A stretch of 64,000 bases of DNA, taken from the IMG/VR virus record IMGVR_UViG_3300044546_000600, positions 1-64,000 of that record; one strand, given 5' to 3'. The notes beneath the pieces were generated by a model. That model worked only from the letters and a program-made list of their open reading frames with translations, did not search any database and was not told where the DNA came from. A program made the translations under genes and the position numbers. This DNA comes from a virus. Taxonomy: Duplodnaviria > Caudoviricetes. The stretch's first letter is position 1; every line of letters starts with the position of its first letter. Shown here piece after piece: positions 1-64,000 of the stretch.

Positions 1-296
1 AACCTATACTTGACCCCATCCACTTCAACAACCTTACCTTCACAAGATGGCTTGGGTTTGATGTATTCATTGAATTCTTTTTCGGTCATATCTTCACCAT
101 TAACATACCATGCTTTATGACCATCAGTATATTCAATAGCTGGACCATCAAGGCGATGGAGTTTACCATCAACATACCATTCTTTAGAGCCATCAGCATA
201 TTCAACAGCGGGTCCATCAAGGCGATGGAGTTGGTCTTTATCGTTAGACCAATAAATGTTTTTATCTTCGTCAACAATTACTTTATAAGTTTCCAT
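1..296 (-). CDS. HRLDGPA-repeat protein, partial (runs off left edge)
   Basis: Manual translation from ATG at 296: METYKVIVDEDKNIYWSNDKDQLHRLDGPAVEYADGSKEWYVDGKLHRLDGPAIEYTDGHKAWYVNGEDMTEKEF...; two 22-aa repeats. Absent from the ORF track because there is no stop in the window. Confidence 0.85.
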   Translation of the reverse strand, partial: METYKVIVDEDKNIYWSNDKDQLHRLDGPAVEYADGSKEWYVDGKLHRLDGPAIEYTDGHKAWYVNGEDMTEKEFNEYIKPKPSCEGKVVEVDGVKYR

Positions 297-318
297 GAGC
301 AGAAGAGTAGAGCGGTTT

Positions 319-549
319 TTACAGAAAGTCAAGATTAAATTTTCGTAACAAGTTGTTTTCGTCATCTGGGTTATTCTTCACAACCTCGATCAGATGAAAG
401 ATGCAAGATGGATTGTTCTTGATAATCTCATCATCCCATTTTTCATAATCGTAATTGAAGAACTTTTGAATGTAACGATTGTCAGGGTTAAGTTTCATAC
501 TTAGAAAAGTAGCAGAGTTTTTGAGAATGTCAATAGTTTTTATCCACAA
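319..549 (-). CDS. hypothetical protein
   Basis: 76-aa ORF tiling with its neighbours on the minus strand. Confidence 0.6.
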   Translation of the reverse strand: MWIKTIDILKNSATFLSMKLNPDNRYIQKFFNYDYEKWDDEIIKNNPSCIFHLIEVVKNNPDDENNLLRKFNLDFL

Positions 550-869
550 AAAACGTTACCAATGAATTTTTTGTCTTTGAAATACTTGGCGGCAATTAAA
601 TTGAATTTAAAATAGGAGTCTAGCATAGAGATTGGAAGCGCAGCACTAGACAACGCAATGGCGCGATCATACGCAATCTTCTTGGCCAAGTTCTTATCGA
701 AAACGTCGCCGGTATTAACGTTACATAAAGACCAACCAATGCTGTAATAGCCTTCAAGAGATTTTGTTTCAGTAGCGGCAAACACGCCAACTTTCTGATT
801 TTTTCGATTGTAGTGGTAAATATGAAGTCCTTTTGGGAACTGCACAATTTCTTTTTGTTTGTTATTCAT
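540..869 (-). CDS. hypothetical phage protein
   Basis: 109-aa ORF with short overlaps on both sides. Confidence 0.7.
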   Translation of the reverse strand: MNNKQKEIVQFPKGLHIYHYNRKNQKVGVFAATETKSLEGYYSIGWSLCNVNTGDVFDKNLAKKIAYDRAIALSSAALPISMLDSYFKFNLIAAKYFKDKKFIGNVFCG

Positions 870-1137
870 GTGTTATGTATTTTCCGCCTTTAACAACTCT
901 TACAGAGTCCATAGAAAAATAATCATCCAAATGATCGCAATGTAAAAAATGATATGCCGGATATTTTCTTCCGTTCCACTCAATAAACATTTCTCCGTTT
1001 TCTTCAATAACCTGTGCTATGTTACAGTACATATGCTGATATCCATCTTCGTCCACTCCAGACCATTGAAAGTCCAATGTATCAAGATGCTCCGCCTCAA
1101 ACTCAGGAGAAAATTTTGGTTTAAATTTGATTTTCAT
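862..1137 (-). CDS. hypothetical protein
   Basis: ORF track 862..1170; the ATG at 1137 (MKIKFKP) avoids overlap with the upstream gene. Confidence 0.6.
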   Translation of the reverse strand: MKIKFKPKFSPEFEAEHLDTLDFQWSGVDEDGYQHMYCNIAQVIEENGEMFIEWNGRKYPAYHFLHCDHLDDYFSMDSVRVVKGGKYITHE

Positions 1138-1141
1138 ATAG

Positions 1142-1723
1142 TTATGAAGTTTGTGAACCGTGGTGATCAATAGATTTGTAATTCTTAGTTTTCATCTTGG
1201 CGCGAAGTTGTTCCATAGATACTGGAAAGTAGTTCCAGCAATCTACGCCAACATCGCAGCCAAGAGCATTTGGGTCGTCAGGGAGAGTGCCGTGCGAGTG
1301 TCCGTAAAGTTGCCAGCTACCTTTGTGACTGCCGTTCCATACTTTCATAGCATAGTGACACAAGATAATCTTTTGTTTCTCAACTGTTACTTCTCGGAGG
1401 TATGGTGTCCCGAACTGAACCGCTTCATTTAGATAGCTTTGAAGCTCCAATTCAATATCAAGATACATCTTAACAAGACGTTTATCATGGTTGCCTAAGC
1501 AGAAATGAATTTTGCCATTTAAGCGACGAAGATAAGGAGCGGCAGGACCGCCACCCACAGCAAAGTCGCCAAGATGATACACTGTATCTTCTGGACCAAC
1601 AACACTGTTCCAGTTATGAATAAGGGCATTGTCCATCTCTTCTGTCGAAGAGAAAGGGCGTTTGCAGTATTTGATAATGTTCGCGTGCCCAAAATGGGTA
1701 TCGCTAGTAAAGAATGTTTTCAT
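1142..1723 (-). CDS. calcineurin-like metallophosphoesterase
   Basis: Motifs SDTHFGH, HLGDF, GNHD, YGHSHG; start moved to MKTFFTSD so it does not overlap the tRNA. Confidence 0.92.
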   Translation of the reverse strand: MKTFFTSDTHFGHANIIKYCKRPFSSTEEMDNALIHNWNSVVGPEDTVYHLGDFAVGGGPAAPYLRRLNGKIHFCLGNHDKRLVKMYLDIELELQSYLNEAVQFGTPYLREVTVEKQKIILCHYAMKVWNGSHKGSWQLYGHSHGTLPDDPNALGCDVGVDCWNYFPVSMEQLRAKMKTKNYKSIDHHGSQTS

Positions 1724-1730
1724 TGTAAAA

Positions 1731-1818
1731 TGGTAGCCGAGATGGGAGTCGAACCCATAATCCCTAAAGGGCAAGCGATTTTAAGTCGCTTATGTATAGC
1801 CAGTTCCATCACTCGGCC
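1731..1818 (-). tRNA. tRNA-Leu(TAA)
   Basis: GGCCGAG/CTCGGCT acceptor stem, anticodon loop CT-TAA-AA, long variable arm, GGTTCGACTCC T arm, encoded CCA. Confidence 0.93.
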
Positions 1819-1867
1819 AAAAAGATTTGTAATGCGATAAGTTTTTAGTAGAAACGATTGCCTATTG

Positions 1868-1877
1868 GTGTAATATA
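1868..1877 (+). promoter_or_regulatory. candidate late promoter motif GTGTAATATA
   Basis: Starts 14 nt before the HNH ATG; same sequence and spacing at 3081. Confidence 0.5.
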
Positions 1878-1881
1878 CAGT

Positions 1882-2304
1882 ATGAGAAAATACAGAAACT
1901 ACACTGATGAGCAAGTTATTGATTTGGCGAAGAAAGTCAAGAGTATTGCTGAACTTCTTAGAAATTTAAATTTAAAATGCGTCGGGGGAAATTACTACAC
2001 AATTCATTCTTTAATAGAGAAATTGGAAATAGATACTTCTCATTGGACTGGTTCTAAATGGAATAAAGGTAAGAGATTAAAAGGTTGGTCTAATTATTCT
2101 AGAGCGTCTTATGTAAAACCGCATTTAATAAAAGAAAGAGGTCATGCTTGTGAATCTTGCGAAAATACTGAATGGTTAGGGCAACTAATAAAACTTGAAA
2201 TTCATCATGTTGATAAAAATAGAACAAATAATGATCCTTTAAATTTAAAATTGCTTTGCCCAAATTGTCACTCCATTACTGATGGATGGAGGAAAAAGAA
2301 TTAA
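1882..2304 (+). CDS. HNH endonuclease with N-terminal putative DNA-binding segment
   Basis: CESC...LEIHHVDKNRTNN...LLCPNCH; free-standing on the opposite strand between two tRNA genes. Confidence 0.88.
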   Translation: MRKYRNYTDEQVIDLAKKVKSIAELLRNLNLKCVGGNYYTIHSLIEKLEIDTSHWTGSKWNKGKRLKGWSNYSRASYVKPHLIKERGHACESCENTEWLGQLIKLEIHHVDKNRTNNDPLNLKLLCPNCHSITDGWRKKN

Positions 2305-2316
2305 AGTCAACACTTT

Positions 2317-2550
2317 TTAAGGAGATTTTGATTTTAGTTCCTGAAATCTTTTAATCACATCGTCAAGAATTTTTAATTCTTTTGCGTTTCCTTCGGTGGT
2401 ATCTTCCATCCATGAATTTATAGCGCGAAGTTCGCAGACGTGCTCAAACATATCTTCTGCCATTGTTCGCCAATCATCTTGAGTTAAGAGCAGTTCGTGA
2501 ATCAACTGCGCTGCACTATCAGGATTTTGTTTTGTCCATTCGGAGTTCAT
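2317..2550 (-). CDS. hypothetical protein
   Basis: ATGA overlap with the upstream gene at 2547-2550 (MNSEWTK). Confidence 0.6.
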   Translation of the reverse strand: MNSEWTKQNPDSAAQLIHELLLTQDDWRTMAEDMFEHVCELRAINSWMEDTTEGNAKELKILDDVIKRFQELKSKSP

Positions 2551-2903
2551 TGTTCTTTGTAAAACCAAGTGCGATGTTTTTCGGCGACCCATTCGTGACC
2601 ATAATCAGTTGTGCAAATTATCCATTCAACATCATCTGGCACTTCTACGATACGAATACAAACATGAAGAACAGAAAACCTTTCGCAACCAATCTCTTCG
2701 TAAATCTTTAACAAAGTTTCATCGTCGCGTTTTAAATTATAAAAAACAACTTCGCTACGAACATATTTACCGCCAGCGTAACCGTCGCCAGCGTAACCGT
2801 CTTCTATTGTGTAAGGAATACCTTTCGCTTTGAGATACATTTCCTTAGCTTCCAGAGACATATAGAATCCGCCAACTTCTGGGTTTATGAGTATTTTTTG
2901 CAT
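2547..2903 (-). CDS. hypothetical phage protein, paralog of 13010..13285
   Basis: KILIN..GGF.MS.EA and C-terminal EWVAEKHRTW shared with 13010..13285. Confidence 0.75.
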   Translation of the reverse strand: MQKILINPEVGGFYMSLEAKEMYLKAKGIPYTIEDGYAGDGYAGGKYVRSEVVFYNLKRDDETLLKIYEEIGCERFSVLHVCIRIVEVPDDVEWIICTTDYGHEWVAEKHRTWFYKEQ

Positions 2904-2910
2904 ATAAAAA

Positions 2911-2985
2911 TGGAGCTTCAAATCGGAGTCGAACCGATGACCGCTCGCTTACAAGGCGAGTGCTCTACCACTGAGCTACTGAAGC
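2911..2985 (-). tRNA. tRNA-Thr(TGT)
   Basis: GCTTCAG acceptor stem, CTCGC-CT-TGT-AA-GCGAG anticodon arm, GGTTCGACTCC T arm, encoded CCA. Confidence 0.95.
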
Positions 2986-3080
2986 TAATTGTTTTACCAA
3001 CGATCTCGTCTAGTAAAATAGTTTGGGCGATTCCATAAGTGGCATAGCACTATTATGAAAATCAAGATTGATAACATTAA

Positions 3081-3090
3081 GTGTAATATA
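3081..3090 (+). promoter_or_regulatory. candidate late promoter motif GTGTAATATA
   Basis: Starts 14 nt before the ATG at 3095. Confidence 0.5.
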
Positions 3091-3094
3091 TAAT

Positions 3095-3358
3095 ATGGAT
3101 AGTCCCCGATTATTACAAGCAGATATACATAATAATTATAGCATTGTGTCTGGAGATTGGTCTAGCTACAAGACACAAATCACTGGACTTTACTCTGCTA
3201 CTGGTTACGCTGCTTCTGGCAATGGAACTTTCGGGGACTTCTCCGATCATTTAGTTAGAGAATACAATCATAAGATTGATGTGTTGGGAATGCCAACAGG
3301 CTTATTTATTCGACCTTTTGATGCTGGTTATAGATTAACTGGCATCGCTATCAGTTGA
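3095..3358 (+). CDS. hypothetical protein (isolated plus-strand gene)
   Basis: S/G/Y-rich 87-aa ORF directly after the GTGTAATATA motif. Confidence 0.6.
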   Translation: MDSPRLLQADIHNNYSIVSGDWSSYKTQITGLYSATGYAASGNGTFGDFSDHLVREYNHKIDVLGMPTGLFIRPFDAGYRLTGIAIS

Positions 3359-3679
3359 TTTGCTTTCTTGCTTACCTTTGATGTAAGCGGACATTAAGAC
3401 GCAGTAGTTTAAGATGTCCAAGATAGCATCTTCATAGCTTTCGTTTTTAACCAAGAGCTTTCCATCTTGGGCAAACGTGCTAAGACGAGATACCTTGTCA
3501 ATGATACGAACAAGAAAACCTTGTTCAGTAGTGCAGACTCCCATAGCTTCGCACCGCTGAAAGTTGGCAAACGGAACGTCGCCTTTGCTCCCAGCATAGT
3601 CGTTGTTTTTGGCTTGCATGATCTCAAACGCTCGCTTGCAGAGCGTTTGGTGATGCTCAAACAGGTCTTGTCTATTCAT
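3335..3679 (-). CDS. DUF1599 / nucleotide-modification-associated domain 1-like protein
   Basis: KNNDYA...RIIDKVSRL...SYEDAILDILNY pattern. Confidence 0.7.
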   Translation of the reverse strand: MNRQDLFEHHQTLCKRAFEIMQAKNNDYAGSKGDVPFANFQRCEAMGVCTTEQGFLVRIIDKVSRLSTFAQDGKLLVKNESYEDAILDILNYCVLMSAYIKGKQESKSTDSDAS

Positions 3680-3701
3680 GGTGAATAAAAATTAATTTAA
3701 A

Positions 3702-4013
3702 TTATTCGCCCTTGATAACTTTTGATCTCACCCTAGATAGTAAAGAAGCAACGTCTTTAGAATCCACCACAACAGGAACGTTGCGCTGAATCTTGCCAGA
3801 GTCGTCTTTAAAGGCGTGAACGATTTGATAAGGCTCCTCTGTTCGCGCCGTTTCTGAGGTGAAGCAATGCGCCGCCCATGCTGCGGCATTGTCCAAAGCG
3901 AAATCATAGAAGTTAATGCAGTTGCGAAGCGTACCGTCTCGTTCAAGATTCCAAATCTCAAACCAGTTCTTGTTAGCTGCTACTCCATTAGTTGTGAGTT
4001 GTAGTGTGTCCAT
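3702..4013 (-). CDS. hypothetical protein
   Basis: 103-aa ORF, 1-nt overlap with the upstream gene. Confidence 0.65.
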   Translation of the reverse strand: MDTLQLTTNGVAANKNWFEIWNLERDGTLRNCINFYDFALDNAAAWAAHCFTSETARTEEPYQIVHAFKDDSGKIQRNVPVVVDSKDVASLLSRVRSKVIKGE

Positions 4014-4336
4014 TAGTTTTGTTCGTGAAAAGATTGCTTAACAATATCGTGAGGATATTGCGTTCTATCAATAGATTGAAGCTCATTTGCTCTGATAATC
4101 ATGTAGTGATGAATAAAATGGCGAGTGTCCCAATCTAATACTCGCCCTTCCTCTTGAGGAAGCCCTTGAAGGACTTCATCAAGATTCAGGTTGAAGCTCA
4201 AGCACAAGGCTTGAATCTTACGATAAATGCCGATCTCTTTATACTTTAAGAGAGCAAAGGCAATATCGAGTTCAGTCGTATTCGCATTTTCTAGTTTTTG
4301 AACAAGTGGATTAAGTTTCATATCAGAATGACTCAA
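4013..4336 (-). CDS. hypothetical protein
   Basis: 107-aa ORF directly after rIIB. Confidence 0.65.
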   Translation of the reverse strand: MSHSDMKLNPLVQKLENANTTELDIAFALLKYKEIGIYRKIQALCLSFNLNLDEVLQGLPQEEGRVLDWDTRHFIHHYMIIRANELQSIDRTQYPHDIVKQSFHEQN

Positions 4337-5444
4337 CGATCACCGCGTCATCCGTGCTGACGCGAGAGCCATCGGCACGAAGAGTGTTTTCGTTGGTGTC
4401 GTAGCCCAACTCAAAGATGATGTCAGCAAGCTCATCGTACTCAACATCATATCCATTAATAGCATCGTTCATAATACTAGACAACGATGGATAAATTTCA
4501 TTGTTGATAGCATTTTCGATGTAATTGCCAACTTTAAGTTTGATAGCTTCGTGACGCCAATCAATGTCACGAGAATCGTTGTTATCGTCCACCCGTTCAG
4601 CTCTATCGAGGCCACTATCATCGACGCTATCGCAGCCGCACTCGTCGCAATCATCGCAATCACCTTCGTTATAGATAGGCTCGCTGATCTCTTTGCGCTC
4701 TGGAGTAATGTCAGAGATAACTTTGTACTTGCTCACGCGCAGTTTTTGGAAAGAGCAGTCAGTTGGAACGCTCACAGCATCGGCTGGATTAACCTCCACA
4801 ACGAGCAAACGTCCAGTTGGCCCAGCCCAGTTCTGAGCGTAATCAAAGCTACCAACGTGCAAGCCAAACGAGCAGTGATTGTCTTTGTTGTCGTCAACAG
4901 AGCGACGAGCAACTTCGATAGTAGAGCCAATAGCGTTCAAGATGTGACCTGATTCGTTCACTTTGCCTTGAACAACAACGGTTGAAGTGTTGCCGCTGCT
5001 GGAATAAAAATCATTTTTAACTCCTTTGTAAGCGAGGAAATTTCCTTCTGGCGTGATTGGAAGCGACTTGTAAGACAAGAACGAATAGAGTTCGTTGACT
5101 GAGTTGGCCGAAACGTTAGACATGAGATTGCTAATGAAGTTTAGCAAAGGCTCAGCATCTTTAGCTCCAGCCTTCAACAGCTCAAGCAACTTCGTTACAA
5201 CAACGCCATGTAGCTTTTCAGTGCCATAGAACACTTCGCCATCAGCAACGCGAAGTTTGCCATGAGAGAAGTTGACGATCTTGTGCTCAACGCTCACAAG
5301 ACTAGGAATATCGGCATAGTTCGCGTCGATCAAGGCTTTGCGTAGAGCAAAGAAGTTTGGATTAGACTTCTCGACGGTATAAGGACGACCATTAACGAAA
5401 ACGGTAATGGAATCATCGCGCATAATGTAGGCTGGCTTATTCAT
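4323..5444 (-). CDS. rIIB: RIIB-like protein
   Basis: LYSFL...LPITPEGNFLAYKGV and VDDNKDNHCSFGLHVGSFDYA motifs; directly downstream of rIIA. Confidence 0.85.
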   Translation of the reverse strand: MNKPAYIMRDDSITVFVNGRPYTVEKSNPNFFALRKALIDANYADIPSLVSVEHKIVNFSHGKLRVADGEVFYGTEKLHGVVVTKLLELLKAGAKDAEPLLNFISNLMSNVSANSVNELYSFLSYKSLPITPEGNFLAYKGVKNDFYSSSGNTSTVVVQGKVNESGHILNAIGSTIEVARRSVDDNKDNHCSFGLHVGSFDYAQNWAGPTGRLLVVEVNPADAVSVPTDCSFQKLRVSKYKVISDITPERKEISEPIYNEGDCDDCDECGCDSVDDSGLDRAERVDDNNDSRDIDWRHEAIKLKVGNYIENAINNEIYPSLSSIMNDAINGYDVEYDELADIIFELGYDTNENTLRADGSRVSTDDAVIVESF

Positions 5445-5470
5445 ATAGATAACTTAGTTTAGTTTTGTTG

Positions 5471-7558
5471 TTATTGTTTATCAATCAGGGAAATGTAATC
5501 GACCATGTTTTTGCAGTGCTCTTCGTTATGGTAACCATAGTAGTTTGAGAACATCATTACTATTGGATACTTCTTAACGAGAGCATCATGTTCAGCATCA
5601 ATTTTAGTTTTGTCAATAGTTTCTGAAAAAGATTGGCGGGTCAAGCGAAGCAATTCCATAATACTCTCTTGTTCAAGAGAGAATTGTTTATCAGTTACAG
5701 GTTCAGTTCCGTAGAACATATTCAAAGGATGCTTCTTGTCAAGCCTATCAGCGATACTTTTTACGTAACTTCTAAATTTAGATGCGCGATAATTGTTTTC
5801 GAGATTTTGAGAGATTGCGCTACCGTGCATTTTTAATTGTTTTTTAATGTAATCCTCAACTAGAGTTGCAAGGTTGATTGCTTCGTCGCCCAAATCCGAA
5901 TCATCTTGAACACCATAAACATAAGTTTGGTCAAGGATTTTCAATTCATGCAGCTTGGTAAAGAACTCGAAAGAGTGATCTCTGGTAAATTCTTGACCAG
6001 CAATCTCACAATAAAAGCGGCGATCTTTGTTTTGCAGTTTAACGTAATAAAACTTACCTTCTGGAAGGTTAGCTTGAGTAACAAAAGGCCGATAACCATA
6101 AATGGCTTTGGCAAATACAATGCGAGCCTGAGAAGCCTTCGCCTGATCAGATTTCAATTCTTTGGTAGTAGAAGAAAGGAAAATGCGATTGCAAGTAGTG
6201 TAAGAAGTTAAAAATGCTTTAGCTTCTTCTGGAGGAAGAACAACGACGGAAAAACCTTTTTTGTCTCCAAGAATTGAATTTTTTTGAATCCAGCGAGCTT
6301 TGGCGAAAAGACTCTTTTTTTTGTCCGCGATGAGAATACAATAATTGCTGTTAGAATAAAACAGTGAAGGACTAAGACTTCTCTTGTCGGAAATGCTAAT
6401 AGTTCGGAAATTACCGTTGCGATTAACGCAATAACCATGCGTAATTTCGTAATGGAGGTTTGGCTGAACTTGAATTTTGTCGCCATTAGAGGCGTTAAAG
6501 ATCATTGGTATATCACTAGCAACATTTTGCAAAACGTAATTGTCGCTAATGCTATTCACCTTGGCCATAAACTGCTCTACGTCTGAAATATCATTTAAAG
6601 TCTTTTGAAACACTTCTCTGATTTCATATTCAAGATTTGAGAAGAACGAAACGAGATTCTTTTTAGTGAGTTCGTTGTACTCTAAACTCTCTCTGGAGTG
6701 ATGCAGAGAAAGCGAGCCAACAGGAAAGAAAAACACGAAGAAAGAGGCTGCGCTAGTACCTCTGAGAGATTTGTAGATTGAGAGCGAAGATAGTCTATCA
6801 GACAACATTTCAAGATTAAGTGGGTAAGAAATGCCGCCCATAACAATCACTGGAGAATCTGATCTACGATTATAGACGCTGCCATTATTAAGATGTTTTA
6901 ATACACCCCAAGTGTTGTTCTTTATCACCCAATCAAGAGTTTCCAAAGATTGGATGCCAGAAGAAACAAAAGGCGCGGAGGTGAACTTTAAAACTTTGTG
7001 ACCAGCTTCGATAAACTTAGCAATGTCTTCGTTTTTTACAGCAACAGAAATTTCCACACCATTTGGCTCAGTGGTAGATTCTTCTGCGAGCTTGGTAAAG
7101 CGAGTGTCGCCGCTTTCATCCACATAAACAGAGATAATGATCTTTTCGCCATCTTTGCAGGAAACTACGGTAAATGAGTCGGTATAAGACAAGGGAGAGA
7201 AGCGGCCAATACCGAAACCGCCGATTGCGTTGTTGCTGCCGCGCTTGCTAGAGCGACCATACTTGGTGTAAAGGCCAAACAACTCTTCCTCAGACAAGCC
7301 GCCGCCAAAGTCGCGCACCGAATAGGTAGGAGCGAGATGAGTTGGAAAGCTGATCTTGATTGGAGTGGCAGAATTCGCCGCGCTGTTAGCGTCAACAGCG
7401 TTTGCCCAAGTTTCGCGCACAGTGGCGAGAATGGTGTCGGAATAATTGTTACGAAGAAGAGACGAAATGTAACGCATCTCGCTCGCATCAATGGTAGCGA
7501 TTTCAGATTTGAAATCGTGAGACTCAACAACGTTTTTCTGGATGGATTTAATGATCAT
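5471..7558 (-). CDS. rIIA: RIIA-like protein (GHKL/HSP90-type ATPase N-terminus)
   Basis: VRETWANAVDA, VRDFGGGL, YTKYGRSSK, IGGFGIGRFSPLSY; paired with rIIB. Confidence 0.87.
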   Translation of the reverse strand: MIIKSIQKNVVESHDFKSEIATIDASEMRYISSLLRNNYSDTILATVRETWANAVDANSAANSATPIKISFPTHLAPTYSVRDFGGGLSEEELFGLYTKYGRSSKRGSNNAIGGFGIGRFSPLSYTDSFTVVSCKDGEKIIISVYVDESGDTRFTKLAEESTTEPNGVEISVAVKNEDIAKFIEAGHKVLKFTSAPFVSSGIQSLETLDWVIKNNTWGVLKHLNNGSVYNRRSDSPVIVMGGISYPLNLEMLSDRLSSLSIYKSLRGTSAASFFVFFFPVGSLSLHHSRESLEYNELTKKNLVSFFSNLEYEIREVFQKTLNDISDVEQFMAKVNSISDNYVLQNVASDIPMIFNASNGDKIQVQPNLHYEITHGYCVNRNGNFRTISISDKRSLSPSLFYSNSNYCILIADKKKSLFAKARWIQKNSILGDKKGFSVVVLPPEEAKAFLTSYTTCNRIFLSSTTKELKSDQAKASQARIVFAKAIYGYRPFVTQANLPEGKFYYVKLQNKDRRFYCEIAGQEFTRDHSFEFFTKLHELKILDQTYVYGVQDDSDLGDEAINLATLVEDYIKKQLKMHGSAISQNLENNYRASKFRSYVKSIADRLDKKHPLNMFYGTEPVTDKQFSLEQESIMELLRLTRQSFSETIDKTKIDAEHDALVKKYPIVMMFSNYYGYHNEEHCKNMVDYISLIDKQ

Positions 7559-7592
7559 GTTAGCAATTTGTTTAGTAATTTAATCTGCAACC

Positions 7593-7620
7593 ACTCTACC
7601 ACACTTTTCTTATCCGTCAA
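7593..7620 (-). promoter_or_regulatory. sigma70-like promoter upstream of rIIA
   Basis: TTGACG-16 nt-TAGAGT with TGn immediately before the -10 element. Confidence 0.55.
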
Positions 7621-7865
7621 GCGTTTTGAACAACTTTTTTTGAGTTTCTTTGAGAAAGTTCTAAAGCCTTGTTTTCAAGCCACTTAACTTGCGAAGAATT
7701 TTCGCAAATAACAGAAAGCACCGAATTTTTATCAGAAGTGTAGCTCGAAATCATAAACTCAGCGTGAAACTTGAACTGCTTCAAAAACTGATCTGAAACC
7801 TGCTCGTAAATGCCGTAAACTTCTGAGAGGTTTTTAGAGGAGAAAATTTGGTGTTTGGTGTTCAT
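7617..7865 (-). CDS. hypothetical protein
   Basis: 82-aa ORF in operon-like tiling. Confidence 0.6.
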   Translation of the reverse strand: MNTKHQIFSSKNLSEVYGIYEQVSDQFLKQFKFHAEFMISSYTSDKNSVLSVICENSSQVKWLENKALELSQRNSKKVVQNA

Positions 7866-7867
7866 TT

Positions 7868-8230
7868 TTAATTGATTTTTAACCCGAATTTTGGGTCGTT
7901 TGCTTGCTGAATCATATTAACGTAATCGGCGAATTTTTCCAAATGAATCCACACTTTTCCATGCTGTTCAATCTCTTTGTCACTGAAACCTTGTGAGATC
8001 ATGTTCATCATCTGATTTTTATTCAGCACCAAAAATTCAACCGTGTTCTTTCTGTAATTTGGGCAAATGATCGAGTAAAGATGTTCAGTGTGAATTTCTG
8101 TGCCAAGGTATTCTTTTTTGCTGACGGAATCTTCCAAGGGCATTGGCCCAGTCCTGAATCCGATCTTCTCTTTGAAGAGAAAGTCAGTGGTTCTCTTGGT
8201 TACTAGGTCTAGTTCTGCTTGAAAATTCAT
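7868..8230 (-). CDS. hypothetical protein
   Basis: 120-aa ORF, ATGA overlap with uvsE. Confidence 0.65.
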   Translation of the reverse strand: MNFQAELDLVTKRTTDFLFKEKIGFRTGPMPLEDSVSKKEYLGTEIHTEHLYSIICPNYRKNTVEFLVLNKNQMMNMISQGFSDKEIEQHGKVWIHLEKFADYVNMIQQANDPKFGLKIN

Positions 8231-9132
8231 AGATGGTATTGTAAATTTAAAAGTTTGAAAATAGCTTTGTCTTTACCCTTGAGTTCCACGTCGAAGAAAA
8301 CGTCTTTGCCGTAAGCGTTGGGCTTGCCAATCGGCATATCAGCGTGCTTGCGCGTGTCATTGACGCCCTCGGAAAAGTGGAATAAAGGAGCGGTGTTCCA
8401 AGTAGAATAAGCGAGGTTAAAGTCTTGTTCATCGGTGGTGCCAGCGTTGCAGAATTGACGATGAAGAGAGTCGTAGGTCACAGGAATTCCGCTGGTGAGG
8501 AAAAAATGTTTGCAGAGATTAGAGATGTTCCATGAGCCATTAACGTTGTCATTGACCTCAACAACTAAACGCGACTTTACGTTGTGTGGGAGCGTGTGAT
8601 AATTGGCGAGAAAGCGTTTGGAAATTTCTTCGCAGTCACCATCTTGACGACAATGAATGTTGAGCGGTGAGCGGTAATCTTGGGGCAACTCAAGCAAGTC
8701 AAACAACTCAGCGTGAGAAATCAAATCGCGCACGCTGTTGCTGATTGCGTCAGGATTTTCGCTAGTGAGCGTAATGTATTCGGAAGGATGAGCGGAGATT
8801 CTAACGCCGCTAACTTTGATCTCGTTGGCGATTTTGTGCAAAGCGTCACGCATATCAGGCCAATCAGGTAAGTCTTGCAAACGAAGATTAACGCTAGGAT
8901 GATTGATAACAGGCGTTAAGCTAGAGGACAAACGGTAGCCAGCAATGCCGTAGCTGTGGCAATGCTTAATGATCTGATGCGTAACGAAAAAGTTATTGAG
9001 AATGCGCCGACTAAGAATGCGAATAGCTTCGCTTCGATCTAAAGAGACGAAACGAGTGAAAGTCATCGTCTCAAACTTGAAGCCTTTTTGTTCGGCAAGA
9101 ATTTCAGAGATGCAGCAAAGAGATAGTTTCAT
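8227..9132 (-). CDS. uvsE: UV DNA damage endonuclease (UvsE/UVDE)
   Basis: YRLSS, RISAHPSEYITLTS, RLVVEVND, YDSLH, LFHFSE, RKHAD, DVELKGKD. Confidence 0.92.
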   Translation of the reverse strand: MKLSLCCISEILAEQKGFKFETMTFTRFVSLDRSEAIRILSRRILNNFFVTHQIIKHCHSYGIAGYRLSSSLTPVINHPSVNLRLQDLPDWPDMRDALHKIANEIKVSGVRISAHPSEYITLTSENPDAISNSVRDLISHAELFDLLELPQDYRSPLNIHCRQDGDCEEISKRFLANYHTLPHNVKSRLVVEVNDNVNGSWNISNLCKHFFLTSGIPVTYDSLHRQFCNAGTTDEQDFNLAYSTWNTAPLFHFSEGVNDTRKHADMPIGKPNAYGKDVFFDVELKGKDKAIFKLLNLQYHL

Positions 9133-9174
9133 GTAAAAGAGCTAGATCAGAAAGCGTCTAGCTTGTCAATGGTT

Positions 9175-9678
9175 TTACTGGCCAAGGCTGAATTTTTGCA
9201 GTTCACTGATACGCAAGTTCAAACAGTCTGCTGGATAGAGATAAGGCTTGTGAGCAGGAGAAGATTCGTCCAGTTCTCCTTTTTTGCAGTTCAAAGATTG
9301 ATTTAAAAATGATTTTTTATTCATGTAACCAAGAATGTAACCTTTAGAATAGTCTTTGAGAATACTGGTGAATAAATAGTAATCGCACTTCTGTAAGGTA
9401 TTGAACTGATAAACGGTGCAGTTGTAATGGGGCTTTGGCTTAACTGTTCTTTCTTTAGCTTTGATCTCAAAGCGTTTTCCTTTGTTTGACTTCCAATCAG
9501 AGTTGTAGTCTTCGTGAGAAATGATTTCGCCGCCCAGAGCTTCTTGAACCATTAGGTCAGAGATCATGGCGATTTTCCAGCCATCACCATCTCGTATGGA
9601 GTTTTTTAATTTTGGCTTATCTTCCGCTAATTCTAATGCGGTTGCGACGAGCTGTGGATGTAAGTCTATCTCTATCAT
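9175..9678 (-). CDS. putative PD-(D/E)xK restriction-endonuclease-like protein
   Basis: DYNSD...FEIKAK followed by CDYYLF. Confidence 0.5.
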   Translation of the reverse strand: MIEIDLHPQLVATALELAEDKPKLKNSIRDGDGWKIAMISDLMVQEALGGEIISHEDYNSDWKSNKGKRFEIKAKERTVKPKPHYNCTVYQFNTLQKCDYYLFTSILKDYSKGYILGYMNKKSFLNQSLNCKKGELDESSPAHKPYLYPADCLNLRISELQKFSLGQ

Positions 9679-9753
9679 TTATTTGCCCTAAAAGTGTTCG
9701 CGTTTGGTTCTAATGTATATCTTATTTGCGATTTTTTAGTTCGTGTTTGAAAT

Positions 9754-9828
9754 TGGCACGGACGGAGGGAATCGCACCCTCATAAGGCAGTTTTGGAGGC
9801 TGCTGCACTACTAATATACCACGTCCGC
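9754..9828 (-). tRNA. tRNA-Trp(CCA)
   Basis: GCGGACG/CGTCCGT acceptor stem, loop CT-CCA-AA, T arm GAGGG-TGCGATT-CCCTC, encoded CCA. Confidence 0.85.
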
Positions 9829-9849
9829 AAAAATTAAATTTTAAATTGA

Positions 9850-10385
9850 ATCCCCACCATGCACCTAGAAGCATTTCTGCTTTCACGGATGAACCCGACT
9901 TTCAATGCAGGTAGGGAAATTGCACACAGCCATTATTGTCATTGACGTGAATCAAGAGGACTACTGTGTATGTTAAATTATTTGAATAGATGTAGTTTTG
10001 CTTTATATAACTACACTTCAGCGAGTTTCTTATTTACGCATAGGTTCCAACACGTTTAACATTTCCCCATAAACGTGCTGTTATGAACCCAGAGGCTTTT
10101 CGTGACTTCCATGCTTTTCCGCTGACGGTTAGACCCCGTGCTCGTACCGAAGATGGAAACAACCTTCTACATTCCGAGCTGCTATTCAAAATTGGTTCCC
10201 CCTGCCACACAAGTCTTCCAGAACATTTCCAGAAGATGAATGCACTTGTGTGCGCTAATTCTTAAACGATGTAAAGAAACGTGAATCTTTTCAAGAGATC
10301 ACCCAGTTTCGTAGCAACATGGAGCTTACTTTATAAACGCGAATACAGCGGTCTGCATAAACACAGAAGGGAAGATGTGAAAGAA
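9850..10385 (-). ncRNA. candidate large structured non-coding RNA (family unassigned; boundaries approximate)
   Basis: No credible ORF; at least six helices whose G-U pairs work only on the minus strand; GAAA tetraloop; upstream promoter; lies just 5' of tRNA-Trp. Confidence 0.6.
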
Positions 10386-10393
10386 CAAAAGAG

Positions 10394-10421
10394 AACCTAC
10401 TTATTTTACATTAGATGTCAA
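10394..10421 (-). promoter_or_regulatory. sigma70-like promoter with embedded ATGTAAAATA motif
   Basis: TTGACA-16 nt-TAGGTT; the spacer contains the candidate late motif. Confidence 0.5.
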
Positions 10422-10440
10422 GTGTTTCTAATGACTTTTT

Positions 10441-10860
10441 TTAGAATTGTTCTCGCCGCCATTCATCGTATTTGATTTTAGCGGCATCAATAGCTGGGCA
10501 AATACCTTTTGCGCCGTTACTAAACTCAACCCACCGGTAGCAACCACGATTCTCAGTTTCCACACTCATGCCGATTTTAAATGGCATATTGAAACGTGTT
10601 TCATCGGTGTCATCAGGATGATTTTCAACAGTATAATAAGACACGGTATTTATGCTCGTGCCTCCAGCTTGAAGAAATCTTTCAAGCCATTCAAGACGCT
10701 CTTCGGCTTTCTCGGCGCGGACTTGCCACGCGGAGGCGGACTCGGCAACCATTCGTGCGCCGCGAATATACTCGGCCTCGCGTGCGTCACGTTGCTTCAT
10801 TAACTCGGCTACTTTCTCTTCCGCTGTAATGAGGTTTTTACTATAGTTTGATGCGTACAT
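10441..10860 (-). CDS. hypothetical protein with N-terminal coiled coil
   Basis: ORF track 10441..10899; first ATG at 10860. Confidence 0.6.
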   Translation of the reverse strand: MYASNYSKNLITAEEKVAELMKQRDAREAEYIRGARMVAESASAWQVRAEKAEERLEWLERFLQAGGTSINTVSYYTVENHPDDTDETRFNMPFKIGMSVETENRGCYRWVEFSNGAKGICPAIDAAKIKYDEWRREQF

Positions 10861-10864
10861 AAAT

Positions 10865-11080
10865 TTAAATAATATAAGGTCCACAATTCGCAAAATCATT
10901 AGGAGACATAACTTTTGGGTTAACTATATCTATAGCACCAAGAGAAAATACCCTATCATACGATTCGTTATGTATTTTCTTGCTATGTTCACGCACATAA
11001 TCCCCCATCTCCATATGATTCATTTCTGATTTAACAGCTACGGCTTTAAAACAATCTCCTTTGATAATGTATTGAAACAT
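10865..11080 (-). CDS. hypothetical protein
   Basis: 71-aa ORF tiling. Confidence 0.55.
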   Translation of the reverse strand: MFQYIIKGDCFKAVAVKSEMNHMEMGDYVREHSKKIHNESYDRVFSLGAIDIVNPKVMSPNDFANCGPYII

Positions 11081-11091
11081 AAATTTATTTG

Positions 11092-11463
11092 TTATTGAGT
11101 AGAAGGACCATATACACCAATTGGATATTTCTCTCTTACGATCTCGTAAATCTTTTTAACAGCATCTCTTTGATCATATCCTGCTTTATAAAGCATATCA
11201 GCAATTTCTTCAAATACTTTAGTGCGTTCAACATTATAACGCAATGACTCTAAAGTGTTGTCGAATACTTCTTTATTATATATAGGTTCCACTCTCGCTG
11301 CGTTTAATGCTCTTACAACAGCATCCATAATAGCATCGGGCGGATCATTTTCAAACGTGCCGCCAGTATTACAAGGAATTTGTTTGCCGATAAAGCGAAG
11401 ATACTCTTCCAATTCTTCGTACTTTTTTCTCCATTCCATAACTCTATCGGCTTCTCTCAACAT
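11092..11463 (-). CDS. hypothetical protein
   Basis: Start moved to MLREADRV, which overlaps the upstream stop. Confidence 0.6.
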   Translation of the reverse strand: MLREADRVMEWRKKYEELEEYLRFIGKQIPCNTGGTFENDPPDAIMDAVVRALNAARVEPIYNKEVFDNTLESLRYNVERTKVFEEIADMLYKAGYDQRDAVKKIYEIVREKYPIGVYGPSTQ

Positions 11464-11750
11464 TTGTCGTCCTCCCATTTGCCAATCGTGCGGAGAAAAG
11501 CTTCTGCGCGTTGGGCGGAGGTGGCCGTTTCCGGCCAACACCCTGCGACTGTGCAAATATTGCGCAAAATTGAGATATAACCCTGTTTGTCTCTAACACT
11601 GAGAGTGTTCTCCGCCGATTGCATAGCGTTCAAGTCGTGAATGAAGTCGGGGATGAACTGCGCGACAAGTCGCCCCAATTCGTGCGAGTATTCGCTACAC
11701 TTCCATCCTGTCGCTTCAGCAATGGCGATTCTTTGTTGTTCAGCTTTCAT
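11457..11750 (-). CDS. hypothetical phage protein
   Basis: 97-aa ORF, ATGA overlap with the upstream gene. Confidence 0.65.
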   Translation of the reverse strand: MKAEQQRIAIAEATGWKCSEYSHELGRLVAQFIPDFIHDLNAMQSAENTLSVRDKQGYISILRNICTVAGCWPETATSAQRAEAFLRTIGKWEDDKC

Positions 11751-12226
11751 TTGTTATCAACCAAAGCAGCAACAATCTTCTCTGCATTCTCTTGAATAGA
11801 AGGATAGCAAAGAGTATTAAACGAGTCACCGTGTTTCGCAACAAATTTATCCCAATCTTTCTTTTCTTCGGGAGATAGAGTAATTTTGGCAGGACGAGCC
11901 TCACATGCTTTACGGATAATATCAACTAGCTTATTTTCCATAAGACGAGCCGCCGCAGTAATTGCAGACTTCTCTGGATAAATTTGCTGACGAATAGAAG
12001 TGCATCCTTGTGTAATATGAATGAGCCAAAAGCCTTCACGGAGACCATCATAAGCGTATGGGTCATTTGCAGGAATGAACTTCTTGCCCACCTTACGGTA
12101 AAGCCGCTGGTCTTCTCTGGCGGCTGCACTTGCAGTTACCGGATCAGTCTGGAACTTATAGTTAAGTTCGGAACGAAGACGTTGGCATTCGTTCTGATAG
12201 TATTCTAAATCTTTATTCTTTTTCAT
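11747..12226 (-). CDS. hypothetical protein
   Basis: 159-aa ORF, ATGA overlap. Confidence 0.7.
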   Translation of the reverse strand: MKKNKDLEYYQNECQRLRSELNYKFQTDPVTASAAAREDQRLYRKVGKKFIPANDPYAYDGLREGFWLIHITQGCTSIRQQIYPEKSAITAAARLMENKLVDIIRKACEARPAKITLSPEEKKDWDKFVAKHGDSFNTLCYPSIQENAEKIVAALVDNK

Positions 12227-12489
12227 TTTAAATCCTTTTCAATTTCAAAAGTGAATGGCTTAACCGGTTTCCCATCATCAAATCGTTTAATAAAAGTTTG
12301 CGCTTTTTTAGGCAGCGTGTATGTGTCCCATTCATGTACTTCGCGATGAAGTATTCGTTCAGCGCCAACATTCAACCCAATTTGGGTTGTCGGTTTAACT
12401 TCCCGTTTAAATGCAAGAGCTATAGGGCAATCATAACAACTCCCTCTATATCCTTCTTCAATATCTTTAAGAGTAACTTTAATTTTCAT
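12223..12489 (-). CDS. small CxxC protein, tandem paralog A
   Basis: VTLKDIEEG...CYDCPIALAFKR...FIKRFD..KPVKPFTFE. Confidence 0.8.
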   Translation of the reverse strand: MKIKVTLKDIEEGYRGSCYDCPIALAFKREVKPTTQIGLNVGAERILHREVHEWDTYTLPKKAQTFIKRFDDGKPVKPFTFEIEKDLK

Positions 12490-12496
12490 TTTGTCT

Positions 12497-12787
12497 TTAG
12501 TACTTCGAAAGTGGATGGTTTTTCACTTTGTCTTTTTGTGTTTCAAATGTGAATGGTTTTACAGGTTGATCGTGATCGAATCGTTGAATGAATTTTTTTG
12601 CCTCTTTAGGTAGAGCGTAAATATACCACATGTCTTTGGTAAAATGTTCTATGGATTCAGCATTAACAGCGAATCCATAACGAATTTGATTTTTAACTTT
12701 ACGTTTAAACGCAAGAGCGACTGGACATTCATAACAAGTTGATTTGAGTCCTTTGTCAATATCTTTTTGTGTTACTTGGATTATCAT
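12497..12787 (-). CDS. small CxxC protein, tandem paralog B
   Basis: VTQKDIDKG...CYECPVALAFKR...FIQRFD..QPVKPFTFE. Confidence 0.8.
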   Translation of the reverse strand: MIIQVTQKDIDKGLKSTCYECPVALAFKRKVKNQIRYGFAVNAESIEHFTKDMWYIYALPKEAKKFIQRFDHDQPVKPFTFETQKDKVKNHPLSKY

Positions 12788-13008
12788 TTTAAGTTACCTC
12801 CGTAATAATCAAAAGTCTTTTCCATAGCGTCCAAAGTTATAATGAGTTCACCCAACTCGTGTTTTTGATAATACTCGGTTTTCTTTTTCTTTTTGAGGTC
12901 TGCAATGTCTTCATGAAGGTATTCAATAGTCTGCTTTAAGGAAGCGCGAACAATACCGTCAGCTGTATCTGGATCAATTTCTACTTTCATGTCTTTATTA
13001 TTTTTCAT
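12784..13008 (-). CDS. hypothetical protein
   Basis: Start moved to MKNNKDM. Confidence 0.6.
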   Translation of the reverse strand: MKNNKDMKVEIDPDTADGIVRASLKQTIEYLHEDIADLKKKKKTEYYQKHELGELIITLDAMEKTFDYYGGNLK

Positions 13009-13009
13009 A

Positions 13010-13285
13010 TTAATTCCAAATTCTATGTTTTTCAGCGACCCATTCGACGCCGTCATACTCTTCAATCTGCCATTGAACATCATCGGGAATCTTTACAACT
13101 TTAAGTTTTGCAAAACCCCCGTTAGCAGCTTCTCCTAGCTGCTCTACAATTTCTATTAGAATAAGATCGTTACGCTTAATGTCATCCTCATATTTAATCG
13201 CAGTACCAGCGCGTTCATTATAAAGGGCAAGAGCTTCTTTAGAAAGCCCAAAGCCACCGTGACAAGTGTTAATTACAATTTTCAT
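13010..13285 (-). CDS. hypothetical phage protein, paralog of 2547..2903
   Basis: MKIVINTCHGGFGLSKEA...YDGVEWVAEKHRIW. Confidence 0.8.
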   Translation of the reverse strand: MKIVINTCHGGFGLSKEALALYNERAGTAIKYEDDIKRNDLILIEIVEQLGEAANGGFAKLKVVKIPDDVQWQIEEYDGVEWVAEKHRIWN

Positions 13286-13868
13286 TTTTAACAATCTCCG
13301 AGTAAGGAAGATAGTTTTGAGTTGTCACATTAGTCTTTGCGAATTGTTTGTTCAATGTCTTTAACCACCCGCCACGCGAATGCAGTTCACCAAGTTGACC
13401 CGTCGCTTCACAAGTTTTGCCAGAAGCGGTCTCCGCAAAATGAATGGTGCCATCAAGATAATTACTAAACCGATCATTGATTTTTTGAAGTTCAGGATAC
13501 TTTTTAGTATTTAAAAGAGAAACGTTTTTCTCGTCAAACTCAAGACGATAATAAAAACGAAGTGTGCCAAACTTCTCTTTAACTTGCTCTGCAATAACTT
13601 GCGGTGGCCGCACTGTAAAGTAATAGGTAGCTTCCTCGTCCTTGTTAATAAACGGTGTGATACCAAGACGCTCACCATCTTCTTTATCTACTTGGATAGA
13701 AGTAGTGTAGGTGTAGGTAAGAGCTTCGCAAAGAATATCAATAAGATCATACCAACCATCGCCCACTTCAAGACCCCAACACATACAGCTCTCGGTCTTT
13801 GGCTTGGTACGGTCGCCGAAAATCTTTGGATACTTCTCAAATAGTTTTTGTTCTAATTCTGTTTTCAT
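13269..13868 (-). CDS. hypothetical phage protein
   Basis: EVGDGWYDLI and QVKEKFGTLRFY motifs, which I recognise from phage hypothetical proteins. Confidence 0.75.
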   Translation of the reverse strand: MKTELEQKLFEKYPKIFGDRTKPKTESCMCWGLEVGDGWYDLIDILCEALTYTYTTSIQVDKEDGERLGITPFINKDEEATYYFTVRPPQVIAEQVKEKFGTLRFYYRLEFDEKNVSLLNTKKYPELQKINDRFSNYLDGTIHFAETASGKTCEATGQLGELHSRGGWLKTLNKQFAKTNVTTQNYLPYSEIVKNENCN

Positions 13869-13910
13869 AGTGTGTATAATGTATAATTTTTATATAATGT
13901 CAAGATGTTT

Positions 13911-14132
13911 CTACTCACCAACGTCAAGCGCGCCCATTATTGCCTTATGTATTTTAACATCCGTATCTGTCGTATATTGGAATAAAATATTATACCTTTT
14001 CTTCAAGATAGCATTGTCCTTCTCAAGACGCTCGACTTTGCTAAGCAAAGCTGCTTCACGTTCAGCACCCTTACCGTTCAATACACATTGTTCATGTATT
14101 TCTTCTTCAAGTTGTTGGATTTTGCTTTTCAT
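13911..14132 (-). CDS. hypothetical coiled-coil protein
   Basis: 73-aa ORF, ATGA overlap. Confidence 0.6.
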   Translation of the reverse strand: MKSKIQQLEEEIHEQCVLNGKGAEREAALLSKVERLEKDNAILKKRYNILFQYTTDTDVKIHKAIMGALDVGE

Positions 14133-14329
14133 TGGAATAATGTAGTTGTATTTAAAAATTTAGCAAGAGGTTTAAACCAAAGGGGAAGAGCCGTTATGAA
14201 CAACCAGACAATTTGAATAATAAATATATCGGTGAATTTGTCGATGAACAGATTGTACATGCCTACCCAAAAGTAAATAAAGCCAACCCAAAAAATGTAA
14301 TGACCGATAGAGCGTTGAAATAGTTTCAT
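14129..14329 (-). CDS. small membrane protein (2 TM)
   Basis: MKLFQRSIGHYIFWVGFIYFWVG...IIQIVWLFITALPLWF. Confidence 0.6.
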   Translation of the reverse strand: MKLFQRSIGHYIFWVGFIYFWVGMYNLFIDKFTDIFIIQIVWLFITALPLWFKPLAKFLNTTTLFQ

Positions 14330-14331
14330 AA

Positions 14332-14544
14332 TTATTCCTCGACCTGATGAAGAGCATTTCCTGCTTCTGCTCGGATAGCTTGAGCAAGTTGTTCTACAGT
14401 TTTGCAATCATTGTTGCCATACTTCAATAAATTGCGGCACATAGCATCAATTTCATACAATGAGTGCCATGCTTGATTGCAATGAATAGCTCGCATATGC
14501 TCATAGTTATCTTCGGGTAAGTTAAATTCTAGTGTTGCTTTCAT
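14332..14544 (-). CDS. hypothetical phage protein
   Basis: MKATLEFNLPED start; 70 aa. Confidence 0.7.
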   Translation of the reverse strand: MKATLEFNLPEDNYEHMRAIHCNQAWHSLYEIDAMCRNLLKYGNNDCKTVEQLAQAIRAEAGNALHQVEE

Positions 14545-14551
14545 AAATTTA

Positions 14552-14746
14552 TTATTTTGTCATCCAGAGGTAAAATGGAGATAGTATTAATTTTAACAAT
14601 GCAAGAAACCACATGACGGGTCCGCAAAGAATAAACAGGATAATTCTTTGAGGTCTAAGATTTACAGACATATGTGTTTCCATGTATATGCTGGGTCCCA
14701 TTAAAAGCCACAAAATAAGCAAAAAATCAATAAAGTCGGGCTGCAT
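14552..14746 (-). CDS. small membrane protein
   Basis: Two hydrophobic stretches; start moved to MQPDF. Confidence 0.5.
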   Translation of the reverse strand: MQPDFIDFLLILWLLMGPSIYMETHMSVNLRPQRIILFILCGPVMWFLALLKLILSPFYLWMTK

Positions 14747-14750
14747 AAAG

Positions 14751-14972
14751 TTATTCCAGTTCAACCATCCATTTTGAATCATTGTAGATGTAATCCCAAA
14801 CAACTTCTTGTTTCTTACAAACGTAAGTGCCCGTGTTAACAACTTCATCTCCTAAATTCATAGATGCGATAAAGCTATCAACAATCTTATCTTGCTCTAG
14901 TTGATGAGCTGCAATTAGTTTTCTAATCTCAGCAATCTTTGCTCGCTGTTCTTTGGTGATTTTAATTTTCAT
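14751..14972 (-). CDS. hypothetical protein
   Basis: Start moved to MKIKITKEQ. Confidence 0.55.
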   Translation of the reverse strand: MKIKITKEQRAKIAEIRKLIAAHQLEQDKIVDSFIASMNLGDEVVNTGTYVCKKQEVVWDYIYNDSKWMVELE

Positions 14973-15363
14973 ATATAATTTTGTGAAAGCATTCTGGCAA
15001 AATAACGTTAGAAGGAATTTCTTTTCCTTTAAATAAAGCGGCAACATCTTCAACGCTGTATCCAGCAAGACCGCAGCCAATTTTAGTTACCAAAAACTCA
15101 AGTTGAGGAAAGAGACTAGCTGTACCTAAAAACAAGTCGATTTGGTATTCAATGTCAGAAAGCGGCAAAGTAATGATTTGATGATCTTTGGTTGGCAAAG
15201 CGTAAGATTGGCCATAAAGCCCAACGCCTTTTTTCCAAATTGCGCCGAATTTCTTGTGGGCAAGAGCAGCAGCTCCAGCACCATGAATTCCAGCTAAATT
15301 GCTGCCAAATACGAAGATTTGGTGAGGCTCAAGAGAAGATATATTTTCGGGAGTGAATTTCAT
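14962..15363 (-). CDS. macrodomain-like (A1pp-related) protein
   Basis: IFVFGSNLAGIHGAGAA...SYALPTK...TKIGCGLAGY. Confidence 0.75.
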   Translation of the reverse strand: MKFTPENISSLEPHQIFVFGSNLAGIHGAGAAALAHKKFGAIWKKGVGLYGQSYALPTKDHQIITLPLSDIEYQIDLFLGTASLFPQLEFLVTKIGCGLAGYSVEDVAALFKGKEIPSNVILPECFHKIIYEN

Positions 15364-15429
15364 TTACAAGGTAGATCAAAGTGATTTTTGCAGGTGTGTC
15401 AAGCGTTTTTAGGATTTTTCTTGAAAAAA

Positions 15430-15439
15430 GTGTAAAATA
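15430..15439 (+). promoter_or_regulatory. candidate late promoter motif GTGTAAAATA
   Basis: Starts 17 nt before the ATG at 15447. Confidence 0.45.
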
Positions 15440-15446
15440 AATTAGA

Positions 15447-15698
15447 ATGCAGATTTCTCCTGTCAATTCTATCTCTTTTGGGCCAAACATTAAAGATGCG
15501 GCTTCAATGTACGCTAGAAATTCGCCTGTGGGTTTAGTTTCTCCGCAGAAAACCGAAACTGTTGGAGTAGATCAAAGCGAACTTTACGATTTAAAAAAGC
15601 TTTTAATTAGCGCTATTGACAGCATGAATTTTGGTTTAGCTTTGCAAGTGCTTGACAAGATCATCAAGATGCACAAAGATGCTGGTGCAATTTTTTGA
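15447..15698 (+). CDS. hypothetical protein (isolated plus-strand gene)
   Basis: 83-aa ORF after the motif; its stop abuts the cyclase stop. Confidence 0.6.
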   Translation: MQISPVNSISFGPNIKDAASMYARNSPVGLVSPQKTETVGVDQSELYDLKKLLISAIDSMNFGLALQVLDKIIKMHKDAGAIF

Positions 15699-17747
15699 TT
15701 ACTTGCTAGTTGCGTGATAAACGCCATCCCAATCTTTAGGCAAGTTTGCGGTTTTGAGTTCAGAAATTCGGCTTTCCATCATCTCGTAGTACCTCATCAT
15801 CTTTGAGTTTTCCGTTTTTAGTCTAGTCAAATAGATTTCCGCTTCTTGCCAGTTCATCTCGTAGTAGAACTCCATCATCTTCTTGTGATGAGAAACAATC
15901 TTATTTGCCTTCTCGTCGTTCGCAATTACGGTATAGATTTTGACGCCTTCTTTTTTGCCTTTGACGGCAATGTTGTCTAACTCTAGGAAATTGAAAGAGT
16001 TCTCGATGCCTTTCACGGTTTGCTCGCCGATAACAATTTCAACGTGGTAAGGCTTGCTTTGGCCTTCTAAACGCGACGAAAGATTAACAGCGTCTCCAAG
16101 GCAAGTATAGTCAAAGCGATTTTCGGAACCCATGTTTCCAACTACAACTGAACCAGAATTGACTCCTACGCCAATCGAAAGTTGCGGTAATTTTTCCAAT
16201 GCAAGTTGTTTATTTAGCTCATCAAGTTTCGTGAACATCTCAACGGCACACTCGATAGCTAATTCTTTGTGGCGAGCAACATCAACAGGAGCATTCCAAA
16301 AAGCCATTACTGCATCTCCAATCAGTTTATCAACAGTTCCATCTTTGCTCATAACTAATTTTAGCATAGGAGTCATGTAACGGTTTATTAGAGAAGTTAA
16401 ACCTTGCGGGTCAGTTTTAAAGTGCTCGCTAAGTGCTGTAAATCCGCGAACATCAGAGAATAAGATCGTCAAGTCTTTGGTTTCGCCGCCAAGTTTTAAA
16501 AGCTCTGGATTAGATTGCAGCTTTTTGACCATTGCAGGAGCAAGATAGTGTTCAAACTGCTTTCTAATTTGTTGTTTCTGTTTAAATTCATTGATGAAAC
16601 GCATAAACGCAGACACAGAAAAGCAGATGAAAAGAGCGGCAACTATCCAACTGTAATCAAAAAGAAGTCCGTTGCTAAAAGCTTTGACGCCATAGGCCAC
16701 AGGCGCAATCATCAAAGCGATAGATAGCCCAGCACAAATTAAGTAGTTCAGCCAAATGAAAGCGACGATAACAACTAACGCCGCGACTAAACCATAAAGA
16801 ATCTCGTAAGTGTTAAACTCTGATGGTCTTTCTAATCTTGAGTCATCTAAAAGCATTTGTGCGGCAAACAAAGGAATTTCGTAGCCATTCTTAATGTTAA
16901 CTGATGTTGCAACAGTGTTTGAAAGACCTTCTGCCGTTGGCGCAATCATAACAATTTTGCCTTTAACCTCAGACCAATCTTCTTTGGTGAAGGAAAAAGA
17001 ATCAAAAGTGTATTTGAAGTTCAACCAAACTCGCCCATTCTCGTCAGTTTTAATTGTTTTAAATTTGGGAATGCGAATTGCAGCTACGCCAGATTGATTA
17101 ACTTTTGCTTGATAGCTTGGATCATTAGAAGCTACGCGCAAGATTTCTAATGGCAGTGTTGGATAAAGTTCTTTGTTCACTTGCACGATAAGCGGCAATC
17201 TTCTAACTACGCCGTCAACTTCTGGAGCTGTTAGCAGCATACCAACGCCAGCCGCAGCTTCGCCAAGCTCTTTTGTTGGCCCAATCGCCGCAGGATAATC
17301 AAATAGCCACTCATCTATGCCGCCGCCGATTACTGACACTCCTCTAGGCACAGGCGAGCCTTTTCCTTTATTTGCCGCAGACTGACTAATGATTACAGGA
17401 TATTTGCCGAAAGTTTCTTTTAGCGCAGAGTCTCCATTGAATCTGTCGTTCTCAGCAAAGATAATTGGCAACACAACAATCTCTGCGCCGTTATCAAATG
17501 CTTTTGTTATTGCGCTAGCTAAGATTTGTCTTGGGAAAGGCCATTGACCATGCTTCTCAAGAGTTTTCTCATCTATCTCAACAACTACAACACTTTCGCT
17601 TTTTACTTTCTCTTGAGTGATTTGATAGTAATCTAGCGTTTTTAGTCTTGCAGTCTCAACGAAAAATGGGTCTTTAACTCTTAAAGTTAAGAGGCAGATC
17701 AAAACTAACAGCGAAGCTATTGCGGTATAGATTTTATATTTCTTCAT
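15699..17747 (-). CDS. CHASE2-domain class III adenylate cyclase
   Basis: N-terminal TM; CHASE2 (VVVEIDEKTLEKHGQWPFPR, DGVVRRLPL); TM cluster; LFSDVRGFT, DKLIGDAVMAFW, RFDYTCLGDAVNLSSRLE. Confidence 0.95.
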   Translation of the reverse strand: MKKYKIYTAIASLLVLICLLTLRVKDPFFVETARLKTLDYYQITQEKVKSESVVVVEIDEKTLEKHGQWPFPRQILASAITKAFDNGAEIVVLPIIFAENDRFNGDSALKETFGKYPVIISQSAANKGKGSPVPRGVSVIGGGIDEWLFDYPAAIGPTKELGEAAAGVGMLLTAPEVDGVVRRLPLIVQVNKELYPTLPLEILRVASNDPSYQAKVNQSGVAAIRIPKFKTIKTDENGRVWLNFKYTFDSFSFTKEDWSEVKGKIVMIAPTAEGLSNTVATSVNIKNGYEIPLFAAQMLLDDSRLERPSEFNTYEILYGLVAALVVIVAFIWLNYLICAGLSIALMIAPVAYGVKAFSNGLLFDYSWIVAALFICFSVSAFMRFINEFKQKQQIRKQFEHYLAPAMVKKLQSNPELLKLGGETKDLTILFSDVRGFTALSEHFKTDPQGLTSLINRYMTPMLKLVMSKDGTVDKLIGDAVMAFWNAPVDVARHKELAIECAVEMFTKLDELNKQLALEKLPQLSIGVGVNSGSVVVGNMGSENRFDYTCLGDAVNLSSRLEGQSKPYHVEIVIGEQTVKGIENSFNFLELDNIAVKGKKEGVKIYTVIANDEKANKIVSHHKKMMEFYYEMNWQEAEIYLTRLKTENSKMMRYYEMMESRISELKTANLPKDWDGVYHATSK

Positions 17748-18919
17748 CTCTGAGTAATGTAAACTTTACTTTTTTCCCCAAAGTTTAAAACATAAGCTTG
17801 ACCGTTAACGGTAACGGTAGAGTTAGCGTCGTATTTGGTGGTAAATCTGATTACACCTTTATCAGTAGATAAATATAATGAAGCGTACTTTCCATCAGTA
17901 GTGAATCCGTTGTTAACGGTAGTTGTTCCTGATGTTATATTATTTGTCTGAATTGGATTCGTGATCGAAGGAACTTCAATTTTAGGAACTTCTTTAACAA
18001 CCACTGGTGTTTGAACTTCTACTTTTGGAGCTTCAACTGTTGGAGCTTCTATTTTAGCATCTAGTTTTATTTGGGCAACTTCTGTTTCTTGTTTAGCTGG
18101 AGGCGGGGCATCTGTTGTTGTGCTTGCGGCTTCTGCTACTGATTCAGCAGCAGTTTGTTGCGCCACTTGAGTTTTAGTGTCTCCAGCTTTCTTATTTGAT
18201 TTGTCGTCTTTCTTGTCTTCAACTTTATCTTTTTCAGAAGAAACTTTTTTTGTTTCTTTGCTATTCTTCGTAATAGATTTATTACTCTCTACAAGAAGAT
18301 TATTATTGATCTTTGATTCATCGGTTAAATCAAGAATAACTGGCAACGTTGGATTAGAGAAAGCGGAAGAAATGAAAGTGGCTTGATACGCCTGATTCAA
18401 CACTACTGTTCCGCTCGCATTTGTAACTTCGATAGAGCCTACCACTGGAGGCGAGCCAGTTAACGCTGGAAGCGACGGCAAAAGAACAATTAAACTTTTG
18501 CCATCTTCTCCAACGCTCATAGAAAAGTCAGTTCCTCTTACTGACACAACAGCGGTTGGAGTTTTAATCTTTACGTTTTCTTTGCTGTTCTTGGCGATTA
18601 ATCCAGAAGTGTATCTAATGGTTCCTGATGCAGCTTTGATAGACAAAGAGCCTTTGCCGCTTGACGGATCATAAACGAATTCATCAATCTTAAGTTTAGA
18701 GAACTCTGTGATTTGAACTCTTGTGTCATCCACAAAGGAAATGTCAACGCGAGATCGAAGTGTTTCGATTGTATCGAACATCTCAATCCCAACGTTAGCT
18801 TTGCCCTCGATCTTATCCTTATCTCTGGTAATTTGAGTTGGCCCAGTAGCCTCTGTTATTTTACCAGATGAACCAAAAAGAGATAAAGCCGTTAATAAAA
18901 ATATAACGGCAATTCTCAA
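17744..18919 (-). CDS. FecR-domain secreted protein
   Basis: Signal peptide; DTIETLRS...FVDDTRVQITEFSKL...IKTPTAVVSVRGTDF; charged and Pro/Thr-rich linker. Confidence 0.88.
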   Translation of the reverse strand: MRIAVIFLLTALSLFGSSGKITEATGPTQITRDKDKIEGKANVGIEMFDTIETLRSRVDISFVDDTRVQITEFSKLKIDEFVYDPSSGKGSLSIKAASGTIRYTSGLIAKNSKENVKIKTPTAVVSVRGTDFSMSVGEDGKSLIVLLPSLPALTGSPPVVGSIEVTNASGTVVLNQAYQATFISSAFSNPTLPVILDLTDESKINNNLLVESNKSITKNSKETKKVSSEKDKVEDKKDDKSNKKAGDTKTQVAQQTAAESVAEAASTTTDAPPPAKQETEVAQIKLDAKIEAPTVEAPKVEVQTPVVVKEVPKIEVPSITNPIQTNNITSGTTTVNNGFTTDGKYASLYLSTDKGVIRFTTKYDANSTVTVNGQAYVLNFGEKSKVYITQR

Positions 18920-18920
18920 G

Positions 18921-19637
18921 TTATGGAAAAGGAGTTAAATTAGCAGCAGTTGTGCCTTGTTGAATAGAAACTGTATTGAAGCTGCCAGTCAAATTGTAGG
19001 TCAAGGTTTGTTTTTCTAAACCTGCTTGTTGGAAAGTCATTGTGTTAGAGCTTCCTAAAACAGTTACAACTTGACTATGACCGCTACCAGCAGCATTACC
19101 GCTCGGATTACCTGCTTGAGTTGTAGTTAGCGTGTTGCTTGAACCAGTGATGGTATAATCTAGTTCGTTATATTTGCCATCATCAATTCCAACTTTCATT
19201 ACATTGCTGCTACCAGTAACGACGAATTTGACATCGCCATTAACAGTGGTCGCTTTGTCGGTGCTGTTAGCGATAGCGTCTTTATTGAGCAAAAATGTAT
19301 TTGAATTACCAGTAAAGGTTAAGTCAATATCGTTATTTGCTCCGTTCGTGAACATCTTTAAGTTGTTGCTATTGCCAGTGGTAATAGATTTAAGCGTTAA
19401 GTTGTTACCGATCATAGAGAAGTTGGCTTCGTTATTGTCTCCAACTTGTCTCATCTCGAAAGAGAGATTGTCGGATGTTATTTCGCTGGGAGTGCCAGAC
19501 GAACCAATTTTATTAACGCTACCAGTTTGAACAATAGTTGTTGTACCAGTAGTGGTGATTTGGTTAATGTATATTTGATTTTGCCCAAAGCAAAGGGCTG
19601 ATAAAAATACATATAAAACTAATATTTTGATTTTCAT
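18921..19637 (-). CDS. curlin-repeat protein (CsgA/CsgB-like)
   Basis: Signal peptide, then many (Q/T)xGxxN repeats such as QTGSVN, QVGDNN, TGNSN, TGSSN. Confidence 0.82.
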   Translation of the reverse strand: MKIKILVLYVFLSALCFGQNQIYINQITTTGTTTIVQTGSVNKIGSSGTPSEITSDNLSFEMRQVGDNNEANFSMIGNNLTLKSITTGNSNNLKMFTNGANNDIDLTFTGNSNTFLLNKDAIANSTDKATTVNGDVKFVVTGSSNVMKVGIDDGKYNELDYTITGSSNTLTTTQAGNPSGNAAGSGHSQVVTVLGSSNTMTFQQAGLEKQTLTYNLTGSFNTVSIQQGTTAANLTPFP

Positions 19638-20428
19638 TGTTTTTGAGGGGTTTTGTATTTCCAGAGTCCCGATTTCTGCCCTTGATCTACTATCTCTATC
19701 ACTGCTTGCTCAATAGCACTTCTAACAGCTATTGTATTTGGTTCGTTGGCAGTTAATCCAAGTTCAGCTTCCACAGGAGTTACGCCGTGTTCGTAGAACT
19801 TGAATAGATTACCTGAAACCGCGACACTAGAAATTGTTTTAGTTACAGCTACGCTAAGTAATATCTCGCCTGTTTGTACACTAACGAAACGAAGCGACAC
19901 TGTAACAACGTCTTTGCGGTATTGAGTACTAGACGATATGCCAAGAACGCTTGCGCCAGCTCCACCAGTAATTATGTTGGTGTCGTAGCCAATGATGCCG
20001 CCTTCTGCGATAATGCCAGCAAACAGCATAGGAGCGAGCTTTTCAGCGTCTCTGCCTTGAAAGGTCTCTCTTGTTTGGTTGATTAGCTGCCGTTCTCTAA
20101 TGATATTGTCCAAACTGGTGCGCTCTAGCACCTGAAACCATTGACCGTTGCCAGCAATGCGCAAAGCGTCTATAACCCAGCTTTCCGCGCCTTGCGTGAC
20201 TGCGGAAGAGAAAGAGGCGTAGGAATCTACAGTTTTGCGTTGGCCAGTCTTATCAACGAAGGAATAGATGGCAATGCTGATTCTAGCGCTCTCTGGAGGC
20301 GGCAAATTACGCAACTGCTGCTCCAAAGGTGGAGCTTGCAGCTTAGGCTTCTCTAATATAGCAGGTTTTTGTGGAAAAGATGAGCAACCTACTAGGAAAA
20401 GAAGCAAGAATGGAGTTAACCATCTCAT
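19634..20428 (-). CDS. csgG: curli secretion channel lipoprotein CsgG
   Basis: Lipobox LVGC; IAIYSFVDKTGQRK, SSAVTQGA, WFQVLER, IIRERQLI, GGIIGYD, QYRKDVVTVSLR, NEP. Confidence 0.95.
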   Translation of the reverse strand: MRWLTPFLLLFLVGCSSFPQKPAILEKPKLQAPPLEQQLRNLPPPESARISIAIYSFVDKTGQRKTVDSYASFSSAVTQGAESWVIDALRIAGNGQWFQVLERTSLDNIIRERQLINQTRETFQGRDAEKLAPMLFAGIIAEGGIIGYDTNIITGGAGASVLGISSSTQYRKDVVTVSLRFVSVQTGEILLSVAVTKTISSVAVSGNLFKFYEHGVTPVEAELGLTANEPNTIAVRSAIEQAVIEIVDQGQKSGLWKYKTPQKQ

Positions 20429-20430
20429 TC

Positions 20431-20886
20431 TTATCCACCTCCTGGTTTGAGGACTCCAACAGGAAGTTGAATTTGCGTCGAACTGCCTGTTGCTGGGTCG
20501 TTAATATACAGCGTTACTAAATCGCCGTTCTTTTGCCAAGTGACTGTTGCGCCACCTTGTAAATTAATAATACCAAACGTTTCGCCGTTTGAATTGAAAA
20601 TCTGATCCGTAACTTGTGAGGCTAATTGAGAATAAATTCTTGCCTGTAAGTTGTTTATGAAAGTATTAAGCGGAGTATTTGTAGCTTGAATCTTTTGTTG
20701 TTCAAGATCAGCTCTTAAGTTATCCTTAACAGCTTGCTTACGAGTTCTCGCTAAGTTCTCTACAGTGAGAACGTGTCCAGAAAAGTTAGCTCCGTTGAAA
20801 ATCGGAGACTTGAAGCCATGAACCATCTCGCTTCCATGCAAACTGGAAATAAAAATAAATAAAATTAGAAAAAATGGTGTCTTCAC
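20431..20886 (-). CDS. csgF: curli assembly protein CsgF-like
   Basis: GTG start; signal peptide then EMVHGFKSPIFNG; FINNLQARIYSQLA; directly upstream of csgG. Confidence 0.85.
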   Translation of the reverse strand: MKTPFFLILFIFISSLHGSEMVHGFKSPIFNGANFSGHVLTVENLARTRKQAVKDNLRADLEQQKIQATNTPLNTFINNLQARIYSQLASQVTDQIFNSNGETFGIINLQGGATVTWQKNGDLVTLYINDPATGSSTQIQLPVGVLKPGGG

Positions 20887-20893
20887 TTATCAT

Positions 20894-20903
20894 ACTATTA
20901 CAC
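20894..20903 (-). promoter_or_regulatory. candidate late promoter motif GTGTAATAGT upstream of the curli operon
   Basis: Starts 17 nt before the csgF start. Confidence 0.45.
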
Positions 20904-21560
20904 TTTTTTATCGGCTTCTTTGAATTGATAGAAGTAATCGTCGTTGTCTAAAGCAACCCACTTGCCTTTACCTTCGCAAGTGAACTCTTTATCAAAGACT
21001 TTCCAATCTGGTTTCTCTAGTTTTTTAGCTATAAAAGCGCCGCCATCTTTCCAAACGACTCTATTATTTGGCTGAAAGAATAATTGATTACAATCTTTGC
21101 CTGTTGAGTCTTGAAGACCCCAGATAAGATGGCCGCATTTGTGTCCTCCAGCCATTTCAGAATAGCCAAACGCAGCATCAGGATTATCGTGCCAGTCTAT
21201 CGTAAATAAGTATTTGCCTTTAACCCATTGGTGATTCTTTAGTTGCACCTCTACTGATGCGTTCTTATGGTATTCATATCTTGTTACCGATAAAGAATTT
21301 GAATAGCAGTCCCAAAGCTGTAACCAATCTAAAGGATAGTCAGTATGTTCTGGAGATAAAGTTAAATAATGAATCGGCACTCTATCATGCCTAGAGCCAT
21401 ACTCTGTCATTATCTGAAACGTAAGACAACGACGAGTTAAAGAAGTTACGCCAAAAACTTCACAAGAGATATACTCTTTCTTATGTTCAGTGTGATTATA
21501 AAGAAAGTCGCTTTTTAAATAAGCATGAAAAACAGGAATATTAGCGTTTAAGTAAGGCAT
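20898..21560 (-). CDS. hypothetical protein
   Basis: 220-aa ORF, MPYLNANIP...LQLWDC...GKYLFTIDW...HKCGH. Confidence 0.75.
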   Translation of the reverse strand: MPYLNANIPVFHAYLKSDFLYNHTEHKKEYISCEVFGVTSLTRRCLTFQIMTEYGSRHDRVPIHYLTLSPEHTDYPLDWLQLWDCYSNSLSVTRYEYHKNASVEVQLKNHQWVKGKYLFTIDWHDNPDAAFGYSEMAGGHKCGHLIWGLQDSTGKDCNQLFFQPNNRVVWKDGGAFIAKKLEKPDWKVFDKEFTCEGKGKWVALDNDDYFYQFKEADKKV

Positions 21561-22213
21561 TACTTAACTTTACGTTTTTTAGCTGGCTTTTTGCCTTCTG
21601 TATTTTTATTTTTAATAAAATCAGTCATTTCCTCCAGATTCATAATGTCGAGCTTAGTGGTAATGTGTTCATAGAAATCAGGAAAACATTCTTTGAACAA
21701 CTTTAGATTAACTGCGGTAGAGTTCATCGAAGGTCTAGAGAACGACGAATAAAGAGCTTTGACTGCATCTTCGTCGCCCTCTAATACTGCTTGGCGCAAA
21801 TTAGGAGCTAAGAATAAGCCAAGAAAACAATCTCTAAAACTATTCATTAACATACCAACAGAAAGCTCAAACTGATTTTGATCTATAAAGAAAGTTTCAA
21901 CAGGAATGTTCCAGCTAACCATTGGGCTTTCTCCATAGTTAATACAAACTTTTAAATTCTTATTGTCGAGTTTAGACCAAACAACTTCGCCAAGATAAGG
22001 TTGACAAACAGCAAAAAAGTTAGCGACTCGGTTTCTTGCCTCTTGGTCAAGGTTTTGCTCGAAATCTACTTTAACTGCATACTTGGTCATTTCAACAATA
22101 GCTTCTATAAAGTTTTTTTGAGAAATCTTCTTGTTTAAAATTGATTCAAAATCTTTTTTTACTTTAGAGAACTCGGAATATAAAATATCTTTTTGTTCTT
22201 TGTATGTCATCAT
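21560..22213 (-). CDS. hypothetical protein
   Basis: 217-aa ORF with overlapping start/stop. Confidence 0.7.
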   Translation of the reverse strand: MMTYKEQKDILYSEFSKVKKDFESILNKKISQKNFIEAIVEMTKYAVKVDFEQNLDQEARNRVANFFAVCQPYLGEVVWSKLDNKNLKVCINYGESPMVSWNIPVETFFIDQNQFELSVGMLMNSFRDCFLGLFLAPNLRQAVLEGDEDAVKALYSSFSRPSMNSTAVNLKLFKECFPDFYEHITTKLDIMNLEEMTDFIKNKNTEGKKPAKKRKVK

Positions 22214-22443
22214 GGCTGTATTTCCTTTAATGCTGATAGCGCGTCTTGATCAATTTTGGCAGACCAATTTTTTGTGAAGTCCCAATACTCTACTTCCTGA
22301 TCGAACAAGTCTTTTGACTTGGAGAAAACATTGAGAACGTCTCCAGAGAAAAGAGGGAGAACAGTTTGAGAGTTCTCTTTGTAATTAAAACAGAGAAGAG
22401 GGTAAGTTTTCGTTACAAGATATTTGCTCATTAGCTTTTCCAT
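22210..22443 (-). CDS. hypothetical protein
   Basis: 77-aa ORF tiling. Confidence 0.55.
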   Translation of the reverse strand: MEKLMSKYLVTKTYPLLCFNYKENSQTVLPLFSGDVLNVFSKSKDLFDQEVEYWDFTKNWSAKIDQDALSALKEIQP

Positions 22444-22745
22444 CCAGAGTCAGGTTGCCGAAAAGAATGAAGCGTGATCATGCAGTCACAAATATAATCT
22501 TGCGAGACAAGCCACCCAAGAATGCGTAGTTTTTCTAGCCCAAATCCAACGTTCTTAACTTCCATTTCAAATCTTCTTGGAGTTTCAATTGGAAGACCTT
22601 CTTCATTAAGAGTGATAAGAAGCATTAACTTTGAATCGTTGAGATCATTCGTGGAAATGATTGAGGCTTTGTAAGGAGTAAGCTCCTGAATGTTAAGATG
22701 CTTGCGTGACTTTTCAGTCAGAGCAAATGTGATTTCGTACTTCAT
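22431..22745 (-). CDS. hypothetical protein
   Basis: 104-aa ORF, ATGA overlap. Confidence 0.6.
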   Translation of the reverse strand: MKYEITFALTEKSRKHLNIQELTPYKASIISTNDLNDSKLMLLITLNEEGLPIETPRRFEMEVKNVGFGLEKLRILGWLVSQDYICDCMITLHSFRQPDSGWKS

Positions 22746-23731
22746 TTTAAGAAATTTTTAATTTTTTGGATAGCGTCAGATTTTTCGGCGAAAGCTTGAG
22801 CAACGAATTGCTTTTGATGCTTTAGCTCTTCCTCGTAATTGAGAGAAGAAACATAACTTGTCAAGCCTTTTGACAATCTTTTTTCATCAATTAAAGCATT
22901 CGGGGATAAAGTGTATCCACAATTCTTAATTGTATTTTCGCATCCAGCGTCAAACAACATTACAACATCACTCATCAAAGCTTCGTAAAAACGATTAGCT
23001 AAGAACGCATAGTTGTTGTGCGTATGCAAATCTTCAATGTAGATTGAGTATTTATATTTGCGCAAATCTTCTTCGTTTTTCTTCCACGAAAGTTTATCGA
23101 CGAAAGTACAATTACAGTTGATTGCTTGAAACTTCTTAACGTTCTTTGGCGAGCAAGAAAGATGCACGCCTTCCGTCAAGAACTTCTCGAAAGAGATTTG
23201 GCGATGCTTACGATATGTACCGTAATAAACGATTCCTTCTTTGTCTTGAGGATTTGTAGGATTGCGCGTATCCATAATCAAAGAATTGAGATTAACGGTT
23301 AGCCATTCAACGATAAAGTCGTTCAGCTTTTTCCCCGCAATGTTCTTGTTGAGAATCCAGTGGCGATAACCGCTACGAGGATTATTGCAGATCATGTCAT
23401 ACTTTAATCCATGATTGATTACGCCATAGCGAAGAAGCTGATTGTCTTCAATGTCATGGTCGTTAACAAGCCAAACGTACCTCGCGTTTGGATTCTTCGT
23501 CAGAATCTCGCGGTAAGGAACGTGCGGCATATACGGCGAAGCGTACGCGCAAATGATTATGTCGTACTGGTTGGCTAAGATTTGTGGTAGTTTGTATTCG
23601 CCATCCAATAAGTCTGCGCCGAGTGCCTCGGCCAGAATCAAGCTGTTACGGCAATGAACGATTGAGGTATCGTCAAACTCATTTGACAGCGGCTTTCTCT
23701 TGCTTGTGCTTTCGATGATTAAGATTTTCAT
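22742..23731 (-). CDS. GT-B glycosyltransferase resembling T4 DNA beta-glucosyltransferase
   Basis: IVYYGTYRKHR and IEDLHTHNNYAFLANRFYEALMSDVVMLFD resemble T4 BGT VIYGGSFRSGQR and IGDKNYNDNFITLRVWETMASDAVMLID as I recall them. Confidence 0.6.
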   Translation of the reverse strand: MKILIIESTSKRKPLSNEFDDTSIVHCRNSLILAEALGADLLDGEYKLPQILANQYDIIICAYASPYMPHVPYREILTKNPNARYVWLVNDHDIEDNQLLRYGVINHGLKYDMICNNPRSGYRHWILNKNIAGKKLNDFIVEWLTVNLNSLIMDTRNPTNPQDKEGIVYYGTYRKHRQISFEKFLTEGVHLSCSPKNVKKFQAINCNCTFVDKLSWKKNEEDLRKYKYSIYIEDLHTHNNYAFLANRFYEALMSDVVMLFDAGCENTIKNCGYTLSPNALIDEKRLSKGLTSYVSSLNYEEELKHQKQFVAQAFAEKSDAIQKIKNFLK

Positions 23732-24104
23732 TAAATTTTGTGAATTCGCCTTCTTCGTTTGAGTAGTAAATTTCTTTGAAAATTACATCGCCCAAAAGCT
23801 TTTGGCAGTGCTTGCAAGGTTTACCCATAGCTACTTTTTCGTTTCTGTCAATACGAAATGTAACTAAAATATTTTTTGAGTGATCTACCTTGCCAGATTT
23901 AATGACGGCGCACGCTTCGGCATGAATGCCGCTTCCTTCAAAATAACCGTACTTTCTATTGATTGGATGAGACTTCTTTGAGTTTCTCCCAATAGAAACG
24001 ACACGATTCTTGTGCAGTATAAAAGCAAAATGACGACACCGGATTCCAGTGTCGTCATAGATAATTAGATTTTTTGCTAGGTTTACGAGACGGTCAAACT
24101 TCAT
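23679..24104 (-). CDS. zinc-dependent cytidine/dCMP deaminase-like protein
   Basis: IHAE and KPCKHC motifs. Confidence 0.85.
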   Translation of the reverse strand: MKFDRLVNLAKNLIIYDDTGIRCRHFAFILHKNRVVSIGRNSKKSHPINRKYGYFEGSGIHAEACAVIKSGKVDHSKNILVTFRIDRNEKVAMGKPCKHCQKLLGDVIFKEIYYSNEEGEFTKFNENLNHRKHKQEKAAVK

Positions 24105-24484
24105 TAGAAGTTATATCTAATGCGGACTTCGCCGCCCGTGTCAAGGAATTTTTGCGGGAATTTAGAATTCAACCGCTTTCCATGACTACCTTCAAACTTG
24201 AGCTTAACGTCAACTTTCTTAATTGAAATCTTGGAGCCAAGTTCAAAAGTCTCCATGTTTTCGCCCTTGTTAAAGGAGTTGACGTATTGACGACCTTTGC
24301 CAACTTCGGCATAAACCCAAGGATAAGCTACGCCAACGCGAGCTTCATGGGAATATGTTTGAGTATTCCAGTCGATTGCGGCAGTGTTGTTCTTGGATTC
24401 CAGATAAAATGGGACACCAGCGTGAGCTTTGGTAGCCAAAACAGCTAGAATTAACGAAACGATGAATAGTTTAATTTTGTTCAT
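24104..24484 (-). CDS. small outer-membrane beta-barrel-like protein
   Basis: Signal peptide ending AHA, alternating beta strands, C-terminal IRYNF. Confidence 0.65.
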   Translation of the reverse strand: MNKIKLFIVSLILAVLATKAHAGVPFYLESKNNTAAIDWNTQTYSHEARVGVAYPWVYAEVGKGRQYVNSFNKGENMETFELGSKISIKKVDVKLKFEGSHGKRLNSKFPQKFLDTGGEVRIRYNF

Positions 24485-24494
24485 AATCATTATG

Positions 24495-24504
24495 ATTATT
24501 ACAT
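24495..24504 (-). promoter_or_regulatory. candidate late promoter motif ATGTAATAAT
   Basis: Immediately upstream of the OM barrel gene. Confidence 0.4.
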
Positions 24505-24509
24505 TAACT

Positions 24510-24992
24510 TTAACTTTTTCTATAAATAAGTTTTAAATATGCGTCATTGTCGTCCGCTATCTCGTTGAAACCGTAAGTATTTAAAAATTTAACGTAGATA
24601 GCGTATCTTTTACGACTCTTCATTACTTTCGCTGCAATTTCTTTGTATTTCAGTTCTTCTATCTTGTCTTTAAATCCTTGTTGCATTTCTGAGGTTTGCA
24701 TTACTTGGCTATCCACGAATACATGAGCGATTTCGGCGGATACGCTTGTTATTGGTGCTATTATAAAAGCAGCGAAAACTCTATCTTTCATGTCTCTAAA
24801 AACAAAAGAGCTGATAGTATTTTTCTGAAGAATAGCGCCGATTTCCCTGAAAAACAAAGAAGGAGCTACTGTTGAAGTAACTCCAAATTTAGATTGCGCT
24901 GATACAGCGAGCTTTAGAACTTCTGGAATGTCGTTTAAATACATCCTAGTTATTTTGAAAGAGTCTATTTTTATATGGTTTTTCTGACTCAT
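24510..24992 (-). CDS. GNAT-fold acetyltransferase-like protein
   Basis: ITRMYLNDIPEVLKL...FAAFII...AEIAHVFVD...FLNTYGF; divergent from the tail operon. Confidence 0.5.
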   Translation of the reverse strand: MSQKNHIKIDSFKITRMYLNDIPEVLKLAVSAQSKFGVTSTVAPSLFFREIGAILQKNTISSFVFRDMKDRVFAAFIIAPITSVSAEIAHVFVDSQVMQTSEMQQGFKDKIEELKYKEIAAKVMKSRKRYAIYVKFLNTYGFNEIADDNDAYLKLIYRKS

Positions 24993-24994
24993 GG

Positions 24995-25004
24995 GTGTAA
25001 TATA
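24995..25004 (+). promoter_or_regulatory. candidate late promoter GTGTAATATA of the tail-tip operon
   Basis: Identical to the motifs at 1868 and 3081; starts 28 nt before the gpL ATG. Confidence 0.55.
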
Positions 25005-25022
25005 ATCTAAAGGTAAAAGGAA

Positions 25023-26540
25023 ATGTCAAGGGATTCTAATCATAAAGTCAATACTGCTCTATTCTCGCTGGAACCATCCGCGCTGTTAGAGTTTTTTGTC
25101 ATTTACTATGATTACGTTAACTTTCCTGACGAAAAGCTTTACATTCATGGCGGCACTAATGGAATAGAAGGTTCTGTTTATTGGCAAGGCGAAGAGTATG
25201 CGCCGTTTCCGATTCAAAGCTCTGGATTTGAGAGTAAAGGCGATGGTTCGCTTCCAAGACCAAAGCTAGCAGTTTCTAATCAAGATTTTTTCGTATCTAA
25301 CTTGATCAGAAGATATAGCAACTTAGTTGGTGCAAAAGTAGTCAGAAAGCGTACTTTTGTTAAATTTCTAGACGATAAAAACTTTTCGCCAACAGCGGCT
25401 AAACCTCTTGGAGCTAATCCTTATGGTAGCGCAGATCCAAAAGCTGGCTTAGAAGATCAAGTATTCTTTATTTTAAGACGGTCTAGCGAAAGCAAAGCTG
25501 TTGTAGAATTTGAGTTGGCTTCTCCACTTGAACTTGATGGCGTCAATTTTCCGAAAAGAATTGTAATGTCTCGTTACTGTTCTTTTCATTACAGAGGAAA
25601 TGGATGCCGTTACATGGGCGCGCCTGTTGCTGATGAAAATGATTTAAAGCTTTCTGTAGCAACTGATTTTAGAGCTGGTCTTTTAAAAAGAGTTTATACA
25701 ACTACTGGAAATCCAGCTTCTCCAGCAAATTCTTCTGAGTTTACTTCTAAAATTGCAGCCGCCACATTTTCTTCCGAATCCGTAGTTAGTTCGGTAACCG
25801 TAACTAATGATACGTATGTATTCACCGAATTTCTCGGATACTTTAAAGTAGATAAAGGACAAGCTGGAAGTTATTCTCTTGGAGTTGATCCTGACGATGC
25901 TGCTGAATTGTTTATTGATGGAGATGTAATCGCTGGGGATTATGGCGAAGGTCCACAAAACACAACCGCTCCACAAGCAGATGGAACTATTTTCTTAAAA
26001 GAAGGTTATCATAGAGTTTTGATTAGATGGTACAATCAAGGAGGTGGTGGAGCTTTAACTATTTACTATAAACCGCCAGCAGTTACATCATGGGCCGCTG
26101 TTCCTGTTTCTAGATACTATTACGATGTAGATGAAGCTTCGACTTTGACAAGCTCTCAAAGATTTGGAACAGATTCCGCAATCTCTAAATATATTGGAAT
26201 TAATGAATCAAGTTTTGGTCTATTAGTGAATAAAGATAAATGGATTAGTAACTACAATTATAAAGTTGGCGACTATGTGTATCGTGAAAATCATAATATC
26301 AAAGTAACTAAATCTGATATTAACGCTGTTCCGAATTGGGAGCCGATTCATAAAGTATTTGTTTGCTCAAAAAATCATACATCAACCAGTACAAAAGATC
26401 CTTATTTCAATAAAGAATATTGGATTCCTGATCAGTGCTCGAAAAGCATTAAAGGATGTAAATTAAGATTTGGAAATCAAGATGGACTGCCTTTTGGCGG
26501 CTTCCCCGGCACAGAAGAGTACGGTATGTCTCAACAATAA
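25023..26540 (+). CDS. lambda gpL-like tail tip protein with PA14 and CBM-like insertions
   Basis: YWQGEEYAPFPI...GDGSLPRPKL, VVEFELASPLE; four Cys (YCSFHYRGNGC / QCSKSIKGCKLRF); PA14 between them (DPDDAAELFIDG, GYHRVLIRWYNQGGG). Confidence 0.9.
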   Translation: MSRDSNHKVNTALFSLEPSALLEFFVIYYDYVNFPDEKLYIHGGTNGIEGSVYWQGEEYAPFPIQSSGFESKGDGSLPRPKLAVSNQDFFVSNLIRRYSNLVGAKVVRKRTFVKFLDDKNFSPTAAKPLGANPYGSADPKAGLEDQVFFILRRSSESKAVVEFELASPLELDGVNFPKRIVMSRYCSFHYRGNGCRYMGAPVADENDLKLSVATDFRAGLLKRVYTTTGNPASPANSSEFTSKIAAATFSSESVVSSVTVTNDTYVFTEFLGYFKVDKGQAGSYSLGVDPDDAAELFIDGDVIAGDYGEGPQNTTAPQADGTIFLKEGYHRVLIRWYNQGGGGALTIYYKPPAVTSWAAVPVSRYYYDVDEASTLTSSQRFGTDSAISKYIGINESSFGLLVNKDKWISNYNYKVGDYVYRENHNIKVTKSDINAVPNWEPIHKVFVCSKNHTSTSTKDPYFNKEYWIPDQCSKSIKGCKLRFGNQDGLPFGGFPGTEEYGMSQQ

Positions 26541-26542
26541 CC

Positions 26543-26905
26543 ATGAAATCTATTATTGATCACGCAGCCGCATCAAATGTTGAGGTTTGTGGGTTTGTTC
26601 GTATTGAAGATGGAGAAATCAAAACTGAACCAGCAAAGAACATTGCTGTGTACGAAAACGATGTGTTTGAGATTCATCCTTTAGAAGTTATCAAGCAAAT
26701 CAAAAGCGGAAAACTTGCCGCTATTTACCATACTCACCCTAAAACAGAAGAAGAAGAATCAAAGTTTGACCGATTTAATTGCGAAAATTCATGTATTCCT
26801 TATTTAATTTATAGCAAACAAACAGAAAAATTTAATCTTATCGTTCCAAAGGTTCCTCATGTAAACAAAGAGTATATAGAGATACTCAAGAAATACTATG
26901 ACTAA
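26543..26905 (+). CDS. gpK-like JAB/MPN domain protein (no NlpC/P60 domain)
   Basis: EVCG, IYHTHP, SKFD motifs; position between L and I. Confidence 0.88.
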   Translation: MKSIIDHAAASNVEVCGFVRIEDGEIKTEPAKNIAVYENDVFEIHPLEVIKQIKSGKLAAIYHTHPKTEEEESKFDRFNCENSCIPYLIYSKQTEKFNLIVPKVPHVNKEYIEILKKYYD

Positions 26906-29900
26906 CGTATATCTACATGGAGAGTTGCGTAATTTATTTGGAGAATGTTTTAAATTAAACATTAGCTCTCCAAAAGAAGTATTTTCGGCTATTAACGCGA
27001 ATAAAAAAACTTTTGCTCATACTGTTAAAAAATTAGCTATCAAAGGAGTGCTATATAGAATTGTTATAGACGATGAAGTATTGAGCAATCCTAAAGAGTT
27101 AGATGTTCAAAAAGCTCCAAAGGAAATGCACATCGTTCCTGTTGTTTGGGGAGCTGGAGGTAATTCAGGAGGTATATTGATGTTAGCTGCTGGCGTAGCC
27201 CTTGTAGCTATAACTGCTGGTGCTGCTGCTCCTGCTTTAGCTGGGGCAATGGGATTATCCGTAACAGCTGGAAGTGCAGCAGCTACAGCTGGAGCTGCGG
27301 TTGGGTCGTTGACCGCTTTAGGATCTGTTGTGGCCAGCGTAGGCGTTAGTTTAGCCATTCAAGGAGCAATGTCTCTTTTATTCCCACAACCCAAACCAGA
27401 CTTTAATCAAGAAGTAGCTGCTGGCGGCAAATCTTATCTTTTCGGTAACAAGCCTAGCAACGTATCTCAAGGACAAGCTGTTCCTGTTGGATACGGAAGA
27501 TTGTTAATTGGCTCTTCACAAATTAGCGCAGCCACAAATCATCATCCATTAGCTACAGATATAAAACAGTTGATGACTCCTGTTGATAAGCCAATCAATG
27601 ATTATACTGAGTTAGTTTCAGAAGATGAGGCTCCATCTCCTTATGGCTTAAACGCAGACGGATTCTCTACCAATCAATCAGCAAACGATTCTGAAAGCCA
27701 AATTTTCTCAACTATTAATATATTAAATTCTTATATTAATGTCATTACAAGTTCAGCAGGAAAAGTTGCGACAGATCCAGTTGAAGTTGTGGTTACAACA
27801 AACGGAGAAACTGTATCTAATCCTGATTTATCTACATACAATCCTGATATTGTTTACGATTGGAAAGAGCTGTCGGCAACAAAGAAAGGAGCTGTTGCAA
27901 TAGAAACTGCGTTCTCATTTCAAAATGGTTTAGCTTATAGATCATATAATCCAAATAAATTTGAACTAAAAACTAAATCGACAAACTCAGTAAACACTGC
28001 TGCTAATTATTTTGTACAATATCCGACGAACACTTTAGTAACATGGGGTCCAACAGAATTCGCTAATTTAAATTTTCCAACATTCGACTCTTCTTATAAA
28101 TTTGTACGAAAAGAAATTACAAAATATCTTCAAACCAGTGATATAACAGCGGCGGCGAGATCAACTTTGACCGTCACGATTACAACGAAAACAGATCATG
28201 GTTTTGTTGTTGGAAACGTTGTAGATATATCTGGGTTAACTGGAACTACAAACGCTAACGGATTAAAAACAATAAAAACAACGGCAACGTCAAATACATT
28301 TACTTACGATTTAGTCAGCGGAACCTCTACGGAAACATATGCAGTAGCAAATTATCCAAAAGCTATTTTAACACGTTATTTTGTAGCGACTCAATCAGGA
28401 TATTTTCCTAAAAAAATCACCGCCGCATCAAGAAATTTAACTACTGTAACAGTAACAAGCTCATCTCACGGATTAAGCGTAGGTAACGTTGTTATTATTG
28501 AAGGCTTAACTGGAACAGTTTATCCAAGTGGAACAAGAACGATTACAGAAGTGACAACAGATACATTTAAATTCGTAATAACTGGCGCAATTTCAACAGA
28601 AACTTACACAGTAGCCACAACAGCAAACGCTTTAATAGAAGTTCAACCGTTTCCAATAGTAAACAATGCCGTCAACACTTCTTTTTGGGCAGAAATAACA
28701 CCGCCAACTCTTCAGTCAACGTTCAAAGCGCTAAAGCTTAATACTGGAGTTATACCAAATTTAGCAGCTTTAGGGGGCGATTGGGCTTCTGCTTGGTTAG
28801 AAGTCGCAGGACCAACCACTTCTCCAGCAAATAAAGCGGACCTTGATTCGCTAATTGATAATTTCCCAGCATATACTGTTCAAGGCGTTTATGATCAAGA
28901 ATTGAACATGACTAACTTAAGAACGATAACAAGTTCAACTCTTGATAGAAATTCTTTAGATAATTACGCAATGGAATTTTACGGCTACTTGTATGTAGAG
29001 ATAGACAAAACAAAAGTTATCAACTCTTACGACGCTCAACAAGGAATTACTTACGAAATCGTAAAGATAGGAGATACTGGACAATGGGCTGAATTAGGAT
29101 TAACTGGAGCTGAAGGAGCGGCAATAATGCCAGAATTAGGAATGACATTCACCAAAAATGCAACTGTTCCATCTTCTTTAGGTAATGGGAAAATATATCC
29201 GGTCAATAAATATTCATTTAAAATAGACTCAGATGACGCTGCTGATCTTTACATTGATGGTCAGCTCGCAAGCTCTTTTTACGGAAATCATGGATTTGAT
29301 ATGAATTTAGCTCAAGCTCCTGAAATAGCTGATTTAAGTTCAACAACTGAAGAAATCACTCTCACTCTTGGCTATCACCGTTTGTATGCAAGATTTCAAG
29401 ATGGCATTGGTTCCGATGGTATTAGTTTATACAGCAAATCAAAATTAGATGGCGGCTCTTATTCTTCTTACGCATTAATCGCAAAAGACAAATTATTTTA
29501 TTCAGTTTTAAATGATTTGAATGTTTCTAAATCAGCAAAGTTTAGAAGTAAGGCGCTGCCCATTGCGGCGTCAGCTATGAAAGTCGGAAGAAAATACAAG
29601 ATTATTACTTCTGGCACAACAAATTGGACAGCTATTGGCGCTCCATCTTCTTCCGTTGGAACAGTATTCTTTAAAACAGCAGGATCACCAACTGGTAGCG
29701 GCGGTTTTGTTTTTGAAGATTTGTTAAGTTACGCGCAACAAACTTCCGCTACTTCTAATCGGTTGGTTCGGTTTGTGTCGCAAAGACCAGCTTCTTCAAA
29801 ATCAGGGCTTTCTGTTTATAACGCTCAATGGCAATGCTCTGCAAAAATAGGCGCTTTGGAATTAAAATCTGCACCAGTAAAAATTTCAATAACATTTAAT

Positions 29901-29984
29901 GCGACACTTGCTAATACATCTGCAAGAGCAGTAATAGATCCCGCGTTATCTTATAATGATCCAGCTATAAAACAAGAGAAATAA
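26898..29984 (+). CDS. gpI-like tail assembly protein greatly extended with beta-rich repeats and PA14
   Basis: VYLHGEL...VPVVWGAGG ubiquitin-like N-terminus, Ala/Gly hydrophobic segment, QGQAVPVGYGRLLIGS; then about 800 extra residues. Confidence 0.85.
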   Translation: MTNVYLHGELRNLFGECFKLNISSPKEVFSAINANKKTFAHTVKKLAIKGVLYRIVIDDEVLSNPKELDVQKAPKEMHIVPVVWGAGGNSGGILMLAAGVALVAITAGAAAPALAGAMGLSVTAGSAAATAGAAVGSLTALGSVVASVGVSLAIQGAMSLLFPQPKPDFNQEVAAGGKSYLFGNKPSNVSQGQAVPVGYGRLLIGSSQISAATNHHPLATDIKQLMTPVDKPINDYTELVSEDEAPSPYGLNADGFSTNQSANDSESQIFSTINILNSYINVITSSAGKVATDPVEVVVTTNGETVSNPDLSTYNPDIVYDWKELSATKKGAVAIETAFSFQNGLAYRSYNPNKFELKTKSTNSVNTAANYFVQYPTNTLVTWGPTEFANLNFPTFDSSYKFVRKEITKYLQTSDITAAARSTLTVTITTKTDHGFVVGNVVDISGLTGTTNANGLKTIKTTATSNTFTYDLVSGTSTETYAVANYPKAILTRYFVATQSGYFPKKITAASRNLTTVTVTSSSHGLSVGNVVIIEGLTGTVYPSGTRTITEVTTDTFKFVITGAISTETYTVATTANALIEVQPFPIVNNAVNTSFWAEITPPTLQSTFKALKLNTGVIPNLAALGGDWASAWLEVAGPTTSPANKADLDSLIDNFPAYTVQGVYDQELNMTNLRTITSSTLDRNSLDNYAMEFYGYLYVEIDKTKVINSYDAQQGITYEIVKIGDTGQWAELGLTGAEGAAIMPELGMTFTKNATVPSSLGNGKIYPVNKYSFKIDSDDAADLYIDGQLASSFYGNHGFDMNLAQAPEIADLSSTTEEITLTLGYHRLYARFQDGIGSDGISLYSKSKLDGGSYSSYALIAKDKLFYSVLNDLNVSKSAKFRSKALPIAASAMKVGRKYKIITSGTTNWTAIGAPSSSVGTVFFKTAGSPTGSGGFVFEDLLSYAQQTSATSNRLVRFVSQRPASSKSGLSVYNAQWQCSAKIGALELKSAPVKISITFNATLANTSARAVIDPALSYNDPAIKQEK

Positions 29985-29985
29985 G

Positions 29986-30888
29986 ATGAAAATATTAAAT
30001 CCATTAAGATTTATAAAAGGAGCTGGTGGAAGCAAACCACCTGTGCCAGCTCTTGTTCCGCCTCCTGATAAACAAAATTTAAAGAAATCAATATCTATAT
30101 ACGAGTGTGTAGATTTGATTTGTGAAGGACCAATCTATGGACTAGTAGATCAATATGGTAAAAAGGTTTATGGTTTAGATATGTTGAAAGGTATATATCT
30201 TAACGGAAATGCCGTAATGAACTATAAAGGCGAGTATAATTATAGAAACGTCATGATGGAGATTAATTTTGGCACCGAAAATCAAAAACCATTAGTTAAT
30301 TTTAAAAATGTTCATATCGCAAAACCAGCTAATTTTAAGTTACTTGGTCCAATAACTACTGAACAAGATGTAAGAGCGAATCCAAACGGAGGAGAAGCAA
30401 GAAACTTTACAAAATGGGCTATCAACTCAGAAGGATGGCCAGATAAAGCACAAGATCCTTATTTATTTGTCCATAAAATTAAAAACAGAGATGTCAAAAA
30501 ATTAAAAGTGAGTTTAATTGTAGAAGCTTTGATGGATACGGTTGACCAAGGCAAAGGGGCGGGCATAGCTGGAGAAATGGGTATGAGTAAATCATCAAGT
30601 TTAGATTTGATATTTAAATGGGGAGTAGAAGGAAGTTCTGTTTATTCTTCAAAACGAATTCCAATTTCAGGATTAGTTCAAAGTCCTTGGGCTTATATGA
30701 TTGGAAATGGAAGCACAAGCTATACTCAAGCGCCTTCAACTTACAGCGCTGGAGCAAGTTCTTCTAATCCTTTTGCAAACGGAGGTAACGGAGCAACTAT
30801 ATCAGTAAATTATTCATCTAATTCATTCCCCGAAATTAGAGTGCATAGTGCCGCTGATGTAATCATATCTAATGAATTCCAAACTTAA
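29986..30888 (+). CDS. tip attachment protein J, N-terminal part
   Basis: IKGAGG...VDLICEGPIYGL...NFGTENQ...KLKVSLIVEAL match the lambda J N-terminal region. Confidence 0.85.
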   Translation: MKILNPLRFIKGAGGSKPPVPALVPPPDKQNLKKSISIYECVDLICEGPIYGLVDQYGKKVYGLDMLKGIYLNGNAVMNYKGEYNYRNVMMEINFGTENQKPLVNFKNVHIAKPANFKLLGPITTEQDVRANPNGGEARNFTKWAINSEGWPDKAQDPYLFVHKIKNRDVKKLKVSLIVEALMDTVDQGKGAGIAGEMGMSKSSSLDLIFKWGVEGSSVYSSKRIPISGLVQSPWAYMIGNGSTSYTQAPSTYSAGASSSNPFANGGNGATISVNYSSNSFPEIRVHSAADVIISNEFQT

Positions 30889-30891
30889 CCA

Positions 30892-31446
30892 ATGCCTATT
30901 ATAAGAACAGTTCAAGAAGATAAAGCGTTAAAAATTAAACCTAGAAATTATTCTAGCGTATTGTCGTTGATAAATTTTTTAACTAAACGCAAGATGGTCG
31001 ATTATACTCCCAAAGCAGTAGTCAGATTAAATTATACCGCTAGTTCAATTGGAACTGGAGCTGGAGCATCTAAAATATTTAACGAGTTTTCTCCCACAAG
31101 CTACGTAAAAGGTACACCAATAACAATTAGCGGCACTGCGACATATTTATTATCGCAAGGAGCTAACACCACGCTAATGCCAGCTACTAAAATAGTAGCT
31201 CAAATAGATGTATCTAGAACAACCTCTACTTATCCAGCTTACCAAGTAGAAGCAGCAGCGACTCAAATAGAAACGAACGGCAACTTCAGTTTCACAATTC
31301 CAGCGGAAATTACATCTAAACTGGCAGTTGGAAGTCATTCTGTTTATGTAAATGCAGCTTCGCCAGACAATGCTATGATAGTTTTAACCGCCACTGGCGG
31401 AAATGCAACCAATAACATTAGAACATTTGCAATAACAGCGCAATAA
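30892..31446 (+). CDS. Ig-like domain protein inserted between the two J genes
   Basis: ITISGTA...NGNFSFTIPAEITSKLAVGSHSVYVNA. Confidence 0.65.
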   Translation: MPIIRTVQEDKALKIKPRNYSSVLSLINFLTKRKMVDYTPKAVVRLNYTASSIGTGAGASKIFNEFSPTSYVKGTPITISGTATYLLSQGANTTLMPATKIVAQIDVSRTTSTYPAYQVEAAATQIETNGNFSFTIPAEITSKLAVGSHSVYVNAASPDNAMIVLTATGGNATNNIRTFAITAQ

Positions 31447-31459
31447 ACTATAATAATTT

Positions 31460-34400
31460 ATGTCACACGAACCAGACGATCAAACTGATCACGGAGGAAA
31501 TGGAGTTATTAATCCAGTATCAGTATCTATTTCTACCGATAACGAAGAAATTATATTGCCAGATTCGTTTAATGGCAGAGATAGATATTTGACTATTGAG
31601 AAACTTACGCCAGAAACTATTTCTCCGTTAGTCAAAAGAGATCTTAGCGTAGAGTCAGTCATCGAGATTGTTGATAGAAGCTTCTCGTATCCAATGACAG
31701 CTCATGCTGGATTAAAATTTGATTCAAGAACGTTCTCCAGTCCTCCTAAAAGAGAATACGACGTAAAGATGAAGAAGGTAAAGATTCCTTCTAATTACTA
31801 TCCTTTGGGCGGCAACGGTTTGGATCGTCGTTATGTTTACGCTAATCCAGATTATGATGGAAATCCAAATGATTTGGATGTTATCTTCATGGTAGATCAA
31901 AACATGGATTTTGCTACACGTTCTCTTTTAAGTAGAAACTTGAAAGACATGATTACGAAAATCATTTCTGGATACAAGTATGTCAGATTTTCTATTTGGG
32001 AAACAAAAGCAAGTGGTTCTTATGTAATAAACGAATCGACAAAGGATTCAGTATCATATTTTGGAGCTTACCTTGGAGACGAAACATTTACAGAACTTGA
32101 AACACCAGATTCTACAGGAGCGAATCAAACCAATTTATACAAGAAGCTTTACGATGCTTTGGATTTTTCTAAAAAAATTACAGTTGCTAGCGAAAACATC
32201 GCAGAAACAGTTATCGCAAATTTCTTTTTAAGAAAGAGTCAGTTCAGTATCAGTGATCAAGTAGGAAAAACTTCAGAATCTAATGTAACTAAGCGTCTTT
32301 GGATAAACACAGTAAGAAAAGTAGTTTATTTCTCTGGAACAGTTCCAGAAGTAATGTCTCCTGAAACATACGATACTTTACTATCTCACGCAAGAGAAAA
32401 CTGCATTAACTTTTATTATTTACATAGCGATCAAAATTTCAGTGGAACGAGAACGTTAAGAGAATTGTCAGAAGACACTGGTGGCGGAAAATTCTGCATG
32501 ATTAACGACGCTGACTCTAAGTTAAGTCAGTTTTGCGATTCTAATTTTTACGATAGCAATAAAATTTACTATGGTAATTGGGACGGAACATTTAAAATTG
32601 GCTGGACAGATAATCCTGCTTGGATTTTATACGACATTATCACTGATCCTAATTATGGTTTAGGTAATTATATTGATTCGTCTTCTGTTGATAAGTGGAA
32701 TCTTTATGATATTGGCCGTTACTGCGATGGCGTTGATGATGATGGAAGATTTAAAGGCGTGCCAGATGGTCAAGGAGGACTTGAGCCAAGATACACCTGC
32801 AACATTATCTTCTATAACAAAGATCAAGCTTATAATATCTTAAAAGATATTGCCGCAATCTTTAAAGGCATTGTGTTTTGGAACACAGAAGGATTCTCTT
32901 TCTTTGTTGATAGACCAAAAGAGCAGTTAATGAATTTCAGCAACTCTTCTGTTAAGGACGGAGTATTTAACTATACGGAAACAGCAAGAAATATGCGTTA
33001 CACTTCTGTTGAAGTGACTTACAACGATAGATACGATTCTTATAAAACAAAAATCGAATACATTGAAGATACCGATGGTATCAGAAAATATGGTTTAAAT
33101 CCATTTAAAATTAACGCTGCTGGTTGCACTTCTAGATCAGAAGCAAAGAGAATTGGCAGATACGTCATTAGCACTTCTATATTTGAGGTTGATACCGTTA
33201 GCTTCGTTGGAGGCTTGGAAGCGGCTTATCTTCAACCCGGCGACTTGTTCACCGTAAGTGACGAGATTAGAAACGTCGCAAGAACATTCGGGCGCATATT
33301 AGAAGTCGATGCTAACGCTTCAACGATTAAAATCGACGGAGAATTTAAAGATGGTTTAGATTCTGGGATTTTCGTTCATATTCCATCTGGAAATTATGCA
33401 GTTTCAGACTTAAACGCTTTAACTGGTGAAGACGGAGGATTCACAGGTACGCTTGAACAAATTAGAGCGAGACGGCAAACTCAAGTGAAGAAGCTTAATA
33501 TATCTGGCTATAATAATGCTGGATATGGCTCTGTAATCACTGTTACAGGAGAATTCTTATTGAAGTCTGCAATCGTTGACGTACACGCAATCGAAGAAAG
33601 AATATCGGGATCGCCAACGCAGGGGCAAACGGTTTTGAGCGGAATTCCTTATCAATTTCCAGCAAATACTGTAGCTTCTGGTAATCCAAGATGGGATTCT
33701 CTAACATTTAGCAATATCTCTGGAGTCTTTTCTGATTTAGAGGTTGATATAGATACAGTTGGAGCAGCAACATATGGTCAAATTATTGACTCAGTAGGAA
33801 CTTGGACTGGAGTTGTTTCTTATGGAATTGGCACAACAAGCGAAGTGACGGTTAATAATTCTTCAGTAGCTACTGCCACTTCAGAAATTAGAGCGGTAAG
33901 ATTAAGTTCTGCTGGAGCTTTAATTACTGGATCTGCAATATCTTCATTGAATGATTTATGGAGCCACGCAGTATTTACAGGAGCTTCTAACGGAGACGTT
34001 ATTATTGTTCTTTCAAATGGATCACAAATCAGTAATTCGTTTACTCCAAGCTCCACTTGGAATACTTACGCAGCAACAGAAGTATTTAAAATTGGAAGAT
34101 CGCATAATGGTTCTTCTTCTGCGTTTGGATATTGTGCGGCATTGATCAAAGGCGGAACCAGAATCTTAGAAAGAGCATCCAAGACTCTAAATGATATTGG
34201 AAGCATTAAATTTATATACAGAGACTTGCTAGCAATGAGCAAGCTCCAACCATACTATACAATAGTTCAAGCAGATATTGGTAATCAACAACAGTCTAGC
34301 TTTTCTGCTTGGAAGCCTAACATCAATTACAAAAGAGGCGTTTACGTTCAGGTAGATTCAAAACCATATTATGCAAAAGTAGATCATGTTTCGTCTGCTA

Positions 34401-37141
34401 GTTTTACTGATGATTATTTATCAGCCACGCCCACTTTTTCAAAATGGTCGCTTGGAAGTAATTTAGGTTACTCTACAGTAGGATTTCCTAAAGACTTCTT
34501 TGGTAAAAACAAAGTTTTGGTTTCGGGATCTTTAACAACAGCTCATGTTGTTGACGCATTTAATTCTATCGGAATTGAAATGTACGAAGGACCGGGTCCT
34601 TTGGGTCAAACTGATCTTCGGAATCTAGCGGAAATAGATGGAATTGGTTACAGCGGATTAATTTATGGAACTGGTTATCCAATTGGATTCTATAATTTAG
34701 ACTTGAGCACAAGTCCGCAAAACTTAAATTCATTAGAACCCGGTGGTCTTTATGTATTAAGTGGATCTGGTGTTGAACCTAAGTTTTACAAAACAATAGC
34801 GACCAAAGAAGAAGAGGCGAATCTTTATGGGATTGTTGGACTAGAATATCATCCAAACAAAGAAGATTATGTAGAAAGAGAAATTGATGATACTTCATCT
34901 ACTATCTATGTAAAATCACCTTACGATATTATTCTGAAACCAGAAGAGCCAACGAACCTGCTTTACAATGGTATCTACGGAGGAACGGGAATTTCTTTAT
35001 CTTGGACTGCTTCAACAACTGATGTTGCTGATTTTACTGGATATAAAATATATGTTAGCAGACCAGATTACTCTACTACTCATGATTCAGCTTTGACTGA
35101 ATTTTATTTCGTTCCTAAAACAGCGTTGAGCACTGGCATTCCAATCAACGACATTTATGGTCAATACGACATTGATGTTTACACGCAAGGAAAAGCGCCG
35201 TATAAATTCTTGTCTCGTTCTGCGGCTTCTAAAACATTCCATGTTCTTCCAGCATCGACGTTAACAGTTTATTCTGATGGAGCTAACCGTTCAGTGGATA
35301 GGGTACTAGTGACTGGAATGAGAGTCGATACGGCTGACGTAAAGAGTTTAGGATATAATGTGATTTGGTATCCAAGAGAAGATCAACCTGTAGCAACTAG
35401 ACAAACTACATTGGTCGGATACGGACAAGGTAATTTTACCTCTTCCGATGTCACTTTCAGATGGAGATATATAGATCCAACAGGAGGAGTTATTTCCACT
35501 GTAGAGAAAATGCGGAACAATCCTTTCATGTCGTTCCCGCCGAACGTAAAAATTGAAGTATTAGATATAGGCGGTAACGTTTTAGAAAGCGTAGAAAATT
35601 ATCAAGGATTATCTTACAGAATCGACCAAGACGCTAATAAAAGATTAACGAGCAGAGAAACGGTTGATTATAAAAACGTCCTTCCAACTAGAAATCTTTC
35701 TTTAAGAGTAACAGTTAAAGGAGTAAATGACTTAGACAGTTACGGCAGATATAATTCTTTTAATGTTTTGCCAGAATATGATAATATTCAAGTGATTGAT
35801 TCTTTCCAAGACTCTCCTTATTACGTATTGTCTGGATTCTTCGGAAACACCCAAGGAGTTAAATTGGCTGTATGGAATAGCGGTCAGGATAACGTAGTTA
35901 CTGGTTCTGGAATTAGAGGCGCTGATTCACTATTAATCAGAAGCGAAACAGGAGAAATAACATACGAAAATATTGTAGAAGCGTTTAAATCTGCTGATGG
36001 ATTTGACGGAGTAGGAGAAGGCTCTGTCAGAACTGTCCTAGCAAGGCCAGCAGGAGATGGCATTACGATCAATTATAGAGGTTCTGATCCTGATTATACT
36101 GCCTACGTCAATTACTACGAAGATTTGGCTAAATATTACGACAACAACGTTAATAAATCAACTTCAAAGGAAGTTTGGGGTCAAGAACATTACAGCCAAT
36201 ACGGACTTAACGAAGGCCGCGAATTATTTAAGCTAAACGATGGAACATTCGGCGATGCTGACTTAAATCTAGTACCTTCCGATAAGGTAGGATTCTCTGG
36301 ATTAAGTATTACGGTGTTTCCAGAAGCTGTGTCGTATAACGAACTTGTATTTAACTGTCATTCTCCAACATCAAACAAAGACGTATATAAAGTTGATATA
36401 TATAGCGGCGATTCTGCTGCTTTCACACCAGATACAACTGATTTTACAAACCTTCATAAAGAACAAGGACTTAATGAAACTAGAGCTTATGTAAATACTA
36501 TCAGGCTTTCAAGTTCAACTATCGAAAGAAATAAATGGTACTACTTTAAATTTCAACCTTATGATGATTTCGGCAAAGGGGTAATGTCCACTGTCGTTAG
36601 CGGCTACCTAGAAGACAAAGTTGATAAAGCTCCAATTTCAAAACCTGTTGATTTCCGTTTAAATGGAGGCGCTGATCAAAACGATGAGATTTTAGCAAGT
36701 CAAATGGCTCAAGCCAGCAATAAAAATTTAAAATTTAAAATTGTGAGCTTTGGAACTGATGTTAATTGGACTGCGTTAGGAGCTACTACAGTACTTATTG
36801 GATCAGAATTTAAATACTCTGGAACAGCTTATAGTGGAACAGGCGGAACCGTAAAAAGAGTGGAAGAAGTTGTAGCTTTAACAGAAAAAGAAACCGAGGC
36901 TCTTTTAAATATGAAAGCGGAAACAAAATCTACTGTAACAGTACCAGAAGACATAGAAGAAGGCTCATCATACAACATGATGAACAACGGAAAAGAGGAT
37001 ATTTATATAAAAACATCCTCTGCTGCTGGTTCTGCTGGTGGCAAAACAATAACTATTCTTAAACCCGGTGAAAGAACCGAGATTATTAGAATAGGAGATG
37101 AATGGATTGATTCAAGAGGCGATAATCTTTACTTGGATTAA
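31460..37141 (+). CDS. tip attachment protein J / central tail fibre, main part
   Basis: SYPMTAHAGLKFDS, IPSNY, WTDNPAWILYD, EPRYTCN, GCTSRSEAKRIG, PGDLF; vWA-like, CBM-like and FN3 inserts. Confidence 0.92.
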   Translation: MSHEPDDQTDHGGNGVINPVSVSISTDNEEIILPDSFNGRDRYLTIEKLTPETISPLVKRDLSVESVIEIVDRSFSYPMTAHAGLKFDSRTFSSPPKREYDVKMKKVKIPSNYYPLGGNGLDRRYVYANPDYDGNPNDLDVIFMVDQNMDFATRSLLSRNLKDMITKIISGYKYVRFSIWETKASGSYVINESTKDSVSYFGAYLGDETFTELETPDSTGANQTNLYKKLYDALDFSKKITVASENIAETVIANFFLRKSQFSISDQVGKTSESNVTKRLWINTVRKVVYFSGTVPEVMSPETYDTLLSHARENCINFYYLHSDQNFSGTRTLRELSEDTGGGKFCMINDADSKLSQFCDSNFYDSNKIYYGNWDGTFKIGWTDNPAWILYDIITDPNYGLGNYIDSSSVDKWNLYDIGRYCDGVDDDGRFKGVPDGQGGLEPRYTCNIIFYNKDQAYNILKDIAAIFKGIVFWNTEGFSFFVDRPKEQLMNFSNSSVKDGVFNYTETARNMRYTSVEVTYNDRYDSYKTKIEYIEDTDGIRKYGLNPFKINAAGCTSRSEAKRIGRYVISTSIFEVDTVSFVGGLEAAYLQPGDLFTVSDEIRNVARTFGRILEVDANASTIKIDGEFKDGLDSGIFVHIPSGNYAVSDLNALTGEDGGFTGTLEQIRARRQTQVKKLNISGYNNAGYGSVITVTGEFLLKSAIVDVHAIEERISGSPTQGQTVLSGIPYQFPANTVASGNPRWDSLTFSNISGVFSDLEVDIDTVGAATYGQIIDSVGTWTGVVSYGIGTTSEVTVNNSSVATATSEIRAVRLSSAGALITGSAISSLNDLWSHAVFTGASNGDVIIVLSNGSQISNSFTPSSTWNTYAATEVFKIGRSHNGSSSAFGYCAALIKGGTRILERASKTLNDIGSIKFIYRDLLAMSKLQPYYTIVQADIGNQQQSSFSAWKPNINYKRGVYVQVDSKPYYAKVDHVSSASFTDDYLSATPTFSKWSLGSNLGYSTVGFPKDFFGKNKVLVSGSLTTAHVVDAFNSIGIEMYEGPGPLGQTDLRNLAEIDGIGYSGLIYGTGYPIGFYNLDLSTSPQNLNSLEPGGLYVLSGSGVEPKFYKTIATKEEEANLYGIVGLEYHPNKEDYVEREIDDTSSTIYVKSPYDIILKPEEPTNLLYNGIYGGTGISLSWTASTTDVADFTGYKIYVSRPDYSTTHDSALTEFYFVPKTALSTGIPINDIYGQYDIDVYTQGKAPYKFLSRSAASKTFHVLPASTLTVYSDGANRSVDRVLVTGMRVDTADVKSLGYNVIWYPREDQPVATRQTTLVGYGQGNFTSSDVTFRWRYIDPTGGVISTVEKMRNNPFMSFPPNVKIEVLDIGGNVLESVENYQGLSYRIDQDANKRLTSRETVDYKNVLPTRNLSLRVTVKGVNDLDSYGRYNSFNVLPEYDNIQVIDSFQDSPYYVLSGFFGNTQGVKLAVWNSGQDNVVTGSGIRGADSLLIRSETGEITYENIVEAFKSADGFDGVGEGSVRTVLARPAGDGITINYRGSDPDYTAYVNYYEDLAKYYDNNVNKSTSKEVWGQEHYSQYGLNEGRELFKLNDGTFGDADLNLVPSDKVGFSGLSITVFPEAVSYNELVFNCHSPTSNKDVYKVDIYSGDSAAFTPDTTDFTNLHKEQGLNETRAYVNTIRLSSSTIERNKWYYFKFQPYDDFGKGVMSTVVSGYLEDKVDKAPISKPVDFRLNGGADQNDEILASQMAQASNKNLKFKIVSFGTDVNWTALGATTVLIGSEFKYSGTAYSGTGGTVKRVEEVVALTEKETEALLNMKAETKSTVTVPEDIEEGSSYNMMNNGKEDIYIKTSSAAGSAGGKTITILKPGERTEIIRIGDEWIDSRGDNLYLD

Positions 37142-38193
37142 AGCTTAATATCGAAAACAGATTCATCCATCTTGTTATCTACGCCTTTAACGTAGGACGA
37201 GATTTCTGTTTCTTGAGGCGCAACTTGAATCTTTTTGCTATCGTAGAAGCTGTTCAACCATCCAGAAAGAGGATTAGCTTTAACATTATAGATTTTCTTA
37301 TAACCCATAGAAGTTAAACGGTTATCAGCAAGCCATTCAACGTAGTTCTTGAGAGAATCAGGGGTCAAGCCAATCAAGCTGCCGCGAGAGAAAAGGTAAT
37401 CGGCCCATTCTTTTTCAGCGTCCACTGCCATACGATAAGCTTCATAAACACGGTCTTCATTGTTCTTGATTATTTCTTGAAAGCCTTCTTTTGGATTATC
37501 TCGGAGAATTTTAAAGATGTTTTGCGTGATAGCAACATGGAGATTCTCGTCTCTGGAAATCAAGTTGATGATCTTTGCGTTCCCTTCCATCTTGCCGCGA
37601 TAGCCGAAATAGAACGAGCAAGCGAACGAGACGTAGAAGGTAAGACCTTCGGTGATTTGGGTAGCCAACAAAGCATCAAAGATTTGCTGTTTAGGATCGC
37701 TGCTCTTAGTATTCAAGAGCGCGTCATATCGGCTAGAAATAGCTTCTGCGCGTTTAACAATCTCTTTATCTTCTAAGATGGAATCAAAGAACTTAGTAGC
37801 ATCAGGATGTACGTTTTGGAGAATGTAAGTATAGCTATTGCTGTGAATAGTTTCAAAGAAAGACCATACATTCATGCAAATTTCAAGCTCTGGATTGCTA
37901 ACGTAATCAGCAAGAGAATTGATACTGCGTGAAAGCATAGAATCAGTCATCGTCTGAAAGCGAAGATTGCTATCAAAAACGAAACGTTCTTCTGGAGACA
38001 AGTTCTTGTAATCAGCGGAATCTTTAGTAAGATTAACCTCTTGTGGTCGCCAAAAGAAGTTCATCTGTTGATCGTAAAGATCATAGAACTTTGGATACTT
38101 CAAACGGTCATAACGCTGAATAGCTAAATCTTCGCCAAGAAAGATCGGCTGTTTAAGAGAGTCTGTGTTAATGGTATTTAATACTGTTTTCAT
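37138..38193 (-). CDS. nrdB: ribonucleotide reductase class Ia beta subunit
   Basis: FFWRPQEV, FETIHSNSY, EGLTFYVSF, ISRDENLH, QVAPQETEISSY. Confidence 0.97.
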   Translation of the reverse strand: MKTVLNTINTDSLKQPIFLGEDLAIQRYDRLKYPKFYDLYDQQMNFFWRPQEVNLTKDSADYKNLSPEERFVFDSNLRFQTMTDSMLSRSINSLADYVSNPELEICMNVWSFFETIHSNSYTYILQNVHPDATKFFDSILEDKEIVKRAEAISSRYDALLNTKSSDPKQQIFDALLATQITEGLTFYVSFACSFYFGYRGKMEGNAKIINLISRDENLHVAITQNIFKILRDNPKEGFQEIIKNNEDRVYEAYRMAVDAEKEWADYLFSRGSLIGLTPDSLKNYVEWLADNRLTSMGYKKIYNVKANPLSGWLNSFYDSKKIQVAPQETEISSYVKGVDNKMDESVFDIKL

Positions 38194-38196
38194 TTT

Positions 38197-40485
38197 TTAT
38201 AGGGTGCAAGCTCCACTGGAGCAATTATCTGCTTCTACTTCTGGTTCTACTTTTTTAACTTCTGTTGCTGAACCAAGTACGGTTTGTGTATCGCCGTCAA
38301 ATGTGTTTGTATAGTAAAGATTTTTGATACCATACTTATAAGCCAACAGGATATCACGAACAAGATCGGTTTGTGGCGGAACTTTGCTTGGGTAATTGGC
38401 TGTATTGTAATACAAGTTCGTTGACATACTCATATCTACGAATTTTTGAATAGCGGCGGCTACTTTAAGATAGCCGTCGTTGTTTGGCATTTCGGAAGCG
38501 ATAGTATAGTGTCTCTTATGCTCTTTAATGTTTGGAACAACAACAGATATAACTCCAGCTTTTGAACGCTTAAACGAAATAAGCGAGCGAGGAGGCTCAA
38601 TCCCATTTGTGGAAGATTGAATTACGGAGCTAGATTCAACAGGCATGATAGCTGTTAAAGTGCTGTGACGCATACCGTGTTGAGCGATTTCTTTACGAAG
38701 AGCTTCCCAATCAAAATGGAGCTTCTCGGTAACGAACTCATCAACGTTCTTGCAGTAAGTGTCAATTGGAAGAATTCCTTGAGAAAATTTAGTAAGATGG
38801 AACTTTTCGCACTTACCTTTTTCCTTGGCAATCTCAACAGAAGCTTTGATAAGATTATAGCTGATAGACTCCATAAGCGCAGCAACCTTGTTAGGAGCTT
38901 GCTTATCGAAGTATTTGATTTCTCGTTTAGCAAGCCAAGCAGCTAAGTTGGTAACGCCAACGCCAAGACTACGACGCTTCTTAGCGAAGTTCTCCGCCGC
39001 TGGAACGAAATAATTTTGATGGTCAATCAGTTCTTCAAGCATCCGAACAATAACATCGCACACTGATTCCATTTCATCTTCTGAAATTTCCAAAAGATTA
39101 ACAGCAGAAAGAATGCAGACGCCGATTTCACCATCTTTATCGTTAACATCTTTGATTGCAGTTAATGGATGATTAACTTCCAAGCAAAGGTTAGCGGTAT
39201 CAACTTGTTCAGTCCAAGAACCATGAGAATTAGCATGGTCAACATTCATCAAATAAATACGACCAGTCTCTACACGTTCTTTAGAGAATAAGAAAAGAAG
39301 TTCTCTGGCGTTAACGACCTTTTTAAATTTAATTTTATTGTTCTTTTCGGCAGCTTCGTAAAGCTCCTTGAAACCTTCCATGCCAAAGTTATTCCAAAGT
39401 TCAGGAACTTCATGGTAAGAGAAAAGAGTTACAGTCTTGTTAGACATAGCGCGATCATAGAACAAACGATCAAAGCCAATGCAGTAATCAAGTTTGCGAA
39501 CACGATTGTCATCAGTGCCAGCATTGTTCTTGAGAACCATAATGTCTTCAATGTCGTGATGGAACCAAGCAACGTTAACTGTTGCCGAGCCACCGCGAAT
39601 ACCGTTTTGATGGCAAGACTTAACGGTAGATTCAAACATCTTCAAGAACGGAATTGGGCCAGTATGACTGACCATGCCGCCTTTAACTGGGCTGTTTACA
39701 GCGCGAATGCGGCTGATATTCATGCCGATACCGTATCGGTTGGCAGTTGCTAGGCCAACAGCGGTATTATTGCCGAAAATCGAATCTAAAGTGTCGTCAA
39801 CAGTGAACAGGGCGCATGAAGCATAAGACTTCAAAGTCGTGCGAACGCCCGCCATAATTGGCGTAGGAAGATTGATCTTGTGTTGGCTAAAGTAATTATA
39901 GGCTCGCTTAACGTATTGAAGTCTATTTGACGTATAGTTCCTAAACAAAGTCATAGCAATAAGCATATAAGCAAATTGCGGCGTTTCGTAGATTTTCTTT
40001 GTAGTACGGTTCTGAACTAAGTATTTCTCGCACAACTGTTTAATGCCAGCATAAGTGAACGAAAAATCACGGTCATGTTTTAAATACTCGTCAATCTTAT
40101 GGAACTCTCTCTCATCGTACCATTTAAGAATGTCGGCATCATAAATGCCAGAAGAAATGTTTTCTTTAACGAAGTCGATAAGCTTTGGAGCATTTCTGCC
40201 ACCCCAAACCTCTTTACGCAGCTGATAGTTCTGCAAACGAGAAGCAACATATTGATACTGAGGCTTTTCCTCAGAGATCAAATTAGCGGCAGACTCAATC
40301 AAAGTGTTGTGAACATCTTTGGAAGATATTCCATCAAAGAAAGATAGGTTAGCATTAATTCCCACTTCTTCAAGAGAAGTATCGCTAATACCTTCACAGG
40401 CCCAAGCTAAAACTTTATTAATTTTGTCAGCATCGAATTTTTCAACTTCGCCGCTTCTTTTCTTTACGTTCATGAATTTTTTCAT
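38197..40485 (-). CDS. nrdA: ribonucleotide reductase class Ia alpha subunit with ATP cone
   Basis: VKKRSG ATP cone, PTPIMAG, SCAL, NLCLE, GIKNLYY, C-terminal CSSGAC. Confidence 0.97.
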   Translation of the reverse strand: MKKFMNVKKRSGEVEKFDADKINKVLAWACEGISDTSLEEVGINANLSFFDGISSKDVHNTLIESAANLISEEKPQYQYVASRLQNYQLRKEVWGGRNAPKLIDFVKENISSGIYDADILKWYDEREFHKIDEYLKHDRDFSFTYAGIKQLCEKYLVQNRTTKKIYETPQFAYMLIAMTLFRNYTSNRLQYVKRAYNYFSQHKINLPTPIMAGVRTTLKSYASCALFTVDDTLDSIFGNNTAVGLATANRYGIGMNISRIRAVNSPVKGGMVSHTGPIPFLKMFESTVKSCHQNGIRGGSATVNVAWFHHDIEDIMVLKNNAGTDDNRVRKLDYCIGFDRLFYDRAMSNKTVTLFSYHEVPELWNNFGMEGFKELYEAAEKNNKIKFKKVVNARELLFLFSKERVETGRIYLMNVDHANSHGSWTEQVDTANLCLEVNHPLTAIKDVNDKDGEIGVCILSAVNLLEISEDEMESVCDVIVRMLEELIDHQNYFVPAAENFAKKRRSLGVGVTNLAAWLAKREIKYFDKQAPNKVAALMESISYNLIKASVEIAKEKGKCEKFHLTKFSQGILPIDTYCKNVDEFVTEKLHFDWEALRKEIAQHGMRHSTLTAIMPVESSSVIQSSTNGIEPPRSLISFKRSKAGVISVVVPNIKEHKRHYTIASEMPNNDGYLKVAAAIQKFVDMSMSTNLYYNTANYPSKVPPQTDLVRDILLAYKYGIKNLYYTNTFDGDTQTVLGSATEVKKVEPEVEADNCSSGACTL

Positions 40486-40557
40486 ATTGAAACCAAAATA
40501 GGTAAGATAATTTACAGGTTAAACAGACGTTAATGTTAAACAAACTTCTTTAAGAAA

Positions 40558-41037
40558 CTATTTGTAGTTCTTAACGAAATTGAGTGTATCCACATTGAAT
40601 CCATTGTTCATGTAAAACATCTGGACTCTAGGGTCGCCGCCATGACTAATGTAGGAGCAGTTTAAGAAGTCAAGGCTTCTTTGCTGAATAAATTCTTCGA
40701 CAGCAGAAATTACCTTAATACCGTCAAGATAAGACTTTCCGCAAGTAACCCAAATGATTTCTTGCACACCTCTTCTGCCGCTGACCCAATCAGAAGAAAC
40801 GAATCCAGCAAAGATAGAGTTAGGTTTTCCGTCTCTAAAATAAACGAAGAAAACAGCGTCATCTTTGAGAGTGAGCAGAGCGGTAACTAACCTATCTTTT
40901 AGGTAGTTTAAATCCCACTCTGCTCCCCAATGTTTTTGAATTTTGCAGATGTTTTGTATCCGCTCGGTCAAAGACATTTCATCAAGAATAGCTTTAAGCT
41001 CAGAAGCCTTAACGATCCTCTTGACCATATTAGACAA
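40558..41037 (-). CDS. GNAT-fold protein
   Basis: VFFVYFRDGKP...QEIIWV...FYMNNGF. Confidence 0.5.
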   Translation of the reverse strand: MSNMVKRIVKASELKAILDEMSLTERIQNICKIQKHWGAEWDLNYLKDRLVTALLTLKDDAVFFVYFRDGKPNSIFAGFVSSDWVSGRRGVQEIIWVTCGKSYLDGIKVISAVEEFIQQRSLDFLNCSYISHGGDPRVQMFYMNNGFNVDTLNFVKNYK

Positions 41038-41809
41038 ACTTAATTAAGGCGCGAGCTTCTTTAACTGGAATATCAGTCCAAGTCTTCCATTTAGAAGCTT
41101 CTTCGTTGCGATATGTTTCAGATTTCCAAAGACCGCGTAGAAAATTTTTAAAGTTCTCAAACTCGTCTCCACCAGAATTGTGCTCAGAGTCTCTGAACTT
41201 ATTCTTTAAAACTCCTTGAGGAGTAATGTCGCTTGAATGATCGCTTGCGGCGATTAATTTGCTAGAGCCTTTCTTGTCGATTTCGTCTTCGCCGACGATA
41301 TGGATACCAAGATAATTGCGGACAGAGCGAACAAAAGCTCGGTTGGCTGCAATAGTTTCTAGGAACTTTTGACCAAAACCATCAGTATTTTCAAAAGTAG
41401 CGTTAGCGACATCCATAGAAGAACAAGCTTCCCAGCTATCTTCACCAGCAATTTGATTGGTGCTTTCAAAATTAGAAATCCAATCTACGGAGCATACAGC
41501 AACTACATAATCTTTTTCAAGTTTAGGAAAAGTATATGAAACCCTGCTATAACCGCGAAGTTTAGCGACTTCTTTAATTCCCGAAAGCTTGATCAGAAGC
41601 TTATTATCTTCCAACCCTTCGATAGAATCTGGAACTGGTTTACCAAAACGTTCAAACGCGCCTTTATTTGGATAAAGGTGCGCTGGTTTCACCATAGCTC
41701 GCCAGTTGACGGAGCCATCTTGATTGAAGATATAATTAACGTTTTTTAACAACCCTCGTTCGTCACGATTGGTCGGCTTGTCGAATGGTTTTGTGTTTGA
41801 GTCGTTCAT
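41030..41809 (-). CDS. hypothetical protein, possible single-strand annealing protein
   Basis: ETIAANRAFVRSVRNYLGI...EDEI resembles the terminal helix of Rad52-like SSAPs; weak evidence. Confidence 0.4.
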   Translation of the reverse strand: MNDSNTKPFDKPTNRDERGLLKNVNYIFNQDGSVNWRAMVKPAHLYPNKGAFERFGKPVPDSIEGLEDNKLLIKLSGIKEVAKLRGYSRVSYTFPKLEKDYVVAVCSVDWISNFESTNQIAGEDSWEACSSMDVANATFENTDGFGQKFLETIAANRAFVRSVRNYLGIHIVGEDEIDKKGSSKLIAASDHSSDITPQGVLKNKFRDSEHNSGGDEFENFKNFLRGLWKSETYRNEEASKWKTWTDIPVKEARALIKFV

Positions 41810-42965
41810 CTTTTATAATATGGAAGTGATCTAATTCCTCCCAGAAGATAGGGTCATCTACGACTTTCGCCAATCTGTCAAGCTTTGGTTGGTTATTTTT
41901 CCAAGCTAACTTACTGGCGAAAACTTTCTCTTCTGAAAGGATTATCTTTTCAGAGGAAAAAAGACACGTTTCATCTATCATGTCAAGTGTTTTGACTGTA
42001 TTTTTATCAAATACTTCATCTTTTTCTAAACCAAAATCAAAAAACTTTTCAGCTAAAGCTCCCCAGTTATCGTTATACTTGGCAATTAAATCAATTTTAA
42101 TTCCAAGAGATTTTACGTCCTTGAGGTATTCAAGAGTAATAGATTCGTTAGCGATAACTGTGATACCGTGAACCTTAGATTTGATAGCGTCGATAACTTT
42201 AATAGGAATTTCTTTATCGGTAATGATGTTAAGAAAGCTTACCGAAGCCAAGCGAACAAGATTAGCTTCAGAATAATAGTAGTCCATTCTGATGTTGCAG
42301 ATTTTATCTTTAATTACCGCTGGAGCCATCAAAGAATCGGGAACAATCTCAATCGTAGGCTTATGATACAAGTCACCAATGTGCAAAGTCTTTACTTTAT
42401 CCAAGTCGTTTTCAATGCCAAGTTGGTTTAAAGCCGCTCTAGCGACCACCTCTGGCATGAACGTGTTAATCTTCTTCTTTTCCTCTGTAAGCGAAAAGGA
42501 TGGCTTACCTTGAGTCTTCCAGTCAACTTCAAGCAAGGTTTGGTTTGCTGGGTCGCCCCAAAACGGTTTGCAGTTTTGAGCGTAGCAATAAGGATACATC
42601 GCTACGATCTTTGTATTGAAATGACCCGCAAAGTGAGCTGACAAGCTATCAATACCAAGATAAAGAGAAGCATTCTTAATAAGGTAAGCTAGTTGAGGCA
42701 AAGATGTTTTACCTCTCAGGTCCATATCGACCGCACTTACTGATTGATCTGATTCAATTCCAACGTGAATGATTTTATAATCAGTTGTATATTCTTTAAT
42801 GTGAGAAAATACCTTTGTCCAGTAATCGTACTGGCGAGAGTTGCCTTTGCCGCTCGTTTGGAAAACGATATACTTATCAATGGCTAAAGGATAATAAGCT
42901 TCGTTAACAGTGGGCTTGTCGATTAAAACGCCGCAAGATAATGCGTAACGATTAAGTAAGTGCAT
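41763..42965 (-). CDS. GT9 (heptosyltransferase-like) C-terminal domain plus unknown domain
   Basis: DLRGKTSLPQLAYLIKNASLYLGIDSLSAHFA. Confidence 0.8.
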   Translation of the reverse strand: MHLLNRYALSCGVLIDKPTVNEAYYPLAIDKYIVFQTSGKGNSRQYDYWTKVFSHIKEYTTDYKIIHVGIESDQSVSAVDMDLRGKTSLPQLAYLIKNASLYLGIDSLSAHFAGHFNTKIVAMYPYCYAQNCKPFWGDPANQTLLEVDWKTQGKPSFSLTEEKKKINTFMPEVVARAALNQLGIENDLDKVKTLHIGDLYHKPTIEIVPDSLMAPAVIKDKICNIRMDYYYSEANLVRLASVSFLNIITDKEIPIKVIDAIKSKVHGITVIANESITLEYLKDVKSLGIKIDLIAKYNDNWGALAEKFFDFGLEKDEVFDKNTVKTLDMIDETCLFSSEKIILSEEKVFASKLAWKNNQPKLDRLAKVVDDPIFWEELDHFHIIKDERLKHKTIRQADQS

Positions 42966-44868
42966 GGCTAGAAAGAAGATTGAATTGAATTTTGTCTATA
43001 CCGTTATGCTGGTAATCGTAATTTTTTTGAGTCCCGAAATGAGGCAAGAATGTAATGTCGAAATAACCTTCGCCTTTAGCGTGACCTTCCATAGTCAAGA
43101 GGTTCTCCATTGCGGGAGTAAAATGTAAAACTTTATGGATATGGGGATTGCCGTTGAGCAGCTCGTTAAATTCTGGTTTTGTGGCAAAGTAAATGTTGTA
43201 TTCAGGATACACTTCTTTAATCGAAGGAAGCAGAGAAGTGCTCATGAAAACATCGCCAGCACTTTGCGGCATCACAAATAAGATTCGGCGACCAAGATCA
43301 TCCTTATCAAGTAAATCGGACAATTCAATTTTATTGTTTTGTTGATTCTCTTTAGCTCCAACATTTCTGAAATAAGACAAGATTTGATCTCTGGTTACTC
43401 CTTTGTTCAATTGGGAAATCCAAGTTTTAAGACCGTCATCATTCTCGTCAACCGTCATTCTGAGAATGTTTTTGTACAAGTCAATAACCCAAGCTACGTT
43501 ATCTTCTGTGTCGAGAGGAATATGATTTGGATTGCGCGGAACAAAGTCGCTTTCAAAATTCCATTCGACGGTTGAGGAGTTGTCTATGATTTCTTCTATC
43601 TGCTTACCGATAACTTCGGCAGAAAGATTCTCGATAACAAACTTTCTAGCTTTCTTACCCATCACAAGACGCTTTTCGAGCGGCATCTTGTAAACTCGTT
43701 CAATTTTCTCAGCGATAGACTCAGGAAGTGTGGTCGCTTTGATGAAATTAGTGCCCGGTTCGTAGTACGGCTTCCAACTAAGCGGCATACCGCCACTTTC
43801 TTCGGTCGAAAAGTCTTCGCCGCACGAATAATTAGTAACTAAAGTAATCAAACCAGTTAACTTGGCTTCGGTAACAGGAATTTCTTGACCGCCACTAGTA
43901 AACGGATGGCAGTAAACATCCATTAAGTTGTAAATCTCATTTAACTGCTCTTCGCTTACGCCATTTGTGATATTCGTCGTTTCAACAGTGTCTTTACCGT
44001 CGCAGTATTTGCACGCGATCTTTTGACCAGAAAACTTTTTGATCTCGTACTGCTTACATTTCTTGCAGAAGTAAGTGGTCAATACATCATCGTTGCTTAT
44101 TTCATTATCTTTGATCAGTTTAGCAATATCCCAGCCTTCGCCCCAGTGAGTGTGAAGCAGCAGTTTAGCTTTTGACTTAGGATTGTCCTGTTTAAACTTC
44201 TTGAATCCTTGAATTAAGTTAGGAACGCTTTTGCGAAGTTGATTTCTAAATACGAAACCAATAATAAATTCATCAGTGAGTCCAAACTCTTTTCTCAAAG
44301 CAGTTCTGTCTTCTTCTTTCAAGCGAAAGAACGAAGATGTTTCAGTGGAGCCTCTAAGAGTTTTGATTGAGCCTTTAGGATGACCAAGACGTTCAGCTTC
44401 TTTGCCAGCGAACGAAGCCCAAGCATAATAATGCTTAACCTTTGGAATGATTTTGATAGCGTCTTGATAAAGAGGAAGCGAATCAAGAGTTGTCCATACC
44501 ATACAGTTGTTATTCCACCATTTCTTTTCTGTAAGCGGAGCCAACGCCCAAATATCTTCAATGCCGATATAAAAGTCGGGCTTAATTTCTTTCATAAGAT
44601 TATCAATCTCATGATGGCCATAACTAACTGCCCGAAGTTTTGTTTGGTCGGAAGCTAAAGCTTGAACAACCGCTGGTTCAGGCATAGTGCCAACGCCCTT
44701 CCAAGGAAGAGTTTTTAATTCGTCGGAATCTTTATACTTAGTATTAGCAAATTCGACAAGGTTATACTTACCAGTTTTATACAAGTAACGAAGAACATTC
44801 TTCATGTTCTTGCCGAAACCAGTAAAGATACGGCTGCTGTTGCTATGAAATACTACTGTTTTTTTCAT
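42952..44868 (-). CDS. GT4-like glycosyltransferase with zinc-ribbon insert and C-terminal GT9 N-domain
   Basis: VFRNQLRKSVP, GGQEIPVTEA; CKKC..CKYC insert; ILFVMPQSAGDV...LNGNPHIHKV. Confidence 0.82.
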   Translation of the reverse strand: MKKTVVFHSNSSRIFTGFGKNMKNVLRYLYKTGKYNLVEFANTKYKDSDELKTLPWKGVGTMPEPAVVQALASDQTKLRAVSYGHHEIDNLMKEIKPDFYIGIEDIWALAPLTEKKWWNNNCMVWTTLDSLPLYQDAIKIIPKVKHYYAWASFAGKEAERLGHPKGSIKTLRGSTETSSFFRLKEEDRTALRKEFGLTDEFIIGFVFRNQLRKSVPNLIQGFKKFKQDNPKSKAKLLLHTHWGEGWDIAKLIKDNEISNDDVLTTYFCKKCKQYEIKKFSGQKIACKYCDGKDTVETTNITNGVSEEQLNEIYNLMDVYCHPFTSGGQEIPVTEAKLTGLITLVTNYSCGEDFSTEESGGMPLSWKPYYEPGTNFIKATTLPESIAEKIERVYKMPLEKRLVMGKKARKFVIENLSAEVIGKQIEEIIDNSSTVEWNFESDFVPRNPNHIPLDTEDNVAWVIDLYKNILRMTVDENDDGLKTWISQLNKGVTRDQILSYFRNVGAKENQQNNKIELSDLLDKDDLGRRILFVMPQSAGDVFMSTSLLPSIKEVYPEYNIYFATKPEFNELLNGNPHIHKVLHFTPAMENLLTMEGHAKGEGYFDITFLPHFGTQKNYDYQHNGIDKIQFNLLSSHALT

Positions 44869-45332
44869 TGAGCCTCAACACGAAAAGATTCAGCTAGATA
44901 GCTTTCAAGAAATTGAGCAAGTAATTCGGACTCTCCTAACTCAAAACTAATAGAGAATTGTTGCTCGCCGCGTTTAATGCTAAAAGAAAATGCCGAACCG
45001 CCGCTCTTCTTCTCGTAAGGCCCAAACATAATTGAAGTTGAAGAGCCTTGGTAAACGTGAACTGTGCTAAATTTAGTTTCTTTGCGAACAGAGCGGATGA
45101 TCGACGCCGCTTCTGTTTGGTTGAGCTTCAAAGCTGCTGTCTTTTCAGGGTTCTTGGCGTTTTGAGTGAACGAGCCTTTTCTAGAAGCCTCATCCCATCC
45201 AGCTTGCTTTACGAAGCTGGTATAAAGCGTTAAGCCTTTTTCGTCTTTGCTTACATTAAAAGACGCGGCTGTTCCTGTGCAGGACTTATTGGGTTTGTAA
45301 AAATTAAGGCGCATATATCGTTTGTGTTTCAA
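44865..45332 (-). CDS. hypothetical protein, possible Whirly/PC4-like ssDNA-binding protein
   Basis: Twice-repeated pattern of beta strands followed by a helix (KLNQTEAASII, FELGESELL); weak evidence. Confidence 0.4.
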   Translation of the reverse strand: MKHKRYMRLNFYKPNKSCTGTAASFNVSKDEKGLTLYTSFVKQAGWDEASRKGSFTQNAKNPEKTAALKLNQTEAASIIRSVRKETKFSTVHVYQGSSTSIMFGPYEKKSGGSAFSFSIKRGEQQFSISFELGESELLAQFLESYLAESFRVEAQ

Positions 45333-45372
45333 GATAATAATGCGCTAATAGACTTTTTAAACTAATTTTAAA

Positions 45373-45404
45373 ATAAAAAAGCCTACGTTTTTAGGCGTAG
45401 GCTT
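45373..45404 (-). terminator. intrinsic terminator
   Basis: AAGCCTACG-loop-CGTAGGCTT hairpin followed by a T run on the minus strand. Confidence 0.85.
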
Positions 45405-45426
45405 GAGGATTTCCGCTAATTAGTTA

Positions 45427-45645
45427 TTAGCGTGTAATCGTTTGACCTCTGAAGGATACTGCGACAACGCTTGTCTTAGCGAACTTACGAACTTCATCGG
45501 CATTGCGGTCATGCACGATGATCATTTGTGGAGTCTCGCTGACGAAACGAGCATTCAGAACTTCGTTGGTGGTGACAAGGCCGAAGAAACGACCTGCTGT
45601 ATTTGTGATGGCGTTGATAACGCGATTTGTGTTTGTGGTTTTCAT
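45427..45645 (-). CDS. small 72-aa protein in its own transcription unit
   Basis: Flanked by a good promoter and a terminator. Confidence 0.8.
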   Translation of the reverse strand: MKTTNTNRVINAITNTAGRFFGLVTTNEVLNARFVSETPQMIIVHDRNADEVRKFAKTSVVAVSFRGQTITR

Positions 45646-45650
45646 AGATT

Positions 45651-46637
45651 TTAACTACGCCAGAGAAGATAGAAGCCTTGTATCGTTTTGTCAAGAGTTT
45701 CTTCGAGAAAAAGTTTACTTTTTATTTTGTTAAAATACTGTTCTGACTTATTAATGTAACCTCTTAATTTAACGTGATTTGAAACTCCGAAAGTCATGTA
45801 TTCGGAAATGATTTTGGAATTTAAGTAAGAAAAAATAAACAATTCAGACGCTTCTTTTGTGGCTATTAGCTTATCGTTATCGACTTGATAGTAAGAAAGG
45901 AAATTATTAAAAACACTATCGGAACAATTCAAAAGTTCTTTTGTTAACCAAAGTTCAAGATATTTATTTGCGTGACAAGCGTATTCAAAATTTAACAGTT
46001 TAAATTCTTTATTAGACAAAATGATGTTGGACGAATCTAAATCCAAATGACAGAGACAACAATCATCAAGAGATTCGACGTAAAGAGATTTGAACGCCAA
46101 CTTTGTAGCGCCAAATACTTGAGCGACTGGAAAAGTATGATGTATCATCATAGACTCTCTTGGTAAAAATGAAGTGATAGCTTCTATCGTTTGGTCTTTA
46201 GTCCCACAAGAAACTGCGTGCATACTTCTCAACACGTTTGAGAAAACATTTTCGAGTTTCAATTTAGAGCTTAATGGGTATTTGGATATATCCGACAAAA
46301 ATATACCAGAAGGCATTTCGTAACAAATATAATTAAAATCTTGTCCCAAGCTAAAAGAAACTATTTTCGGATGAAACGAAAAGTTATTTTCACAGAGCTT
46401 ATCCCAAAAATTAGGAATAAAAGGGGAAACGCTAACCTTTAAAAAATAAGGCTTACCATTGGCGGCGATGACATAAAGATCATACAAAACATTTGTAGAA
46501 TACTTTTGGCAATTAGTTACGTCAAACCCAAGATCAGAAGAAACCTTCTGCTTTATAGAAGCAAGCATTTCAAGCTCAATTGGCAACAGAGTGTTGTCTT
46601 GAACTGTGTGCTGCAAGAAGTTTTTCTTTTGTTCCAT
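45651..46637 (-). CDS. choline/aminoglycoside kinase-like phosphotransferase
   Basis: YFLKV, CHLDLDSSNII, LLNFEYA (usual D replaced by N). Confidence 0.65.
   Translation of the reverse strand: MEQKKNFLQHTVQDNTLLPIELEMLASIKQKVSSDLGFDVTNCQKYSTNVLYDLYVIAANGKPYFLKVSVSPFIPNFWDKLCENNFSFHPKIVSFSLGQDFNYICYEMPSGIFLSDISKYPLSSKLKLENVFSNVLRSMHAVSCGTKDQTIEAITSFLPRESMMIHHTFPVAQVFGATKLAFKSLYVESLDDCCLCHLDLDSSNIILSNKEFKLLNFEYACHANKYLELWLTKELLNCSDSVFNNFLSYYQVDNDKLIATKEASELFIFSYLNSKIISEYMTFGVSNHVKLRGYINKSEQYFNKIKSKLFLEETLDKTIQGFYLLWRS
45666..45694 (-). promoter_or_regulatory. strong sigma70-like promoter
   Basis: TTGACA-17 nt-TATCTT with an A-rich upstream tract, inside the 3' end of the kinase-like gene. Confidence 0.75.
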
Positions 46638-49014
46638 TGACTTGTATCTCGTTATCTTTAATCTTTACTTTAATCTCATTATACGAGCTACACGCCAAAC
46701 TGTCAACTATCTTTGTTTTAAGTTCGTTTTCGATGAAGAAGATAACCCCTCTTGCTCCATTCTTTGAATCCTTAGCCTTAGACAAGATAAAGCTAACAAC
46801 ATCTTTAGAAAAAGATACTGTTGTGCCATTGGTCTTTAATGAAGCCTTGATTGATTCAAGTTCTGTTTCAGCGATCTTAACCAAAGACTCATCTTTCAAA
46901 TGATCAAAAATGATTACGTCGTTTAAACGAGCTAAGAACTCTGGTCTAAAAAATCTTTTTAATTTCTCTTGAACACTGTCTTTAGAGATGACCTCTTCTG
47001 CTGGAGCGCAAAAACCAATTTGTTTGTTGTCGCCGAACTGAAAGCCAACGTTGCCAGTCATGATCAAAATGCAGTTCTTAAAATTGAGCTTTCTACCGTG
47101 CGAATCACTGAGTTCTCCGTTGTCCATTACTTGAAGAAGTATATTAACAACATCTGGATGAGCTTTTTCAATTTCATCGAACAGGAAGATAGAAGATGGA
47201 CGCTTCTCTAGTTGCTTGGAGAAGATGTTTGACTGGCCGTATCCAACATAACCGGGCGGTGAGCCGATAAGCTTAGAGATAGAATGAGGCTCCATAAACT
47301 CTGACATATCAATTCTTACGAGACTTTCTTCACCGCCAAAAGCTTGTCTAGACAATGCTTTAGCTAAGTGAGTTTTGCCAGAACCAGTTGGACCAACAAA
47401 CATAAAACTGCCAAGAGGTTTGCTGGTAGATGACAATCCAAAAGAAGAGCGTAAAATACAGTCGGAAATCTTCTTTAGGGCGGCATCTTGTCCAAAGACG
47501 TATTTCTTTAATTCATTATGTATATTTCTGAAATTAGAATCTTGAGCGTTGGTGTCGATTATAGACCCAACTTTTTCGCAGAGGACTTGATAAACGTCTT
47601 TGCGAGTAGCTGTCACTTTTTTGTTTTCTTGCAGCTTCATCCAAGATTCAAATTTTACTTTGTATTCTTTAACAATACTGTTAATCTGAATACTTTTAGA
47701 TTCCTCAGACTCAAACAAACCTTCGGACTGCTCTAATTCATAAATCATAGCTTCGATCTTTTTGATCTCTTCTGACCTAGCGTAAGTCTTGATTTTGACT
47801 TTAGCTCCAACTTGATCTAGAATATCAATAGCTTTATCTGGGAATCTTCTATTAGGAATGTACTTAGCGCATAGTTCGATTATGTCGCTGAGAGTTTTAT
47901 CAGGGAACTGAATCTTATGGAACTCCTCGTAGTATGGCTTAATGTTCTTTAAGATATTAAGGGTTTCTTCTTTGCTCGGCTCTTTGACAAATACAGTCTC
48001 AAACCTGCGATTCATTGCGGAATCCTTTTGGAAGAACTGCTCGTATTCTTTTTGGGTGGTTGCGCCAATGCAGCTAATCTCATCAGTAGCAAGATAAGGC
48101 TTTAGGATGTTAGCTGTATCTAAAGAACCTTCGTCGCCGCCAAGACCAATCACTGTATGAATTTCATCAATAAACAAAATAATTGATTTAGCTTCTTTAA
48201 CTTCCTTTAATACTTTATGAAGGCGCTCTTCAAACTGACCTCTAAGATTAGTGCCAGCAATCATTGCCGTCATATCTAACTGCATGATTGTTTTACCTAA
48301 AAGGAATTCAGTAGATTCGCCGCTAATAATCTTCTTGGCGAGTAGTCCAACAATTGTGCTTTTGCCAACACCAGCTTCGCCAACAAGAATCGGATTGCGC
48401 TTTTGCTTACGGCAAAGTACTTCTGATACTTGAGCAACTTCGGCATCACGAAAACAAGCATTGTCAAAATCACCGTTCTCGGCTTTCTCTGTAAAATTTA
48501 TGCAAAAATCTTTTAGAACGCTGCTGGACGTAGAAGTTGCGGTTTGAGTGGACAACTTTTTTGTTGGATTAGAAACAGTTTTGCAACCAGATTCAATCTC
48601 GCTAGTCAAAAAGATAACGTCAACGCCTTGAGATTTGAAAAACTTCTTAGCCCAAGAAGAATGGCGAAGCATAGAAAGAAACAAATGCTCTACACCAGTA
48701 TAATTTTGATTGTAAAAACGAGAAATCTTATATGATTCTTTTATTACCTTTATAACCGAATCGGTATAATCTACGTTAGACTTTTTGCGCTTTCTTTCTG
48801 GAAGTTCCTTTTCTAGTCGGCTAACCAGTTCAGACGGAAGCACTTTTATCTGCTTAAATGCGTTATCAACAATCATGGATTGTGACGAAAGCAAGGCATA
48901 AAGCATAAAAGACTCGTCAATTTCGACGTAATTATAGCTTAGACATTTTTGCTTAGCGATGTCTAAGAGTCTTTTTACTTTTGGAGTGAAGTTAACGTCT
49001 TCCACTTTATTCAT
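46576..49014 (-). CDS. ClpA/ClpC-type AAA+ unfoldase
   Basis: Clp N-domain, GEAGVGKS, LFIDEIH, IGATT, RRF, GPTGSGKT, RIDMSEF, GSPPGYVGY, FDEIEKAHPDV, IGF loop. Confidence 0.95.
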   Translation of the reverse strand: MNKVEDVNFTPKVKRLLDIAKQKCLSYNYVEIDESFMLYALLSSQSMIVDNAFKQIKVLPSELVSRLEKELPERKRKKSNVDYTDSVIKVIKESYKISRFYNQNYTGVEHLFLSMLRHSSWAKKFFKSQGVDVIFLTSEIESGCKTVSNPTKKLSTQTATSTSSSVLKDFCINFTEKAENGDFDNACFRDAEVAQVSEVLCRKQKRNPILVGEAGVGKSTIVGLLAKKIISGESTEFLLGKTIMQLDMTAMIAGTNLRGQFEERLHKVLKEVKEAKSIILFIDEIHTVIGLGGDEGSLDTANILKPYLATDEISCIGATTQKEYEQFFQKDSAMNRRFETVFVKEPSKEETLNILKNIKPYYEEFHKIQFPDKTLSDIIELCAKYIPNRRFPDKAIDILDQVGAKVKIKTYARSEEIKKIEAMIYELEQSEGLFESEESKSIQINSIVKEYKVKFESWMKLQENKKVTATRKDVYQVLCEKVGSIIDTNAQDSNFRNIHNELKKYVFGQDAALKKISDCILRSSFGLSSTSKPLGSFMFVGPTGSGKTHLAKALSRQAFGGEESLVRIDMSEFMEPHSISKLIGSPPGYVGYGQSNIFSKQLEKRPSSIFLFDEIEKAHPDVVNILLQVMDNGELSDSHGRKLNFKNCILIMTGNVGFQFGDNKQIGFCAPAEEVISKDSVQEKLKRFFRPEFLARLNDVIIFDHLKDESLVKIAETELESIKASLKTNGTTVSFSKDVVSFILSKAKDSKNGARGVIFFIENELKTKIVDSLACSSYNEIKVKIKDNEIQVNGTKEKLLAAHSSRQHSVAN

Positions 49015-49023
49015 TTTACACTT

Positions 49024-51579
49024 TTATGATTGTAAGTCAGATAATTTAGTATATATTTTTTCGTTTAAAATACTTAACGAGTCCAAAAAGATAGAGTCGT
49101 CGGATTTATTTCCGTAGAGAATGACAATGTCGTCTTCTTGCGGTGTTTTACCGCCACCTTCGTAGTAGCGAGTGAGCTTGTCTTCCCTGCCGTCCATGAG
49201 GCGGCAAGACATTTGCCCGTATTCGTCAGAGATTTGGATGAATAGATATTTGTTTCCATTTTTACTTGTTTTCTTTTTAGCTTCTTTGACTACGCCAACG
49301 ATCTTCACTGGCTGGCGAGCATCTAACTGCGAAATCTCATAGGTTGTCAATAGTCTTTGCTCATCTTCTTCTGAAAAGACCTCTCTTAGTTTGTGAGTGT
49401 AGCTATAACCGAGCAACTTCTTCTCGAAAAACCAGTTCGCAAACTTCTCGTGAGTTTTGTTCATCTCGTAAATCTTCTTATACGAGTCGTACTTAGCTCT
49501 GAACGTAGTGAAACGCTTTTCAGTCATGAAAGGTTTAGCGTCGTCACCAGCAAGTTTGTTATTAACTAGATCAGCTATAGCTTTGAGAACGTCAAAATTA
49601 TATTTTGCAGCAACAAGTTTAATGTTTCTCTTTTCTCTATCGCTAAGAATGTTGTAAGACTGAGCTTCAAGAACTAGTCGGCAACGCCTATCTCCAAAGC
49701 TAGAAAGTGTTCCAGCTTGAATAAGAGAAGACAAGACGCCGATATTAAGACCAGCTTCTTTTGCAGCGTCAAAACAATCAACTTTATCTGAAAACTCTTT
49801 TTGTCTAAAAGCTAAAAGATTTTGAAGAACTTTATCAGAAACACCTTTGATAGCGTTTAAGCCAAATCGGATGTTCTTTTCTTCAATCTCAAAGTCTGAT
49901 TTCGATTTAACCAAATCAGGAGAAAGAAGCTTAATATCAAAGAAAGGCAGCTCTTGCGATATAGCTTCGATTTCTTCGTGAGGGCTAGGCTCGTGCTTAG
50001 ATGATTTTAGCAAAGCCAAAAAGAACTCTTGAGGATAATTGAATTTAAGATAAGTCGTTATTGCGCTTAATGTTGCATATGATACAGCGTGAGAAGCGTT
50101 GAACGAATAATTAGCACTATCTTCTGCGACCTTCCAAAGAACGTCAGAGATAACAGGGTCTAAGTTATTCTCTTTGATCTTGTTAGAAATCTTTTCCTTC
50201 CAAGCTGGCATTTCACTAACCTTCTTTTTGCCAATGATGCGGCGAACAGTTTCAGCTTCATCAAGAGTAAAGCCTACTTTAACTACCATCTTCATTAACT
50301 GTTCTTGGAAGATTGGAATACCACCTGTTACGCCCAAAATATCATCAAAGAATGGATGAACAGACTGGAAGTTGCCAGTTTCAACATACTCGGCGTATTG
50401 ATTCATGAAATCCAACGCGCCTGGCCGTGCTAGAGCCAACACACAGGCCAATTCAAAGAGATTGCGAGGCTTGACCTTCTTGCATACATGAAAGTTGGTA
50501 TTGGCCTCAATTTGGAACAGTCCTTTGGGGTTAGATAAGTCTTGAAAGTATTTGTAGGTAGATGAGGAGTCGTAATCGAGAGTTTTAAAGTCTAAACCTA
50601 GTTTCTGACAGGTTTCATAAACTACGGACAAGGTTCTAAGACCAAGAATATCGAACTTAACGGTGATTTCAGAAATGTTGTTCATTTCATAAGCACTAAC
50701 AAGCTCGCCTTCTCCTGTCTTTTGAAGAGGCATAATGTCCTCGTTGTTGAAGTAAGAAATCGAAATGCCAGAAGGATGAACGCCACAGTTCTTATTTAAG
50801 CCTTCTAATTTTTTAGCAATTTTAAATACCTTTGGATGAGAGTCGCAGAAAGCTTTGAACTGTTCGCTTTGTTTATATGCGTCTTTAAGAGCAAACACCT
50901 TTCCGAATTGTTTGGGGATAACATCGCTAACGGCGTTCACTGCGTCTTCATTCATTTCTCCTACAATCTTACCGCACTCTTTAACGCAGAGTTTACCAGT
51001 AAGAGTGTTCATGGTAAGAATCTTACAAGTTTTGCCAGAGTATTTGGCTTTGATATAATCAATAACTGCTTGGCGTTTTGAGAACTCAATGTCATTATCT
51101 ACGTCAGGCATCAAAGAACCATCAAGATAAGTTACTCCATCAACTACGATCTTCTTCGCTCTGCTCTTAGAAACGAATCTTTCAAATAGCAAGCCGTGTT
51201 CGATTGGGTCAACATTCGTGACTCCGACCAAGAACAAGATCAAAGAACCTGCGGCAGAACCACGACCGTAACCAGTAGGAATACCGTTCTCATGGGCAAA
51301 GTTCATAATATCCCAATTGAGCAAAATGTAATCAACGAAGCCAAGCTCATCAAAAACGCTAAGCTCCATTTTAGCTCTATCGTAATAAGCCTGTTTGTTC
51401 TCTTTCTTGTCGATGCCTTTTACCTTGACCGCCTTTAGCGAGAGCTGACGAAGGAATTCAAGATTAGAGCAATTTTCTTGGATGCCAAGATTTTTGTAAT
51501 GGCGACTGTCGATCTCGATCTTTGGAAGCCGAACGCCCGGTGGAATCGGGTTTTTGTAGTCTGTGAATTTGTCAAGCAT
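49024..51579 (-). CDS. dnaE: DNA polymerase III alpha core lacking the PHP domain
   Basis: GRGSAAGS, LLFERF, PDVDND, HPSG, KFDILGL, YSFNASHA, IRFGLNAIKG, C-terminal OB fold. Confidence 0.96.
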   Translation of the reverse strand: MLDKFTDYKNPIPPGVRLPKIEIDSRHYKNLGIQENCSNLEFLRQLSLKAVKVKGIDKKENKQAYYDRAKMELSVFDELGFVDYILLNWDIMNFAHENGIPTGYGRGSAAGSLILFLVGVTNVDPIEHGLLFERFVSKSRAKKIVVDGVTYLDGSLMPDVDNDIEFSKRQAVIDYIKAKYSGKTCKILTMNTLTGKLCVKECGKIVGEMNEDAVNAVSDVIPKQFGKVFALKDAYKQSEQFKAFCDSHPKVFKIAKKLEGLNKNCGVHPSGISISYFNNEDIMPLQKTGEGELVSAYEMNNISEITVKFDILGLRTLSVVYETCQKLGLDFKTLDYDSSSTYKYFQDLSNPKGLFQIEANTNFHVCKKVKPRNLFELACVLALARPGALDFMNQYAEYVETGNFQSVHPFFDDILGVTGGIPIFQEQLMKMVVKVGFTLDEAETVRRIIGKKKVSEMPAWKEKISNKIKENNLDPVISDVLWKVAEDSANYSFNASHAVSYATLSAITTYLKFNYPQEFFLALLKSSKHEPSPHEEIEAISQELPFFDIKLLSPDLVKSKSDFEIEEKNIRFGLNAIKGVSDKVLQNLLAFRQKEFSDKVDCFDAAKEAGLNIGVLSSLIQAGTLSSFGDRRCRLVLEAQSYNILSDREKRNIKLVAAKYNFDVLKAIADLVNNKLAGDDAKPFMTEKRFTTFRAKYDSYKKIYEMNKTHEKFANWFFEKKLLGYSYTHKLREVFSEEDEQRLLTTYEISQLDARQPVKIVGVVKEAKKKTSKNGNKYLFIQISDEYGQMSCRLMDGREDKLTRYYEGGGKTPQEDDIVILYGNKSDDSIFLDSLSILNEKIYTKLSDLQS

Positions 51580-52208
51580 TAGATTTCAACCTCCGAGATT
51601 TGACGACGAAAGATTTTATAATTCATTTTAATATCGTACATCGCGTTATGCAGCATTGCTGGATCATGCTCAATTGCATAATGCTTCAACAGAAAAGCCT
51701 GACTTGTTTTGATTCCTTTTTCAAAGTGGTTCATGAGTTTCATCTGCCAACAAAGAAAATCTCCGTCGTTAGGTTTAACTTGTTTAAAGATAGACATAGC
51801 TAACGCTCTTGTGTCAATCATTCTGCTCAAGAAACTCCAGTCATTTTGAATACCCAAGCCATTCATAAGAGTGTTCAAAATGTAAATATCGTAATTTAAG
51901 ATGTTCTGGCCAACAAGAATAACGTCCTTGTCATAAAGAGTTTTGGCGAATTTCTTCCAAACCTCCATAGGTTGTTGCGCTTTTCTTAAATAAGCTTCTT
52001 TATTGAAGTTCGTGATCTTGGCGGCACCTTCCGACATATTCAAATCTTCAAACAAGATAAACTCGTCATGCTCTTCAATGATCTCTTCTCCTTGGCAGAT
52101 AATCCAAGATAGTTGCCAAGGGCGTGACGACGTTAACGACAAGCCTTCCGTCTCTGTGTCAAATACGGCGAACTTCTGATGTTTGTTATTTCTTAAAAGC
52201 GTTTTCAT
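51579..52208 (-). CDS. DEDDh 3'-5' exonuclease (DnaQ/epsilon-like)
   Basis: FDTETEG, GQNILNYD, HNAMYD; ATGA overlap with the PHP gene. Confidence 0.9.
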   Translation of the reverse strand: MKTLLRNNKHQKFAVFDTETEGLSLTSSRPWQLSWIICQGEEIIEEHDEFILFEDLNMSEGAAKITNFNKEAYLRKAQQPMEVWKKFAKTLYDKDVILVGQNILNYDIYILNTLMNGLGIQNDWSFLSRMIDTRALAMSIFKQVKPNDGDFLCWQMKLMNHFEKGIKTSQAFLLKHYAIEHDPAMLHNAMYDIKMNYKIFRRQISEVEI

Positions 52209-52945
52209 TTTGACTCTTTCCAAGATTGAAAGCAGAATTCTTTACTGGCGCAACCATTAAGTTCTGGAGCCGATAAGGTTTGAAACTTGCCCATGCGCCG
52301 ATTACAAGCTATCTTATAAGTTACCCAAGCATCATAATCACTTCTGTTCTTGTAGTAGATAGACTTGGTTTCAATGATGTTACCTTTCTTAGCGTAACAC
52401 GAAACAAAATCAGCGATATGCTTATCGAAAGGAAGTTTGTTGTTCTCTACGAAGTATGTGTGATGATGTTTATCAATAAAATCAGGTATGCAATTTGAGA
52501 AAGTATAATTGTTGTTCCATACATACGAATCATAGAAAGGTATAACAAGATGAACATCTTTGGTGATTAGGTTACTTAAATCTTCGCTTGCTATAACTCC
52601 GTCTTTCACTGCGTTGGTGAAAGTATAAATTTTATTTAATTGTCTAAAGCCTTCGTCATTCAAAGCGAACAAGACGACTTTATGTTTCGATGATTCAACT
52701 GTGTCGTAGCTGTTGCAAACAGTTAAACGAATACCGAACTTGAGAGAAAGCTGGTTTGCTCGGCAGGCTTTAAATGCCGACAAAAAACCAGTGAAAGAAT
52801 CCTCGACCAAGAAAACTTCTTTAAGACCATTTTCGAGAGCAATAGAAATGATGCTGTCTGGCCCATCTTCTTTCTGCTTTTCTGGCTCGGCTAAAGTAAG
52901 GATGCTTTTTCCAACGGAAAAGTGAGACTTGAATAGCGGTATCAT
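52205..52945 (-). CDS. stand-alone PHP domain of Pol III alpha
   Basis: SHFSVGKS...SLKFGIRL...VVLFALNDEGFRQL...IETKSIYY match the DnaE N-terminus. Confidence 0.82.
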   Translation of the reverse strand: MIPLFKSHFSVGKSILTLAEPEKQKEDGPDSIISIALENGLKEVFLVEDSFTGFLSAFKACRANQLSLKFGIRLTVCNSYDTVESSKHKVVLFALNDEGFRQLNKIYTFTNAVKDGVIASEDLSNLITKDVHLVIPFYDSYVWNNNYTFSNCIPDFIDKHHHTYFVENNKLPFDKHIADFVSCYAKKGNIIETKSIYYKNRSDYDAWVTYKIACNRRMGKFQTLSAPELNGCASKEFCFQSWKESK

Positions 52946-52976
52946 TAATCCAATAATTCAGACAATTTCAAAGCTG

Positions 52977-53999
52977 TCAAGACTTATTGTGTCTTGGGCA
53001 TCCAGAGTAATGCTCTTTTGTAACTTTGTCGGTTTCTTTCGCAGTCTTAAAAGCTTCGTCCATATTCTCCTCAGAGAAAGTTTTTATGATGGTGTTGTTT
53101 TTGTCGCGGAGAGCGTAATAGTTGTAGGCGAATTTATACGGACAATGCCACATCGGGTTGCCGTCTTTCTTTAGCTGGCCCTTAAACTTTGCAAAACCGC
53201 AGGAAAGCTTACCGCTAAAAGAGCCGTCTGACGGAATAGGTTTATCCGCTGCGAAATTTGAGTGAGCGTCACTTTCAGAAAAACCGTCGATAACTTTTTG
53301 AATCTCGCAAAGCTGATCTTCAAAATCAGAAAGCTCTTGATCTGATAAAGCTGGCATTGTCAAAAGCCCATCGCCACCGCGAGAAACGTCAAACTTCAAG
53401 AACAGAAACTCCATCTTAACTTTGTGATCTGGGTTAAGTTGTTTTGAAGCAAGAGTGTACATCAAGTGCTGCAAATTATCTTCGGCATCTTTACCAGCAA
53501 AAACCGCTTTGCTAGTTTTGTAATCTCTTACAGTAGAAGAATTATCAGAGTAAACGAACTGGCGATCAATAAAACCTTTGATGCGGTATTTTTTATCATT
53601 TTTATCTACTGTAAGATCAAACGATCTTTCGTTAAAATCTTGAATAGGCTTCTGCTTCTTATCCCCAAAGAAATCATACTTCAAGCCTACGAGAGTCATC
53701 TCTCTAATCAGCTTCATGTTTTCAGGGTCAGAAACTCGGTTTCTACGGGCGCGCTTTAGCGTAAGCGACTTGATCGAAGGAATAGCGAAAGGGTCTCCTT
53801 CTTTGATTATCTTGTTGACATATTTCTTTCTGCTGGGCTTAGAAAGCATTTCGAGAATCAAGTGAACAACGTCCCCACGATTTGCGCCATCGTTAGACGA
53901 GTCAGGAAGCTTTAAAACGTAATTGCACCAGTAAGACCAGCTGCATTTGTCTAGCGTCTTAATTCTACTGGCGGATAAAGCTGTTAATGGTTTAGACAA
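52977..53999 (-). CDS. Cas4/AddB-like PD-(D/E)xK exonuclease
   Basis: LSASRIKTLDKC, KGFIDR, VRDYKTSK, QHLMY, C-terminal Cys residues. Confidence 0.85.
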   Translation of the reverse strand: MSKPLTALSASRIKTLDKCSWSYWCNYVLKLPDSSNDGANRGDVVHLILEMLSKPSRKKYVNKIIKEGDPFAIPSIKSLTLKRARRNRVSDPENMKLIREMTLVGLKYDFFGDKKQKPIQDFNERSFDLTVDKNDKKYRIKGFIDRQFVYSDNSSTVRDYKTSKAVFAGKDAEDNLQHLMYTLASKQLNPDHKVKMEFLFLKFDVSRGGDGLLTMPALSDQELSDFEDQLCEIQKVIDGFSESDAHSNFAADKPIPSDGSFSGKLSCGFAKFKGQLKKDGNPMWHCPYKFAYNYYALRDKNNTIIKTFSEENMDEAFKTAKETDKVTKEHYSGCPRHNKS

Positions 54000-55083
54000 G
54001 TGAGTCCTTTAGTTCTTCTGCTTTTTTAATTAACAGGCGATTAAAATCATTCTGGCAAGCTATTTCGTATATTTTTTTAATTTGAGCTTCTTTATTTATC
54101 ATTTTATCATTCCATTTATCAAATATATCATCTTGCCCTTCGTGTTTTAGTAAGTTCATATCGCTAAAATCATTAGCCAAAGGAAGCTTAATAGACAGTT
54201 TGGTATGGTCAAAAACAGAACAAAGCTGCAAGTACGACTTGCAAGATGAAACTAATCCGTGATTAAAATCGCTCTTTGAATCGTTGTTGTAGGCAATAAC
54301 GATCTTGTCGGGATTAAGTTCAACAAGAGTTGAACAGAGTTTAGAGGAGATTCCCAAACCGAATGTAACCAAGTTATTTGAATAGCCGTTTTCATAAAGA
54401 GCCATACTGTCACCAATGCTTTCTACGATAATAACAGTTCCAGTTTCAGCAATTTTTTCCCTAACAATCTCAACGCCGCCTCGTTTAATGTGAAGAGGAT
54501 AAACCCAATTTGTTTTTTTACCCATGTGCTTCCACTTTGGAAAGGTAGAATCCTTATCCCAAACTGTAGCTCTAGCGGAAAACCCATGAATATCTCCTTG
54601 AGAATTATAAATAGGAAAAACGATTCTTCTGAAAAGCTGCCCAGCAGTAGCGTAGCCGCATTTATAGAAATTTAAAGTATCCGGAGAAATCATCTTCTTA
54701 GAATAGAAATCTAAATGAGGAAGAAGGTTCTCTAGTATTGATTCTGGATAGATTTTTTCCATTTCGATTTTCTCTTTAACTTCGTTAGATATGATATCTT
54801 GAAGATCAAATTTTACATACTTATCTATCACTGAATCATCTTTTGTATTTAGGGTAAGAGAAATTAGCCTCTTGATCGGGAAGCTTTTGTCTCCGCTAGC
54901 AAAGTCTGTCCATACGCCGCTGTTCTTATAAATCTTTAAAGCTGTAGCGTTATCACCTCCACGATAAATCGCAGAAGAGCGCCAATAGCTGCCGCAATCT
55001 CTTAGATTATAACCTAAAGATTCTAGCGAGCTTTTAAGCTGCGTAGGATCAAGGGTTAAAGTTTGGGACATCGTCTTGTTCAT
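53992..55083 (-). CDS. dnaG: DNA primase (DnaG-like TOPRIM)
   Basis: RRIVFPIYN...GFSAR...KW, IIVESIGD; adjacent to DnaB. Confidence 0.82.
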   Translation of the reverse strand: MNKTMSQTLTLDPTQLKSSLESLGYNLRDCGSYWRSSAIYRGGDNATALKIYKNSGVWTDFASGDKSFPIKRLISLTLNTKDDSVIDKYVKFDLQDIISNEVKEKIEMEKIYPESILENLLPHLDFYSKKMISPDTLNFYKCGYATAGQLFRRIVFPIYNSQGDIHGFSARATVWDKDSTFPKWKHMGKKTNWVYPLHIKRGGVEIVREKIAETGTVIIVESIGDSMALYENGYSNNLVTFGLGISSKLCSTLVELNPDKIVIAYNNDSKSDFNHGLVSSCKSYLQLCSVFDHTKLSIKLPLANDFSDMNLLKHEGQDDIFDKWNDKMINKEAQIKKIYEIACQNDFNRLLIKKAEELKDSLV

Positions 55084-56569
55084 TAGAGGCTTCTGGTCTT
55101 GTTATTCCTGTATCCATTGAACGAACAATATCGCGCAAATCTCCATGCTCGGTAACGTCGAAATTATTAAAGCGAAGATTGATAAAGTTACGGCGCAAAT
55201 TTCCGTCTGGCATACGCACAGGCTCAACTGCGCCAGCAATGTCAGAACCCAAGAAACGATTCTTGATAAAGATCAGTTTATGAGTGCCGAAATCATTTCC
55301 GTCCTCCATTCTTTCGTCAACTGTCTTGTTGCGGAGAATTGCCATATGAGAACAATAGTGAACGATACGGTCAGACATAGACACGATACTTTCATCATCG
55401 TTAATATCGCTAGCGTTACGGTTAGTCGTTACGCCACTTCTATTTGACTGCACAGAAGTGAACATCGCCACCAAAGGTTTATGATCTTGAACTAAATCAC
55501 GTTGAATAGTTTTCTTAAACTTATCCAACATATTACCGATTACTTGCCATTCAGATTTGTCCTTATCAGAATCAGCAGAAGGCTTAATGTAATCGAAGCT
55601 AAAGATCATCTTGTTGCCGCGACCAATCTTTGAGTAGTAAAATCTCTTCAAGGTATTAACCATTTGATCAGTAGTCATTCCTCCTACATTGTAGTAATAG
55701 AATTTAAGATTCTTCACTTTAGTCCAAGTAGCGCGAACACGATCAACAATTTCAGATCCAGCCTTACGCCAAAGACCGCTTTCAAGAAGATGAACAGGAA
55801 CGTGACTCAGAGCGGCGCACTGACGCATGATAACTTCTTCTTTGCTCATTTCGCCGTTATCAAAGTGGAGAACTGGAACATCGTACTCTGCCGAAACTTT
55901 TGTGCAGAAATTCAAAGACAAAAGAGTTTTACCTACGCCAGAGCGGGCAACGATAACAGTGATATTACCGGGTCTTAAAAGGGACCCGTAAATCTTGTTA
56001 ACTGTCGGGAATGGACCCATAAGGCCAAACTCAGTAATCGGATTGTTACCGCGATCTTCAATGATAGACTCCATTTCTTCAAAAATGTTAACAGGCTTTT
56101 CGTCATTATTTTCATATAAATTAATTGTTTTATTAAAGGATGAATCAGCTTCTTCAATGATCTTTTGATAAGAAGCATCAGGAGCTATTCTTTTCATCTT
56201 ATCCGCAACATCCAAAGCCGACTTGTGAATCGTGCGGCGAATAGAATATTTCTTAATCTCTTTCGCTGCGGCAACTGCTGTTGTTGGATTAGTCTTTCTG
56301 ACAGCTAAGGAACGACAATAATCAAAGACATTGATGTTGTCTTGAAAAGAGACGCCAATTTCTTTAATGCGTTGAGCTATAATTACTTCATCTATCTTCT
56401 CGTTGGCCTCAAGGCATTTACGAATGATATGATAAATCGTTTTGTGAACAACGGTGGACTCTGAATAGAAATCAGATTCAGATACAAAGTCGCAGACTTC
56501 TGCGTAAGTATCTGGATGCTGAATCAGTCCAGCTAAAAACTGCTGTTCTACTTCTAGTGAATAAAGCAT
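55049..56569 (-). CDS. dnaB: replicative DNA helicase
   Basis: EVEQQFLAGL, ARSGVGKT, FDNGEM, FDYIK, KNRF. Confidence 0.92.
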   Translation of the reverse strand: MLYSLEVEQQFLAGLIQHPDTYAEVCDFVSESDFYSESTVVHKTIYHIIRKCLEANEKIDEVIIAQRIKEIGVSFQDNINVFDYCRSLAVRKTNPTTAVAAAKEIKKYSIRRTIHKSALDVADKMKRIAPDASYQKIIEEADSSFNKTINLYENNDEKPVNIFEEMESIIEDRGNNPITEFGLMGPFPTVNKIYGSLLRPGNITVIVARSGVGKTLLSLNFCTKVSAEYDVPVLHFDNGEMSKEEVIMRQCAALSHVPVHLLESGLWRKAGSEIVDRVRATWTKVKNLKFYYYNVGGMTTDQMVNTLKRFYYSKIGRGNKMIFSFDYIKPSADSDKDKSEWQVIGNMLDKFKKTIQRDLVQDHKPLVAMFTSVQSNRSGVTTNRNASDINDDESIVSMSDRIVHYCSHMAILRNKTVDERMEDGNDFGTHKLIFIKNRFLGSDIAGAVEPVRMPDGNLRRNFINLRFNNFDVTEHGDLRDIVRSMDTGITRPEASNEQDDVPNFNP

Positions 56570-56823
56570 TATTCGTTATCGTCCGAAATTTCTGTGGAGT
56601 CTTCGTTAAGCCATTCTTCCATAGCTTTTTTAAGACCAAGAGAAGTTAAAACTGAATCGAAGCGAGTGTAGATTTGAGGAGTGCCGTTCTCAGAGCAGAT
56701 ACAAAGAACAACGCCTTTGTACGAATCCGCGCCGCCAGACATTTCATAAATCTGCGCGACCATTTCGACTGGAAATTTGAATTCTTTATTTTCGTTATCT
56801 TTTTTGTCTTTAGGTTTCTTCAT
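56569..56823 (-). CDS. hypothetical protein
   Basis: 84-aa ORF with 1- and 4-nt overlaps. Confidence 0.65.
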   Translation of the reverse strand: MKKPKDKKDNENKEFKFPVEMVAQIYEMSGGADSYKGVVLCICSENGTPQIYTRFDSVLTSLGLKKAMEEWLNEDSTEISDDNE

Positions 56824-57230
56824 AGTTCTACTCCTTGTTTTGAGAAAATCTCATGGTTGATTTCCTCGTCTTCGTAAATCTCTACGAGCAAGATTCCGTT
56901 TGTCAAGCAAAACTTCATCTTTAAATCGTCTCTCTTCAACTGCGCGAGCCAGTTGAGTCGATTGTTATTGTGGAAAAACTTGTTAAATTGCTGGTGCTGT
57001 TTACCTTGAACTTCTACTGCGATTTTTTTATTCGCGTTGTAGAAGTCCAAAGACAAACGTGTTCCAGCAACACGAAGCTCTTCAAAGACAATATCGTGTT
57101 TCCAGTAAGAGAATAAAAATTGTTTTACTCTCCATTGAACTTTGCTTCTGGATTTGGCTTTCCAATTAATTAAGAAATTTTTAGAGTTTTTAATTAATTT
57201 TTCTTTGCCATTAAGCGTTTTGAATTTCAT
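56820..57230 (-). CDS. Vsr/DUF559-like endonuclease
   Basis: LSLDFYN...IAVEVQGKQH...KRDDLK. Confidence 0.72.
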   Translation of the reverse strand: MKFKTLNGKEKLIKNSKNFLINWKAKSRSKVQWRVKQFLFSYWKHDIVFEELRVAGTRLSLDFYNANKKIAVEVQGKQHQQFNKFFHNNNRLNWLAQLKRDDLKMKFCLTNGILLVEIYEDEEINHEIFSKQGVEL

Positions 57231-58383
57231 TAGAAGGATCACTAGAAATCATACCCACAAAAAGCTTGTGGAGGATTTTAGTTAATTTTTCATTACCTTC
57301 AATGAAAGAGAACAGTGCGTTTTCGCCTTGGAACTTTTCTGGAATCTCGATATTGTTAGAAGAACAAATCTCCTTTAAGTCTTCGGAAATATAATACCAA
57401 GCTCCAGAGCGTTCTACCATTTCCCAAGATAAGAGCATATCTACGATTTCTTTTTCAAGCCAAACAGAACGCCCATTAGTGCGTCCGTACTTAATCGGAT
57501 AAGTGATACGATTCTTGCTTTTTTCGTTTGGACTCTTCTTGATATAGATTTTGCAGTAATGACCAATGATAGGATTCTTTATTGGATCAGATTTCTTGAT
57601 TGATGGGTCTTTCAGAATAACGTCGCCTTCAAAACGAGGCTCAAACTCGAAAATGAAATTGGCGAAGTGCAGCAGAGCATTACCACCAGTAGCGGATGTT
57701 TGGCGAATAGGAGCTTTGCTATATGGGTCGAGTTGAATATCACTTCTAACTTGAGAGATAAAGATTGCCATGTGACCGCGTTTGGTCAGACCAATAGACA
57801 TACGCTTCATAAAGTCCGACGCAATTACAGCACCGCCAGCGACTTTCTTAGAGTCTTCAAAGTTTTTGTTCAAATCTCCTTTGGAAATTAATCCGTCAAC
57901 AGAGTCCAGAACAAACATATACTTAGCCTTGTCTTCGTTGAACTGAACCAACTGGCGCATTGCATCTACAGCTGTCTCGTAAATATTGCACTCAAATACG
58001 AAACAGGTTCCAACATCCCAAGATTCAGCGTCAAAAACAAACTTAACACCAGAACGTTTTTGCATTTCATCAGAAAGGCGACCTTCTGCTTTGATGAAAA
58101 AGCCTTTTGAATTTGGAACTGTATTTAAGAAGTTACGCATAACTTCAAGAGCGGCGGATGTTTTACCGCCTTCGGTAAAGCCAACGAACCGATGAAGGCC
58201 CGGTCCAATGCCTCCGCTGGTCTGCATATCTAAATTTAGAGAACCAGTAGAAACTTTATAATTACAAGTCTCTTCAAAGTTGTAATGATCTTCCTTCTTG
58301 TCGTTCAAAAATGATTTGAGGACAGAATTAGACGAAACGTTTGCTTCTGCTTTTTCTTCTTTTACTTTTTCTTTCTTGCTCAT
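57211..58383 (-). CDS. recA: RecA/UvsX-like recombinase
   Basis: VSTGSLNLD, GFTEGGKTS, VLDSV, IFISQVR, TGGNALLHFA. Confidence 0.9.
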   Translation of the reverse strand: MSKKEKVKEEKAEANVSSNSVLKSFLNDKKEDHYNFEETCNYKVSTGSLNLDMQTSGGIGPGLHRFVGFTEGGKTSAALEVMRNFLNTVPNSKGFFIKAEGRLSDEMQKRSGVKFVFDAESWDVGTCFVFECNIYETAVDAMRQLVQFNEDKAKYMFVLDSVDGLISKGDLNKNFEDSKKVAGGAVIASDFMKRMSIGLTKRGHMAIFISQVRSDIQLDPYSKAPIRQTSATGGNALLHFANFIFEFEPRFEGDVILKDPSIKKSDPIKNPIIGHYCKIYIKKSPNEKSKNRITYPIKYGRTNGRSVWLEKEIVDMLLSWEMVERSGAWYYISEDLKEICSSNNIEIPEKFQGENALFSFIEGNEKLTKILHKLFVGMISSDPSNEIQNA

Positions 58384-58832
58384 GATAAAAATTCCTTTAG
58401 TGTTGGTTTAGGTTTAATGTTAAAATCTTCTCCAACCTTGTCTGTCAAGACGATTGTTTGGGTTGGTTGTGGCTGATAGTAAAACTCATTGCGCTTGATT
58501 TCAAGTTCCGCCGCTTTCCAATCAGCATAATAAAAAGCGAGACTCTCAACCTTCTTGATAGGAACATATTCCGACAAGAATTTAAAGCCGTATCTTTCCT
58601 CAAGCTGCCTGAGAATAGTAAACTCTTTCTTCCAAAACTCAGCGGTGGTGCGCTTTGGCATACTCACAAATCTAGCAACGATAACACGACGAGACGCTTT
58701 CTTTGCTGGTTTTGGCTTCTTGACTCTAGGTTTACGAGGTGCTCTTTCGGCGCGAGGCTTCCTTGGTTTTCTAGGTTTACGAACCTTGACTACCTCTGGA
58801 GACTGAATCTCTAGTTGAAATGGCTCTTCCAT
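58380..58832 (-). CDS. hypothetical protein with Lys/Arg/Pro-rich N-terminus
   Basis: KVRKPRKPRKPRAERAPRKPRVKKPKPAKK. Confidence 0.7.
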   Translation of the reverse strand: MEEPFQLEIQSPEVVKVRKPRKPRKPRAERAPRKPRVKKPKPAKKASRRVIVARFVSMPKRTTAEFWKKEFTILRQLEERYGFKFLSEYVPIKKVESLAFYYADWKAAELEIKRNEFYYQPQPTQTIVLTDKVGEDFNIKPKPTLKEFLS

Positions 58833-58874
58833 GCGGCCACAAGAAAGCAGTTATCACCAACTGTCAATACTTTT

Positions 58875-59306
58875 TTAAGATTTATTTGAAGCCGCAGCAG
58901 AACCAAAGTAAAAGCCTGTAATTGCGATTAAGCATTGGCGTATCTCAGTAGTGATCAAATTGCCTGAAATCTCAACGAAAGCCGTTTTAGTCTTCTCTGC
59001 AACGAAACCTAAGATGTCTCCTCCGTCTTGATAATCTACTTGAAGATAAGTAGGAATGCCCAAAAGGGCCATAAGAAAAGGAGATATAACAATAGAGAAG
59101 ATAACAGAAACAACAATGAACTGTCTAACCATCTTGCCTACGTCGCCATCTCTTTTAGCGGCTTTGTCGGCAGATTCATCAGCTTTATCTATCGCTTTCA
59201 TCATTCGATCAAAGCGTAGCTTTTGCTCTTCGGCTTTTGCAGCCATAAAGCGAAAAATGAATCCAACAACAGACCCACCTAATAGACTGATTAGTTCAGA
59301 CGGCAC
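58875..59306 (-). CDS. putative holin
   Basis: GTG start, hydrophobic segments, C-terminal GFYFGS. Confidence 0.6.
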   Translation of the reverse strand: MPSELISLLGGSVVGFIFRFMAAKAEEQKLRFDRMMKAIDKADESADKAAKRDGDVGKMVRQFIVVSVIFSIVISPFLMALLGIPTYLQVDYQDGGDILGFVAEKTKTAFVEISGNLITTEIRQCLIAITGFYFGSAAASNKS

Positions 59307-59311
59307 ATAGG

Positions 59312-59321
59312 ATATTTACAC
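59312..59321 (-). promoter_or_regulatory. candidate late promoter GTGTAAATAT upstream of the holin
   Basis: Starts 15 nt before the holin start. Confidence 0.5.
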
Positions 59322-59322
59322 C

Positions 59323-59949
59323 TTAAAGGCCAAAAGCTTCTATCGTCAAAGGGAACTTACCGTCAACTCTTACCAAAGAAAGCATTTCCGAAGCAATGTC
59401 TCGGATTTCCTTTTGGGCGTCTGGCTTATTGCGAAGATTAAGAAAATGGTAGAACGATCTCCAATTAAACATCACATCAGCAGTAACTTGCGTATTGTAA
59501 GTTCTAAAGAATCTAGCGGACTCTTTTGCTCGCTTACGGTCAAAGCCATGATTTTTGACCAAATCTTCTAAGCAGTTATGATAGAGTCTAAGACCATTAT
59601 TGGTATAGTTCTCAAGAATCTCTTTCCAATGCTCAGGCCAATCAGAAGGTACGCAGAAGTTATCTTCTTTCATCTCTTTGTATCTGGCAGACTCGCCGTT
59701 GATTGAAACGCCAATTCTGTGCTTCAATAAATGAATATGACTAGCTACGTCAGTAGTAACCAAGAAATGAAGCGACGACTTTTCAAAAGGCGTATGATGC
59801 CCATTTTCGGCAAGCATTTTTAGCAGCGGCCCAATTCTCTGCTTCTTGTCCTCGTTAATATCTCTGGACGTAGAAGTCCAAGCCGAGCAAGCGTGAACTT
59901 GATCGTCGCCATAAATACCAATAAGTTGAACGCTATTTTCTTTATTCAT
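59323..59949 (-). CDS. thyX: flavin-dependent thymidylate synthase
   Basis: GHHTPFE, KHRIGVSINGESARY, NWRSFYHFLNLR, AQKEIR. Confidence 0.93.
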   Translation of the reverse strand: MNKENSVQLIGIYGDDQVHACSAWTSTSRDINEDKKQRIGPLLKMLAENGHHTPFEKSSLHFLVTTDVASHIHLLKHRIGVSINGESARYKEMKEDNFCVPSDWPEHWKEILENYTNNGLRLYHNCLEDLVKNHGFDRKRAKESARFFRTYNTQVTADVMFNWRSFYHFLNLRNKPDAQKEIRDIASEMLSLVRVDGKFPLTIEAFGL

Positions 59950-60874
59950 TGTAAAGTTTGTTATATTGCTGTAAGATTCCTGCGTAATATTGGGCGTGGA
60001 ATTCTGCGCCACTAAGAATTTCAGCGGTAACTTTTTGTCTTTGTTTTAAATATGCAGTAGTTTCTTTATTCTCTAACAAGAATTTTACGCACGACTCTAT
60101 ATTGTTTTCATCGACATAAACGAATGCTTGATCGAAATCAAACATATGGTAGTACCAAGATATGTCGTTTTGATCTACTGGAGGGCGAACGTAAATGCAC
60201 AAGGAGTTAGACGCCATAGTCCAAATCAAACGCTCCCAAGACGTTGTGTTGCCGTTTACATTTAAAATGAATTTATATTTGAGCTGATCAGCAATGCTTA
60301 CGAAATCACTAGAATAAGCTGAGTTTGGCGGCGTCTTTGTGAAATTAGTTATTTTTGCGTCAACGACTTTACTGTTAAAGTATCTTTGGCAAATACTCAC
60401 TCTTTGAGTTAACTCTTCCGTAAGGGGTAAACCAGTATCCGAACCAAAGAAACAAGCCTTATCTTGTTTTGCGTCCCATTCAATATCTAAGTCAGGTAAT
60501 CGAGAGCAGGTATCAATCGTTCGCCCTATATGAGAATCAGGGACACAAATATGCGGAGAACTTTTTGAACGAGCGAAAACAAACTTACTTGGATCATCTA
60601 AGTATTCGTTGCTTGTCTCGTCATTAAAATTGACCATAAAGTCAAAGTTTAAATCTTTAAGATTATAGTAATTTAATACTTGAGTCGTGAAAAGCTCAAA
60701 AAACTTATATCTAAAAGGATCTAAATAATCTCTACTCTTGTCAAGAGCGGTAAGTTGACAGTCCTTGATTCTAAAAGAAGCTTCGTTTCTAGCTAACTTG
60801 ATTCCGCTAAAGTCTTTGAAGATCTTTAATCTGCTAGGATTAAGCTCGTTGTCGATACAGTATTGTACTGGCAT
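59942..60874 (-). CDS. GT90/CAP10-like glycosyltransferase
   Basis: FFGSDTG, LKYKFILNVNGNTTSWERL...SNS, WYY. Confidence 0.72.
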   Translation of the reverse strand: MPVQYCIDNELNPSRLKIFKDFSGIKLARNEASFRIKDCQLTALDKSRDYLDPFRYKFFELFTTQVLNYYNLKDLNFDFMVNFNDETSNEYLDDPSKFVFARSKSSPHICVPDSHIGRTIDTCSRLPDLDIEWDAKQDKACFFGSDTGLPLTEELTQRVSICQRYFNSKVVDAKITNFTKTPPNSAYSSDFVSIADQLKYKFILNVNGNTTSWERLIWTMASNSLCIYVRPPVDQNDISWYYHMFDFDQAFVYVDENNIESCVKFLLENKETTAYLKQRQKVTAEILSGAEFHAQYYAGILQQYNKLYNE

Positions 60875-60880
60875 AACTAA

Positions 60881-61921
60881 CTAAGAACATGATTTAATGT
60901 CGCTGTCAACCATTTTTTTAGTTAATTGGAAAAAAGTCGTTTTCGGCATCCAGTTTAAATGGCTTCTAGCTTTTGTCGAATCTCCTAGCAAAAGCTCAAC
61001 TTCTGCTGGTCTAAAAAACTTTGGATTAACAATCACAAGTGGAATTTTCAATTCTCTATGATAAAGCGCTTCTCCAATAGTGCCTTCTTTGCCAAACCAA
61101 TCGCCTTCTATTTTTGCCGCTGCAAAAGCTAATTGGACAAACTCTCTAACTGTATGGGTTTCGTTACTAGACAAAACATAGTCGAGTGGAGGTTGTATAG
61201 ATTGATTTAACATTTTCCACACTCCATCGACAAAGTCTTCTGCATCGCTCCAATCTCTTTTAGATGATAAGTTGCCAAGCTCTAATGGAGCTGGAGTTTT
61301 CCCATTTTTTAAATCATTAGCGATTCTAGCTACTCCACAGGTAATCTTTCTGGTAACAAAGTCTTTACCACGGCGAACTCCTTCATGGTTGAACAGCCAG
61401 CCTTGCACGGCATAAAGGTTGTAGGAATCTCTCCACACTTTGACGATATGGCGGGCGGCAGCTTTTGAGGCTCCGTATGGGCTGCGCGGGCGCAACGGGT
61501 GCGTTTCGTCTTGGGGAACGGTGACAACATCGCCAAACTCTTCGGAAGAACCTGCGTTGTAGTAACGGCATTTTGGAGCAAACTTTCTAATAGCTTCAAG
61601 CTGGAACATGACTGCCAAGCAGTTATTCTGCATATGGTTAAGTGGCATTTCCCAGCTAGTTCCAACGAAAGAATTGGCGGCAAAATTAATAAAGTAATCT
61701 GGCCTGTAAGTATCTATAACATGATTAGTGCTTTGAGGGTCGCTGATGTCGAGGTCTATCAGTTTAAAACGTGGGTCATAGATATGACTAATGTTCTGAT
61801 GGTTAGAAACACTGAGTCTGCGAACTGCGCCAAGAATATTGTAGTCTGTGTTTTTAAGCAAATAGTCGGCCATGAGACTTCCGTCTTGACCTGTTACGCC
61901 TGTGATAATAACTGTTTTCAT
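60881..61921 (-). CDS. gmd: GDP-mannose 4,6-dehydratase
   Basis: ITGVTGQDGS, SSEEFG, SPYGASK, LFNHE, FVTRKIT, LGNLSSKRDW, FRPAEVELLLGD. Confidence 0.96.
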   Translation of the reverse strand: MKTVIITGVTGQDGSLMADYLLKNTDYNILGAVRRLSVSNHQNISHIYDPRFKLIDLDISDPQSTNHVIDTYRPDYFINFAANSFVGTSWEMPLNHMQNNCLAVMFQLEAIRKFAPKCRYYNAGSSEEFGDVVTVPQDETHPLRPRSPYGASKAAARHIVKVWRDSYNLYAVQGWLFNHEGVRRGKDFVTRKITCGVARIANDLKNGKTPAPLELGNLSSKRDWSDAEDFVDGVWKMLNQSIQPPLDYVLSSNETHTVREFVQLAFAAAKIEGDWFGKEGTIGEALYHRELKIPLVIVNPKFFRPAEVELLLGDSTKARSHLNWMPKTTFFQLTKKMVDSDIKSCS

Positions 61922-62454
61922 GGTTTTTGAATTAAGAAAATATAAGTATTTAATACGTCGTCGGTTGTGAGGGTAAACGGTAAGTTGTATTTATTAGAAA
62001 AGAACTGAACAGCATTAACCACCTCTCCGAACATTTGAGGATGATAATCGTGACCAGCAACGATTCCATTATTTTTAATCTTTTTATACGCCAATTCTAA
62101 CTCAAGAATTGTTTGATCATATTGATGAGTTGTGTCTATGTAGATAAAGTCAAAAAAGTTATCACGGAAAATAGAAAGAAATTCATCAGAGCGTTGTCTT
62201 GTCACGAAGACGTTGTTAACGTGCTCAAATCTTTTTGAAACAGAATAGAAAAGACTTTCGCCATCATGGATTTCAGCGTTGTTTCCGTTCTTATCGCCAG
62301 ATTGAATTGAGCCGCTAAAAGGATCAACAAGATAAAGCTGATCAAATTTTCCAGAGTCCAAAAGAACTTTTGAGAAATCTCCTTTGAAAACGCCCAACTC
62401 GCATCCAATGCTACGAGAATCAAGCAGGCTTGTTATGTCTTCTCTGTTTTTCAT
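61918..62454 (-). CDS. class I SAM methyltransferase (Methyltransf_24-like)
   Basis: CELGVFKG, DFIYIDTTH, VAGHDY. Confidence 0.85.
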   Translation of the reverse strand: MKNREDITSLLDSRSIGCELGVFKGDFSKVLLDSGKFDQLYLVDPFSGSIQSGDKNGNNAEIHDGESLFYSVSKRFEHVNNVFVTRQRSDEFLSIFRDNFFDFIYIDTTHQYDQTILELELAYKKIKNNGIVAGHDYHPQMFGEVVNAVQFFSNKYNLPFTLTTDDVLNTYIFLIQKP

Positions 62455-63145
62455 TTAGGAAGTTGCTCATTTTAATGAACTTAGAAAACATTTCGTTGGA
62501 AAATCCACAGAAATGATAGAGCTTTTTTTCAGGAGTAAACCAACAATCGGACGCGAATAATTTAACAACGCTAGATAAATTAAAACATAAGCTAAAGTCA
62601 AAAGCCACGTACTTGCAAACAGCATAGTTGTAAGAAGATTGTTCTAGCCTTGCATCGGCGTGAGGTTCTCCGCTTATAAAAGGCTCATACAAAGAACGAA
62701 CTAAACTCAAGAAGTTAAGATTTTTGAAACAAAACGTGCCAGCATTCAGTCCGTTATTATCTTTAAAAAAGCGAATTTCTTTTTCGTCAGTGACTCCTTT
62801 GTATCGAAACCAGTCCTCATTCATTCTAAGATTTTCAAAGACTATTGATAAGTCGAACTTGTCTTTAACCAAGTCGTTAACGTCGCCAAAATAAATAATG
62901 TCAGAATCCAAGTAAACATAAGCGTCGTATCCAGACGGAACTTTATCGGAGTATTTAAGAAAGCCAACGTAACTATACTTCTTGTCATCTACGATAGTTT
63001 TGTATTTAAATTTTTCTGGAGGTGGGATGCTGGAAATGACGCAGAAATCTACGTTATCTTTTTTTTCGATATTCTCGAAAAGCATTTCAATACAGTTGTC
63101 AGCGTAGTGTTTAAAATCGGTTACCGTGTAAACTAAAATTTTCAT
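62420..63145 (-). CDS. GT-A glycosyltransferase (GT8-like)
   Basis: YLDSD, LNAGTF, EQSSYN, HF. Confidence 0.72.
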   Translation of the reverse strand: MKILVYTVTDFKHYADNCIEMLFENIEKKDNVDFCVISSIPPPEKFKYKTIVDDKKYSYVGFLKYSDKVPSGYDAYVYLDSDIIYFGDVNDLVKDKFDLSIVFENLRMNEDWFRYKGVTDEKEIRFFKDNNGLNAGTFCFKNLNFLSLVRSLYEPFISGEPHADARLEQSSYNYAVCKYVAFDFSLCFNLSSVVKLFASDCWFTPEKKLYHFCGFSNEMFSKFIKMSNFLNEKQRRHNKPA

Positions 63146-63771
63146 CTAAGTAAAGAAGGAATACTGCCTTTTTCGGTTCGCTGGTTAATGTGAGGCAAAC
63201 TCCAGCCAACGTTTAAATTTAAATCAGAAATGATAGAGTTAAGCTGCCAATCAAAAGGCTCTTTAACTGACAGAAGTTTATATCCAATCATTTTAGCTAT
63301 TTTTGGAGAGATCATGTAGCAATGAGCGCACCTGCTCTTTAAGTTCTTGTGGGTATAAACGCCTGATTGAAAACTAGGGTTAATGTCGCTTCCTCCAAAA
63401 GAACCAATAAATAAGATGTCGCAGTTCTGGCGAATGGTTTCGCTAGCGAATAATTGAATGCAATCTTCCCAATTAAAAGAAGGCGGCTCAATATCATCTT
63501 CAAATACAACGCCAAAGTCAGCCGTTGATTCCGAGATCATTTTTGCGGCGTATCGGTGTTTAAAGAAGCACGAAAGCTCCGCTGGATTTAAAAAGACCCC
63601 ATTAGCAGAGTGCGGAGAATTTACGACAGGATGGCATTCGATAGCTTTATCTTGCGGCCAAAAGTATTCTACCCAAGTAACCTTTGAATCTAGCGTCTCA
63701 AAGAACGGAGTGATGTATTCTTTTCTAGCTTTTGCTGGAGGATGATGAATACAGAAATAATCAATCTTCAT
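63142..63771 (-). CDS. GT25-like glycosyltransferase
   Basis: ELSCFFKH, VVFEDD, AHCYMIS, PFDW. Confidence 0.78.
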   Translation of the reverse strand: MKIDYFCIHHPPAKARKEYITPFFETLDSKVTWVEYFWPQDKAIECHPVVNSPHSANGVFLNPAELSCFFKHRYAAKMISESTADFGVVFEDDIEPPSFNWEDCIQLFASETIRQNCDILFIGSFGGSDINPSFQSGVYTHKNLKSRCAHCYMISPKIAKMIGYKLLSVKEPFDWQLNSIISDLNLNVGWSLPHINQRTEKGSIPSLLR

Positions 63772-64000
63772 GGCTTAACGATATAAACCCCTTCCATATC
63801 TATAGGTTGTATGTTGATTTTTTTATCCTGATTTGCGTTTCTAGAATCCAGAAACTCATCGACAGCCTTCTTGCATCCTTTCCACCATCCATAATCATCA
63901 ATTATAATTATGCCTCCAGAAGAAACTTTATCATAAAAATAATCTAATTCAAATTTCGTACTTTCGTACCAATCGGTATCTAACCGTAATACTGAGATGG
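63768..64000 (-). CDS. TylF/MycF-type sugar O-methyltransferase, 3' part (runs off right edge)
   Basis: Manual translation ISVLRLDTDWYESTKFELDYFYDKVSSGGIIIIDDYGWWKGCKKAVDEF...; not in the ORF track. Confidence 0.85.
   Translation of the reverse strand, partial: ISVLRLDTDWYESTKFELDYFYDKVSSGGIIIIDDYGWWKGCKKAVDEFLDSRNANQDKKINIQPIDMEGVYIVKP

Follow-up and report, generated by a model that had tools for sequence, protein, structure and literature searches.

The locus and its setting

The window analysed here, a stretch of 64,000 nucleotides of DNA, derives from an uncultured lake phage of the T4-like kind, and the DNA runs in which it is found are lake-water metagenomes. The genes rIIA and rIIB lie at 4323-7558, and the nearest cultured relatives, Methylophilales phage Melnitz and Pelagibacter phage HTVC008M, share about 40% amino-acid identity. 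Between an open reading frame (ORF) at 10441-10899 and a gene for tRNA-Trp (CCA) at 9754-9828 is a gap, and the genes that surround it are encoded on the minus strand. The 762 nt from 9679 to 10440 are the longest stretch of the window that lacks an ORF of at least 80 amino acids on either strand, which bears out the description of the gap, in an initial annotation of this DNA, as its largest ORF-poor interval. ORFs of 58-64 amino acids occur in the gap on both strands. The 58-amino-acid ORF at 10034-10210, which crosses the junction of the units termed B and C1 below, is broken in contigs that are 98% identical; substitutions in the gap show no periodicity of three, and indels are mostly of 1-2 nt.

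The gap was compared by BLAST and alignment across 73 IMG/VR loci, which were retrieved by means of the proteins that flank the gap. Four structured units, termed cassettes B, C1, C2 and D, were delimited; in the window they follow the order B-C1-C2-D-tRNA-Trp and are separated by short U-rich spacers. The tRNA-Trp gene (minus strand; identified by ARAGORN, and by the Rfam tRNA model at 47.9 bits) begins 22 nt after D and is the last gene of the unit.

A predicted promoter and a boxA-like element

A sigma-70-like promoter is predicted at the upstream end of the gap on the minus strand, with a -35 hexamer, TTGACA, at 10416-10421 and a -10 hexamer, TAGGTT, at 10394-10399, separated by a spacer of 16 nt. 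The -35 hexamer is invariant in all relatives that have this arrangement, and the -10 reads TAGGTT, TAGATT or CAGGTT. A promoter pointing into the region had been proposed at the outset, and it is indeed present in the best-conserved gap block of the relatives that share the arrangement. An alternative promoter, TAGAAA-16-TAAAAT at 10430-10403, overlaps it.

The 5′ end of the predicted transcript carries a boxA-like sequence, GTTCTTTCACA (10376-10386, minus strand), with one mismatch to the boxA consensus GYTCTTTAANA (PMC5725501). Four relatives (L004, L023, L024 and L100) have a perfect boxA, GTTCTTTAACA, at the homologous place, and conservation within the gap is highest in the block comprising promoter and boxA-like element. 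With TAGGTT as the -10, the element would occupy +1 to +11, unusually near the start; with the TAGAAA-16-TAAAAT promoter it would lie at about +20. In rRNA operons, boxA and the Nus factors shield untranslated transcripts from Rho, so a similar role is plausible here, and the boxA-like element of the window probably recruits Nus factors.

At the other end of the locus, between the tRNA and the next gene (9679-9753, minus strand), the repeat CAAACAYGAA is followed 13-17 nt later by CAAATAAGAT. This motif is found in two copies in the window and in three in some relatives, one copy enclosing a GC hairpin; to judge from their sequence, the CAAACAYGAA repeats look like tandem phage-specific promoters.

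Four stem-closed cassettes

Cassette B (179 nt; 10193-10371, minus strand; alignment A4) is a cloverleaf-shaped four-way junction. Its closing stem is acceptor-like, with 7-8 bp, and is followed by an invariant single-stranded N-CCA 3′ end; the other arms comprise a small hairpin, a variable central domain and a long bulged hairpin. In a short form of the L025 type the central domain is cut to a 7-bp hairpin and the four arms are kept. The T-loop and D-loop sequences of tRNA are absent from B, and neither ARAGORN nor the Rfam tRNA and tmRNA models match it. As predicted from its sequence, B has the shape and the N-CCA end of a tRNA mimic.

Cassette C1 (208 nt; 9982-10189, minus strand; alignment A3) folds into a five-way junction closed by UUGAAUAG/CUAUUCAA. 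Cassette C2 (9919-9975, minus strand), delimited by conservation, is a 57-nt hairpin unit closed by ACACAG/CUGUGU, with its core at 9923-9970; it is well conserved and cleanly missing from two relatives (L092 and L115), shows little covariation, and is the weakest of the four units. Cassette D (68 nt; 9851-9918, minus strand) is a three-way junction defined by covariance model R1, which scores it at 87.8 bits as the sole copy in the window. Some 24 positions of its core, in the junction strands and P2, are invariant, and the core as a whole (UGAANGU, CGG[GYYC..RU]CCG, UG, P3, CUAG) is near-invariant, with P1 and P3 variable and covarying; the covarying P1, of 13 bp, closes the junction. The invariant core looks, from its pattern of conservation, like the binding site of one specific partner.

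Compensatory changes support these structures. They are found in 16 of the 47 pairs of B (99% of cells paired) and in 10 of the 55 pairs of C1 (98.5%), counts that partly reflect shared ancestry because the homologues of both cassettes are close (75-100% identical). For D the corresponding counts are 18 of 21 pairs in alignment A2 and 17 of 21 in A5, in alignments that were fitted to model R1 and of which A2 contains a few chance hits. For B, C1 and D alike, none of 500 shuffles reached the score, and slid controls for the cassette alignments gave 30-50% paired cells (35-50% for D). Folding energy was modestly better than that of shuffled sequence for the whole stretch (z = -2.3 on the minus strand and -1.7 on the plus strand), with z of -2.25 for B, -3.18 for C1, -0.95 for C2 and -2.81 for D.

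Each of the five minus-strand helices proposed in the initial annotation lies within a helix supported by covariation. The helix at 10206-10252 is the long hairpin of B (columns 132-178), with compensatory changes in 8 of 17 pairs; three more fall in C1, at 10140-10179 (the P2 domain), 10048-10080 (the distal hairpin of the P5 domain) and 9991-10015 (P6); and the pairing of 9852-9863 with 9906-9916, enclosing an AAGCA-GAAA-TGCTT hairpin, corresponds to P1 and P3 of D. The orientation that had been read from G-U pairs is likewise upheld, by invariant G-U pairs (for example C1 columns 72-169 and B columns 153-165) and by covariation that fits one strand. Energy alone cannot fix the strand, because D folded on the plus strand gives z = -2.9. 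Taken with the ORF scan, covariation and folding energy support the earlier view of the region as non-coding, structured and read from the minus strand.

Several further readings of D were considered and rejected. P2 is not a tRNA T-loop, since its loop varies from 6 to 8 nt and U54/A58 are not retained; the junction strands fit no permutation of the hammerhead in our own comparison; a pseudoknot of the P2 loop (UUCA) with J1/2 (UGAA) is contradicted by variants that keep only 2-3 complementary bases; and a simple terminator does not fit the copy in the window, where no U-run directly follows P1. The string GAAAGUC-GGG presumably resembles conserved region I of RNase P, a reading that was dropped.

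Cassettes B, C1 and C2 in the tRNA arrays of related phages

The gap is a mosaic in the relatives, in which blocks come and go independently. The promoter block is kept in all of them, the next block is present in some and shortened in others, the middle block is common to the window and one contig and is replaced by unrelated sequence in the remaining relatives, and the 3′ block (cassette D) adjoins the tRNA. Relatives of the L019 type have another unit in place of C1. One relative (L010/L027, 3369-3770) lacks B to C2 and keeps D; in it D is preceded, at a distance of about 20 nt, by a 133-amino-acid ORF whose end is similar to the C-terminal part of the upstream gene. The more distant relatives by flanking genes (34-50% amino-acid identity) have no gap at the site, and the DNA examined from them holds no match to D.

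Core patterns of B and C1 were found in 22 and 27 viral stretches, respectively. The true matches lie in more than 20 uncultured lake-phage contigs, within arrays of 20-40 tRNAs: B in about 15 distinct contigs, after tRNA-Trp or tRNA-Glu, and C1 in about 25 IMG/VR contigs, mostly right before tRNA-Asp or tRNA-Glu. B and C1 nearly always follow tRNA-Trp, Glu or Arg and directly precede tRNA-Asp (or Glu), despite a differing order of tRNAs. The association with phage tRNA genes suggested by the initial annotation therefore holds, in that the cassettes are found within the tRNA arrays of related phages. In one array of 26 tRNAs (L110), window positions 10369-9917 match at 88% identity between tRNA-Trp and tRNA-Asp, and D stands at the array head, 2.3 kb from B-C1-C2; the order D ... 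tRNA-Trp-B-C1-C2-tRNA-Asp is shared by about 12 other arrays. The tRNA-Trp of the window is 95% identical to the array tRNA-Trp that precedes B. The units are also found separately or in other company: B is alone in L095, C1 occurs without B in L145-L153, and an extra unit lies between B and C1 in L028 (about 3410-3540) and in L092, the two being different units with U-rich spacers. Three more stem-closed non-tRNA units follow tRNA-Trp in L110 (7886-8137), one of them with a T-arm-like GGTATCGAGTCCAGCC.

The tRNA that follows D varies among close relatives: it is Trp (CCA) in the window and Gly (UCC) in most relatives (for example L019, 3820-3894). Three relatives that are 98% identical (L001, L003 and L101) keep B-C1-C2-D and have no tRNA, owing to a clean deletion of 90 nt between AATTT spacers. 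Since near-identical phages with a different tRNA or none keep the cassettes, these are not mere tRNA leaders, and the same comparison argues that they are selected for a function of their own. The ends of the units point to the position that they hold in an array. About 98% of 217 distinct tRNAs of the related arrays encode CCA, and W-U-U-U follows directly, its last three positions being U in 82-94%. The cassettes have trailers of this tRNA type (AUUU after the CCA of B, after C2 and after D, and AUAAUUU after C1) and hence occupy tRNA slots.

Other RNA genes are found in these arrays. Rfam models identify tmRNA genes in L131 (8583-8953) and L149 (6617-6994), at 105.6 bits, and a Pistol ribozyme in L149 (7823-7889), at 54.5 bits. 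The presence of tmRNA and Pistol suggests that the arrays are general RNA-gene islands, of which B, C1 and D are unnamed members.

Distribution and contexts of cassette D

The core pattern of D was found in 38 metagenome stretches and a looser pattern in 58 viral stretches, from which model R1 confirms 40+ and 21 further copies, with a GC content of 0.36-0.70; chance matches to the patterns (L077, L102, L107, L128, L129, L147 and L154) were left out. Among 185,579 prokaryote genomes there were two matches to the core pattern, in a Nocardia coding region and a MAG contig, both poor by the model, so D is essentially viral or metagenomic.

The contexts of D are diverse. In arrays with up to 26 or more tRNAs it comes first, with a spacing of 9-12 nt to the leading tRNA (Thr). 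In three GC-rich contigs (L103, L109 and L114) an extended -10 promoter precedes D by about 90 nt and a holin/spanin-like operon follows it; a PHROG scan of the genes that adjoin D in other phages gave one weak match, spanin-like. In another lineage it ends 7 nt before a start codon, in L161 it precedes an ORF of 871 amino acids with a GRGVGKT motif, and in L083 and L159 there are boxA-like sequences just upstream of it. Three copies lie within 1.2 kb in L106 (3851-3922, 4008-4078 and 4943-5015), two of them with a variant P2 loop (GCCCAUGU or GCUCAUGU). The copy at 4008-4078 has a predicted promoter, TTGACT-17-TATATT, at the 5′ end, and its P1 is followed by a U-run, which suggests that it is a free-standing small RNA gene. 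A copy before tRNA-Thr in L189 (3062-3177) has an insertion of about 50 nt in P3, so this helix tolerates large insertions. Some tRNA-like elements that follow D were missed by ARAGORN: a 65-nt element in L083 (10111-10175) that scores 39 bits with the Rfam tRNA model, and an element in L170 and L178, bounded by GCGGGGG and CTCCCCCG, in which one hairpin resembles a T-arm.

Contigs from RNA libraries

RNA-library contigs of four metatranscriptome studies, on lake and river water, span 9843-9980, 9997-10357 and 10345-10495. As assembled contigs give no information on strand, ends or abundance, and may stem from DNA carry-over, they are weak evidence for expression. The flanking genes (9200-9826 and 10511-10900) had no cover in the same libraries, which does not count as selective expression. 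The contigs bridge the junction of B and C1, where at least some molecules, or contaminating DNA, are accordingly contiguous. Contigs of two studies end at 9997, one of them with adapter sequence, which at most hints faintly at an RNA end.

A probable transcription unit of separate cassettes

Selection acts on the structure of the cassettes, which move as units and outlast the loss of tRNAs. We consider it probable that the locus is a single non-coding transcription unit made up of separate cassettes, in effect a collapsed tRNA array. Minus-strand transcription would start at about 10387 from the sigma-70-like promoter, and the boxA-like signal at the start of the transcript may recruit host Nus factors and so protect the untranslated RNA from Rho. 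The transcript would carry B, C1, C2 and D, each folding independently, and tRNA-Trp, with short WUUU trailers between them. In E. coli, RNase E separates polycistronic pre-tRNAs within A/U-rich trailers, and RNase P needs an acceptor-like stem. By analogy, the most likely course would be cleavage of the phage transcript by RNase E within its U-rich trailers and by RNase P at the closing, acceptor-like stem of cassette B, in parallel with T4 RNAC and RNAD; C1, C2 and D have no CCA end, so maturation of the RNase P type is plausible only for B. On this analogy the chances are about even that the host processes the precursor into discrete small RNAs. What the cassettes do is more tentative: our best guess, put forward as a possibility, is that they work in trans on the translation or tRNA machinery of the host, or serve as decoys for defences directed at tRNAs.

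An alternative, which we judge unlikely, is that D and boxA form a cis-acting element at the head of an operon, either a put-like antiterminator or another control of downstream transcription or processing. The position of D in several lineages is in keeping with such a role: it heads tRNA arrays with the first tRNA 9-12 nt away, is found between an extended -10 promoter, some 90 nt upstream, and the holin/spanin-like operon in L103, L109 and L114, and precedes the 871-amino-acid GRGVGKT ORF of L161. BoxA-like sequences are found upstream in the window, L083 and L159, and the size of D (about 68 nt) is close to that of put RNA (about 70 nt), which is also promoter-proximal (PMC9378689). The fold of D, a three-way junction with P1, differs however from the two stem-loops, V shape and triplex of put. 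Furthermore, the D of the window lies about 470 nt downstream of the start and after three cassettes, D is kept in L001, L003 and L101 without a tRNA behind it, and one copy of D in L106 reads as a unit from promoter to terminator and seems to be opposed by a converging gene.

The initial annotation had proposed a large non-coding RNA of about 550 nt, of a class such as GOLLD or ROOL or of a new one. Its core, that structured RNAs without an explanation are present in phage tRNA islands, stands; the single RNA and membership in GOLLD or ROOL do not. If the region were one multi-domain RNA of this kind, the cassettes would be its domains and the U-rich stretches its linkers, which we regard as very unlikely. 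B followed by C1 co-occurs in most arrays, contigs from RNA libraries cross the B/C1 junction, and both GOLLD and ROOL are found near tRNA islands, with tRNAs sometimes held in a GOLLD linker (PMC12286853). Nevertheless, every domain has a terminal helix that closes it, and none of the covarying helices links one cassette to another; the four units occur separately, in other orders and beside other neighbours, with B, C1 and D each found alone and D kilobases from B and C1 in arrays; and the supposed linkers equal tRNA trailers, the WUUU type following each unit. Neither the GOLLD nor the ROOL model matches 9600-10600 at E <= 10 with permissive filters.

That D is a new self-cleaving ribozyme or ligand-binding aptamer is highly improbable in our assessment. 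Its conservation pattern is typical of such RNAs, with about 24 invariant core positions and with P1 and P3 free to vary and covarying; it occurs in many intergenic contexts of unrelated phages, and a Pistol ribozyme is present in the related array L149. Against this, no ribozyme or riboswitch of Rfam 15 matches D, the hammerhead is a misfit and no expression platform is evident. Finally, it is scarcely credible that the units are decayed tRNA genes, neutral array remnants or a region of small proteins, as the cloverleaf topology and CCA end of B, the likeness of the locus to a shrunken array and the ORFs of 58-64 amino acids might suggest, given that compensatory changes keep 98-99% of cells paired across lineages, that B and C1 are 85-95% conserved across arrays of differing tRNA order, that the ORFs are broken by indels of 1-2 nt and show no codon periodicity, and that tRNA models find no match.

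Significance

The locus adds three well-supported RNA families (B, C1 and D) that are absent from Rfam, with clear boundaries and secondary structure. A bolder reading, which we consider unlikely, is that D represents a new and widespread class of phage small RNA, with a core that is catalytic or made for specific binding, and that B and C1 are two further new classes. The core of D would then be a self-cleaving ribozyme, an aptamer for a metabolite or signal, or an RNA for reprogramming RNA polymerase or a defence protein of the host. If classes of this kind were kept after the loss of tRNAs, 'tRNA arrays' would be RNA-gene islands with functionally important non-tRNA cargo. What tRNA arrays do for large phages is still a matter of debate, and the other RNAs that such arrays contain have hardly been explored; to our knowledge, T4 RNAC and RNAD had no known role for decades. 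Near-identical phages with tRNA-Trp, tRNA-Gly or no tRNA, in which the cassettes are constant, constitute a natural experiment. D is short and has a strongly conserved core across unrelated lineages and contexts, and so is usable for cleavage assays, ligand screens, pull-downs and structure determination. The present analysis contributes the distribution and contexts of D, the statistic on shared WUUU trailers and the retention of cassettes after tRNA loss.

Comparison with known RNA families and systems

A search of Rfam 15, on the window at gathering score and on both strands of 9600-10600 at E <= 10 with permissive filters, identified only tRNA; matches at E of 1 or more (snoZ182, DGCR5 and a Tymo tRNA-like element) are noise. 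The families named for this check in the initial annotation thus gave no match. GOLLD (RF01998) is absent from 9600-10600 at E <= 10 and from the window at gathering score, ROOL (RF03087) from the window and gap and from the 150 best-scoring matches to 131 kb of related arrays, and tmRNA, RNase P RNA, group I intron and 6S RNA from the gap at E <= 10. The tmRNA model detects true tmRNAs in the related arrays, so the search is able to find them in such sequence. The ribozyme and riboswitch models of Rfam 15 have no match to D, and blastn in a distant mode gave no match of 9680-10460 to 50,697 phage records, T4 included.

The boxA-like element invites comparison with the leaders of bacterial rRNA operons, in which a boxA of the GYTCTTTAANA type directly follows the promoter of a long, untranslated and structured transcript; relatives match this consensus exactly and the window with one mismatch. 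Unlike those leaders, no boxB, boxC or RNase III stalk was identified here, and a role of Nus factors in a phage tRNA-type operon is putative. The put RNA of phage HK022 is promoter-proximal, of about 70 nt, with two stem-loops in a V shape and a triplex, and acts in cis on RNA polymerase (PMC9378689). Like putL and putR, D has about 70 nt, folds by itself and is often near the start of long operons, but D is a three-way junction with P1 and is also found free-standing and far from promoters.

GOLLD, first found in lake metagenomes, and ROOL occur near tRNA islands, GOLLD with a variable 5′ part, a conserved 3′ part and sometimes tRNAs in its linker (PMC12286853). Like the cassettes, they are structured phage RNAs that are often in or beside tRNA islands, an analogy of habitat only: the cassettes are of 57-208 nt, separable and with closing stems of their own, and no long-range helices or pseudoknots that join them were found. 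Cassette B recalls tRNA mimics, such as the YrlA-type bacterial Y RNAs and the tRNA-like domain of tmRNA, in that it has a four-way junction, an acceptor-like stem and an N-CCA end and lies in a tRNA slot, and differs from them in its lack of T- and D-loop sequence and from tRNA in its much longer arms.

The closest precedent is provided by RNAC and RNAD of T4 (species 1 and 2), small non-tRNA RNAs among the T4 tRNA genes that are co-transcribed with them and whose role is unknown (PMC3014915). B, C1 and D are likewise non-tRNA RNA genes among phage tRNA genes on the same strand: in more than 20 contigs B and C1 have tRNA-Trp (or Glu/Arg) on one side and tRNA-Asp (or Glu) on the other, and D stands ahead of the first tRNA. 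In contrast to the T4 pair, with which they show no sequence similarity by blastn, the units described here number four, of which two are larger (179 and 208 nt), and they shuffle between positions and persist after the tRNAs have been lost.
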